DNA of 64,000 bases from Lophium mytilinum (Eukaryota): NCBI GenBank assembly GCA_010093605.1, contig MU004182.1:2341195-2405194 (forward strand), written 5' to 3'. Below are positions 1-64,000 of this stretch, in pieces (positions within the stretch are counted from its first letter, which is position 1; each line of letters opens with the position of its first letter). The notes under the pieces were generated by a model, which saw nothing but the letters and a program-made list of their open reading frames with translations, was not told the DNA's origin and did not search any database. Position numbers and translations under genes: made by a program.

Positions 1-426
1 GAGTAATCCGACGCTGCCGAAACATGTATAACAGGACGGTTCGACACGGCACGAGAAGAAATGGGGTGGCATGGTTCAGCTATAATATCGGTCAGCCAAC
101 TAAAAATAGCACAGGCAGACGACTTGCTGCAGGCAAAGACGATTCGAAGACGTGCTTCTAGAGAAGAAGTACGAATGATACATCTGGACACTGTACACGA
201 CATATCGCAAACCTCCGGTCACCTTGCGTGACACTAAGGGCGCATCGGAGAGTGATCATCTGGACCACAAGCTCATAAACGAGGTAACCGCTTCCGGCCT
301 CAGCCTTGTGAGCAGAAACGCCCCAACGCCGCTTTAAAACGGCCGATCCCGAGACGCGCGCAACGCCAGAAGAGGGGCCGAGACTCCTATCAACAAGAGC
401 AAGCCTGCTCAAAAGAATGAATCTTC

Positions 427-2273
427 GTGTTCCTACCCGGGAATCCGAGAATCTCTACGGGGATGCCTTATGGCAGTATTTTCACGGCCTTCATGCCTTC
501 CATGAACCCTGTATCTCCAATACAGAATGTAGCGGCGGGCAAATCGGAACGCGTTGACAGTATGCAAGCATCTGTGCAGCCATTGAAACCCTCGCATCAG
601 CGAAAAATAGAGAAAGAGGTGCGAAGTTCCCGTCAAAGCAAGCGAGTCAGTCTTTTAATGATTTACAGTACCCTACTTGGGAGCCACCATTAAGTCCGCA
701 CACAACAACCCAATTTCCTTTGGATCGAGACCCACGACCGCGGCCTAATACTGTAAATGAATCTCTTCATGAGAGAAGCCAGTCTCGCGAAGTCACTGAA
801 AACAGTCAAGAATCGAGGCTTGGTATGCTACCCTCTATGAAACATACAGAATTATTCAGGTGGACTTACAAGTGGTACCACAGCGCGAGGAGACCGAGGA
901 AGTTCGAGAGGCCCTGGATACAAACGAAATGAGACGGTTCGCGCAAGGTCATATTCAAAGAGTGTAGGTGGAATGTCACATTTCATCAAAGATCGACCTG
1001 GTGTAAGTAACTTTCTCTCTCAACATCTGTCTGAGCCGATAGCTCAAATTTCTAGCTCAACACATCTGAAAAGATGTCACGCTCAAACGATGTCCGCTGT
1101 AATAATAACGTCCACGCTACCTTCGAAACCAAATTGGAAGACTCCCGTGCCCAGACCGAAATGTGGAAAGCGGCGTACCAGGAGTTACAAGAAAATTTCA
1201 TCCGAAACGATCAAAAACTCAAAGATACTCGGGATGAGCTCGATAAAGCGCTAGCTGTGAACGAACGTACGAAACAATCCGTTACCAAGATGCAAAAAGC
1301 CATGGACGATAAGGAGCTATTTCTAGGCCCTCAGATGACAGACGACGACATCCAGACTAAGTTCAAATCGCTTATTGGTTCCATCAAAACCTGGTCGTCC
1401 AGCTTCCTCGGTGACTACTCGAAGCCCAAGTTCAGTCAGGAGTCTGTCCTCGGATACGCACAGGTTCTTTCGCTTTGCCCTGAGGTCCGCTCCATCGAAA
1501 GTACTCTTGCTAACAAGAAAAATCGGCGCCTTTTCGTGCGAGGCTGGACTGCGTATGTCATGAGCGATCTGGTGTTTCGACATCCAGTACCAACGCCGGG
1601 TGGGGAAGGTCCCAAAAAAGTTGCATTTTCGGACCTATGGTTGGAAGAAAGTGACAGAAATAGTCTGCGCGAGTTGGAAAGTAGGCTCTTCTACGATAGT
1701 GAGTACGAAGCCCAAGGCCATCCGCGCATCTCTTCTTTAGGATGATGACAAAGACTAATCTAACACCGCCCAGAATCCTATCACCCTCACACGTTCAATG
1801 ACTGGCGCGCCTTCACCATAGAGCTCCTCTCCAAAACATACAGAGATAACGGCCTCACGGACAATGCCAGGACGCAGATTACCTCCGCGGCGCGGGAGAT
1901 CATGAGTCTCATCGGGGTCTGGGCAGCTCCCGAGCGGCATATCGAGCTCGAAAACAAACTCATATCCATTTTTGAAGATGCCATAAAGCTATCGCAGCTT
2001 CTTCGTCGACAGCGTGCCCTGTGGCATTTTAGTTTCCCGCAGGCTGTACTGCAGGCCGATGGGAAGGTGCCTGCCCAGCTGCTGTTCGATCAAGCTACTA
2101 TGATGGACGAGTGGTCGGAGAATACGGAGAAGGATCTGCAGCCCTTACACCAGCAGTTTGTCGAGATAGTGGTGTCGCCCGCGCTATTCAAGCGTGGTAA
2201 TGCGGATGGTGAGCGGTACGATGTCGAGTATGCGGCGGTGCCTGCTTTGGTATTGCTGCGTGCGCCGGCCTAG
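427..2273 (+). CDS. Multi-exon hypothetical fungal protein with a low-complexity N-terminus, central coiled coil and helical C-terminal domain; start uncertain and may lie further upstream
   Basis: ORFs 1074-1745 and 1902-2273 join in frame through intron 1699-1773 (GTGAGT...CTAAC...CAG). Upstream introns 823-859 and 1003-1055 also keep the frame (...KDRPG|LNTSEKMSRS...). C-terminus is EIVVSPALFKRGNADGERYD...; no function recognised. Confidence 0.65.
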
Positions 2274-3045
2274 AGGTAGAGTGGATGTTGATAAGAGACT
2301 CTTCTCACTCAATGCACAAAAGACCATACAATAATGTTATAGGTAGACTAGGGCATCACTGAATTTAATAATTCTGTTTTCTTCTGCACGTGGTCGGTGT
2401 ATTTCCTCTGCCACCTACAACCTTTTTAGAAACCCTCAAGAAATGCTATACTGGGATATGCCATGTATGTCAGCGCAAAGCGGCGAGGGCTACGGCAAGC
2501 GCACGGCACCTCCTGTAAAAACAAGCTCACCTTCCTCTAGACCTCTCGCATCCCTACATCATCATCGTGCAATACATCACGTACACGGCCTACAAATCCT
2601 ACCATGAAACCGAGCCACTTCCACGTCCTTGATGAGCGTCAACGTGGGGCCAGTCTGCGCATCTGTGACTCTTTGGTACGCGTTTGCGGTGTGCTATCTA
2701 TTCCACCATGAGGAATTGGGTAAGGTCACGTTGACACGAGACACGAGCATCAGCCCTGTATCCAGAGCGTCGACTTGAATGCAAAGCAATCACAGCTTTA
2801 GATAACTGTGTTTGGCTGCGGCGTTCTGGGGCAAGAATCGATGTCGCCGCCGATTGAGCAATGTTCATGGCCGCGAAACCTGAACGGGATTATTCTAGTA
2901 ACGTAGAGTTGATGATGTCGAGAGGTATGACAAAGAAAACAGTCCCTAGGAATAGAAAAGACTCTGAGGCTTCTTGGATAAGTAACTTCTACCACAGAGT
3001 TGTACATGTATGTTCATGTTTTATCTGAATATGCTCAGTTTATTT

Positions 3046-3740
3046 ACCCTCACTACTATACTTTTCTTACTCCCCCCTCCCCCTTCCAACGCAGATTCAA
3101 CCCCCGAACACCCCCCACTCTCTCACTATCTCCACCAGCACTACTAGCACACATGCAGAAATCCATTATTTCCGCGGCCCTGTCCATAATCCCAACACAG
3201 CGCCGATCCCCGCCAACTCGCACCCCCAAGGATTTCAACGAACCCCCGACACCGACCCCAGCCTCATCCCTGACCCGCCACAACCAAATGAGCGCGGAAG
3301 CAAGAACCCGGTCGCTACTGTACCTTGTCCTCAAGCCTGGGCGGGCGATCTGGCAGCTGCCCGATACACCCTGAGGTCCGCTCTTGCCGCAGTGATGGCG
3401 AGATGGGAGACTCGCGTGCGGCGAGGGAGGCAATATCCCACCCCCTTGATCGGGGGGCCTGGAGGTGAGATGGCGTGTCCAGCATCCGGAGCCGCCTTTG
3501 GGGCCTGGGTAGGAGACCGGTCGGCGGTTCGCGTGGCTTGGGGATGGTTGGGTATCGCTTCGGTTGGGTGTTGCCGACCGTTGCGGGTATAGACGGGGTG
3601 GGGTATAGATGGCGAGTAGGACGTTTTCTGGTCGGTGCGGGTGGTGGGGAGAGGCGGCGACGGGTAGGTCGTCGTAGTGGGTTTTGTGAGGGGAGACGTG
3701 GCTTTGGAGATGGAAGTAAGAAAAGTGTAGTAGTGAGGGT
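3046..3740. repeat. 29-bp inverted repeat pair (27/29 match) enclosing ~640 bp
   Basis: 3046-3074 accctcactactatacttttcttactccc versus the reverse complement of 3712-3740, accctcactactacacttttcttacttcc. Confidence 0.8.
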
Positions 3741-6678
3741 TGGATGGGAGGTTGGAGTATGGGGTAGCGACGTGCTAGAGATGACTTTGCGAGCTTTTGA
3801 TGGTGGGTAATGTTATTGGGAGCAATGTAGAGCTGAGAGGGAGAGAGCTAGAAGTGAGTGCTAATTTTTTTTAAAGAGATTATCAAGCTTACTAGACTAG
3901 TAATTAATGTTATCTAGAGAAAGGTAGTTGGATAGGGATCGAGCTAGAAGTGATTACTAGTCTTTGATTCAAAGTTGCCATTAAGCTTCGAGTGTCTCTG
4001 AGGGTACTACTGAAGTGTCGTATATATTCTATTGGCTAAATTGCTTACAGAAGCCGGGGATTTGGTAAAGCATTTCCTATGTATAAGAAGGAGATGATGT
4101 GCCCTCCCTAGGCCGGTTGTAAAGAAGCAACTGAATCTGGACTTATATCAGTAGATTTGTCTTGTTACTGGATTAGCAGGACGCGAAAAGAAGCTACCGT
4201 GTTGATAGTAGCGATGATAGAAGTATTATTGAACCTGAATCGGTGGCCAAGGACAGGACGATAGTAGATGCTTACATCTGCAGAAGGCTTTACACACTCG
4301 CCCTCTCGATTTTTCACACAGCTGGCAAGCCTAGTAAAGAAAGGGAGAGACTGAGGTAGAATCGCCCTCGAGTTTGAAGACGCTCTTAACGACAATTTTA
4401 GTTAGAACACTGAAGGAGAGCACGTAACATTCCCATTAACTTGAAGATCGTCTGTACACCGGCACGCACAGCGACGAACACTCAACAACCCGAACACTAT
4501 GAGCCAAAGAAAGATTCCGAGATGCTCAGTATCGCTCGAGTCTGGGAGAATGCTCACAAGCCAACCCACCTGCCCAACGAACCAGTCTCCCACCACCTCG
4601 CCTGCGGACACCTCGCCCTACCGCGTGAACCCACACCACACATTCTAGACTCACTTCTCTTCTCGCCAACCGCATATCGCTCGTAGTAGTAAAGTCGCAA
4701 AGGCAGCACACCGTTATCTGCGCGCAATATATGAGGCGCGGGTCCAGCCTCGCACTGCATAAATTGTTGATTAAGATGGCTCCATCAATATCGAGTTGAC
4801 TGAGCTACCGCTCTCAATCGGGAAAGACTAATGCATTCGCACTTTACAGCATCTCAACCTAACGCATCAATAGACTATCACAACGCATAGGCTGCCAATG
4901 CACCACGATCATTAGTGTTCTGCATAACTATATTGTAGGAGCGCGAGAGCTAATGCATTGACGCTTTTTAAATTGTGCTGGGGGGATGAAGGAAGGGGTA
5001 TGGATCCTGGTTCCCTGTTTGCTTGCCGTGTGTGTGGCGGCTGCAAGGCCCCGACTTCTGGAATCCATTGGGATCCAGGATTTTGTGTCGCGGCGGCGGT
5101 TTCGTTTCGTGAGACTACTGCAACCCAGGGGCTAAAAATAAAGCCACTCTGCGTTTTCTTGCTTTGTTGATGGTGGTTTGACGATTGCGACGCCCAGCTC
5201 GGGCGACGCGGGAAAAGGGTGAGTTGTTCGTTGCGGTGTGTTGCGGTTGCATGAGGCGATGGATTCATTCCAAACACACGGGTTGAACGGCTGGGTGGGT
5301 GCTAGATGGCCGACCGGGCTTCAAGCAGGTTTCTTACTGATGGAAGATTGCGCATGGCATTTTTGCGTGGACGGGTTTTGGGGGAGTAGAGGCATCCCCC
5401 GCCCGTCGGTGTTGGAGGTTGGACAACCCTTTTTGCGAAAAACGTGGTGTGGCACAGCAGAGAGTGCTTGCTGCAGACTTCGTGAGACAACGGGAGGCAG
5501 GTCGTACCGAGCTCGAGCGCTGTCTCTCCCCCTGACGAGAACGCAGCAAAGAAGAAAGTTGGAAAGACAGTTTTCTCCTAACTCCTGAGGACACAGCCAC
5601 CCATCACCCGCAACTTGCCCTTCCTTCAGCCCTCTCAGGAGTCCGGAAGAAACCCCCTCCCCAACGGTGGAAATTAGACCTTCCGAACACCCCGTTGCCC
5701 TCGCGCGCCGCCGCCCGGCCACCTTCGCCTGCGGGCGGGCGCTGCTCGGCGAAACGTCAAGCATTTGGCGAAGCAACTGGCGTTCGTCTGCGGCGTTCTC
5801 CTTGTGGCGTTGTTACGTTGGTGCTGCTCTCGCTTCCCGGCCAGGGGAGACGGATTGAGCTGTTTTCGGTGGCGCGCGGTTGCTGTTTGGGGTGATCCGG
5901 CGTGCAGTGTGGCGTTTGGCACGCGCGGGGGGTTGACGATAAGCTTTGAGAGGGGGAGGGCGTTGGGATGGGGAGCTGAATGGCTGAACGGCTGAACGGC
6001 TGGATTGGGGGGGTTGAGTTTCGATAGTCAAACGATGGATTATGGGCTGCATTGGGTGGGTAAGTTTCGATAGCAAAGCATAGATTATGGGACGAGATGG
6101 GTTGAGGAAGGTACGCCGCGGCGTGATGGAGCTGTTTGTTTTGGCCTGGGTGTAGTGATGGTGATGTGCCCAGGTGGGTAGGTGTGGGAAGTCTGCTAGG
6201 GATTAGACAGTCGGTGGACTACGAGCTGCTCAAGGAGTCAAGATAGATGGGTAGTGCACGCTTCGAGCACATACGATGGTAAAGACACGATAGTATCGAG
6301 TTGGTAATCACTTCCAAAGCAGATTCGTATGCAAAGAGTAGGGCAGGCATGAAGAAGCATATCGTGATTTGTATGTACACCCTGTAACAACGATGTAATG
6401 TCTCCTCAGCACCCTCTCATCCCCTCTACCTCTCACAGCAAACTCGTGGGTCAAGATGTCCATTTGCCCTCCACGCTCTGTCGTTGAAGACCTCTTCCAC
6501 TAATACAACAGTCTCTAAATGAAAAGTTTTGCGTAGTATGCATGCATATGCGTCGGGGGACATCAAACTCAAAAGAAACAAGACAGCATGTGGAATATTA
6601 AATGGAATTAAAGATTATGCGCCAACGTCCATCCGCCCACTTATGCCCAAGGAGATACGCTGGAAGAGCTGAAATGTT

Positions 6679-9600
6679 TTACACGCCCGGCAGAAGGAAG
6701 TCGGGGTGGGCTGGCCAGTTGCCCAAGCTCGCGAGATCTTGGCCAACGCGGACCCACACGGCCTTGCTGGGCACACCCGCAGTGTTCAGCGCAAACACTT
6801 GGAACCAACCCGGAGGGCAGATCTTGTTGTCCGGCGGCGCGGTGATGGTGCAGATACCGCCCCCGCAGCTAAAGTCGGGGAAGAAGGTGCGCATGCCCAT
6901 GCTGTTGCCGTGCGTGCTCGATGTGGCGCCCATGAGAGAGATCTTGCTGATAGGGGAGTCGGTGGTGATTTGGAAGGTCGCGGCCCAATTGACGTGCTTG
7001 TTGGCGGCAGTGATGGAGATGACGGGTTGCGTTGGAGAGCCCATCAGATACGGCGGGATGAAGACCTCATTCCTGTACTCTTGGACGAAACGCACGTCTT
7101 CGGGATCAGAGCCAGAGACGAGAACGCGTCCGTCATCGAGGAGGACAGCCTCGGAGTGGTAGAGACGATCGACGGTCGTGTTAGCAGCTACAGTCATGCG
7201 GTGGTTGACCGGAGCACTCGGGTCGTAGATAACAGCATTGTGGTTAGGCTCTGTGCAGAGACCGAACCCAGCACGACCTTGCTGGCCACCGTTCATGATG
7301 ACGAAAGTCCCGTCCGGAAGGGCAGTCATGCAAGAGATGACACGCTTGGACGGCATGCGTTCGATGACCCACTCCGCGCCTATCACATCGGGAGTGATCG
7401 AAACGCAGTTGTCCAGGGCAAACTCAGGGCCGGGAATAGAGCCACCGCACATCATGACAGTCAAGGGGTCGCTGTACGGCGAGTGCTGAGGCATGATAAC
7501 TGCAGTTCCTTCGAAGGGATAGGTACGGCCACCGAGGAAGTCGTTGACAGCGCCAGGAATGTTGGGAAGGACCCGCTTGGTTTCGAGAGTGACAACGTCC
7601 AAGATGCGTGCTTCGTTGTAGTACGCGACAAAGATGTCTCCGCTGGGGAGGACTGCGAGGAAAGGATACAAATTGTAGGGGTCCGTGCGCTCAAGCCAGT
7701 CACAGTAGAGGTACGGTCCGGTGGTGGGAAGAATCTCGAGGGATGGCACTGGCGCACCGTTCGAGCCTTGTTCACCTCCAACAACCAGGATAGATCCGTT
7801 AGGCATGATCATAGCAGTAGGGTACCAACGACCTTTCTGGAGGTGGACTTCCTGGACGTTCTCTTGCCAATCATTGACGCCGTCCACGCCGGGAGAGCCA
7901 TCTGGCCAGTAGAGGCGGATACCGTAGGTATCGTCGTTCGCCCAGCCTCCAATGTTGATTTGCCGTCCAGCCTTGTCAGGAAGGGTCAAGCCTGCAGAGC
8001 AGAAAACGTCAGACTTGACGTGCATCTCACGCCAGGCCCCTGTGAAGTTGTTGAGTTGCGCAATGTCCAGTTCGTAGGCTCCAGTGGCGTTAGGGTTACC
8101 AGTTCCGTGCTTCTCGAGGAAAGTGACCTTGCCGTTAATAGCAGGTGTGGTGATAAGAGGAACGATGACACCGCCGATCAAGAATTCATACGCGCCAGCT
8201 GCATTGCCTGAGGCGTAGTTCCACGCAGTAAGAGAAGGACCGGTCCACTTGTAGTAAGAGATTCGGTTACCGCCACCACATAGGTAAGTCGCGTTTCCAG
8301 TGCAGACACTGTTGCAGTCGGCTTCCGGCTTCTGGTTGCCAGGCAGGACATTGGCAGGATCACCACAGTCTATGAAAACGATATTAGCACCTTCTCAACC
8401 AAAAACGTTACCAAGTAGCAATACTCACAGCATTCGTCACCGAACTCCATTCCACCAGCCTCATACCCAAACTGTTGGCAAGAAGCCAGGCAGTTGTTGG
8501 CCGTGTTGTTCTTGGGGAGGATTAACTGGTACGCGAAAGTTCTCGCTTCAGCGTCGTCATACAAGCAGTACTGGTATTCCCAGCTACCATTGAGATTCTG
8601 AGTCTGTGTTGCAGGTGGCTGGTAGACTTGAAGAGGCGCGTCAGAGTAGATGCTCATCCGGTTACCGGCACCACACTTCTCGGTCGCATCGCCCGCACAG
8701 TTCATATTACAGTCACTGTCAGAAGTGAGGGCACCACCATTGCGAACAAAGTCGTCGCAGAAGCACTGGGCACCGTATTGCATACCAGCAACAGCATATC
8801 CGAGGCCATCGCAAGTGGCCACACACTGCTCAATTGTGTTGCTGCTGCTGTCGGGCTCCTGGTTTTCCATGATGCGGCCATTGGCTCCGTCAATGTAGCA
8901 GCCCTTGTAGGCCCATCCAGTAGGAAGCGCGGTGTTAACAGGCTTGGTAGAAGTTGGTGTAGCTGCTACGGTTGCAGAGGCTGCTGCACTCGTTGTCGTC
9001 GTAGAAGCTCCGCCAACAACTTGGAAGACGTTCAACCGGTTGGGGCCACCGCAGGTCTCCTGGGCGTTTCCGTTGCAAGGCTTGTTGCAAAGCGCGTTTC
9101 CGTCTGGTGCTGGGCCACCATCATTGGAGAATTCGTTGCCGCAGTAGCATTCTCCTCCGTACTCGACACCAGCGTACGTGAAACCTTCACACGCAGAGGT
9201 GCACTTCTCGATCGTGAGATCACCTGGGGGGAACTCGTAGGTAGTAAGGGTGCGGGCGCCAGCGGAGTCTGTATAGCATCCCAATGCCTTCCAGCCATCT
9301 GGAGCGGTCTTGGAAGAATACACACTCAGTGCATTAGACCCACCACAGAACTCGGTGCTGTTCCCATTGCAAGTCATGCTACAGCTCGAGTCGTCAAGCA
9401 GCGCACCGGTACCCCCGATAGCGTTGGCGCAGTCTAAGAGAAGAATTATGAATAAAGCTGCCATGTACGATGTGGTAAAGAAAAGACTTACAGCACTCAG
9501 ATGAATATTCCACACCAGCTAAGACATACCCGGCATCCGAACATGTGGAAACACAAAGGGCTACAGTCAAAGCCGACTGCCCGCCAGGCACTGGCAAGCC

Positions 9601-10588
9601 GTGGTTCAAGGTGCGGCCGGCATTGGTATCACTACGATGTCAGGGTCAGCTTCCCCTCATCCTATAATTGGCAACACTCATGCCTGGGAAGTGCGATGAT
9701 TGATTACGGCAATGCCGCGTAGTTAATCCCCGAATAGCAACCACCATGCGTTGCCCCAGCCGCGCACAGGACTCAGGTCCCGGGAATTGAAGCAAACAAG
9801 GGCATGAAGAGATCTTGTGCCGTGGCTCTGGTATCGGAAAACGGAAGCATTGTGCTCACCTGTAGCAGCCCTGGTAATGGGAACCGTCAACACCAGGGTT
9901 GATGAATGGGCCAGGGTCCTGGGCTGGTGGTGGTGTCGAATAAACAGTCATGCGATTAGGACCACCGCAGGGCTCGGTAGCATCGCCATTGCAGGCCATG
10001 TTACATGTGCTATCATCGTCCAGGGTGCTAGTGCTTTGCAGTTTGTTTCCACAGTCTAGAACAAAGATAACTGATTAGAGCTGACTCTACGAATCTGACG
10101 GACTCATGCCCGCTCGCGGTGTGCAGGGTAAGAGCTGGTAACGGGATATTGAGGATTGAACATACAGCATTCTCCCGCGTACTCGGTTCCGGCATAGATG
10201 TAGTTTTTGCCTTTGCAATATGACACGCAGGCCTCATTGGTCATGGAATTGCCACTGTTGTAGCCTGCGCTAACGAGACCTCGGGCACCTACGCTATCAC
10301 TGAAGGCGCATACATATTAATTGAATGAATTGCGCTAGGAAGTTGACATATACGTACGTGTAGCATCCGAGATAGGTCCAATTGGTAGCTGGAGCAGCCG
10401 GGGGCGTCAGAGCACGCTTATCGTGGTGGTGGTGAAGAGTAGCACTGGTAAACGAGGCCTGTACAACATTGTTTAGCAAGGCCCATCCAACCGGAACCGG
10501 AAGTTGGACAAGGAAGTTTCCACTAAACACGCACGCTGGATATTAATAATAAGGCAGAAAGCGCCGAGGTAACGATCGTGGGTGCCAT
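6679..10588 (-). CDS. Secreted copper radical oxidase (glyoxal oxidase-like, CAZy AA5_1) with five N-terminal WSC domains
   Basis: Signal-like start MAPTIVTSALSALLLISS at 10588. Five Cys-rich WSC modules (W.Y.GCY...EYG.ECYCG...C...C.GN..E.CGG.NR..VY). Catalytic domain in ORF 6679-8181 retains FCSAG, RWYPT, RLYHS and STHG, which carry the Cys-Tyr cofactor and Cu ligands. Several GT-AG introns. Confidence 0.93.
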
Positions 10589-11646
10589 AACGGCAAAGAG
10601 CACGCAAAGAAAGCACAAGAAGAACGAGTGTGAAGAAGCGACAGAAACGGGCGGGCGGCCGCCAAAAGTACTCAGCAGAGCGACAGATGCAAAAGGCTCC
10701 ACAGGCTCTACAGCGCCTGAGTAGTGGAGGGGGTAGAAGTCAGAAGGGTCCAGACAGGGGGTTGGGGCTATCGATTGCGGGACAGGTGGTTCGAGTCGCG
10801 TTCGACTCCCTCTTCAGCTCAGCCCTGAGAGGCTGGAAGACGACAGGCGACAGCGAGACGCGGGCTATCCGAGTCGTGAGGGCTCCAGGCGAGCGGCGCA
10901 CGTATTCGGGACATGATATTCCCAGGCTGGGCTTGAGGCTGAGCCCGTCTGGAGCTCGTGGCTTGCCAAACACAACGGCAAGCCGACCACGCAGGAGCCA
11001 TGCACGCGATTATGGGCCGGTGTATGGCCGGAAATGCCAGAGGCGTTGGCGCGGGCGAGACTTGGGTGGGCGGCTGTCTTGGGTGCATGGTGGTGGAGAT
11101 GGGAGGGAGCATGGACGCAGTCTTGACGAGGTCGATATCGATGCACGGACGGCACGAGAAGGTCGGCCAGGCTCGGCGCTATCTTTGATGCCAGGATGAC
11201 ATGCTCCCTTCCCGAATACCCCTGGCGCTACAGGGACCTCCCATGCCGCCGATTAAACGCAGGGGGTTCGGACCGCCTGCCTGCCGTGTGGCGAGAAGCA
11301 TGCCGAGACCCTAGCCTATCACATACAGCTGCTGGGCACTGCATGCAATTGCTGGGCACGGCGCGGCTGGTGCTGGGCGCCCCAAGAATTGATAGTTATG
11401 CAACGGCGCGAAAAGGAACGATTGCTGAATTAAGTATCGAATCCACCTGACCCCGAGCCTCTAGTTTGCCGTCATGTGTTTGCTGCTGTCCGATTTGCTG
11501 CTGACCGATGTTCCAAGGAGCGCCGAAGTAACCTTTAATCCATGACCCGCGAGAATTACAATAGCTGTACCAAGAGAAAAACTGCCCCCTGCGTCTAGCC
11601 AGTCTGAGGGCAAACAACTGCGAACCCCGACTGTCGAATTGGCCGC

Positions 11647-13323
11647 TCAGCACGCGCCCTCCCTCCACATCTTCACACTCTTGACCGTCAGCCCACGTTC
11701 GTCGCCCTCACCCCACGTGTCAATCCACTGGGGTTGGCTGTCCCAGAACTCCTTGGGCGACTGGCCACTCTTGTCACCCCACGGCTTGTTACCCACGCCG
11801 TCTGGGAAGAAGCCGTTAGTGCCACCGACAGCGACGTTGAGGATTAGGTAGAACGGCTGGTCGAAGGGAGTGTTGTGACGGCCAGTCTGCGACCACGGGT
11901 CGAAGAGTGCCGAGTGGTTGAAGATGGACTGTCCGAATTTGCCACGGTCCCACATGTTCTTCTTGCTGTTGAACTTGATGAAGAAGACTTGCTATAGGGG
12001 AGTCAGCTATTGTGCTTCATACGTCATGCTTGAGCGGGGGTATGAAGATGAGAGATGATGTCAGAGATCAAACGTACAAGAAGACGACTGTCAATGTATG
12101 TGAAGAGGTAGTTCTCGCTCCACTATGGCGTCGTTAGCAAGTGATACTTGTGCTACTGGTCGAGCGTCATTAGGTTACCTCGACTCCGTACGTGTGGAAC
12201 TTTTCCGTGTAATCGGTTCGACGCACGCGATGCTGTCCCGAGGTTCTGTAGAAGGCATCCGCTTCCGGCACCGGGCCCCAATGCAGGGCACTGATGAGGG
12301 CATCCCGGCCACCGCTCGTGTAGTCGTCGCCGAAGTTGCCTCTGCTCTCAGCAATGTCGATTTCTCCAGACGCTGGCCATGGGCCGTAGGTGTCGTGCTC
12401 GGGCATCATCCAGATGGCAGGCCAGAGCCACGATCCCTTGGGCATCTTGGCGACAACTTCGACCTTCCCATAGGTGATAGACTTCTTGCCCTTGGTGGTG
12501 AGACGGGCACTGCGGACCGGGTTGATGATGGCGCCTGACGTCTTGTTGCTGCGAATGGCGCACATGGTGACATCCGTGGAAGTGCAAGTACCCGCAGTCG
12601 TGAGATTGAGCACATAATTGTCCGTCAGCTGGTCGATGGTGATGTCAGTAGACTCTGTCGTGAGGGTCGGCACAATGTGGAGGCCCTTGTCATCCGTGTA
12701 GGCATTCTTTGGGTCATTGGTAGTCCATTCGAAAGTGCCACTGCCGAAACCACCACGCTGGATCTCGTAGCTCCAGTTGTCCATGTCAATTTTTTGGAAG
12801 TCGTCTTCCAATATCAGACAGTACTGAACACACGTCAGATCACCCTTGTGTGAAGAGGCAAATTACTGACCTCGTGGTCTGAGACGGATGCATAAGCAAA
12901 GTAGCAGATGAGAGCACCGATGACAATCCCAATGAGAATAGAGCCGTAAAAGATCATGGGCTCCCACTTCTTGCGGGGGTTCTTGTTGGCCACCCAGGGC
13001 TTCTCATAGCTGATGATGTTAGAAGGTTCAGACCGAAGTGCAGTGCTGCTTACTCTGGGCCCTTCCATCGCGCACTCTTGAACTTGCGAAGGCGTGCCTG
13101 TGGTCCTGCTGAAGCTTGTGAGCCAAAACTTCACGATGCTCGTCATGATGGCGATTTACGAACCTGATATGGCAGTGGCGGGGAAGTAGGAATGGCGGTC
13201 GTCGCTGCCCTCTTCAGTGGGAGCGCGACTTAGGCGGATGGGAGTCGCAAAGGGATTCGTTCCAATGCCTCCATGGGGCGTATGGGCTCCATGGGGCGTG
13301 TGGATGGAGTTTGAGCTGGACAT
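11647..13323 (-). CDS. Glycoside hydrolase family 16 (beta-1,3-glucanase / beta-glucan-recognition-protein-like), with an N-terminal cytosolic tail and one TM anchor
   Basis: Motifs SARL, YGKVEVVAKMPKGSWLWPAIWMMP, WPASGEIDIAE (ExDxxE catalytic), FHTYGVEW and PFDQPFYLILNVAVGG. Hydrophobic stretch IFYGSILIGIVIGALICYFAY follows KNPRKKW. Start MSSSNSIHTPH at 13323; several introns. Confidence 0.9.
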
Positions 13324-15584
13324 TGTGGAAGCCGGGTACGACGACCTTTGCAGCAGAGGTCCAGATGAAGAGCGGAAAAATGGAAGATCTGCTCGAGGTA
13401 TAGGCCGGCAACCGCGTTGCTCGAGCGGGCAAACGCACGGGCGAGAAAGCGAGGGATGTGCCGGGCTGGCTGGGACCGAACGTGGCTTGGTATATTGCAG
13501 CAGATAGGGATTTTACACGGCTTATGGAACCAGGTTCGTCCCAGGACGGTGGGCGAGTCGCGCGGGACAGCGGGCGCAAGACAACAGAGCTGGAGATGGG
13601 GCATCAGCCCTCGGCGGCGGCGGCCTGGGCAAGTCGTTCCATGACGAAGGCGCACACATGGCCGGAAGCATGGCTGGCTCTGGCAGGGCTGGGCGGAGGA
13701 ATGCGATGGAGAGGTGTGTGCGGAACGGTGCGACAGGGGCTGTGGCTGGCACAGTGGGCGGACGCGGGCACGTTGAAAGCGGAAGTCCAGATGTGCTGGG
13801 CGCCAATCGAGGCCGGAGCATTAGCCAGGGGGCACGCCATATCGTCAATCGAAGCCGGGGTGGATACAGCGGGCGGCGGCGCGATCCCAGTGCGTGCAGC
13901 ATACCCCTGAGACCGCTCGATATAGCGCCCCGCTAGTGCACGCAATGCTTGGCATGGTGTTGCAGTGAGCCTGGATATCGCCAACGCCCCTGACGTCTGC
14001 TGAAACAGCCCACCGCCATAACAGCCTCCACCTCCGCACCCTGCGTCACGTCGCTGCCACGAGAGGACAGGCTGCGGCAGTGAGGCCAGGGGGACTGTGA
14101 GCCGTGCGGCCTTGAGGCCAGTCGGGTTGTGGGCGACCACCATGGTGCGGCCCTCTCTCCCGAGCGATATAGTGCCGCCTGGGGCAGGTGGATTTAGACT
14201 TTGGCCGATCGGGTTTCCACGGCCCTATCGCTGCGCTGGGACCCAGGCACCGCCACTCGTACAGTGTGGAGATTGAGCTTGGCCAGCTGCCTGTATGGCC
14301 TCCACCGCTAGAACGCCACTACTGCAAGCGCACATTGCCGCCCGCTTCTATTTTCGCAGACGTGCAGACCCAGGAGACATCACCTCGCAGCATCGCTGTC
14401 CGACGTTATCGTCGCCCCAGCAGGTCTGACAGCCACAATATTGCCCTCTATTGCGGCCTCCTTCCAGCCCGCTGCTGAGTACTGATTGTCGATTGCTGCT
14501 GCATGGGAACCCGACGCGGAGAAAACCATGCGACCTCGTTCCCCGTTTGAGCCGCTTCGGAGGTTATACAGTACTAACACGCCGGCCATCCCACATCGTC
14601 AGGGGCTGGAGTTGACGCCTTGGCACTAACACGACGTGGGGGAGTTGTGCTCGCAATGTCACATCCCCTCCCCTCGCCTTCACGAACAGGCCGCTGTGGC
14701 CCATAATCGCCCGCCGTCTGAGCCAGCATCAGACACTTGCCCCTTTTGGGGCGGCCCCGTCTCCAAAACATTCCCTCCAGGCAGGACGGTCCGCCGTGAT
14801 CCTGCCTGGTTCTAGCAATTTGTACCTAGCTCGTGCTCTGATGCTCGGCACACGTTATAGTGTTTTACTTCCTGCACTTATGCACGCGAGCGTTTCGACC
14901 ACCTGGACTCGCTCGCTTCTGGGGACGGACGCCCTGAATTTTCAGAGCATGGACTCCTATGTTCCCGAGCCCCTGCCGCTGTTTGCTGGGCGTCTCGCCT
15001 GGATTCCGTCCTGTAGCCAGCCGCTGTCTCTTTGCGCATCGATACATCGGGAGGCTAGCGGCATACCGAGCTGCCGTTGACTGCCGCCTCTGGCTTTCCA
15101 CCCACAGCCACAATCCCCTATTGTTTCGGCTGGTGGCGCCTCCAAGATACTCTTTTTCTCTGGAAGGTGATACACAACCGGTCCAAGGCGCTACGTGGCA
15201 ATGGTTCGGGACGCCTGTGCGGCGCTTGCAGTCGTTGGCGCTCGAGCTCGTTCGATTCGGGCGTCCGAGACACTATTGACTAAACCCTGAACATGCTCTT
15301 TCCAAAACGGCGGTACCCAGGCGGGAGGGGCTCTCGGTCTAGCCTCAGATCCAGCCCGAGTCATTCTTGGTTTGTCTTCAGCCCAGCAAATCGTGGCATG
15401 GGCCACTGCATCTAACGACCTTGTTATCTCAAGTGCAGGGTCGTATATCCGGAACTCAAGTGCCCGCTACCACCCTCTTCTTCTTCTTCTTCACCTCGCC
15501 TGTCGTTTGCCAGCGTTGATCATTGTTTTTCAAGAGTGGATACAATCACTCGTTCAACGTATCCCTCTTACTTTCTTCCTTGCT

Positions 15585-18500
15585 ATGGCGAACAACAATC
15601 TTGGTTTCGACCGAGACTCCCTCAGTGTAACGAGAGAGGGCATGGGTTCTGGCGTACGCTTCCAACACCCAGGCATGCAAGTGCGGGACAGCTCAGGCTC
15701 GAGTATTGTCTCGAGCAGAACCAACGGTGGAGATCGACACGATGTTGTGAGTATCTTTACCTTCATCCCATTCAGTCCATGACTGTGATGGAGCAAACTC
15801 TGACCTCCCTCAAGATGGTCAAGTTCCTACATCGGAGATGTCAACAGTCAAAGTGGCTGGAAGCCGCCCAGGATGAGTTCGGTGTAATCGAGAATGACAG
15901 CTCCAACCTGGGTGTATTGCTGCGACGGCCCGATGGGCTCTACACAGCTGAGCCAATGTTCCTGAACCAGGATATCGCCGTCGCCGTGGAGAAGCTAGGC
16001 GTCACTGTTGCCTTCACCATGAGCTCCGAGATCACCCAAGCTCTGCTGCAACAGGTCACGCCTTTCCAGACCGAACTCTCCTTGGACCCTCGTGGATTCG
16101 TTCTCCCAATCGTCAACTCCGTCAAGGACATCGCCAGCGGCAAAGCCGTCATCACCCGGGAAGCCTACGTCGTCCTGTGCCGACAGGAAAGAATCGTCCT
16201 TGTCTGGGGCGACACCGTGCCTGGTATCCTCGCTCATGGAACCGACATCGAGACAAGACTACTTGGACTCGTCTGGGGACAAGCTATCCCAGCCACCCCA
16301 GGAGCAATGTCCCCATATCGACAGTCGACGACTCCCAGCACGCCCGCCGCACGCAGTGCCCGTGCTACCATGTATCCGATCTCTGCACACCAAAGCACAG
16401 GTCAACTGGACGCCGGGATGAGTGAAAAGATCGGTGCCATCGATCGCGCTATCGAAGTGGAGGAAATGGGCGAGAAGATCTTCGACCCAGAGCGAGATGG
16501 ACAGGAAGTCCCAGAGCGACCCTTCCTCCTAAGTCATGCCCTCTTAGTCGGCCTGGCCATGATTCTCGTCGTCGTTGTCGAGATGGCGTGTCTTGCAAAA
16601 CTGATTACAGAGTATCGTCTCGACGGAAAGATGCTGCGTTTCGCTTTGGTAAGTCGTCCTACATGAGCACAACACCAGTGCGTCGATCGGAAATGGTGGA
16701 GCTTAGACTGACGTTGAATAAAGGTTGCGACGATCCCTCTGTTTGCTGCATTCTCACTGGTGAGTCGCTCGCGAATCGTCTTTGCTCCTGAGTCAGGCTG
16801 CGCGTCTAGACTGCGTGGCGTTCTTGGTGTTGCTTTGGGAGCTGAAACTGACAATCTTCGCTTAGTTCTTCATGATCGTCATCACTGGTTCCCTCTTCCA
16901 GCTTTTCGGCTCCCTCTCCGGTGTGCACGGTAATAGCTTGTATTATTCAGGTACGACATCTTTTGCTCATCCTCGGTAATGTGCGACGCTGACTTCTTCC
17001 AGGCAAGGCACCTAAGCCAGGACGTCATGCTAATGTCGAGCTTCCCCACGTGACTATCCAGATGCCTGTTTACAAGGAGGGTCTCAAAGGTGTCATCATT
17101 CCCACTGTGACCAGCTTGCTCGACGCCGTCAAGTTCTACGAGGAGCAGGGTGGAACAGCTTCCATCTTTGTCAACGATGACGGTATGCGCCTTGTCCAGG
17201 AAGATATGCAAGAGGCCCGCAAGGCTTTTTACGAACTCAACCACATCGGATGGTGCTCTCGTCCCGCGCAGAACAGCGATAAGGATAGCCCGGATTTCTT
17301 CTTGCGCAAGGGTCAGTTCAAGAAGGCCTCCAACATGAACTACTGCATGGACTTCTCTATCCGCGTCGAGGATGAGTGGCAACGAAATATTGATGCGACA
17401 TGCTCCCAGCGTGGCTGCACTCAAGACGATCTCTCTATTCAAGAAGAGGAGGACCTGTACGATCAAGCCCGTGACACTATGGTCGAGAAAGACGCTGGCA
17501 AGACCTGGGCTGCTGGCAACGTTCGCATTGGTGAGGTCATTCTGATCATCGATTCTGATACTCGCGTCCCCGAAGACTGCCTGCTGTATGGTGCTCTCGA
17601 GATGATCGAGAGCCCAGAAGTTGCCCTCCTCCAACACGCCTCCGGTATTCTACAGGTCGTCAACAACGTATTCGAAAACGGTATCACCTACTTCACCAAC
17701 CTGATTTACACGTCGATTCAGTTCGCTGTTGGCAACGGCGATTGCGCTCCCTTCGTCGGCCACAACACCTTTATTCGATGGGCGGCTATCCAGAGTATCG
17801 CATTCGAGGAAGACGGCCACACCAAGTTCTGGTCTGAAGACCACGTCTCCGAGGATTTCGATGTCAGTCTGCGACTCCAAATGAACGATTTCGTTGTCCG
17901 TTTAGCCACCTACCATAATGGCGGGTTCAAGGAGGGTGTCTCTCTCACTGTCTACGACGAGCTTGCCCGTTGGGAGAAGTACGCTTACGGATGTAACGAG
18001 TTGGTGTTCAATCCCATCTACATGTGGATCTACAGGGGTCCTTTCACCCGCCTCTTCCTGCGCTTCCTGTTCAGCAAGATCAAGGTCACCTCAAAGATCA
18101 CCATCCTCGCTTACATCGGTACTTACTACGCCATCGCCTCCGCTATTCCCCTCACTCTGGCCAACTACCTCATTGTCGGATGGTTTACCGATGAAGTCGA
18201 TCAGTTCTACATCACCTCCTGGAAGATTTTCGTTGGTATGGCTGTCGTCTTCAACGTCCTCTCGCCACTCGCCTACGCCATGTTGAGGCATCGTCTCGGC
18301 CAAGCCACTTTCTTCAAGTCGTGCCTCGAGACTGCCAAGTGGACACCCATGTTCCTACTCTTCTTCGGTGGCATCTCGTACCATCTGCTCAAGGCCATCA
18401 TCTGTCATTTCTTCAGCATCAAGATGGAGTGGACCACTACCGCCAAGGAGTTGTCCGAATCTGGTTTCCGTGTCGGTCTTGATCGCATCGTCCGCGACTT

Positions 18501-18720
18501 CAAGTTCATGTACATGTTCATCCTCCCCGTTGTCGGTGGCATGATCTACCTCGCCATCTACGCACCCCGCGGGTGGTTGATCTCGGATTTCGCCGCCATT
18601 GTGCCTCTTGCCAATCAAATCGGCTGCCACGCCCTCCTTCCTGTAAGTTTTCCCGCATCATTCTCTTTCTTCTCTCTACCTTTACTAACTCGTGTATAGT
18701 TCGCACTTGGTCTCTTCTAA
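15585..18720 (+). CDS. Processive family 2 glycosyltransferase, multi-pass membrane protein (putative polysaccharide synthase)
   Basis: Motifs TIQMPVYKE, VNDDG, FKKASNMN, IIDSD (DxD), PFVGHN, SEDF and ELARW, with multiple C-terminal TM helices. Exons join through introns 15747-15814, three short introns at 16649-17002, and 18643-18699; ends FALGLF*. Confidence 0.9.
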
Positions 18721-20763
18721 GCTCTCAGTCATCAATTACTCCTCTTCTCCACCCTCCTTAGCAGCATACATATTGTTTAATACCCCGCCAGCGCCCTCCT
18801 CACTCGCTTGCGCTGGCATATATTTACGACCTTAGAAGAGCACCGGTGTTATCGGGAACAGGACCCCTGGGAGATCGGAGAATTATTGGTGTATTTGTGC
18901 AGAAACTTTTGTATGTGCTCGAAAATCCAAGGCAACGAAAGGTGTTATCTTATCGTATCTCGTCTCGTGTCTTGTCGTTGTCAATATGCGTGGACGGAAG
19001 AAAGGAAGCAGTAGAAGAAGAAGAAGAACCAAGAAAAGCCCAATCAAAGTGGAAGCCTGTGTTTGTTTTCTTGCCCGTCTCGAGAATATTTCCTGTTTTG
19101 GGAGGCTCCGGTGTGCTACGAATTGATGGGATGCGGGAAACTCTATAGTCCTAGATACTTAATTTTAGTCTGAGGCATATATAATACAGGCGGTCGTCCC
19201 TTGCGGGGACCCAAGAACCTTTGCGCTTCTCCTACCGGTGCTGTCGTCGTCGTCGTCGCGGTACGTACCATCTACCCACCCCTTACCTCTCGTACCACCA
19301 CCCACTTCCCTACCCATCCCATCTCCTCACATCGCATCACTCCACCACCGCCGCCGCCGCACCGGGTCATTTTGCAAGGCGTTCCAAGGCAATGGCACCG
19401 TTGCATCGCGCACCCGCCCTTTCCCCAGATCCATCCGCGCCACCAGCGATCGTTCCGTGCAACGGTCTTCGCCATCGGTGCAACATCAAAAGCTACCCAA
19501 AAAAACCGCTTCCATCGACCCACCACCATCGCACCGGGGCACACCTCCCAATGTTATACAAATCCCCAATCCATCCCCCTTTCTTAGCTTGGGGACCCGG
19601 CCGCTGACCCGGCGCGCGGCTGAGCAATACGTACGTCGAGATGTGGGACCACCACCCCACGGTCGAATAACGACGGCGGCGGTGGGGGGTTGGTAATGCT
19701 TGTGCTATTTCCGTTGTGAGGGTTATGAAGAGGAAAAAAGAGGGTATGTGAGGTTGTGAGTGGTTGGTAGTGATTAGTAGGGTGGCGCTTGGCCGGAAGC
19801 GGGAAAAGCGGGTAAGGGATGCTGACGACGACGGATGGGGCGGGTTGCGCGTCGCTGTGGTATTTTGGGAAATTGACTGACTGATGGATTAGGAGGGGGA
19901 TGTCGTCGTTAATGATTGAATGGGTTGATTGAAGAGGTTGAAGAGGTGTGGTCTCAACATTAATGGCAGATGGTGGATATAATACCTTTCTACATGAATG
20001 AGGGCTATCACGTCGCCGACATATCCGGTAAGCAGCCTACAGTACGTCCCGGATAAACAAGAGATTGAAATAGAAGGTTCCACATCAACATGTCCATCGG
20101 TGGTCCAGATAACCTTTTCTCTCCACGACTACCGGGGCCCAATGCGCATGCAAAGGCTGCATGTCATTGCCGCCACGCCCAATGGTCGCCCCCCCCACCA
20201 CATCCGAAGCTAAAGTAGAGCCCGCCATCAGCTGTCAGGGTGGACCCGTCCTGCTACTGCGGGAGCGTGTGCTTGTGTTGATCTTTCCTGCGAGATCGTG
20301 CATGGGAGGTCATGGACCGTCTCCGGGAGCTCGGAGTGGGTCCGCGCTGGCCCCTAGCTGACGACGCTCACCGGAGCTGGTGCTTATATTGACTACAGTT
20401 GTTTAACTATGGTCGGAAACATGATCTTCTAGTAAGGAGGGTTTGGAATTTGAGGGGTTGTTACGACTGTCGGTATTCAATGCGGACTCCGGCCAGCACT
20501 CTTTAATAGATTTGTGATGGCTCATATGTCTATTTCTTCGATGCAGCTTTCGTAGCATACTTCCCCGGGGAAACCTGCTGGTTTCGCGATATAGCTGCAG
20601 CAGTTCTGCGAGATCCTTGCCGCAAGGGTATCAGATCTGATCGGCAAAGCGCTTCGTGCGTTCCTGAAGCTCGTCAGCTGTTGACCGTATATCATCTATT
20701 CAAGAGAACGCGCGTACGTGTCATGGCTTTACATTGAGAGCACGAAGAAGAGCAAAGGATCGA

Positions 20764-22192
20764 TTATATATCCTTCCTAGTTCCCGCCAACATATTCTTA
20801 GACTTGCGCGTGCTTCCCAGATCGGTGATGATGATCCCGAGAATCCAGATATTTACGAGGAAGAAAAACACACTGGATGCCCAGAGCCCGGGGACGAATG
20901 ATGAAATTCCCAGAAACTCGAGGCGATAGCCTTGATGTAGCCAGAAAACCTGCTGAACGTTAGCTGGAGGCGGTTGCGGAACGCCACACCCATGAACGAC
21001 TCACCTGCCCCAGAACCCAAAGAACGCCGGCGACGATCCCAGTGGCCGGCTTTTGCAATAGTGTTGACGTGGGAAGATAGAATGGAAGGAACATGATGTA
21101 CCAGAGGAAGTACTGGGATTTTTTAGTTGAGTCTACATGTCGAACATAGTGGTAGTACCTGGCTAGTGCAAACTTTGTTGAAGGTTACAAAGGCGAAAGT
21201 CTGGGCCAGCATGGTCGACGGAAGATCCTTCTTTGCGAGCGCCAATGGGATTGCGACGGTGCTCAAGAACAGTTGTGGTATAAAAGCCCAAGCCTCTAGT
21301 TTGATAGATGCGTGTCCGGTCGGGGATGAATTCAAGTAGAGTAAAGTGTTGTATGGCGAGAAATTGTGGCGATGGTCAATTCGCGTCAAATGGTGGAAGT
21401 AGCTGTGCTGCAGGAAAGGCCAGCCATAGCTTTCGAAATCAGCACTATTGTGGAAAGTGGTATAGACACTACTTACGCATAATACATCGCACCGTTCAAA
21501 ACAGAGAAAGTCAACAAACTGTAGATAGCAAGTGTGACTCTGGACGGATTTACAAACCCTAGCACTTGTTCATACATCGTCTTAGACTGCGTTGATTTTT
21601 TTTTGGGACCCGTGGGAACGTTTTCATCGTCCAGCCACCAGATGATAGAAGCGGCATATATGAAAGGATATATCTTGAAGTGGACGGCAAATCCAAGTAG
21701 ACAGCCAGCAAGCCTCATTCGGCCAGCAAGCACCGACCATAAGAGGGCCGAGACAATGACCCCTAAAAGACCTTCGGAACTGCCTCTGGTGCTGATCTGA
21801 GCTACCATAGGATTCAGAAGCCAGATGCTGGCGAATTTGAGGGCTCTATCCAACGGCATTTTTCCGGAAGACCGAAGTATGAGTAAGATCAGCCATCCCG
21901 CGGCAATGTCCCCAAGAGCGAAGAGAATCTTCCCGAACGAAAACCAGGAGCCTGGCCACGTCGTTGGGTAGATAAACCAAGCTAGAAGGGGAGTGTAACG
22001 ATACGTATCTCTAGCATATGGAGACCGTCCGCGGGATATGAAACGAGCGGCATCGGTGAAGACAAAGTAATCGATGTCGGTGTACTTCATTGGAGAGAAA
22101 GCATCTTGGAAAGACCCATAAATCAGGAGTACCACCCGCAGTGCAATGGCAGCAGAAAACACCGTACCCGCGCTAGAAAAGAATTGGACCAT
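20764..22192 (-). CDS. GPI14: GPI mannosyltransferase 1 (PIG-M/Gpi14)
   Basis: KYTDIDYFVFTDAA, SPYARDTYRYTPLLAW, WLLNPMVAQISTRGSSE, HFKIYP, RIDHRHNFSPY and FVTFNKVCTSQ motifs; three introns. Confidence 0.95.
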
Positions 22193-22463
22193 TGGACGTT
22201 CAGGGAGGACACTTGCTCTGAACAGCGCAGAAGACCAAAATAAAAAAAGATCGGGAGGTTCAGGGAGACAAGAAGACGGCGAGGAAGGGCATGTGAGTGG
22301 TGAATTGATAGGCGTTCCGGCGAGATGGCGTTGATGAGGGGCAGGGCAGAGAAGGTCTAACCGATGCCAAGTCCGGGTGCACTTGCGTTAATTGGGAGCG
22401 GTTTTCGACATCAAACTTGCACCATGTAAACAAAACGAAGCAGTACCGCTCCACAAACTGCGG

Positions 22464-23468
22464 ATGGGTCCAAAGCGAAAGATGGAGGACATCATGGAGG
22501 AGCCATCAAAGCGCCAGTCTATCTCGCCCGTGATGGCCATGTTTGAGGGGTTCCGTAGCGAGCTCGATGAACACCACGATAGGCGCGAGCGAGTGATCAA
22601 GGCGTCTCGAGACATTACAGCGGCGAGCAAGAAGATGTGAGTACAATGTGATACGTTATACAATACGTGCTAATCAGTCGAACCCAGAATCTTCTCATTG
22701 CAACGGTAGCGAAGAGCAAGCTCGACTAATCACGACCCACGCTGACCTGGAGCCAGAGTACGAACTTTGAATAAGCCACTCCCGGCGTTTGTCACAAAGT
22801 CCAATGCCCAGTACTGGGGGATCATCCAGACCCAGTATAAAAATATTTCGCGGGATCTCCAAGGCCTCAATGCATATCGCTATGGCCGCAACATCACCGG
22901 CGGAAACCAGGAGTTTATGGAGGCATTGAGCTTTCAGCACTATCTCGAGCACCAGAACCTGATATCATACAAAGAGGCAAAGAACTATGTGGCGAAGTTG
23001 GGAGAGGAGGGAGGTCCGGTACTGCTGAGCACGGAGGACTACATTCTTGGTATTTTCGACATGGTTGGAGAGCTGATGCGATTCGCAATTACGGCTATGG
23101 CCACGAGCGGCGAGCTGCCGGGAACGCTCATAGAGAAAGATTTGCCGTCCATGGGGAGTCACGATGAGCAATCTGGGGATTCAATGGACGTCGAGCAGCC
23201 TTCAACCACGAGACCGCCACACGCGCAGAAGCGAGACGTCCTGGCCGACCTGCGAGAACTTCGCCTATGTCTGGAGGGCCTCGAGCCAAGCAGGGGCTCC
23301 AAATTTGAGGGTGACGCGGAGAAGAAGATGACTGTCATGCGGCAGTGCGTGGAAAAGGTTGAGACCGCGCTCTACGGGCTGATAGTTCGGGGGCAGGAAA
23401 GGCCCAAAGGATGGATCCCAGATCTGAGAGAGGAGCGGAGGGCGCCAGAGGCGGTTGAGGGATACTGA
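22464..23468 (+). CDS. Translin-associated factor X (TRAX), translin family
   Basis: FRSELDEHHDRRERVIKASRDITAASKK, GNQEFMEALSF, DYILGIFDMVGELMR and KKMTVMRQCVEKVE motifs. Two introns flank a short exon at ~22689-22706. Head-to-head with GPI14, about 270 bp apart. Confidence 0.9.
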
Positions 23469-24355
23469 CGGAGCATGTCTCACGAAGCTATGTATCATTG
23501 CCTGGGAGACGTTTGGCAGGATGGCTTGTTTTAAGGGACCGGCCCCCCCAGCTTTCACCATCAACTCGTCAGTCGTGGACCTCTTCGTAGCTTCACTATG
23601 GGAGGTGTTTGATTCCTTACGACGCCTTCAAGTTCGGCGATCTCAAGTACCTCGTCTTCCTCTTGGCTTCCAATCCCCGAGAAGGCTGAAGATGGCGCTA
23701 AGAAAGTGCCTTGAACTCCAAGGTTCGAGATAGCGCCCCACGTCGAGCATGAAAAAGGTGGCACATTCAGCAAGCATTCTGCTTTCGATGCACCTGTTTG
23801 TCGCTGTTTGTGGTGCTTCAATGCATAATCAAATATATAAATTGAAATATGGAAAAGGCTGTAAGCGTAATTGATCTGATGCAAATTGGCGCTATTATTA
23901 CCCGTTGTTACTCACCCTGGGTCTATTCATGAAGAGCTTATGATGAACAGTGGAACCGGGCATATATGTGGTATGTGTGGCTATGTACCGCCACACTGCG
24001 GCGGTGAAGGGTAGTGGAGGCTGCGTGATAGGCTGCGCCTTGAGTCGCACGTCAAGCCCGCGGGTCTTCAAGTCGACTCCGCCCAAATTCACCACCACCG
24101 CCCTCTCCCCACAATGCGCTCTGCCAACACCACCACGGCCACCGCATACACCATACACCAGCGCAATGCCAGCCTGACCCTCGCCCCTTCCATGAATGCG
24201 ATGGTCACGCCTTGAACCTGCGAGGTGTTGCGGATGAATCGATCACCAACCCCACGGACAAACACACCCAGTTAGTCTACCGCTGCTCTGCCTGCTACTG
24301 AGGCTTGATACCTCTTACGCCTACAAAGCGGCGCCTCTAGGAATAAATACTGACT

Positions 24356-25782
24356 ATGGTGCGCTCCAGCCTGAAATTACAAAGACACGCTCCGCTGAAA
24401 ATGCGGTTCAACGGCATGCCAGCGCGGCCCAAGGGCGACGATCGTCGCATGCGAAATCCCGAACCTCCCACAAGAAAAGTCTTCAACTGCATCGTCGACG
24501 AGACTGCTCTGGTGGCAGGCGTCAAGAAGAGCACGAGGGATGGCATCCGGAAATGGGTCACTTGCGGCGCCATACGCCTCTTTGTCCCACTATACAGTCC
24601 GTCTCCCCGTTGGAACGCCGCTAGAGTGGTTTACATTGCTAACTAGGCACTACAGCACTCTCGCAGCTTGATCGGTTAAAGAAGGGCAGCGATCGAGTAA
24701 ACGTAGACGCCCGAGAGGCTATCAAATGGCTAGACGATATAACCTCGATTCCCACGATTCAAACCACGGGATTGGTACAAATCGAAGGCGCAGATGAGAT
24801 GTATCTCACTTGGGCCGAAGTGGAGACCTTCTTGCTTCCGGAGACTCTGCTCTCGATGGAGGAGTCGGAGTCCGACGAGGACTCGTTGACCGAAGACTTG
24901 GAAGACTCTCTCACCGTCGTGGACCAATCCGACGAAGCGTCCACGAGCTCGAATCACAGCGCCGAGGATAGGGCAAAGACACCTTCCTCTCCACGCTCTA
25001 TCTACTCTGCAACAAGCCCGGACCTCCTAAACGCCACTCCATACAAAGGAGCGAGCTCCGTTACTTCTGTAGAGACCGTGAACCGAACAGCACGAAACAG
25101 TGCCGATCTGCCTCGCAATGATAAGACTCCCAAGAGTGTCGTCCCCGCACGACTCCAGCAACTATTTAATCACGTACTATGGCGGATCAACCAGGAGACA
25201 AACGTCGACGCTGCGTTCGAGAGTTTCATTCTTCTCACGAATGATCCACAGAAGCAAATTATTGGTCAGAGATTCGGGATCCGAGCTAAACGTCTCGAAC
25301 AGCTCCGCGACGCTGTTGGTCGCGAAGACAGAGACTACAAAAACCGTCTAGCTTTGTTCAAGAGAGAGACAGATGTAGTTGCCACTGTTCCTGAGAAGAT
25401 TGCGGTCACCCAAGAACCACCGGAAGCCCCTAATACCTTGGATGAGCCCAAAGAGCCAGATTCTGATGATGAGGACGTCGTTTTGTTCAAGCAGGTCCCG
25501 CGTGGACCACATGCCACCAATGGACAGCGGGTCATGGACCCTAACGACTTTGGGAGGGCCTCGCCTCAAACACAAACACACTCGCCGCGCGGTGGACGTG
25601 GTGGTGGCCGGGGAATGCATAGAGGAAGCCGTGGAAATTATGCACCTCCTATGATGCCTCGTACAGCAGCCGAACCTCGAATCGATCCCAATCAGCCCAT
25701 TGACCCAGACTCTTACTCCCGACCACCACCGAGAGTTGCGGCCGTTCGCGGCGGAAGAAGAAAGCTATGGGAGCCCACGTAG
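24356..25782 (+). CDS. PIN-domain protein (Nmd4/SMG6-like PIN fold) with an acidic insert and RGG-rich C-terminal tail
   Basis: CIVDETAL...LFVPLY|TLSQLDRLKKG...AREAIKWLD...FILLTND pattern across intron ~24597-24655; C-terminal RGGRGGGRG and RRKLWEPT*. Start could be 24356, 24401 or 24416. Confidence 0.7.
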
Positions 25783-27208
25783 AACCATAGCGGAGTGTCT
25801 CACGGGACACACATTCCATTCTCTCCATGCAACTACAGTCAAGCAACCTTTCAAGGATAACGAAGTCCCATCAACGGAACATTCATGGGCTTTCGATGCT
25901 GGAACAATAGTGTCTGAAATCGGCACTTGTTCCGTCGAATCGATCGGTCTGGTTTCAAGCACAGGGGCTCAACTCTCCTTTCGATATCTGACACAACATG
26001 GTGCAGGAAGCTGAGGTCATCCCAGGCGTCTCGCTGTGTCCTTCCAGGAACGACGACCCTGAAATGCCCACCAACTCTTCAGTCCAAGTAACTGTTGCAA
26101 CTTGTTTTCTTACATTCAGCAAAGTGTCGAGGTCGATGGCGATGCGGCTGTAATAGCGACGATGCAGAGAGGAGGTTTTCAGAATGTCGACAATGCCCCT
26201 TCAATGGCCGCTAATAGTCCGCCTATGGTCTTCAATCTCGGAACAGGGGCTACTCAAGTAGGCTGCCCGAGTGGCACACTTATCTTTTTCGGAAACTCTG
26301 TTCGGGTATGGTCTGTTCGGCTTTTATTGCTTTTTGTCTTTTCCTTTCCCATTGTCGGGACTATGCTGCTCTTTCTACCAGACTGAATACACTTTACTGA
26401 AAACCCAGTGTCTCTCTCATTGCCTCAAGTGACTGCATAACGTGAGGACCCCCTTCACCTTCGTGCGTGTTGTCGATTCATGTCCTGAATTCGTGAGACT
26501 TCATATCGAACCATGAGACAGACTAGGGAATTGATGTCAAGCAATGCTACGGGGAGCGAGTCCGGTTCTTGAGCTATCAGTGAGGTTCTAAGCAACAGTA
26601 AGAAGATGTTGAAATGTACAAGATCCCCAGTCCTTGTCACTTTATTCTCCGCTGTTCCTCACTACCTGGGGACACGTCTCGATACTATCATCCACTGAAG
26701 ATCTCAAGCGGGTTTACTAAGGCATAGGCACTTGGGCAGCAGTTAGCGTATTCACACATCTTCAATCTCTCTATTAGCCTCCAAGTTTGTTTTGTTCTAC
26801 ACGCATCTTTGTACGCTTGCGCTATGTAAGTACTTAATGTGCTCGATAGTACCAAGGTTTGGGGGCCTCATTGGTCTAAAGCACTAGGGCGGTTTCAAGA
26901 TTCGAGATCCCAAAGTTTTGGAGCGGCGCACACAAGCCCTGGATCACGCTCGCTGAGCCCGTGCTTCATTCAGGCTGTAGGACTATGTAAACTTTGAGGG
27001 GTTGATGATGGGAGCTACGCCAACGTTCAGGGGTTAGAGCAGAACGACATCATAAGCTTCAGCAAAGCATAAGCACATCAGCAAGGAAGGCGAGGTATTG
27101 TAGAACCCCTGGCAATTCCATTAAAGAGCATCTCAATCGCCACTCAGCACCACGCTCCTACGCTAAAAGCTCAATTATCTCTCATCCATACCAGCCAGGA
27201 AATTTCAC

Positions 27209-29766
27209 TCAAAGCTTCCGCCTCCTAAATCTAAACCCCGTCTCCTCCCCATTCGCCGTCTCACTCCTCACCTTCTTGAGCGGCGGCGCATTCCCAGCCA
27301 CCGACCCAGCCGGCCTCTTCCCCTTCTGCACCGGCTGCTCCCGCCGCACTTCTCTCACCGGCTCCGCCGGGGAGTCCCGTCCCATACTATCCACCACCAC
27401 ATCTGACATATGCGCATCTAGATCGTCTCCAGGGTCCTGCTGCGCCGCCTCGGCCGCCCTCTTCGCCAGAATCGCCTGCCGCCGCTTCAAGATCGGCGCA
27501 GTCGACGCATCCGGGTCCTCGTCCACCCTCCCCAGCCTCTGCCTGCCCTCCGACCGACCCGAGCGGCCCGAGCGCTGCGAATCCCGCACCTGCTCAGACC
27601 GGGAGCTCGACTCGAGGTAGTCTTCACCTACGGGGCCGCGGGCGCGCTCACGCGAGACCTCCTCCAAGGGCACAAAGACCTTCTGCGGGGCACGCAGATT
27701 CCCATCTGCAAGCCTGTTCCTGCGGAAGCCCTTGAAGTTCTTCCGCCCGTTCCAGCGTGCGTCCCAGCGCGGGTCTATGGCCGCTTCTCGGCGGTTGCTG
27801 CGCTCAGCGCGTGCTGGGAGCTCCATCTCCTCGATGTGGGCCAGCCCTCGCAGTTCGGAGATGTCGACGCCCTCCATCGCGTTGCGGAGAGCTTCTGCGT
27901 CTTTCCGGGCGGCTTCTTGCTCGGCTTCTTGGCGAACACGCGCGAGTTCGACAAGGTTGAGGTCTTTTTCTTTCTCCGAGGCTTTCTTTTTCGCTTTTTT
28001 GAGCTCCTCGTAGACTTGTTTGGCGGTTCCTTTTGGTTTGTTGGTGCTTGCGTTCCCGGCGCTTTCTGGCTCGGGAGATTTCGAGGGAGAGTTGCGCGTA
28101 CGAGCGGCGTCAATACGGCGTCTTTTGATGGCTGCGGCGGCAGGGAAGAGAGCGTCGATTTGATTGGAGTCTTGCATCTCAGAGTCTGAGGGGGGAGAGC
28201 GGCGTTTACGACTTTGAGTCTTCAATTGGGTGCCTCCAGCCTGTGTATCTACAGCTTGGGAATCACGAGCCTGGCTCTTTTCAGGAATCTCGGATAGCAA
28301 CGAGTCACTAGCTACGGGTTGCGATTTGGTAGGGACGAAATCGTCGAAGTCGTCGAAGCGGCTGGTGGTGATTGCGCGGCGAGCTCGACGTCTGCTTGCA
28401 ACTGGTTTCGGTGACTCTGGTAGATTTGAGGGTATTTCCGATTGTAGTTGACTTGTGGGGGAAGTATTTACGTTGGGCGTTCTTGCTGGTAAGGTGTTAG
28501 GGTTTTCGAAGCTTTAACGAAGAGCTAGCAATTAGAATAGTAGAAAATCCCACTTACCTGATCTCGAAGGCTTTGGCATACTTGAAGGAACTTCGCTTTC
28601 GGGCAGTGGCCGCCTTAGCTCGCTGGCTTTGTTCATCGTAATAGCATCCAAGAATTCGTTTTGCTGCATTGATCGTTGATTAAGAGCCAGGTCAACGCTG
28701 CTCATGAATTCTGTAGCCCACAAGTCGTCATCCTGGGTTGTATATCGGATGACAACAACACCTTTCTCACTTTTGCCTGGGCCAAATTCGCCAATCCCCT
28801 TGTTTCCAGTTGTGGACCTCACAAACTCCTCAAACTCCCCCACAGTGGTTTGACCGTGTTGTAAAGGGAATAGGAGCGCCTTCCCACCTCCACTGTTGAC
28901 CGCGTTTGACAGGTTCTCGTACTGTCTCTCGTCGCAGAATATGAATGTATATCCACCAAACATGTCTGCTCTGTTCGGATCCGGTTTGAATAAGTCGGCC
29001 GGTCGCGCAACCGGCTCCTGGCCTACTGGGGGGATATATTCGGATTCTTTAGGCCAGTTGCCCTCAAAATCTAATTCAAATGGGGAGGGTATGTAGTTGT
29101 TCGGGTCAGCATTTTGGGCTGTCGTCGCCGCAATGACTGCATTCACGAAGCTACTTGTCACAATATGTCTGGCGTTTAAGAGAGCTAGGAGGCATTTGGG
29201 TGTATTGCGTTTGACTGTAACGACGTGGGTTGTAGTGTTGAAGACGTATTCCATGGACGTCTTCATATCGAGAGCCTCCGCTTGAGACGCGAGAGTCTTC
29301 ACATCTTTTTTGGAGATCGCAAATGTAAAGACAACCGGCTGCCATTTGATCCTATATCCAAGGTCAACCTTACAAGACAGACACGCAGAGAAGAACATGT
29401 CACTAACCTGAGGAGCTCCCCCCAGCTACCAAGCTGTATTGTGTGCTCGGTTTTTGTCAAGGTAATCGTCTCGCCCTTGATCTTCGCCGCACCGTCTATA
29501 GAGGTACCAAATTTGGAACTCTCGATGATGTTGACTTTCGAGCGTGAGTGGAGCTGTGTCCCTTCTCCTATCGCGACCGCTGATACAGTAATGGTGATGT
29601 GCTTTCGCGACACCCGCTTGTCGTCAATGAACCGGATGTTGTTGGTGCCGTCGCCATTCTCTTTTCCCTGAGGCGGCCTTGTGCGACCGAAAATCTGCTG
29701 CGTGCCGGGCTTCAGCCAGACCTTCTTGCCGCCGAAGAGGTTGCCATCGTGCTCCAGAATCCACAT
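27209..29766 (-). CDS. NBS1: Nbs1/Xrs2 (nibrin) subunit of the MRN complex
   Basis: N-terminal FHA domain (FGR...VSRKH...SKFGT), tandem BRCT region (TTHVV...KCLLALL...IV; FGGYTFIF...GGGKA), Mre11-binding KNFKGFRR motif and C-terminal acidic + FRF Tel1/ATM-binding tail; two introns. Confidence 0.9.
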
Positions 29767-30077
29767 GGCGGCGTGGTGGTGTAGTGGTGAGGGTGATGTT
29801 GAAGCTTGGGCCGGAGATCCATGCGCGTTCCCGTTCAGGCCAGCCTTACTAGCGTGGAATGCGCTGTCACGTGATACAGATTAGAGGCGGGGGCTTTCAC
29901 AAACACCGACGTTTGGTCGACGTTTGAGAAGTCATTGATGGGCTTTCCTAGGTGGAGAGGTTTAGCTATTGAGGTGCTACCCTATTCACTTCCGACAATC
30001 CTCTCTTAGAGTCCAGCAAACGCCAACAAATGCTTTCACAACTGATGGGTATCAAACAATAACCAGACTCCCAACCC

Positions 30078-31106
30078 TCAATCCATATCATCTAAAGTTG
30101 AGCTCTGGGGTATCTTCACCTCGCTCTCTGCAACCATTATTCCTACCAGACATTCACCCAACATGTTCTCCCAATTCACCCAGGGGTGCACCTCCATGAA
30201 CAGCTTCCCACCATCTTTGCCCGCGGCCCGTCTAAGCTCCCCTTCTCCGCCAGGGTGGAAGGGGAGATACGGTGTGATATTATATACCTTGCCCTGATAC
30301 GATGACCAGGCCGGCCGTCCTTTCCTACCATTATTATACTTGAGCTGCGTCGGTGTGACTCGGACCAGCGACGAAACCCCAGACAGATTGTTCCCAGACT
30401 TCTGCATATTCGCCCAGTCCAGCGGGGAGTGTCCCGGTGTGAGTTGAACTTTATTTCGCTGATTTGGTGTCTTTATAGGAGCGGAAGGGGCTAGCCCGAG
30501 GCTGTTGGAGGCGGGCATCCCTCTGTTAGGGAGTGGCCCTCTCGAGGGGATTCGCAGTGAGTTTGTAGTCGTAGGTAAGGCGCGGAGATTTGATGCCGCG
30601 ACGCGGGGAGGAGGCGCCATGAATTGTGAAGGCTTAGCCGGAGGAATTGCCATCGAGGGCTTAGGTGGCGGCGGGCCCATCGCGGGAGGTTTGACGGAAG
30701 CTCTCTGGGCAGAGTTCACAGCAGGAAAAGAAGGAGGTGGTGCTGTGTCTTCCTCGTCTTCTTCGTCGGAGTCCTCGTCTGCATCGAGGGAGAATGAGGG
30801 TACCGGTGGAGCATTTGCAACCACGGGGATGGCTTTTGGGGTAGTCTGCGGAGATGGGGCAGAGTCGACTCCATTTGCTGTCTCCCTTATCGCAGCGTGT
30901 GATGGTGTAACATGACCCTTCGACACCTCTTGTGCAACCGTCGTCTCATCTGAAGACTCCCTCGAGATCTGTGTCTGTGAAGGGGGGTCGGACAGCTGTC
31001 CCCGACGTGGGGTTATGATGAAGGGCCATAGCGGCCATGACGGCGGAGGATGGCGATAGAAGAGTATAGTGAGGGATATAATGAAGGCCGTGACTCCCAC
31101 GAGCAT
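30078..31106 (-). CDS. Cytochrome b5-like heme/steroid-binding protein (Irc21-like)
   Basis: N-terminal hydrophobic segment, Pro-rich linker, then KVQLTPGHSPLDWA, KVYNITPYLPFHPGG and EVHPWVN with both heme His residues. Confidence 0.85.
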   Translation of the reverse strand: MLVGVTAFIISLTILFYRHPPPSWPLWPFIITPRRGQLSDPPSQTQISRESSDETTVAQEVSKGHVTPSHAAIRETANGVDSAPSPQTTPKAIPVVANAPPVPSFSLDADEDSDEEDEEDTAPPPSFPAVNSAQRASVKPPAMGPPPPKPSMAIPPAKPSQFMAPPPRVAASNLRALPTTTNSLRIPSRGPLPNRGMPASNSLGLAPSAPIKTPNQRNKVQLTPGHSPLDWANMQKSGNNLSGVSSLVRVTPTQLKYNNGRKGRPAWSSYQGKVYNITPYLPFHPGGEGELRRAAGKDGGKLFMEVHPWVNWENMLGECLVGIMVAESEVKIPQSSTLDDMD

Positions 31107-31474
31107 GGCTTGGAACTGAGTTGAGGTGGTTGAGGTGGTGAGTAATAATTGGAATGCTGCAGGGGCGTTCACGTGGGGCTAGATTAGCTCTAATCTGTAC
31201 GCAGAGCCGCGGTCGCGGGGTTCTAGAGCCTCCCGAGTTTTAGGCGTCACCACCAATTCACATGGCGCATCAGCTGCCGGCTGCCTTTTTACTTTTCAAG
31301 GTTCCGGTCACCCAAGTCTGCCTAGGGAGCGCCTTGGTGCACTGCCAGGCCGTCCGTCGTATTCTTTCATAAGTAGCCTTATCACCTTCAGGTCATAAAA
31401 GCCACCCACCTACCGTACCTTCCTTATATACACCCCCCCCCAGCCTGCCCACCACCTTCCTCGAATCGCCAAGG

Positions 31475-33251
31475 ATGACACTGGAGACTTCCCAGCTGCC
31501 CGAGGGCATCTTCTCCCTGCTGGACACGTGAGTAAAAGCGCAAACAGGCACAATTCTGAACATGCAGCTAATATGGCGGGGTACTTAGGGACCTGTATAA
31601 GCTCACTATGCAATGTCAGTTTGTTACGGAACCATAGAATGTTTGCGACATTGCTGATATAAATGCTAGGCTGTGTGCTGAAATACTTCCCAGATGTTGG
31701 TCAGTGCCTGCAGAACGTCGAGGCTGTACTTGGGACTAATCAATCATAGCCGTCACATATAGCTTCACGAATCGGACACCGGATATGAAGCTCAACAGGG
31801 CAGCTTTTAATTGGCTACAGGCCCAGGTAGACAGTGATTCTACCCCACATTATATACTAAGGTGCTCTACTAACCTCCAATAGAGCTGGCTGATGTATCA
31901 GTCTCGGAAGACGAGCTCCAATTCCTTCGAACTAGTTGCACCTACCTCAGCCCGCAGTACCTGCATTTCCTCTCGACCTTTCGGTTAAGACCATCGAAGC
32001 AGACCAAACTATCTTTCAGTCCAATCGGCGGCGCCGGGGGAGACGACGAGATCGGGGATGTCACAATCCACACCGAGGGGCTTTGGGTGGAAACGATCCT
32101 CTACGAGATTCCACTGCTCGCTTTAATCAGCGAAGCTTACTTCAAGTTCTGCGACCGTGACTGGACCTATGCCGGACAAGTCGACAAAGCTCATCAGAAG
32201 GGTGTACAGCTCCTCGAGCCGGGCTGCATTTTCTCCGAGTTTGGAAGCCGGCGGCGGCGCGACTATCATACGCAAGACTTGGTAATTCAAGGCTTACGAC
32301 AGGCGCAAGACGACGCCAACCATAACGGCTGGAAGGGGAAGCTCACCGGCACGAGTAATGTCCACTTCGCCATGAAACACGGACTGACGCCAATTGGAAC
32401 TGTTGCCCACGAGTGGTTCATGGGCGTGGCAGCAATTACAAACGACTACGAAAACGCGAATGAAATTGCGCTGCGGTATTGGGTAGCTACCTTTGGAGAG
32501 GGCGTATGTGATCCTATTAAGCCTTACTCCCTCCACTTCATTGCTGACTGTTTAGGTGCTCGGCATTGCCTTGACGGACACATACGGTACTCCTGCGTTC
32601 TTGAGAGCCTTCAAGAAAAAGATTCCCTCTTTCACAACGGCAACTCCGGGGCCAGCTACCACTCTTCCATCGACAAATACAGACTCACTCGCTACGACAG
32701 AGGCGCCAGTTAGCGCGCCGGTAGAACACAGCTCGACAGGAAAGCCGGAGTCAAAGACGTATGCACAGGTATTCACCGGTGTGCGCCAAGACTCAGGGGA
32801 CCCCCTAAACTTCATCAAGATGATGCGCGAATTTTATGACGAGGAGGGCATCAAAGAGAAGAAGTTGATTGTTTTCTCCGACTCCCTCAATGTCGACCTC
32901 TGCTTGAAGTACAAGGCGGCGGCCGAGGCACAAGGGCTGCAGCCAACGTTTGGCGTGGGGACCTTCTTGACCAGTAAGATTAGTGCTTCGATTTTGTCGT
33001 ATAAATACTAATCCGATCTAGATGACTTTGTGCAACAGTCGACGGGCAAGAAGTCGGTGCCGCTGAACATCGTGATCAAGATTGCGTCTGCTTCGGGTAG
33101 AGCGGCGGTAAAGATCAGCGACAACATCGGCAAGAACACGGGCGACAAGGCTACAGTTGCGGATGTGAAGCGGCGACTAGGCTACGAGGAGAAAGACTGG
33201 GCCGGAGGCGACGAGAAGACGCGATGGGGCAAGGCGGGCGAGACGACATGA
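31475..33251 (+). CDS. NPT1: Nicotinate phosphoribosyltransferase
   Basis: Spliced SLLDT|DLYKLTMQ, SFTNRT, ETILYEIPLLALISE, SEFGSRRR, GTSNV, GTVAHEW, ALTDTYGT, GVRQDSGDP, FSDSL, FGVGT and KISDNIGKNTGD; about six short introns. Confidence 0.95.
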
Positions 33252-33950
33252 AATACATATCGGTTGTCAGAGGGTCTCTGGTAGAGGCAGGCGTCTACGG
33301 TCTAGATATCCATTTCTGCAGCAAGGCGTCAGCATAGAGCAGCCGCCTATTACCACATTCGGATGAGGTGTAATCGAAAGTCGACGCGTTCATGTGTTGC
33401 GTGGCTGCGTGCGAGCTGTGGCGCAGACTGAGTGTTGCGTGCAGCAGTGAATATCTCCTGGCAGTGCATCGTCGATTCGCGTCTGCCTTCACATGTTGGC
33501 GTCCTTATTCGTGGATTACAGCTGCGTCGCCTTCTATCCGTATGTGGGGTAGTAAGCGGTGGTGGAGAGAAGGTGGTGAAGGCAAAAGAGCGACGGCCGC
33601 AGCTGAATATTAATAGCACAGACGCTACATAAGCAATCTTGACCCTAGCGACAGCCAACAAACCCCAGCTCGACGCGCTATCTGCCGCCGCGGTTAGCCT
33701 CGCACTGCATTGGGCTTCGCGACGCTGTAGCGTGTGGTCAGCTCTCTTCAGCCCCATTAGAGACCCCATATTGTGCCCTCAGCCTCAGTCTTTTCCACTC
33801 CATTTGATACCCAGAGTCCTCGCAGCTCTCCACCCTCCCTCTCTCCTATACCATTGACCTGACTCCGCGTCGCGCCCATTGCACTCTGCCGTCCATATTG
33901 TTTCAGGAGTCAGCGTTGCACATACCACACACGAGTCTCGTTTCAGCGCC

Positions 33951-35170
33951 ATGAGTGTAAGCGCTCCTCTTTGTTGCGTGCCTAAACCTTCCTCTCCGCT
34001 CTCACTCACCACGTCCTGCCTTCCTCTTGCTAACCACTGCTATGGCGCAACAGTACAGCAACGGCGGATACAGCCAGGTTGGCGGCTACGGCAACAACAA
34101 CCCCTATGATGAGCGCGGCGACGACCGACAAACGGGCAGGTACAACAACTTTGCCCAGGGCAGATACGATGAGCGTACGTTCCCGTCCACTACAAACATC
34201 CCGCTACTCGATACAAGTCTAACGAAACACCACAATAGAGTCCGACGTCGAGATGCAGCCCTACAACGGAGCCGGCGTTGACCCCAATGCCATTCTCAAC
34301 GACTGCCGCGAGGTTGACCGCTCCCTCGACCAGATCAACTCCCAATTAGACAACCTCGAGCGGGCCTTTAAGCAGTCCATATCGCGCCCTGATCAGTCGA
34401 CGAACGAGGTCACTTCTCTGAGCTCCCAGGTCATGACTGGATACCGCGCTCTCGTCACCCGTGTGAAGAACATCAAGTCGAAGCCTGAGTCTGGCAGCCC
34501 CCGCAATGCCCCCCAGGTTGGTCGTGTGGACAGGCGCCTCAAGCAGACCATCAACCGCTACCAGACCATGGAGGCCGACTTCCGAAGGGACTCTCAAGCT
34601 GCCGCAGAGCGACAGTACAGAATCGTGAAGCCAGAAGCCACTGAGGCCGAGGTTCGCGAAGCGTGCGAGAACCCTGACACTCCTATCTTCCAACAAGCTG
34701 TAAGTCTCCAACTGCAACCATATGTGGCGCGTCTCTAACGTTTTACTGCAGCTCCTCAGTTCTGACCGACGCGGCCAAGCGCAATCGAGCCTGCGCAATG
34801 TCAAGGAGCGCCACGAGGCTATCCAGAAGATCGAGCGCCAGATGGTGGAGCTGGCCCAGCTGTTCACCGACCTCGACCAGATCGTCACGGAGCAGGAGCC
34901 TATGGTTATGAACATTGAACAAAAGGGCGAGGAGGTCCACGAGAATGTGCTAAAGGGAAACGAGGAGATTGGTGGTGCCATTGTAAAGGCAAGGAGCCGT
35001 AACCGCAAGAAGTGGTGGTGCCTCCTCATCGTCAGTCAGTACTTCCCAGCTCTCATGGCAGCAATGGCTGCTATACTATCAAGCAACCCACTAATAATCG
35101 CTCAGTCCTCATCATCATCATCATTGCTGTTGTGGTCGGCGTTGTGGTTGCCATCAACAAGAAGAACTGA
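33951..35170 (+). CDS. SSO1: Plasma-membrane syntaxin t-SNARE (Sso1/Sso2 family)
   Basis: RQYRIVKPEATEAEV, IFQQA|LLSSDRRGQA, ERHEAIQKIERQMVELAQLFTDL and ARSRNRKKWWCL followed by a C-terminal TM. Likely 6-nt first exon (ATGAGT) then intron 33957-34053. Confidence 0.93.
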
Positions 35171-36811
35171 GCTTCCCAGCCTAACCGCCATGATCGATTA
35201 CCTGCTCCGAGTCAAACACTTCCTCTACGAGCCGCTACAAAAGTTTAATACAGCAGCTATGAATTAGCTGCGCACCCCACCAAGATATCTCCTTACGACC
35301 ACTCGATTCCACATCCACCATTGCCACCATATCTTTTTAGTATCAGCAAGGCGGGTCCGGTCTTTTGTACAGTACATCCGGGTGGATATGCGTCTCTGTC
35401 CCCTCTTCCTCGGCCTCTTTCCTTGCTTCTAAGCTGTCATTTTGCCGTCTGTTTTCTTACGTTTCGCTAAGGGAGGTTGTTGGAAAATTGAAATCCATGT
35501 CAGCCTCTGTGGCCTACCCTTTTCCGCTTCTGGATGGAGTCTGTTTTTGGTACCAGCCCTCATGTGCTACTTGCTGGGGCGGGTGCATTGGAGCGCATGT
35601 TATCTGTAGGCTTGCTCAAATCGAGTTTGTTGCTTTCTTGATTTGACCAGACTTGCGGCTCGCCTTGTCAGCGGTTTGATGAGGGTCCACTGAATGGGTC
35701 CTGTTCACCGGAATCGTGAAATTTGAATGTTTGATTGCACGGGCGTTGGCCAGGGGCGGCTCGGGCTGTAAGCGGTATGAGGAATGCCGATCAATATGCG
35801 GAGCTTGGCGAGCAACGGCCGCTATTTGGTAGCATTTGCGATTGACTAATACTCCATACTCACTTCTTGGTTTTGCTACTGACCTTTCATAGACAGATCT
35901 ATGCTGCCTCTGTTAAGGTATTACACATACTCCCTACATCTCTCCCCTGATGTCAAACTCGGATTACCTGACGGTAACTGCCTGGGTGTCGATGCCAACG
36001 GCGGCGTCCTCACCATCTCCGTAGTCCTATGCTCTCCTTAGATCGAAATTTTGTCACTTCCGAGGGTCTTCCACTATTCAAATGTACTTGATTCAACGAT
36101 ATGACTATCAGGGGCAGAACTACCTACACGATTCCACGTCAAATTGTACTCGACTCCTCCGAAACCCGTACGTCGAGACAAAGCTCCCTTTCCCATGGAC
36201 TTTCTTCCCATGGACTTCTTTCTCAAGGATTTCTTTTCATGGCCTCGTCCAGTAACGAAAGACTATCAAGTCTGCTGGTCAGATATGGTTCCCTTACAAG
36301 CTACCTCTTCTGTAGCCGAGTCCCTACCCCTTCGTCGAAGCTCTCCGCCGCTCATCTCTCATCTGTATGACTGTTATTTGGTCGGTTGGACGATTCAGTC
36401 CGCACCGAGAAACACGCGTCACACGTACTAGTTCTCATTCGACATCCACCTCAAATCTTCGCTTCGGTCCGTCTTGTGGCTTTGCACACGTGCCAAATCA
36501 TCAGTGGACACTCGCGATTTTGGCAAACCTGTAAAGCCGCTGGAGTGCTTCCGGGCAGGCCATGTCAGGAGTGTAAATGATATTGCCTTCAAGAACCCCG
36601 AGATCTGGCGTGCGAATTATACGTGCTGTTCAGCTAGATAACGCGAGCAGAAGCCCCCCCCCCCCCATGGAGCCACGAAAATGAGGATGCAATGTAACTT
36701 TTCAACTGCTCGTTTGTAAATCCAACCTCCGGACCGCACTCACACAACCGCAAGCCCCCCGTCGCATCTGCATCACCAACCCAAAACCAACCACCCAAAT
36801 CAACATCCCAC

Positions 36812-38558
36812 CTAATACCCCTTCGGCGGATGCGCCCCATCCGGAACCTCCACCCCCGTATCATACACCGTCCTCTTCACCAAACTCCCCCACGTCCTCA
36901 CAATCTCCGGCAGCACCGTCCGCCCCGCATAGCACGCCTTGGTATCCGGCACCGGCAACGGCACCGACGCATTCTTACTATTGAAGAGCCCGGGATACGA
37001 CGTATTAAAAAACATCTCCGCGAACGCCGGCGTCCCCGTCCACGGCCGCACCTGCTCACGCACCTTATCCGCCACGAACTTATACACATTCGCGCCGACG
37101 TCCCAGCGGCCGAGCGTGTGGAGGCCCCAATTGGCCTCGACGGTCGCGATCTCGGAGTAGTGGTTGTAGTAGGTTGCGTCGGTCGTGCCGGCGAGGTGGG
37201 CGGGGACGGCGTCGCCGACGAGGATGCCCAGGATGCGGTTCTGGATGGTGTAGGTGTGGTTTTCGTCAAAGGTGATGAGGACGAGGGTGTTTTGCATGAA
37301 GTGTGGGTTGGTGAGGAGCGGGTCGAGGAAGGTGCGGACCCAGCTGCCCGCGGTCGTGACCGAGGTGTCGTGGCCGTCCGAGGTCATGTTGGGCGTGATG
37401 AACATCCATTGGGGGAGTTTGTTGGCGGCGAGATCGGTGGCGAAGGTGGTGAGATTTTTGATGTGTGCGAGCCGGGTCGGGTTGGTGGTGACGGAGTTGT
37501 AGAGGATGGCGGGGTTGTGCTTGCGCACGTAGTCGTTCTGAGTTTGTCAGTATATCTTGTCATAAAGCATGGAGAGCACGAGGTAAACATACCGCGCCGG
37601 TTTGTTGGTTGACGTAGGCCATGCCTTCGAAGCCGGTGTAGGGCATGTCTTCTTGGTACTCGCCCCAGCTAATGCCGCGGGCTTCGAGCAGGTCGACGAC
37701 GGTGGATATGTTGGAGGGGAAGGCGTTGAAGTTGTCATTACTAGGACTTGTGAGTAGGTGTACATATGGGATGAGAAACAGTATCTCGTTTCAAGTCTGC
37801 GTGCTGTTTGTGAGGACCATAAGAAATCGAAAATAAGGGGCCTCTATCCAGTACGATGGTTTTGATACCTTGTCTAGATTCTGAAAAAGTGTAGAAGCAC
37901 CGCGAGCAGTGGACCAAGTGTATAGAGACCGACTGTTACAACAGCGTACTGCAAAAGTCTATGCACACGCGTCTACTACTGCTTGGTGCTACTTTTTGAT
38001 TATAGATGCTATCATCCATAATAGCCCTACGCAGTAGCTGATCAATCATAAGGACCTGTGAGTCGGCCAAGGTGATTGTCGAATCTTTTATATCCTCTTC
38101 AAGGTTTTGAAAAGGCATCGAAGCGAACGAGGAGTGATGACAAAGGAGGGCACGTAGACTTATGGAAAAATTAGAATTTAAGAAAGTGACTTACTCCATG
38201 CCGAAGTAGTCGCCACTGATAGCTGCAGCATAATTGGGCTCGCTGGGGTGAGTAACCGCAAAGGCATTGGATAGCGTGATGCCCTTTTGGGCAAAGTATG
38301 CAAGGTTGGCTACGCAGGCATTAGCTGGTTGTGTGCAAGACACGGCGTGATCTTACGGTCTCCTTTGGCTGTGTCGTAGTCCGTGTTCTCCAACCAAATG
38401 ATGGCAATACGGTCGAAAGCCTTGCCCTTTACATGACTGACAGGACTTAACGTCTTCGCCGTGGCAGCAGCGGCAGCTACATCGGCAGCTCCAGTTGCTG
38501 TGTTCTGTGCCGCTACAGTACCCACGAGCAGGAAGAAAGCAAGCTCAGAGATATGCAT
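36812..38558 (-). CDS. Secreted acid phosphatase, phosphoesterase family (PhoA-like)
   Basis: Signal peptide MHISELAFFLLVGTVAA, VKGKAFDRIAIIWLENTDY, AVTHPSEPNY, WGEYQEDMPY, YVRKHNP, FITPNMTSDGHDT, TFDEN and YNHYSEIATVEANW; introns include a 454-bp one at 37741-38194. Confidence 0.92.
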
Positions 38559-39462
38559 ATTATTGAACGAAAAGAGTGACAAGGCCAGGGTGCCAGATGA
38601 TGCAGAGAACACCGGCAGACCACATGGTTTTTAAGCACTGCCGTGTAGAAGCCATTTGCGATGGCATAGGCTGGGGTCAACGCAGTGTGAGGTCTTGCAG
38701 ACTGCTAAGCTCACTCCGAGGGCCCTCCAGCGAGCAGGTTCCACGAGCCGACATGGTGATTGGCGTAAAGACTGTCCTTGTGGTAGAGTTCCTGGCAGGT
38801 GGGCAATATATTTTCTTTGCACGAGCTCCCAGCTCTTGATTTGATTGGCGACTCTTGCCACCTCCCTGATGGAGCGTAGATCATATCGGCTATTAGGAAT
38901 CGGTAACAGGGTAAGCAGGTGGAGAGAGGGTCGAGTTCCTCGCACAGATCGGGGCGGTGATTTTCCTTGAAGGTTGTTGGAGAAAAAGCTTGTCCTACGA
39001 AGAGTCGGCCAGATCCTGATACCTCAATGATCCCGCCAAGATAACTTCAAAAGCAGCATACAAAGCGGCGAGCGTCGTTTGTCTTTTTTCACATAGCTGG
39101 ACATGCTCTATAAGGTCAATCGATATCCGACCCTGATTTGTGGTTGGCGGGAGATGGAAGAGCTAGACCCTAAGGACGGCTGGCGTCACCACACCGAAGC
39201 TTGTGCCTCCTGGCGGCAAGCTTATTCCAAGGGTGCTTCTCCCTCTCGGTGGCCACACATCATGCACGTGTTGGCTTCGCAAATCGCACATCGCGCTTGA
39301 ACGGGTAGGTCGGCGCGCTGGCTTGGATGCTGTCTACGCGTCAGCCCTATTCTTCTTCTTCTGCTCTGCGGACCCTCATTGTCGTTAGAAGCAGTCTTAC
39401 CACGAACCTCCGCAGACCTGCTGCCGTTGCTCTCGTCTTCATGTCCTAATCACACGTCGAGT

Positions 39463-41663
39463 ATGCCCGATGAAGAGGCATCACAGGGCCGTCTTCATGA
39501 TGAAGGACTGGACTCGAACGATGCCACCAGCCGGTTGAAGCATGATGCTCTCCTCTCTCACGAGGACGCAGAACAACAACTTGATGACCCCGCGCTGAAC
39601 TACAATGGTTCTTCCAGCCTGTTGAACCTCGCCCCAGAGCACGAAGCTCTCCTCTCGCAAGAGAATGAAGATTACGACCATGGCAGTGACAGCGAGAGCT
39701 TTGAGCTGGAAACCTTCCATGCTACCGGCGAGGGTTGGGAGAAAAGGCCCCAGAAGCTGAGACTCCTAAACAATTGTTTCAGATCAAAGTGCTCTAAGGT
39801 TATAGTCGCTGTAGCCGCATTCGCTCTCGCCATTTTCGTTGCCGCATTCCTGCTCCGCGATGAGCTCCGTCCCTTCATCGGTGGGCATCAACTCGATCCC
39901 CCACAAGCCTACCTCCTCGACCCGAACTGGGACTTTACTGCTCCATCGACGAGACGAGACTACACGTGGGTTATTGAAGACGTGGAGCACAACCCTGATG
40001 GAGTGTACAGGCCTATGATGGTCATAAACGGACAGTTCCCAGGACCGTTGATAGAAGTCAATGAGGGAGATACCATAGTGGTGCAAGTTGTCAATAAAGC
40101 TACCAATGCTACTTCAATCCACTGGCACGGGATATACCAAAGTACGTGACTTGCTGCAATTGGATCTGGAGACCCTGTGCTGACCTTGACATAGATGGTA
40201 GCAATTGGATGGACGGCACGGTAGGCGTCACTCAATGTCCCATCGGCCCCGGGGCGAACTTCACATACGAGTTCCGAGTAGACGGACAATCCGGGACCTA
40301 CTGGTACCATGGACATCATGGCGTTCAATCATCAGATGGCCTCGTGGGCCCGCTGGTCATACACTCCGAGGATGAGAAGTCGCTACAAAGGATCGAGTAT
40401 GCTAGTGATCGGGTGGTGATAGTGCAGGACCATTATTACGACCTCTCTGGTGCCCTAATCATGGACTACCTAAAGCCGGATCGCGAGAATGCGGAGCCTG
40501 TACCTGCTGGCGCTCTAATCAACGGCCAGAATGTTCGGAACTGCGATGATCTGCCCAACCGCAAGTGCGACAACTCGACCGCTCGCCTTGCAGAGTTCAA
40601 TCTAGAGCCGGGCAAGAACCATCGGCTGCGCTTCATCAATGTCGGAGCGTTGGCGACTTTCCAGATTCAGCTAGACGAACACGAGTTCGCAATTACAGAG
40701 GTTGATGGGACGGACGTGTTGCCGCAATATCACCACCGGCTCAAGATTCAACCTGCTCAACGATACAGCATCGTCATCAATACAAACGTTACCACTGGAG
40801 AGGCATATTGGCTGCGGGCTCGCATGGTCACCCACTGTTTTGCCGAAGAGAACATCGAAATGGCGGCTGAAGTCTGGGGAATTGTGAGATATACCTCTTC
40901 CAGCCCTCTTCTCGTCAACGTTCGCCCTTCAAGTCGCGACTGGCCCGAAACCATCGAACTCGACTGCAACGATATGGATACCTCTGGACTCCGCCCTGTG
41001 ATAGCTATTCCAGCCCCTGCTACGGCCGATGATGTTCTGTATCTGAGGGTCAACTTCGAGATTGGTGCTTGGAAATTGTCCCGAGGCTTCTTTAATGCAA
41101 GCTCATGGCGGGCTCCTGTATCCTCGCCCACTCTCAACCGCCTTATCGAAGGCTATTCCACCTCGAACGAATCTTTCACATCTTCTCTGTCCAGTCACTT
41201 TGGCTACAACTCGGCCGCTTTTGCTACGCTACGCGAACTTGTCTACCAGACGACTGGCATCCGCACCATCGATATCCTGATGCAGAATTTCAACGAAGGC
41301 AGCCACCCCATGCATCTTCACGGCTACAAGTTTTGGGTTCTGGCGCAGGGCCACGGCTACCCTCCAAAGGATGTCTTCAGTACGCTGGATCTCACTAATC
41401 CACTCCGGCGTGATACAGTTGCTATAGAGGCGTTTGGATGGACTCTTTTGCGCTTTACCGCCGACAATGCAGGCATATGGGCCTTCCACTGTCATCTTTC
41501 GTGGCATGCGGAAGCCGGCCTGCTAATGCAGTTCTTGACTAAGGCGGACGAGGTTGCGAGGTGGACGCTACCGGCGGAGAATATAGGGCTGTGTGAATTG
41601 GAGGGGCATGATAGAGGGAAGGGCCCTGATGATGAAATATGGTATGGACATCCATCACGATGA
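39463..41663 (+). CDS. Multicopper oxidase (laccase-like, CAZy AA1) with an N-terminal cytosolic tail and TM anchor
   Basis: All four Cu-binding motifs are present: IHWHG, WYHGH, HPMHLHG and HCHLSWHAEAGL. TM VIVAVAAFALAIFVAAFLL follows ~110 hydrophilic residues; intron 40142-40194. Confidence 0.92.
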
Positions 41664-42163
41664 AGCGGGCATCTAGACTTGTCACAACGATAGGTTATGG
41701 CCCTTCTGATATCCGAAGAAGCTAGTGTGAATCATAGAAAGACATAAGTTGAAGAAGGACAATACTGTGCTGCTATATGGACGTCTAAAGTCGAATCCCT
41801 ATATTCCGAGCCTAGTTCACTGGATCTGCTATAGGCTTATATACATGCCGTAAAAGTGGTGAAAGTGGTGATAACTGTTGGTGTTGCGGCTCAGGGGGCC
41901 GTTTTTAGCTAGCGCAAGCAGTGACGCATGAGGTGCAGGCGTGCGGGATCGATCGCGACCAGCATCTCCAGTCTCGGCCCAACTCGACCACAGGTGCATA
42001 GGAATCCCCACGCTCCTACATTCACCCATCCGATGCTGCTTCTCACCTCTCCCCTCTAACACTGCTGACGTCGACCGACGAAGTCTCCCTAGCAAGGCGG
42101 CCATGCACTCTCCCCTGGCCGATCCTCTTGCTCCTGCTACCTCCCGAGCCGGCATTTCACGTC

Positions 42164-45100
42164 ATGTCCTCGTCGCCTGCTCCTCCTAGTGAGCCTCGAT
42201 CCTCTGTCTCCTCCGACCCGTCGGCCACGTCGTCCCATACTCTGAATTCGAGATACTCCGGTGTCCATGCAGACAATGGCGAAGGCAGCTCCACCCCCAG
42301 CCGAGCGTCGTCGGTACGACCTCGCAACAACGCGTCGCCTGAGGGGCACTCCACGACGTTGTGGAGCTCTTCGGATACCTATCTGGAGCAGGAGCATGTA
42401 GAAGAGCAGGACTTTGCGCACCGCCAGCACAGGGTCCGGAGGTCAGGTGGCTTTCTCCTGCATTCCGCTTTTCCTTCGCCATCTGGATCGGGAACACCGT
42501 CGGCTAGCGGACAGGATGGCGCGAACGTTGGGGACAGGCATACGTTGCGGCCACCTTCAGATGCTAGCAGAGTTGGGCGGGTGCGACGGGAGAAGAATCG
42601 ATCTTCTGGTAGCTCGCCTCTGTCGCGAGAGCTCGACATCACGAGTCAAGTGGATGGCAATGGTGGACCAAGAGAAGGGAATCATGATGCAGAGAATGGA
42701 CAGTTGCGTGTGGCAAAAATGAGGAATAATCGAGGAGGACAGGCGGAAGATATACAACCAGCGGAAGACTATGCGCCGCCGCCTAGAGCCGCGATAGATC
42801 CCAACCAGATCGTCAACATGGCTCTGAACCTCAGCGAGAGTCGGAAAAGGAACCTCAGTGCCGGGCAGCTTGTTGTGCCGAGTTCGCCTCCCCCGCGCAG
42901 GCTCACGTCGGCCGGACAGCCTACATCCGTGAACAATCAGAGACACGGCGCAGGAGGAAGCCTTCGACACCATCTCCAGCAGCAGAGACGCACCTCGAGA
43001 AACATTTCTCCAAGCACGGCCAGGGACCCTTCATTCGTCGGCCGGCACGTCTCGACTTCAAGTTCGAGGATTCTGACTGGACCGGGTCTGGCTCTGCAGG
43101 GGTTGACGTTTTCTCCCATTACCATAGAGCGCAGAGATCAAGCGAAAGCCTACATAGAGCTGTCAATGGAGTATCTTCGCTTGCTAGAACACCTTCCTCG
43201 ACTCAAACCGGATGCTTCTGCACCGGGAAACTTCGTCATCTCCTCGAACAACGTACCCGGAACGCCGCAGGTCGACCTATCCCGTGTGCCTTCGAATGCG
43301 AATAATAAATACCCTCTCGGCAGACCCTACAACCCCTTACAGTACATCCGCAATCGTCGCACGCGAGCTCGAGAACGCAAGACGCTTGAGCATCACTCAG
43401 AAGAGTTTGAAGATGTCGACAGGGTCAAAGACTGGATAGATGAAGTAGAGAAAAAGGCCGAGCGCCCTGATTATCGCCAGCAAGACAGGGTGTTGCTACC
43501 GAAGTACCATGAAGACCACGCGGAGAAGGATCCTGCGCCCAGTAAGCCAGCCAGGCCTCGCATGGGATGGGTCTTTTCTCCTGCCGAGCTTCTTGCCGAC
43601 GCGTATTGGCTTGAGCAAAATGACAACAAAAGCGGCATAGAGGATCGCTGGGGAAACAGTATCTTTGCACCGAAGAAGCAGATCGATTACCTACAGCCTC
43701 GCTCTAGTAAAGACTACACAGAAAAGAGGAGGAAAAGCTGGATTGAGCCTATTATTGCTGGGGCGTCATCCGAACCTAATACTGGTGATGAAAGCGATGG
43801 ATATAGCGACCGTGGTAGGAAGCGCCGCCTGCTGATTTCTGGTCTTCGAGGAGAAAGCAGCCCCGGACGTCCCAGAAAACATGGATGGCGTAGAACTAAA
43901 ACGGGTTCGAGGACTTCTTCAGACACGTCCGATTCCGAAAACGGGTCTAGCGGCCGAAAGGCTGGGAAACCAAAGCTGATCACATCGAGCGACATGAACA
44001 TAGGGCCGTTGGAACGTCACATGAGGGAAATGCTAGACAAAGAAGCTCAGGAAGGTGGAATAGCTTCTTCCCCAAGTGTGGGATCTCCTGACAAATGGGG
44101 TGAAGGATATCCTATCATAGCGAATGATATGATTGGATCAGAAGCTGGTACTAGTGGAAAGACATCAGAAAAGCTAGCTATTATCGTAAGGCCTGACGAC
44201 GACATACCGCTGCCGAAGAATCGGCCTGCTGATGTTATCATAACTCCCGATTCGGGTCAGGAACCCCGTTCCTCGTTCGAAGATCTCGATACAACGGAGC
44301 CGAACACACCCGTACTTAGGAAGTTCCTCCCCAGCATTGGTCTTGATTTATCACCTCCTACTAGTCGGCGACCATCTCCCACGCGCAAGACAAAGAAGTC
44401 GAAATTTGACATATTCCGATCTGACGGAAGCATCAAAAACCAGAGTCTAGATCCCGATTCTGCCACAGACGAGCACAAGAGAGGTTCCCGACAAGCGAGC
44501 GGCGAAAGCGTTGAGCCAAATGGCTCTGGGGTCGCTAAGATATCAGCACCTACTGCGGTCAAGAACCTCCTATTACACAAAAAGAATGACAGTGTTGGAA
44601 GTCTAGCAATAAGCCCGGAGAAGAAAAGCCGGAAGGATGGCAAAGAACTCAAAGAAGCAAAAGAGCCCTCTTCGGCTGTTACTCGTTTCTTCAAAGGTGG
44701 CCGAATTGGGGAATTGGTACGATATGAAGGGTCCAGAGTTGGCGACTTCATCTTCAAGAAAGACCCGCCCGCTGAAGACTCAGACTCTTCGTCATCAAGT
44801 GCTAGTTCCCCAGAAGACTCGGAAGAGGAGGAGGGAGATGGTATATCATCCCAACATCTACGGCCTAAACCTGCTCCACGAACCACGACGTCTGGCACAG
44901 CTAGCAGCCTCACAGGAAAGAAGAGCGCTCGGTACCACTTGGAGCTACCAACGTTCCGATCTGCCACGTTACCTGAACAAGACGATTCCGACCAGGGAGA
45001 AGCAACAGATTCCCAAATACCTGATCACCACATCTATCGTCAAGCAATGGAGCGCACCAACTCCCGCTCTTCCCGCTTTTCTCGCCTCGCGCCCCCTCCA

Positions 45101-45976
45101 ATGGATATGAGCTCCATCTCCGGAGACAGCCTTACTCCAGTACAGTCACGCACTCGCTCGCCAAGCCGAACTCGCGCCCGACTCAACGCCATCCTCGAAC
45201 GGCCCGGCCAAGTCGGCCGCGGCGGTCTCCCCTTCACCTCCCTAGCGAAACCAAACCCGTCACCCTCCCCGAGCCGCCACCGCAGCTCCTCCCGCCCCCG
45301 TCTCGCCAACAAACGCCACTGGAGCATCACCGACAGCAGCTCGCCCTCCCGCCTCCCCGCTGCCTCCGAAGCCGCCATCTCCACCGCCGACATCGCCCGT
45401 GTGCGCGCCCTCCTCCTCTGCTCGGGCATCAAGGCCCGCGAAATCGCCCGCCGCGCCCACGCACCCCGCGTCCCACCCCCTATCTTTCTCACCCGCGCCG
45501 CCCAGACCGCCGGCGCCAAGCTCATCCCTGTCAGCCGCAAGGAGGAGCACGTCCTCGCGGCCCGCATCCTCGTCCGCTCGCTCGAGGTGTCCACCCAGCG
45601 CGTCCACGACGCCGCCGAGCACTTCCGCAACGAGACGTGCAAGGCGCTTGTGGAGCGCGTGTCCGGGCTCAAGGCGAAGGTGGAGGAGGAGCTGTTTCCG
45701 CGCGTGCGCGCAAGTGGGGACGAGGCGCTGGCGATTACGGGGGAGGTGGCGGGGCAGGCGCCGCTGCTTTTCAAGGGGGTTAGCGATCGGGTGGATGCGA
45801 TGATGCGGATGCGGAGGCGGCGGATGCGGTGGGTGAGGCGGGTGGGGTGGATGTTGGTGGAGTGGGGGTTGTTGGGGGTTATGTGGGCGCTTTGGCTGAT
45901 TGTGGTGGTGGTGAGGTTGGTCAGGGGCGTGACTGTGGGGGTTGTTAGGGGCGTGAGGTGGTTTCTTTGGATATGA
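42164..45976 (+). CDS. Large low-complexity fungal protein, Mtc4-like, with a C-terminal membrane segment
   Basis: Intronless ORF of ~1270 aa with a conserved-looking LGRPYNPLQYIRNR...W...PAELLADAYW core, Ser/Arg-rich linkers and a hydrophobic C-terminus (GWMLVEWGLLGVMWALWLIVV). The Mtc4 label is from recall of the YNPLQ motif. Confidence 0.75.
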   Translation: MSSSPAPPSEPRSSVSSDPSATSSHTLNSRYSGVHADNGEGSSTPSRASSVRPRNNASPEGHSTTLWSSSDTYLEQEHVEEQDFAHRQHRVRRSGGFLLHSAFPSPSGSGTPSASGQDGANVGDRHTLRPPSDASRVGRVRREKNRSSGSSPLSRELDITSQVDGNGGPREGNHDAENGQLRVAKMRNNRGGQAEDIQPAEDYAPPPRAAIDPNQIVNMALNLSESRKRNLSAGQLVVPSSPPPRRLTSAGQPTSVNNQRHGAGGSLRHHLQQQRRTSRNISPSTARDPSFVGRHVSTSSSRILTGPGLALQGLTFSPITIERRDQAKAYIELSMEYLRLLEHLPRLKPDASAPGNFVISSNNVPGTPQVDLSRVPSNANNKYPLGRPYNPLQYIRNRRTRARERKTLEHHSEEFEDVDRVKDWIDEVEKKAERPDYRQQDRVLLPKYHEDHAEKDPAPSKPARPRMGWVFSPAELLADAYWLEQNDNKSGIEDRWGNSIFAPKKQIDYLQPRSSKDYTEKRRKSWIEPIIAGASSEPNTGDESDGYSDRGRKRRLLISGLRGESSPGRPRKHGWRRTKTGSRTSSDTSDSENGSSGRKAGKPKLITSSDMNIGPLERHMREMLDKEAQEGGIASSPSVGSPDKWGEGYPIIANDMIGSEAGTSGKTSEKLAIIVRPDDDIPLPKNRPADVIITPDSGQEPRSSFEDLDTTEPNTPVLRKFLPSIGLDLSPPTSRRPSPTRKTKKSKFDIFRSDGSIKNQSLDPDSATDEHKRGSRQASGESVEPNGSGVAKISAPTAVKNLLLHKKNDSVGSLAISPEKKSRKDGKELKEAKEPSSAVTRFFKGGRIGELVRYEGSRVGDFIFKKDPPAEDSDSSSSSASSPEDSEEEEGDGISSQHLRPKPAPRTTTSGTASSLTGKKSARYHLELPTFRSATLPEQDDSDQGEATDSQIPDHHIYRQAMERTNSRSSRFSRLAPPPMDMSSISGDSLTPVQSRTRSPSRTRARLNAILERPGQVGRGGLPFTSLAKPNPSPSPSRHRSSSRPRLANKRHWSITDSSSPSRLPAASEAAISTADIARVRALLLCSGIKAREIARRAHAPRVPPPIFLTRAAQTAGAKLIPVSRKEEHVLAARILVRSLEVSTQRVHDAAEHFRNETCKALVERVSGLKAKVEEELFPRVRASGDEALAITGEVAGQAPLLFKGVSDRVDAMMRMRRRRMRWVRRVGWMLVEWGLLGVMWALWLIVVVVRLVRGVTVGVVRGVRWFLWI

Positions 45977-46314
45977 GGAGTACGCGATGTGCCATCTACA
46001 TTTCTTTGGTTTTATTTGTATATTTTGGGTAACTGTTAGTTCAGCGTTGGCGCTAGGGGAGGTCTCATTGTATGAATATGTAAGTTAAGGGGTCAAATGG
46101 GCATATTTCGGCGTTGCGATCGCGAGGTTTCCTTCAGCGGGAGCCTTTTCAGAGGCAAGCACATCATAAGCATTGGGAAACGGGAAGGACAACGAATCGT
46201 TCTCAGAACATGTCATTATATAGATATATCCGCCTTACGCTTTTTAATCAATACCACGAAGACTTTTTTCGATAGATGGCCTAAGATTCAGCCTGCTTTT
46301 GTTTGTGAGATATC

Positions 46315-49129
46315 TTATCGAATCACGATCTCGATCGCCACCTCGTTGCTCCAACCGGCCTCGGAGTCCGTCTCCTTCCACGCTTTGACGACATCGATTT
46401 CGAGGACGTTAGGGCAGACGGCGTTGATCTTGACGCAGTCGAGCGGGATGGGCTTGCTGAAGAGGAGGGCCATGAAGTCGTTCTCCAGAGATCGCTTCGG
46501 GAGTTCGGAGATGTAGAGACCTATTGTCGTGTGAGCGTGACGCGAACGATGGAATTTGGATGGAAGGAGAAAACTCACCATAAGTGCCCAGCGCCTTCAG
46601 CGACGTCCAGACCTTCAGCCTCCCAGATGTCCGATCAATGTGAATATCTGTATTCACGATAGCAGCGGCACCTGTCATCTTGCCTATCAAACCTAGGTTG
46701 GCGACGCTTATCGATGATGGCCCGTCTGCGGGTTGCTTGCGCTGCAGCTTGAAGGAATGAACGGGGAAGGCGGACAGGATCTCCCATCCCTGAACTGGGA
46801 GGTTGAGCAAGGCGCACGGATCATCTCCGTTGATGACCTGGCTGCTGACTTGGGAAGTTGTGTGGCTGCGAATGACATAGCTTCCTTCCTCAGTGCCGGG
46901 GAATTGGTCGAGCCGGAGCAGCTCGGAGATGCTGCGTTGTGAGACGTTGAAGACGCCGAGGATGCCGGTTCCGGTGTGCGCCATGCCCACGTAGGTCCCG
47001 ATCTTGAGCAATGCGGGCTCGTCGTAGCTGCTGTATGCTTCTATGCTCTTTCCGACGGTGTGGGTGCGCAGGATGACAGTGTTTCCGCGGGGGGTTTGGG
47101 CTGTCATTTGATGGATGAGGTCGACGTCGTGCTTGCCGGGGACGTCTGTGATGTAGATGGGGCCTCCGGAGACGCAGCGTGCGGCGGCATGGAAGGATGC
47201 CCAGGGGTGTGACGTTTGGAACATGTCCCAATCCGGTAAAACGTTCAAATGCTGGGTGAAGAGAGAGTTGTGCGCGTTGCAGAAGATGTGCCAGGGATGT
47301 GAGGCAGGGACTTCTGGGAAAAAGTCGTCTGAGTTACGGACCATGATCTGGGGCTTGTTGAATGGCATCTGAGAGTGGAATAGGATTTGTGGAGTCTGCG
47401 ACATGCAGGAAATAGCTTTGGCGGAGAAGTATCGTAGGATGTTTATGGACCATGCATCTTGATATGTGCGGATCAAGGCCCTCCTGTCGGTAGCATCGTC
47501 TAGCTCATCTAGGAAGAATTGAGCATCCGTCTTGACCGAGTCAACTCCCGTAGAGCTGAGGAAGCTGTAAAAGTCCCGATAGAATCGCGGTACATCCTCT
47601 TCGGCGACAGCGAGCATCTTGCCTCCAGACACACCACCCTTTTTCTGTACAGTCACAGTTTTGTACTCTTTCGCAATCTTGCCGCTGCGAAAGGTTAATA
47701 CATGCATATGAATGATTCAAATGAGGAGCCTTACTGTGGAGAGATACCGCCCCAATATCCGAGTATTGCATGCCATACGGCAATGTGTTTGATGTTCTCG
47801 TTTTTGGAGCGAATATCGGCTACTGTCTTTTGGAGACCTCTGGGGAACCCTCCCTTGTTGGCCTCAAACTCCATCCAGGCATTTTTGAATTGGTCGCCAC
47901 CTTCGGTGTCTAGGGACTGCCAATTATCGTCGATGATGAGATTAGTAATGTTGATCTCATTCTTTTTGAGAGAATCTAAAGCAGTGAATATCTTCTCCTC
48001 GGTAAGATTTTGCCCAATTCCGTTCCATGTGCAGTAAGTAAGTCCATCATACCAGTTTTCTAGCCACTCTGGTTTAATCTCGTCATCCCCCTTGGCCTCT
48101 TCTTCTTTCGAAGCCTCACCTGAAGCTAGTGCATACTTCATTACTAACTTTCGAGCGTAATACATGACGGCCGCATTGGCAACCTCAAAAGTCTGAGCAA
48201 CTGCGACAACGAGTCGGGCAACGCCTTCGCTTTCGCTGTCATTTCGTGAGTTCATGACTATTCCTCCCTCTCCGTCATGGTGGAGTGTAGTCAAGACATC
48301 ATCGACACCACTGACTGCGAGTACGACTAGATGTGAGCCATCCTGACGAAGAAAAGATGCTAATACAGCTTCTTTGTCGGGATTGAATTTAGTTTGTCCT
48401 TGTCGAGGCGCTAGCCATGGGCTCCAAAGTCGGACCAAAGAGAACCATCTCAAGAAGTCGGTAGGCTGACCAAGCTTGTTGATGGAGAATCCGGAGGCTC
48501 TACCGGAGGCCGCATTGACTGGGCTTGTAACGGACCACAAGAGTGTCTCTGGGGTCTCGCTCTTTTCTTCGTCAATTTGAAGATAAGGAGCAAGGTCTGC
48601 TATGTAGTCGGATAAGGCATGAGCTTGTAGACGCAGAGACTGATAAAGCAGTTGGCCGTCTGAGGTTGAGAATTGATCATTGACCCACTTCCACGCTTCA
48701 CCTTCGCCGGCGCGGAATGTGATTGTAAAAGAAACCGGGGATGTACGTCCAGGGTTGCCTTTCAGTGTAGTAGTAAACCACTGATGCTTCGAAGTGGTGC
48801 CGGCGTTACCAAGTACTAACTTGAGACTTAATCAGCCTAAGAGGTTTCTTTCGTTCTCCTTAGGGTGAATCAACATACCGTGGATGCAGGCCGCTCAATT
48901 GGGTCCAAGCGCACACTCTCCCACTTGCTTGGGTCATTACAGTTGGTCCACAATGCTACATTCCAACTCTTCTCCGCAGAACTCTCAATCGCAACGGTAA
49001 ATTGGACCTGAGCGAGGTTAAAGCATTCATCATAGAACATTGGAGTTCATGAACACAACCTACATCCTGAGCATGATCAACAACGGTTGCTTTCCCTAGC
49101 GGAGGGTTGCATATCATCTTAGCGTACAT
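46315..49129 (-). CDS. Raffinose synthase/Sip1 family GH36 alpha-galactosidase
   Basis: GLTYCTWNG, LIIDDNWQ, VWHAILGYWGG, GVDSVKTDAQ, ISCMSQ, RNSDDFFP, PDWDMFQT and HAAARCVSGGPIYITD motifs; start MYAKMICNPPLG; four introns. Confidence 0.92.
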
Positions 49130-49459
49130 GATGGATGGTCAAGGGAGGTGAGAGGAAATCGATCAATTGACGTCAGTGGAATGTAAACATATGATTACTT
49201 TCTTCTGCGCAGGAAGCAACAGGTAGAAAGATACACCTCCAGCTGTATAGGATTCGGAGAGCAGCCTGGTATATCAGTAAGTTCAGACGGAATCAGTGGT
49301 CAAGTGATGCGTTGTCGGGGTGAGGTGGTTAGCACCCCTGACCAACGCTATGTCCAATTAAGCCTAGACACGGGAAGCGGAAAAGTAGTCGGGCCGGGCT
49401 ATAAAATCGCGGAGATCCCAACGCGACTTTTCGTGAAGGATGGTGGGACTTCTCTGGCA

Positions 49460-51447
49460 ATGGCCGCTGCATCGTTTTTCAAGCACTTAGCCCGACCACG
49501 GGCCTACGTCTGTAAGGACTGCATTCGACATGGGGCCGTAGCCAGGCAAGCGAGGCGAACCATCAGCGATGGATGGCTCCGCAAGACCGCCGAAGCAGAG
49601 CTCGCCTGGAAAGAGCAGAGCAAGGTGATCGGGGCGGGCGAGAAACAAAGCATGCTAGCAATTCTAGAGGAACGCGGATTCATCAAAGATGTTGCTGGGT
49701 AGGTTGTCTGCTCGCGAACATCCTCTTGCTTAGACTCACACTTCTATAGGGGCCGAGACGAGCTCGATAACCTCCTGACGAGCAAACGAATAGGCGCATA
49801 CGTCGGCGTAGACCCTACCGCACCCTCGCTGCATGTCGGACACCTTCTTCCGCTAATGGCCCTCTTCTGGATGTATCTACATGGCTTTGGTTGCACTACA
49901 CTGGTCAGTACAAACATCGGCGTACTGGAGACTGGAAGTTGACAACCGGTAGTTAGGCGGAGCAACGGCAAAAGTGGGAGACCCATCAGGCAGATTAAGT
50001 GCTCGTGATGCCCAAAAGGCAGATAGCCAGAAAATGAACATGATCGCCATGCACGTGCAACTCAGGAAGCTCTGGAGCAACGTGGACGCCCTAGCGGGGA
50101 GATTCGGATACCAGAAAGAGTGGGCATGGAAAAGGGCACTGCTGAACAACAACGCGTGGCTGAACAAGCTCGGTATCACCGAGGTGCTCAGAGATCTAGG
50201 CCCAGGTTTAAGACTCGGAACCATGCTCGCAAAAGACACGCACGTTCTTCCTAGTATCTTGCCGAGGGCTTCGCTAATCGCAGCTTAGTGTCAAAACCAG
50301 GCTGGAGAAAGGAGACGGCATGTCTTTTGCAGAATTTTGCTACCCACTTCTGCAGTCGTGGGATTGGTGGCACATGTATCAAGCGAATGGGATACAATTG
50401 CAAATCGGTGGGTCGGACCAATATGGCAACATATGTGCCGGTATGGACGCCATTAACTACATGCGGAAGACCTATCATGCACCTCATCTTCGGGAAGGCC
50501 TTGATGGACCACTCATGGCGCCATTCGGATTCACAACGCCCCTCCTCACTACTTCCTCTGGAGAAAAGTTTGGGAAAAGCGCGGGCAATGCTATTTGGCT
50601 AGACCCTGAGTTGCTGAGCTCCTTTGAGCTATATGGGGTACGCCGAAACCCTCTACCATTTTTGGATTGCAAGACTGATTAGATGGTTTAGTTCTTCGTG
50701 AAGTCCTCCGATGACGACATCGAACGTTACCTGAAGTTGTTCACATTCATTCCCCTCCCAGAAATCAAACTGGTCATGACACACCATAGGGCACAGCCTG
50801 AACAACGACACGCTCAGCACTTAGTTGCTAAAGAGTTTGTCTCGCTTGTTCACGGGGTGCCTGCAGCGGAGAAAGCAGAGAAAGAACACAAAGCCTTATT
50901 TGCCGGAGGGTCGAAAACACTGAACTTGGACGCTCTCAAGAATGCTCCTCAGAGTCCTGGGAAAGCATCGTCTGGCGCTGAGGAAGACATGTCGATGTCG
51001 CTCAATACGTTTGCCCCGCAAGTAAACGCACAGAATGCTCCTCAGAAGTACACCTCTCTGCCCAAATCACTAGTAATGGGATCTGCCTTCCCTCAAATCT
51101 TGTATTCCGCCGGACTGGTGTCCTCTCGCAGTGAAGGCCATCGCCTAGTAAGCGCTCAAGGTGCTTATGTTGCTGGGCAGCCCGATGGCGATAGTATTGG
51201 CAATTCCCTGAATTGGAGCGCGATGAAGCACTTCGAGACCGACAAGCCACAAAAGTATATCCTCGACGGGAATCTGCTAGTGGTGCGAGTCGGGAAATGG
51301 AACATCAGGATGTGCCATATTTTAGAGGACGAGGATTTCGAAGCCCAGGGGCTCACTTGCCCAGGGTGGGAGGATTTCAAGGAGAGGGAGAGAGCAAAGG
51401 CGGATGCAGCGGCCGGAAAAGGGAATTCGGCGCTGTTCCCCTTGTAA
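49460..51447 (+). CDS. MSY1: Mitochondrial tyrosyl-tRNA synthetase (Msy1/CYT-18 type)
   Basis: Arg-rich presequence, [18 protein letters not shown] (HIGH), [37 protein letters not shown] (KMSKS) and an S4-like C-terminus ending VRVGKW; four introns. Confidence 0.95.
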
Positions 51448-52128
51448 GTAAAGCTGTACAGTATCGGATTTTGTAGTATATTGTATGATTGTACAGAGCG
51501 AGTACGTACGCGTGAGTGCTTCTTTGTTCTTATTGCCGTTCAATGTAGGAAGATGCATCATCCCAGGTTTGTGTGAGCTTTCTTGTCACCTTTATGAGCA
51601 ACTCTGCACTCTAAACAAGCTGGGACTGCGCTTTTTTGATCAATAGCCTCTGCTTCGGGGGCATCTCAGACAGTGGTAGACGGATTGGAGGTGGCGCGTC
51701 GCGTCCGCGTAAGAGGGATCGTTTAAAGGAGCAAAAGCAGTGGCAGCAGAGTGTACTTCGACTTGATGGCGAGGCATTGCGTCTTCTCCGAGATCTGAGG
51801 AAGTTCTCATGTCTCGTTTCGGTGGTAAACAACATCTGCTGAGGTTTCCTGGTGAGTTTGAAGAGAACGTTCTGTATAACATGCTAACCTGTTTCTTAGA
51901 TCTTGGAATGCGCCCTGAAGAGTAGCAAAGATGTGTCCAGACTGGTATCCTTGCTGTGCATTGCCGTCAACCATTCCTCGAGCACCACCCGGGCAGCCTT
52001 CGCCAAGCTTTGAACGCCAAAACAGGTTAGCTCGGCAACACGCCCACTAACAACACCGCGCCGCTTTCGCCTATGCTCACGTTCATGTTCCGTCTTCCTT
52101 ACTTCTTCACCCAAGAGCAGAGGCGTCA

Positions 52129-54217
52129 ATGGACAAGCCGACACTCATCGTAAGACTCAAGTTCACGGAAGGCCCATCCGCTCGATCTCTTCAGCGAATT
52201 CTTGCGATGTCTCCGCCAACCAAACCTTCTGCCGCCGCCGCTGCAGACTCGCCGAACCCTCCGCACGCCCAAGACGGACGCACCGGTCTGGACGAATCTG
52301 CCCTGACACGACGGGCAAGCAGCAGCACGGAGGTCCGATCGAGGACTGAGCCCCGTAACACAGCCAAGCCGAGGAACGTCTCATCAGGGGACAGCGCGTT
52401 TGCTAGTAGCAGAGGTGGAGCGTCGTCATCGGCAAGCGGATACGAAACTGCCAGAATGAATCCATTCAGCGATATGACACACCAAGGTTCCCAGTTGCTG
52501 GATTTGCAGAAGGAAGTGGATGACCTCCGCAACAAGCTCCAAATGAGGGATAACAGCATTCAGAGGAGAGATGAGGAGATTGTCAAGTGCAAGGATGCAA
52601 TCTTGCAGAACAATGCTGGGATGTTTCGCAAGCTTGTTGATACCCGGAAGAAAGACGATGAGATCCAGCAGAAGAACGCCGAGATCCAGCAGAAAGACGC
52701 CGAGATACAGCAGAAAGATGTTGAGATACAGCAAAAGGATGTCGAGATACAGCAGAAGGATATTGAGATACAGCAGAAAGATGTCGAGATACAGCGGAAA
52801 GATGTCCAGATGCAGCAGAAGAATGTTGAGAGACAGGAGAAAGATGTTGAGATACAGCAGAATAATGTTGAGATACAGAGGAAGGACGTTGAGATACGAC
52901 GGAAGGGTGTTGAGATGCAGCAGAAGGATGCTGAGATACGGCACAAGAACGCTGAGATATGGCGAAACGGGGCCAAGATGCATCTGAGCCGTGTTGCCAT
53001 ATACCAGAAGGTCACGAAACTACAGGAGCAGGACACTGAATTACAGAAGAAGGACGCGACACTTCGGAGCAAAGATGCCTATATTCGGCACGAACAGGAC
53101 CAAATGCGACGAAAGGACGAGAGCATCGCCTGCCTGGTCGGCCACGCTTGCAGAACTACTCTTTTTGAAGGTACGTGTAAACCCCGCTAGAAGTCTGGAA
53201 ACTCTTTTGCACAGACTTTTGGCCTCAGCATTCTGTGCGACTGTTTTTCTAATGACCAGAGTAGATCTTCCGCTATTCGTTCAAGGGCTCGCCGCAGAAT
53301 ACCGACCGAAGACCGAGGACCTCGCGATGGGCATCGCCTCCAAAATGGAGATGCTACTGACTTCCCCCACCAATACCACGTGGACCGAAGCATTTGAATT
53401 GGTTCCATCAATCATGCGCCTCCAAGAAGCCAATTCCAATACTCCGTGGAACTTGGTCTGGGAACTACTGATCTACCTAACGGACCTTCTCCAATCAGCC
53501 ACGTCCCCTAATCAACTCGTCGATGGCTCTGCAGACAGAGACCGCTTCGAAGCGCTAGGTGAAGCTCTGACCAAGGCCTTCGTGTGGGCCTCCACCCCGG
53601 AGACCTCGGACCTGACGCACGTCGATTGGCAACAGTGGGCGCGAGACTTCAGAGGCCTAGTTCACAAAGACCTTACGCAGTGGTCTCGTGAGAGCGTCAC
53701 CGTGCGCAAGAACCACCTATACGGGGGTTGCTTATTGGCTGCACGTGAGTGGTATCGCGATACAGCTGTAGAAGATGGCGAGATTACTGACGTGACAGCC
53801 TTCGACAACGCTTTCTTTGACAAATGCGAGTACATAGGACCATGCGACGCGAACGCAGCGTGCCAACGATGGGCTGAGAAGGAGACCGGATGTGGATCAA
53901 TGTGCCCAAATGCGACGCACTCTTGGGAGACTACGCGGAACAAAGAGAAGAAGGAACTAGAAGAGGCAGCTAAAGAGAGAGAGCGGGTGCGGAAGGAGGA
54001 GCTCGAGCAGATCGCTAAGGAGAGAGAGCGTGAGCGGAAGAGGGAGTTGTTGAAGCGGAAGGGGGAGGAAATTGACTCTTACAGGAACAAGGTCGCGAAA
54101 CGTGCAGCCAACGTCCAGAAGGAGGTGGAGGCCCTCGAGGCGGAAAAGAAGGCCCTGGAGGAGCAAGAAGAAGAAATGAGGGTAATTGAGGAAGAGCTTC
54201 ACAAAGCTTCGGATTGA
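52129..54217 (+). CDS. Hypothetical coiled-coil protein with a Gln-rich heptad tandem repeat, helical domain, Cys/His cluster and charged C-terminal coil
   Basis: ORFs 52129-53190 and 52991-54217 join in frame through intron 53171-53285 (GTACGT...CTAAT...AAG), giving TLFE|GLAAEY. Confidence 0.7.
52660..52974 (+). repeat. Coding 21-bp tandem repeat, 15 units (consensus GAGATACAGCAGAARGATGTT = EIQQKDV)
   Basis: Directly visible in the DNA and in the translation, from EIQQKNA to EIWRNGA. Confidence 0.95.
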
Positions 54218-54347
54218 TGGACGGTTTGGGCCTGATTGCGAGTACTTTCACCTACGTATAGCTCCCTTGTAGTTAAAGTAGTACGCAACGAGGAGAATAA
54301 TGTTTAATTATCCAACGAAAGCTGAGCATTATGTGATCCTGCAACAG

Positions 54348-54383
54348 TGCCTCGTCGTATGCCTCGTCGTATGCCTCGTCGTA
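54348..54383. repeat. Perfect 12-bp tandem repeat x3 (tgcctcgtcgta)
   Basis: Three identical consecutive copies. Confidence 0.95.
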
Positions 54384-54514
54384 GGAATTCTTACACTTGT
54401 CTGCCACTATCTGTGGGGCCACGACGTACACATAGACACCGAGGGTGGTGGGTAAAGTTCCACTCTGCGTCCACCCTGTTGACGCTGTGTGGGGTACGGT
54501 ACTGGGCCATAAGT

Positions 54515-55502
54515 TTGGGCCACCAGATTCACTATTGTTTGGCTTTCTTCTTGCTCACCTGATGCCACTAACAAGAGTGGCCCAGCTAGTTTATAGGCAA
54601 TAGGTCAAACAGAAGTCTAATTTACACTGCGTAGAGCTTCCCATCGCACCTAGATATCTAAATATTGTAGACACTGGATTTACTACTATTTAGCTTCACC
54701 TTTGCTCACCTAACGCCACTGACAGGAGTAGCCCAGCTAGTTCGTAGGCAGTGAGCTAAATAGATATCTAATTTACACTGCGTGGAACTTGACATTGCAC
54801 CTAGATGATTAAAAAGTGTAGGCAGAAGATTTACAACTAATCGGCTTTATTTTTGCTCACTTGGTACCACTGTAGGGAGTAGCCCAGCTAGTTCGTAGGC
54901 AGTAAGTTATATAGAAGTCTGATTTATGGTGCGTGGAACTTAACATCGCACCTAGATGTTTGAAAATGTGGGCACGGGATTTAGTACTGCTCGGCTTCAA
55001 TCTTGCTTACTTGACACCACTGTTAGGAGTAGCCCCGCTAGTCCGTACGCAGCGAGTAAAACACAGGTCGGATTTGAACTGCCTAGAACTTGACATCGCN
55101 NNNNNNNNNNNNNNNNNNNNNNNNNNNNNNNNNNNNNNNNNNNNNNNNNNNNNNNNNNNNNNNNNNNNNNNNNNNNNNNNNNNNNNNNNNNNNNNNNNNN
55201 NNNNNNNNNNNNNNNNNNNNNNNNNNNNNNNNNNNNNNNNNNNNNNNNNAGGTCGGATTTGAACTGCCTAGAACTTGACATCGCACCTAGGTTCTTGAAA
55301 CCTTACGGGGGTACTCCACACAGTGCTAAATGAGTGTGTACGGATATCTATAGAATGATACCCCAGTCTGGGCAGAGGCTTTATTACTGTTAGGCTTCAA
55401 TCTTGCTCATTTGATACCACTGTGAGGAGTAGCCCAGCTACTTCGCAGGCAGCGAGTCAAACAGATGTCAGATTTGCACTGCCTAGACCTTAACATCTCA
55501 CC
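54515..55502. repeat. Diverged ~151-bp tandem array, at least 5 units, interrupted by an assembly gap
   Basis: The core gccc(a/c)gcta recurs at 54580, 54731, 54882, 55032 and 55432 (periods 151, 151, 150). Units compared by hand are about 77-82% identical over the 90-nt core. Confidence 0.93.
55100..55249. other. Assembly gap (150 N)
   Basis: Run of N; the 35 nt on its left (55065-55099) are identical to the 35 nt on its right (55250-55284). Confidence 0.99.
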
Positions 55503-57365
55503 TTCCAAGAATGACACCCCTGATCCTCTCCGCCGTAACCACATCCACCAATCCCTCCTCGACCATCCCGCGTAATACCTCATCCACCTCCCCGACCCTC
55601 TCATCAAGACTAACTACTCCACTCTCGTTCTCTTCGATCTCGGCCTTTAACGCTTCTGCAAATGCAGCCTTTACCTCCGCGACCTTAGTCTCTACACTAG
55701 CTCGTACCGCCCAAGCCTTCGCGCCTCGATAGAACACGCCTGCATTCTTGACCAGCACACCCTTCGCGGAAGCTTCACTCGCGATCCGTAGCCGGGCAAG
55801 GTCTACATCCCCTCTGACAAGAAAGATCTCCGCCACCCTAGCCGGCTGCAGCATCTCCACCGAAGCCGGTGCTGTGAGCCGCCCTAGGGATGTCTGCGCT
55901 CGCGAGAGCGCTGTAGCTTGTGCGTTCACACGCTCGGCATCTGGTTCACTGGTTGGAGTTTCCATGAGTGCGGATGCAAATGCGATAAGAGCGTCGGCGT
56001 AGGCAGAGAGAGTATTGACGGTGCTTAGTGTAAGTGCAGTAGTAGACGGAGGGATGAGCGGAGCGAAGGCGGTGGAGAGGTGGGTGGAGTATGTGGCGAA
56101 AGGCAGGAGGCCGCTGCGGTAGGTAGATTCGAGCAGAGCTGCGCGGAATGTGGCAGCGGCGAGGAGAGCGTCATCCTGAATTGGGGTTTGTGGGTCTGAA
56201 GAGGTCACGGGGGCTATAGAGAGTGATAACGAGGGGCCGGTAGGATTCTGGGGCTCTAACGAGGGTGCGGGAAGAAGCGAGATATATTGGGGGATCTTGA
56301 TTGTGATGAGCGGGGTGGCGATGTCCGAGAGACGATCTAAAGTCGACGCATCTGCTGGAACTGAGAGGCTGACGAGTGTTGACAGTGAATTGAGATGCGC
56401 CACGGCAGTTTCGAGGAGGTCTGATGGGGTGACGGGTTCCAGAACCGTTGCCCAGTCTCCTGGAAGTTCCGAAGATGTGGATGATGTTTCCATAGCGTCT
56501 GATGCAGTTTCTGCCGCGGGCGAAGATGGATCGATTAGGACCCCTCCGTCTGCCTCCTGGGCCTTTGCTTCCTCGATCTGCTGTAGCATCTCGGAGTGAT
56601 CCTGTTCCTGCCGGGCAAGACAATCAGAGAACATTTGGACAGCTTCTTTCAGAAATGACTTCGCTATTGCCTTGTTCGGCTCAGCATCTGCATCCGTCTT
56701 TGAACTTTCAATGAGTGACTCGGCCAGCGATGTGAGCACTTGTCCCATGTTAAACTGAACGTCGGCATTGTCCGGATTGAGATTTAGAGCTAGCCGATGC
56801 GATTCCAGTGTGCCATATAGCAGATCTAGGATGTCGCCTAGTTGCGATGCTAGGCGAGCGTCTTGGGTCAGTTGATATTCGAGATTCGCCCTGGTTTGGT
56901 TAGGTATGGAAGTCATGAATGGATGTCTTTTGCGTTTACGAGAAGAACACGATAACAAAAAAGGATAGAGAGCTCAAACTTAACAAGGCTAGAGAGGCGT
57001 TGATCCTCATTTTTGTGCAACAAGACATGGATTAAATGAAGAAGAAAAGCGCTGCTCACTTGTTATAAGCTAGATCAAAAGACTTCGGAAATCTCTTCAG
57101 CCCTTCATCATAGGCATCAATCGCTCTCTGAAAAAATCTCAAAGATTTTGCTGCATCGCCAGCCCTCCATTTACCCCCAGATTGTTCATGCTCATCCGCC
57201 GCTTCCAGAAAGTCGTTCTCGCTTTCAGGAGTCTGCCTATATCGTCAGTCTATCCCGCAGTAGCATATTTTGTGATGCGCGTGATGAGGGAAGAACCCGC
57301 ACCTTTGGTTGTCTTTTGCTTTGCTTGGAGATGTTTTTCAAAACGTCTCTGCGTTTTGGTGGCAT
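55498..57365 (-). CDS. Conserved fungal TPR-like protein (UPF0656-like)
   Basis: Spliced model MPPKRRDVLKN...|TPESENDFLEAADEHEQSGGKWRAGDAAKSLRFFQRAIDAY...FDLAYNK|ANLEYQL...NPDNADVQFNMGQVLTSLAE. The family label is from recall. Confidence 0.75.
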
Positions 57366-58431
57366 TGTGAGGTTGATGTACAAAGGTAGTGACGAAACCT
57401 TCCAGGTCCGGCTTGCGGATAGTTTTTGGTGGCATTCTTTCAGAGACGTGTGATTGGTTGGATTCTCACGCGGAGCAGTACGGGCAGGTTCTATTTGAAC
57501 TAAGGCAAATGACCCTGATGCACGTTATTCTGATCGGGATGAGGATTCTATCTGTTGATCTTGCCCACTCATTGAAAATTCTAGAAGCGCTTTTCTGATA
57601 CCAATTGAGGTCTTGCAGATCACGTGATGCTGCCAAAGTCATCTTCAAGCATATCTGCCAACTCTGTGCGAGGAATACTTCTACGCTTATTAGTACTCTA
57701 AAAAGATACAATGGAGGTCACTGGATGAGGATTGCCAGACAACATCAGCTGGGTTTAGACATCCACGTGATATTGACTGGGTTTTTCTTCTTAGTCATTC
57801 GGCTCCTCCAACCTAGACACCTTTTCATCCACACATCAACTTGTCTCTCCTCAGCTGAAGCACCCCAATACCGATATCGAACCGTGGGAGATGCCCGAGA
57901 TCGCGAGCGGTCCGGCCGCCCCGATGAAATGTCCGTAGGGCTGGTGTAGTACCATCCTATGTATGTACGGTGACAAGCCACAATTCTGGCACACTGGCTC
58001 TCCACTGCTTTGGGGTTCCCCCACAAGATCATGAAGACGACATCATTTCCTCCATATCCTTCCTCAGGTTGAAGACAAAAAGGGTGATATTCCGTCCATT
58101 TCATTACACTGGGTAGCCGCTGTATGAGGTGTCCCGGTGTGTCACTAGCTCTTCAAAATAATGAAATGTGTAATTCTCAGAGTACCTCGAGGGACCTCAA
58201 ACAGTGGCAAACAAGTAGAATAGACATATTTTTGACGAGTACATCTGCCTTTCCGGTGCAATCTCTCTGATACCAAATCGAGTAGTTGACTACGAGCATG
58301 AAGTTGCTAAATTATAGCATTCACTTATTGATATTCCGAATGACTAATAGAGCACAGCCTGCAAACCTTGGAACAATCCGGTTGGTCGCGCTCCCAGGAA
58401 CCACAGAACACAACGCCAGACAACCGCAACG

Positions 58432-59718
58432 ATGTCCCTCAATCAGCTCTCTCCTGAGCTGTGCCACATGGTGATAGAGCTCCTTCCTATTGCTGACAGA
58501 TGCAGTCTGGCTCTCACCTCGAAGCACTACGTCGAGCTACTTTTTTCGAGCTTCCACAACCGGGTATACATAACAAAGCGAAATGAAACCGCGCTGAGTA
58601 AGCTTGTGCACAAGCTGGTGATCGACCCAGACCTAAGAGACAAGATTCGAGGTATTGACTTTATGGAAAGTCATGATGCGGAGTGGCGTGAAGACACCGA
58701 CGAAGTAGAGCTGGGAGTCAAATTCCCAGACTACAGCCCCGCGGATATGAGGCAACTCCTGAAGATCGTTCAGGAAACACGACCGAAAATTCTTGCGAAT
58801 GCCGTCAAGATTCTCGTCATGGACGTCATCGCAGGGCAGTGGGACGCCATGGTGGCAGTCGTCTTGGGATTGACAAAAAAAGTTGAAGAAGTCCGCCTTC
58901 GTACCAGAACCGATACCGAGCACCTCGAGAATCTATTCATCAATCGAGACCTACTACCTGCACTCGCGCATTTCGATTTCCAGTACAGACGGTCCACGGG
59001 TATACCGGCTATAGTCATCCCCGCCACCAAGTCGATTCGCACCCTCTTCGCTAGGAATGTCCTTTTGAGAGACGTAAATCCACTAGACCTTAGCGCAGTC
59101 AAAGAACTGAAGCTCTTTGGGACCCGTTTCGGGGCAGGTGCCGGCCCCTCTTCCCAAGTCGTCCAGGGCCGCCTTGATCAGCTTGAGTCTTTGCAGATCT
59201 ACGATACTGGCTTGTTCGATGGAAACGAGTGGTGCATGATCAGTGGCAGGCTGAACACCGCGGCGAAGTTGAAGACTTTGGATATTCGCGGAAACCAGTG
59301 TGTGACGGCACATACCCAATTCCGCCAAGGCCTGATACAAGTCTGCTCCTTAGGACAGATACGCTTTCTCGGAATCTCAGTCCACCAGATAGCGAATCAT
59401 CCATCAACGGCTGGAGATCTTCTCGAGATTGTTCCCCAATCTATCGAAGTCCTGAAGGTCTACGTCGTGAACAAACAGAATTATTGGAAGACTTTCATGA
59501 GAGGAATGAAGCAGCTCAAGGAAAACTACGACAAATCTAACTTCCTGAACCTGATGAGCATCAGCATCTGCTTTGTCCAGCCTGCAGACGAGAACGTTCA
59601 GCTGGCCAACATGGTGAGCGATATTGGTGTGCTAAAGAATGATTGGGTTGGGAGCAAAGTCTGCTTCGAGGCAGTCAGATCGGTTCCCGGTCAGGCACAA
59701 GCGAACCTATTGATGTGA
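58432..59718 (+). CDS. F-box-like protein with a degenerate LRR-like C-terminal region
   Basis: Intronless 428-aa ORF. N-terminal LNQLSPELCHMVIELLPIADRCSLALTSK fits the F-box pattern; repeated LxxLxL/I segments (VKELKL, LESLQI, LKTLDI, IEVLKV). Confidence 0.7.
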   Translation: MSLNQLSPELCHMVIELLPIADRCSLALTSKHYVELLFSSFHNRVYITKRNETALSKLVHKLVIDPDLRDKIRGIDFMESHDAEWREDTDEVELGVKFPDYSPADMRQLLKIVQETRPKILANAVKILVMDVIAGQWDAMVAVVLGLTKKVEEVRLRTRTDTEHLENLFINRDLLPALAHFDFQYRRSTGIPAIVIPATKSIRTLFARNVLLRDVNPLDLSAVKELKLFGTRFGAGAGPSSQVVQGRLDQLESLQIYDTGLFDGNEWCMISGRLNTAAKLKTLDIRGNQCVTAHTQFRQGLIQVCSLGQIRFLGISVHQIANHPSTAGDLLEIVPQSIEVLKVYVVNKQNYWKTFMRGMKQLKENYDKSNFLNLMSISICFVQPADENVQLANMVSDIGVLKNDWVGSKVCFEAVRSVPGQAQANLLM

Positions 59719-59722
59719 TTGG

Positions 59723-59825
59723 CTTGCTCACTGGATACCACTGTTGGGGGTAGCCTGGCTGCTCAACAGCCAATGAGTCAAGAAGCAGTCCAACTTACAC
59801 TGCTTGAACCTCGACAACACCCTTG
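59723..59825. repeat. Solo diverged copy of the 151-bp array unit, in the same orientation
   Basis: cttgctcactggataccactgttgggggtagcc...ttacactgc aligns without gaps to the array units; 57/90 identical to the unit at 54706-54795 by hand count. Confidence 0.85.
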
Positions 59826-60207
59826 GATAATGAAAGATAGGGTCTAGGGCGCGGAAGAGAATTCATGGAATCGAGAAGGATGTTTGTCGTAGCGAATGAT
59901 GACATTGCCTGGCTTGCGGGGTGCATAGGATGAACATTTCGTGCCATAACCAACCTTTCGCACCATCTTCAACAGCCAGAAACCGTGAAGGTGATCATAA
60001 ACCATATACAAACATATTTAATCAAGGAGAATAGTCTGTGAGATTCTTGAGAGGAGAGTCGTCACTTCATTGAAATAGAGAAGGCCACTATACTACACAC
60101 GGAAAAGTTGGCTCAAGACTGCTGAAGTAGAGTTCAGAAGGAACAGCCGAGACCACGCCCTGGGAAACCTATAACGCCGTGGACCACTACTTTTAGTATC
60201 CCTCCTC

Positions 60208-61376
60208 TCAAAGCACATACTTGCAGCCCACGAATCCCGGCACTAACACTCCAGGCATCTCCCGCTCGATCTCTTGCTTCACGCGCCACCCAGAGCAATG
60301 CCCCGGCATGAGGATCTTCGCATCCAGCGCGGCGAAAGCATCCACCGTCGCCTGAATCTGGGGGGGCTCTGCATCTGCGAGGTGATACCCGCCTACCACA
60401 GCATAGAGCGGTGCACCGTTACCAAGAGCGACAGCGTGCTTGGAGGCATTGATCGCGCCAGCGTGGCTGCAGCCTGTGAAGACGACGATGCCTTTGCCTG
60501 GGTCAAATTAGTGACTACGTCTCGGAGATGGGGTTGGGGTGACCGAAGGAAACGAAGCAGATTGAGACAGGCAGTACCTTTGAGATTCACCATAACAAGC
60601 CTCTCATCCGCAATCATCTCATCGCTCTCCCAAGCCTTCTTCTCAGATACGAACCGAATCCCCCGCCGCAGACCCAGCTCATACGGCGTGACGCGGGGTA
60701 TCTCGCCCGAGATCTGAAAGAAGTCATCGAGGACGGTGTGAGCTTGGTCGCTCTTGCTGACTTTTGCGCCGGCATTCTCGATCTCGGTGAAGGAGGGGTC
60801 TGCTTCGAAGGAAACGGCGGCTTCGGGGCCCATGAAGCCTCGGTAGTCTGGGCGTGCTGGGTGGAGATCTACTACCAAAGGAGATGAAGACGAAAGAGAA
60901 GGGGCAGCTTTGGAAGCAGCCTTCGCTTCATTGATCATTTCGATGGCGCGAAGCATGCCGCCGGAGTGATCGCGATGCCAATGGGAGAGATGGACAAGCT
61001 CGATCGTGGAAAGATCGCATCGGAGACGCTTTGCATTGCGCTCCCAGGCCGATTCCTCAGGGCCGGTGTCGAAGAGGAGCGTGTGAGATTTGTCGCCTTT
61101 AGTTGCAGTCTACGAAGTGGTTAGTTCAATGGTCCACTGTTGGGGTTAGAGTCTTACGATCATGAGAGACAGTCCATGCGCCCCACAGCAAATCGAACTC
61201 ATTCGGAATTCTTTGGCTCCATCTCCACGACCCGGAGCATCGTGAGGAGAGAAAAGACCAAGCTCTCTAATTCCACCCGTTTGTGTAACAAGAGGGTTTT
61301 GGCAGGGTGAAATGGGGTCGAGTTCGTTGTCGATTATAGCTACGATGGAGAGACTGTCGATCTCGGTGAGAGGCAT
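60208..61376 (-). CDS. Metallo-beta-lactamase-fold hydrolase (MJ0448 / dihydropterin-RFA-P synthase-like family)
   Basis: AHGLSLMI|...LLFDTGP, HLSHWHRDHSGG (HxHxDH), DERLVMVNLK|...FTGCSHAG, VGGYHL and MPGHCSG; two introns. Confidence 0.88.
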
Positions 61377-61685
61377 CGTTGCAATCTGGAGATGTGAAGG
61401 CAGGTTAGGTAGCTCGGTTGTGCGACCTTGGTGTCTCGTACAACCAATAAGTAGTTAAGCATTTCAAGAGGATACTGTGTCAAGGTCGATCAATCTAGTT
61501 CCGGGCGTGCATGCATTGATGTTAGATGTCAGCAAGGATGCCGATGGTTGCCGGGTGGCAGGTGGTTCGTCATCATCCAACAAAGGACCCTAGTCGCACT
61601 ACCGCATCTAGATCGTGGTACACATTACAAAGGTGACGGGATTTACAAGTTGATTAAATATACTATCCCTAACAACCCATCAATC

Positions 61686-61801
61686 AACCATTGGAAGGTT
61701 ATCAAACCAACCATCGGAAGATCATTAAACCCTCCATTGAAAGATCATAAACCAGTCGCTGAAAAATCATTAACCAGTCATTGGAAACCCATCAGCCAAC
61801 C
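61686..61801. repeat. Degenerate 22-23-bp minisatellite, about 5 units
   Basis: aaccattggaaggttatcaaacc / aaccatcggaagatcattaaacc / ctccattgaaagatcataaacc / agtcgctgaaaaatcattaacc / agtcattggaaacccatcagcc. Confidence 0.75.
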
Positions 61802-62001
61802 GTAGCACACGGCTAGCTTACTATCCATGCCTATGCAGGCTGTACAGTATCCAAGGGTTGTCCAAACCAGTGACATGTCGAACCTCCCCCACCCCTAGAC
61901 CAACCATCGCCGCACCAAGTCGCCTCAAATTGGAACCACAACTTGCAAGGCTGTTAGCACCAGTGTTAAGTTGACGGTACCGGATATCGAAGCTGGTTAG
62001 C

Positions 62002-63667
62002 TCAATGGATGAGGTGATCAGGGTCCATCCTATCGAGAGGGTCTTGGCGGTCGAATGCATATTCGATCCGCTTCTCGGGCTCCATAGCGACGATGTCGTA
62101 CTCGTTGCTCTGGCCTGAAAATACCCCCCAATAGGTTGCAAAGGTCTCGAACTATTTTAAAGTCAGCTACGAAATGGCAAAGAGCTGACACGACTAGATA
62201 TACCGCTGCATTGAAGCCCCATTGATCCGGTCCGGGCTCAAGGTCCTCGAAGTCTGCCACCTCTTCATCATCATATCCGTCGGCGATACTGTCGATACCA
62301 TACAAGCCTTTGCCTTCGATATCGATGCCATGTGCGTTTATGTAGGCCACCACGAAGTAGGGCCAGGTCTGAGGGCTCTCGTCGCCGTTCATGTCGAATT
62401 GCATAGCTGTGGTGCCTTCTTCGTCATCTGCAAAGTCCAAGAACATGGAAAGAACCATGGGGATGTTCTTGACTTTCGAGAACGGACCCAAGAGGTCGGC
62501 ACGCTCAAGTGCGTTCAAGCTAGTGAGGAGAGCTCGTCCGATGATGTCCATAGTCGCAGACACGCGCGCGCCATCGTCGAGGCCTAAAGCCCATTGATCA
62601 GTTATTGCGAAGCTGAATGCGATGCAGGTTTCTAGTAGCTTACCAGTCCAGTAACACAGATCACTCGTGAACAGCCAGATCGCCATGGCCTCCATACGCA
62701 CGAACAGTCGATGAGGATCGCAGTTCTCCTTCTTGTACTCCTCGTGGAATGCAACCAGCTACCCGTCGTCAGCCTTCCATTCTCACTTCCGACACGGCCG
62801 AGATTTGAAAACTGCTTACCTGATTCTCAATGACTTCTTGAAGTCCATAACCAGCAAAGTACATGTCGATGTACATGTCGAAGTTGTCTGGGTCCCTACA
62901 AGCCGCCTCATCTTTGTAAGTGTTGACCAGATAGTTGGCCATCTTGGTCACACTCCAGCGCCACGACAGTGCCTCAGCTGGAGTCTTCTCTAAGAATTTC
63001 TTGTTTTCTTCCTGGGCCTTCTTCATCTCATCGACTCCTCCGATCTCAACTACTTCTCCGTCGAATGACTCGCCAGTTGCTTTGCGGTAAGCAGCGTTAC
63101 GCCACTCGCGACGTCGGTCCTGCCATGGGCGGGGCATGCATCGGTACTCGAGGCCCTCGGGGGATGCCATCTTTCCATGGATGATCTTCATTTGCTGTAA
63201 ATATCTCTTTAGCATTGAAGTCCGATAGCTGATTGCCCGGCTTTGGAAGGTCCGAAGGTGCATGGTTGAGAGAGGCTTTGACGAATGCTAATAGAGCGAG
63301 TTAAACCTACAGCAGCGTTCTCTGCCCCATGCTGCTCTTTCGCAGTCAGATCTTCGTTTGCGATGTCAAACATAGACGCATCGGCGTCATAGTCCGCTTC
63401 GTCCTCTTGTAAGGTGACCTCTGAGTGCTCCGAGATCTTCTCGGGAGCTTGAGCAGCACCCGCATCCTCCTCGTTCTCTACTGTCTCCGACAACTCCGCA
63501 GTCTTCTTTTGAGGTCGAGCTCGAATAGCTGTGGTAGGTTGGGCAAAGCGACTCAGTTCTCCGTTTTCCTTCTCGGTAGTCTTCACACGCTTCGAGACAC
63601 TCCTAGGCGGAGACGCAGCGGAGTTGTTGCCGTCCGTCTCGAACAGCAGCCTCTTCGTAGGAGGCAT
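62002..63667 (-). CDS. Hypothetical conserved-type fungal protein, multi-exon
   Basis: Start MPPTKRLL. Exons encode EYRCMPRPW...RDPDNFDMYIDMYFAGYGLQEVIENQ|...RMEAMAIWL...IGRALLTSLNALERADLLGPFSKVKNIPMVL...DQWGF|...YDIVAMEPEKRIEYAFDRQDPL, joined by GT-AG introns. Confidence 0.75.
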
Positions 63668-64000
63668 TGTCGATGATGGGGGGATGACTTGACTTGAACA
63701 AACGAATGTGATCACGAGGAGGAAAGGCTGTCGAAGCCGAGAGAGAGTGTGTACTTTGTAGGTTTGAAAGTGAGGAGCTATGCTTATAAGACATGAAATA
63801 TGAGCTTGGACCAATTGACGTCATTGCCACGCGAGACGGTTGGCTGGCACATGCCTTATTGAACATCTTAGCGAGTAGAGCATGCAATTAGCTTGCTCCG
63901 GGTGGCTAAAGTGAAGATTGATGGTGGATGAGGGAGGGGATGGAGGTTCGGCTCGAGGTGGCCCGTGCTCTATGGGCTCGTTCTGGGACCATACCTACAG

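Follow-up and report, generated by a model that had tools for sequence, protein, structure and literature searches.

The window analysed here is a 64,000-nucleotide stretch of Lophium mytilinum DNA (contig MU004182.1, assembly GCA_010093605.1). It holds a head-to-tail array of a 150-151-bp unit at 54500-55504, flanked by two convergent genes. The one on the plus strand ends at 54217; the one on the minus strand is a TPR-like ORF, whose only Pfam match, to TPR, falls below the threshold. This ORF matches a 542-residue NCBI protein from Lophium mytilinum with 100% identity, and in an 84%-identical orthologue from Mytilinidion resinicola the C-terminal end is found at the same residue position. 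Because the annotated protein and the orthologue share this end, the TGA at 55498-55500 is the native stop codon. Read-through of the TPR-like gene into the array was considered and rejected, as inspection by eye revealed an in-frame stop after 4 codons. A solo copy of the unit is located further along the window. The coordinates are collected in Table 1.

Structure of the array and its assembly gap

The sequence-only reading of this DNA had described a 151-bp tandem array, and three methods confirm it. Tandem Repeats Finder reports a period of 151 at 54575-55099 with 3.5 copies, 76% matches and a score of 535. A repeat search located five in-register copies starting at 54517, 54668, 54819, 54969 and 55369 (spacing 151, 151, 150 and 400), with 68-83% identity to the reference copy. 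With a profile of the units, nhmmer finds each array unit at E-values of 1e-44 to 1e-50. The array is beyond chance expectation, and its units are joined head to tail, as in tandem satellite or minisatellite DNA. By eye, the left edge of unit 1 resembles the upstream consensus of other genomic copies (the loose-end consensus before 54986).

Inside the array, 55100-55249 is a run of 150 N that represents an assembly gap, with an identical 35 bases on its left and right sides. DNA contigs from the same species also end at this gap (records 1 and 6). In a separate 210-nt DNA contig (record 3), a unit end is followed by a unit start after a different spacer; this contig may be a further array unit. 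Five units are assembled; six or seven are possible, as the gap hides the true number. Because the gap lies within the array, the ‘124-nt spacer’ of the sequence-only reading, which had missed the run of N, in fact spans it, and the copy number is the number as assembled, with maybe one or two more. The extra sequence in this long spacer includes an inverted partial core: 55308-55328 is 86% complementary to 55415-55435, with a weak nhmmer match on the minus strand (E 0.53).

Table 1. Coordinates of the array, its minus-strand frames and neighbouring features in the window.
Feature	Position	Strand	Evidence and remarks
Unit 1, leftmost	54500..54671		nhmmer 54503-54670, E 2.4e-48; repeat search
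Unit 1 frame, 90 nt, internal TAA	54555..54644	-	Translation
Unit 2	54672..54822		Repeat search and nhmmer
Unit 2 frame, 90 nt, intact	54706..54795	-	Translation
Unit 3, 150 bp	54823..54972		Repeat search and nhmmer; minus frame open throughout, 49 codons
Unit 3 frame, 90 nt, intact	54857..54946	-	Translation
Unit 4, truncated by gap	54973..55099		Repeat search and nhmmer
Unit 4 frame, 90 nt, intact, TAA stop	55007..55096	-	Translation
Gap, 150 N	55100..55249		Sequence letters; contig breaks
Unit tail right of gap	55250..55300		nhmmer E 3.7e-11
Extra long-spacer sequence with inverted partial core	55301..55354		Inverted-repeat search
Unit 6, last	55355..55504		nhmmer 55355-55504; RNA contig 55340-56890
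Unit 6 frame, 90 nt, intact	55407..55496	-	Translation; ATG one base past the TPR-like gene stop
TPR-like ORF	55498-56973	-	TGA stop 55498-55500 abuts and overlaps unit 6
Solo copy, same orientation as array	59708..59838		blastn; nhmmer E 2.2e-17, 131 nt

Transcription and dispersal of the element

Four public contig sets were aligned to 53100-57000: X1 and X2 (DNA, one sample, from which the DNA of the window probably came), X3 (RNA) and X4. X3 is identified as RNA by a contig from which a 94-nt GT..AG intron at 53168/53263 has been spliced out. X4 contributed just two 151-nt pieces, both from the neighbouring gene. An X3 contig of 1686 nt covers 55340-56890 with 0 differences and 0 gaps, and the TPR-like mRNA is therefore colinear with the genome, that is unspliced, through its stop codon and the whole of unit 6. 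This shows that unit 6 is transcribed unspliced as the 3′ UTR of the TPR-like gene; the micro-ORF at 55496-55407 lies within this UTR. The contig ends at 55340, ~158 nt past the TPR-like stop, and unit 6 accounts for most of the 3′ UTR covered, bearing in mind that contig ends are not equal to true RNA ends.

Junctions that remove the spacers had been suggested as a check on splicing. X3 contains none in 53100-57000, where the sole RNA joint is the 94-nt intron of the neighbouring gene. This answers the question for unit 6, which is colinear in RNA. Exact RNA coverage of the array is limited to that unit: over units 1-4 (54500-55099) there is no exact contig, and the RNA pieces that align there carry 10-14 differences and come from other copies.

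The unit is also found outside the array; a BLASTN search with it had been proposed as a check. Both blastn and nhmmer place the solo copy just behind the F-box-like ORF at 58351-59718, where it overlaps the stop codon (59716-59718). It covers the core and most of what had been called a spacer. The spacers had been treated as a sequence separate from the repeated cores, but the match of the unit profile to the solo copy over 131 nt shows that they belong to the repeated element. A 19-nt core pattern occurs at 5 places in the 64-kb window, compared with 0.00 expected.

Many contigs from elsewhere in the genome carry the core as well. Among the 87 DNA records aligned to 53100-57000, 81 fit only partly, and 70 in X1 and 71 in X2 are less than 90% alike. 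A T>C variant at 55415 is present in 18 DNA contigs and an A>G variant at 55028 in 10-12. Altogether, in this species the core is found on no fewer than 18 other contigs from DNA and 10 from RNA. Judged from these records, the core is present at some tens of other loci, mostly diverged and with unlike flanks; its copies thus occupy many unlinked loci, as in a dispersed repeat family. The variant at 55415 recurs in the 10 RNA contigs, which indicates that other copies of the element are also located within transcripts. A metagenome scan with the core pattern returned 118 loci, at which blastn of the units found nothing past the 19-24-nt pattern. These loci were rejected as relatives of the element and are regarded as chance matches.

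Reading frames and coding tests

The sequence-only reading drew attention to a 90-nt frame on the minus strand of each complete unit. Most of its observations on these frames proved accurate. The five translations match letter for letter, including the internal TAA at 54644-54555 and the TGA or TAA terminal stops. The third-position differences counted by hand, 10 of 21 and 5 of 18, are both correct, and the borders GTGAGC or GTAAGC ... CTAG are present on three spacers of 59-60 nt. The ATG as a frame boundary did not hold up: the frames are open 5′ of the ATG, with a stop-to-stop length of 32-49 codons, and the frame of the 150-bp unit 3 fills the entire unit. When the five array units and the solo copy are taken together, the frame is intact in four of the six copies; there is one internal stop, the stop position is kept in 6/6 and the ATG in 5/6. 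In the solo copy (minus frame 59817-59728) TTG takes the place of ATG, and the open frame and stop are kept.

Selection on the minus frame was assessed in several ways. Its pooled Nei-Gojobori dN/dS is 0.33, the lowest among the six frames. This value was reached by 17 of 2000 column shuffles, and by 142 of 2000 when the solo copy was left out (counts uncorrected for the comparison of six frames). The antisense plus frame has a dN/dS of 0.35, reached by 20 of 2000 shuffles. The two frames share the signal because their third positions coincide. The dN/dS signal for the minus frame is not robust. In neutral simulations from the consensus, the start survived in at least 5 of 6 copies and the stop in 6 of 6, with no more than one internal stop, in 64 of 20000 runs; these followed a star tree with uniform rates, and each of the two assumptions leans towards a signal. 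Frame retention exceeds chance only marginally. Counted by phase, the minimum substitutions are 28:21:17, a difference without significance in a chi-square test. GC content by codon position is 0.32/0.56/0.54 in the minus frame, as opposed to 0.57-0.64/0.35-0.47/0.55-0.64 in four host genes. GC1 is thus lower than GC2 in the minus frame, the reverse of the host-gene pattern.

Other copies of the element break the frame, among them at least three copies or groups of copies outside the window. In the copy that is 91% alike (record 3), the core has gained a net 1 nt by insertion. A reading by hand of the consensus of 5-8 other copies gives CTAATGAG at the site of CCAATGAG or similar letters in the window, which places a TAG at minus-frame codon 16. 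One RNA contig has a TGA at minus-frame codon 9 (by hand). A further copy differs from unit 6 at codon positions 1, 2 and 3 by 5, 5 and 1 (hand-mapped; 11 of the 19 differences listed).

The plus frame contains 8 stops in the 6 copies, one of which is common to the solo copy and the family consensus. Pfam gave no match for the candidate peptide of either frame. Against 1.84 billion proteins, an HMMER search with the 61-residue plus frame returned 0 hits at E ≤ 0.001. The minus-frame peptide was searched by a word-based method only, which is less sensitive than HMMER, and its alignment yielded 0 hits among proteins of 15-86 or 87-2000 residues. Taken together, the coding evidence is weak and contradictory.

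Origin, competing explanations and related repeats

The differences between units provided insights into how the array arose. In the 90-nt core, neighbouring units differ at 16-19 positions (23 between units 3 and 4) and distant units at up to 29. Neighbouring units are thus the most alike, a pattern predicted by local tandem duplication. The array has a GC content of 0.44 and a TpA/ApT ratio of 1.60. In 209 windows of 600 bp the median of this ratio is 0.70 and the 95th percentile 1.03; the array exceeds them all, the maximum (1.53) being in a window that overlaps it. The (CpA+TpG)/(ApC+GpT) ratio is 1.00, compared with a median of 1.22 over the 600-bp windows. Columns variable between G and A follow a T in 14 of 24 cases, as against 2 of 14 invariant G columns. 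Columns variable between C and T have no CpA bias (6/19 vs 6/18), so that the RIP-like bias is seen on one strand only, and the transition:transversion ratio relative to the consensus is 2:1. The RIP index proposed as a check therefore gave a divided answer: TpA/ApT is raised, but the CpA bias is absent at C/T columns and transitions are in excess only 2:1. Given the 2:1 ratio and the missing CpA bias, RIP is at most a contributor. RIP-like mutation probably contributed to the divergence of the units without explaining all of it.

Our preferred reading is that the array is a non-coding, dispersed, satellite-like repeat that has been locally amplified and has undergone RIP-like decay, to which we assign a probability of roughly 0.75. 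The element, ~135-150 bp long on this reading, is joined head to tail in the array and present as single or partial copies at many other genomic places. One copy may have inserted between the two convergent genes, at the stop codon of the TPR-like gene, and then been amplified locally by unequal crossing-over or slippage. The units would subsequently have diverged to about 75-80% identity, partly via RIP-like TpG-to-TpA transitions. For the 29-codon frames, the most likely origin is an open frame in the founder element, there by chance or as a relic, that was passed to its tandem descendants, and the GT...AG ‘spacers’ would be the less conserved ends of the element. The array could be explained without function, the proximal unit at most giving 3′-UTR sequence to the TPR-like gene. 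Among the alternatives listed by the sequence-only reading, a satellite was the closest to the evidence; it was incomplete in that the unit is also a dispersed element.

That reading had also considered each unit as a gene for a 29-residue cysteine-containing peptide, which would make the dispersed copies a micropeptide family. The ATG, 29 codons and stop are kept in four of the five array units, the solo copy keeps the open frame and stop, and the dN/dS of 0.33 (17/2000 shuffles) and the equal retention of the frame in just 64/20000 simulations give a weak hint of constraint. However, the GC1 of 0.32 is below the GC2 of 0.56, opposite to host genes, and the ATG is no boundary in frames that are open upstream of it. 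The solo copy is without ATG, the frame of unit 1 is interrupted by a stop and that of another copy by a 1-nt insertion, the consensus of other copies contains TAG, and the 5/5/1 distribution between a further copy and unit 6 also speaks against such genes. In addition, a single base separates the stop of the 542-codon ORF from the unit 6 frame that follows it in the same mRNA, and the protein searches found no relatives and no Pfam match. Micropeptide genes are therefore very unlikely. A related proposal, that a mobile family carries a conserved 29-codon cysteine-containing ORF translated from its own transcripts or by re-initiation just behind host stops (the ATG of unit 6 follows the TPR-like TGA after one base), we regard as highly improbable; if true, many genes would receive a micropeptide, or a 3′ end ready for use, from such a family. 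Precursors of the RiPP or Kex2 type were rejected, as every unit contains a stop, and a pheromone precursor was rejected for want of a CAAX end. The element may instead be the decayed relic of a plus-strand coding sequence, perhaps part of a gene or mobile-element protein; its reading is HLxPLxGVAQLVRRQ.VK..SDLHCLELD. The substitutions follow the classic order of position 3 > 1 > 2 (28:21:17), the dN/dS is 0.35 (20/2000 shuffles), and GC by position is host-like when derived as the complements of minus-frame positions 2 and 1. Unit 4 is open over 61 codons, several stops correspond to CGA or CAA/CAG in other copies, and changes in the variable columns are RIP-like. On the other hand, the 28:21:17 periodicity does not reach significance by chi-square, and the 6 copies hold 8 stops, of which the one at column 16 looks ancestral, being found also in the solo copy and the other-copy consensus. 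With 0 HMMER hits for the 61 residues among 1.84 billion proteins and none in Pfam, the dN/dS and host-like GC that speak for this proposal leave it quite improbable.

Splicing offers a different view of the cores, as 91-nt exon cassettes separated by short introns and joined into a coding or non-coding RNA. The borders GTGAGC/GTAAGC...CTAG on the minus strand of three spacers suggested it, and 59-60 nt is a usual length for fungal introns. But in the sole unit that an exact RNA contig covers, RNA and genome are colinear, the donor position of unit 6 reads ATGAGC rather than GTGAGC, and branch-point-like CTRAY motifs are poor or badly placed (by eye). Exons of 91 nt cannot be concatenated in frame, and the ‘introns’ are homologous to the element ends at the solo copy. 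Exon cassettes thus found no support and are scarcely credible. A functional role at the 3′ end of genes was also considered, in which the element would supply mobile 3′-UTR, polyadenylation or termination signals, or a spacer for convergent genes, and would be kept for that. In the window, each of the two loci is in a convergent intergenic region and touches a stop codon; most of the covered TPR-like 3′ UTR (contig to 55340) is unit 6, and the core is on 10 RNA contigs. However, the element faces the two genes with opposite ends and in opposite orientations, the contig ends are not true RNA ends, and a conserved structure is absent. Short elements commonly persist in UTRs, where insertions are tolerated. 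Such a 3′-end module is unlikely.

The element was compared with known classes of repeats. ARAGORN reported 0 tRNA genes on the repeat, and the best E-value in Rfam is 3. Fold z-scores range from -1.48 to +0.46 (8 folds, both strands); the consensus folds are weak, at -14.4 and -11.9 kcal/mol, with almost no covariation. The inverted-repeat and repeat searches found no inverted repeats at the unit ends. Fungal tRNA-derived SINEs such as Mg-SINE of Magnaporthe are about 100-500 bp long, dispersed and often within transcripts, and the element resembles Mg-SINE in its size range, dispersal and presence in transcripts. It differs in having no tRNA-like part and no A-rich tail; a B-box-like word occurs in one unit only, upstream of an A-box-like word (by eye). 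A tRNA-derived SINE was rejected on the ARAGORN and Rfam results and the wrong order (by eye) of the box-like words. Kex2-processed repeat proteins and the precursors of ustiloxin-type RiPPs consist of one ORF each, with a signal peptide and repeats kept in frame. The array shares with them tandem repeats that could each yield a short peptide, but a stop ends every unit, the period of 151 is not a multiple of 3, and there are no signal peptide and no dibasic processing sites (by eye).

Further parallels come from dispersed satellites. TCAST-like elements of Tribolium are described as short arrays of ~150 bp and single monomers in gene-rich euchromatin (PMC3411249; reviewed in PMC10048060). As in the dispersed satellite-like repeats of these accounts, the array monomer is near nucleosome size, a short array occurs together with isolated monomers, and the element is probably non-coding and beside or inside transcribed genes. 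Unlike TCAST-like elements as described there, it belongs to a filamentous ascomycete, is seen in only tens of copies and not as a major satellite, and consists of units about 75-80% identical with no known link to centromeric arrays. Satellites born from transposable elements and MITEs are described as short, non-autonomous and dispersed, located in UTRs and able to seed tandem arrays (PMC5932611, PMC12628747, PMC9659126), and in these respects the element is similar. It differs from MITEs in having no terminal inverted repeats or hairpin and no known partner element. A MITE is disfavoured by the missing inverted repeats and by the fold z-scores. Like RIP-mutated repeats of Dothideomycetes, the array has low GC, a high TpA/ApT and an excess of variable TpG/TpA sites within a duplicated sequence; unlike them, it has a transition:transversion ratio of 2:1 and no CpA bias (6/19 vs 6/18). 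For Lophium mytilinum itself, a bimodal divergence distribution among transposable-element copies is reported (PMC12910237). A species-name search returned no title on this repeat among the matches listed, and the element family appears to be undescribed.

The importance of these results is mostly limited to annotation. A chance or relic open frame that is inherited by all tandem descendants can mimic a conserved micro-gene, and looking for copies across the genome and in RNA resolves such apparent conservation. A Mytilinidiales-wide survey could show whether elements of this kind commonly supply 3′ UTRs, or prefer or are tolerated at the 3′ ends of genes.

One observation that speaks against the preferred reading concerns the positions of the two loci in the window. 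Both touch stop codons, which is not predicted by purely random insertion; the chance is ~0.01 by a rough, post hoc estimate.

Element copies at two gene ends

Unit 6, the last unit of the array, carries GGTGAGATG where the dispersed element of which the units are copies usually has GGTGCGATG; therefore, the stop codon of the minus-strand TPR-like gene lies within the element-aligned stretch of this unit. A single base separates that TGA from the ATG of the unit 6 micro-ORF (TGAGATG, minus strand, 55494-55500).

At the solo copy of the element (59708-59838), the TGA of an F-box-like ORF also sits inside the element. Past this TGA, another 42 codons (59719-59847) are open in the plus frame of the ORF. 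On visual comparison, the ORF's final ~40 nt are similar to the element's left part. Because of this resemblance, the C-terminus of the F-box-like protein may be derived from the element.

Features and their positions
Feature	Position	Strand	Details
F-box-like ORF	58351-59718	plus	TGA 59716-59718
Intron of plus gene	53169-53262	plus	94 nt
21-nt tandem repeat	52649-52982		~14 copies; higher order of 63 nt
12-nt tandem repeat	54348-54383		TGCCTCGTCGTA; 3 copies, perfect
22-23-nt tandem repeat	61678-61786		degenerate; 4.9 copies, 73% matches

Neighbouring plus-strand gene and other repeats

The intron of the plus-strand gene adjoining the array is confirmed by an RNA contig. The 21-nt repeat inside this gene is in frame and encodes 7-residue, KDVEIQQ-like units. 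The 12-nt repeat lies between the array and the 3' end of the gene.

RIP-like composition

RIP-like dinucleotide indices were found in 600-bp windows at 3301-4500, with TpA/ApT of 1.16-1.38, the highest in the window after the array, and (CpA+TpG)/(ApC+GpT) of 0.87-0.97.
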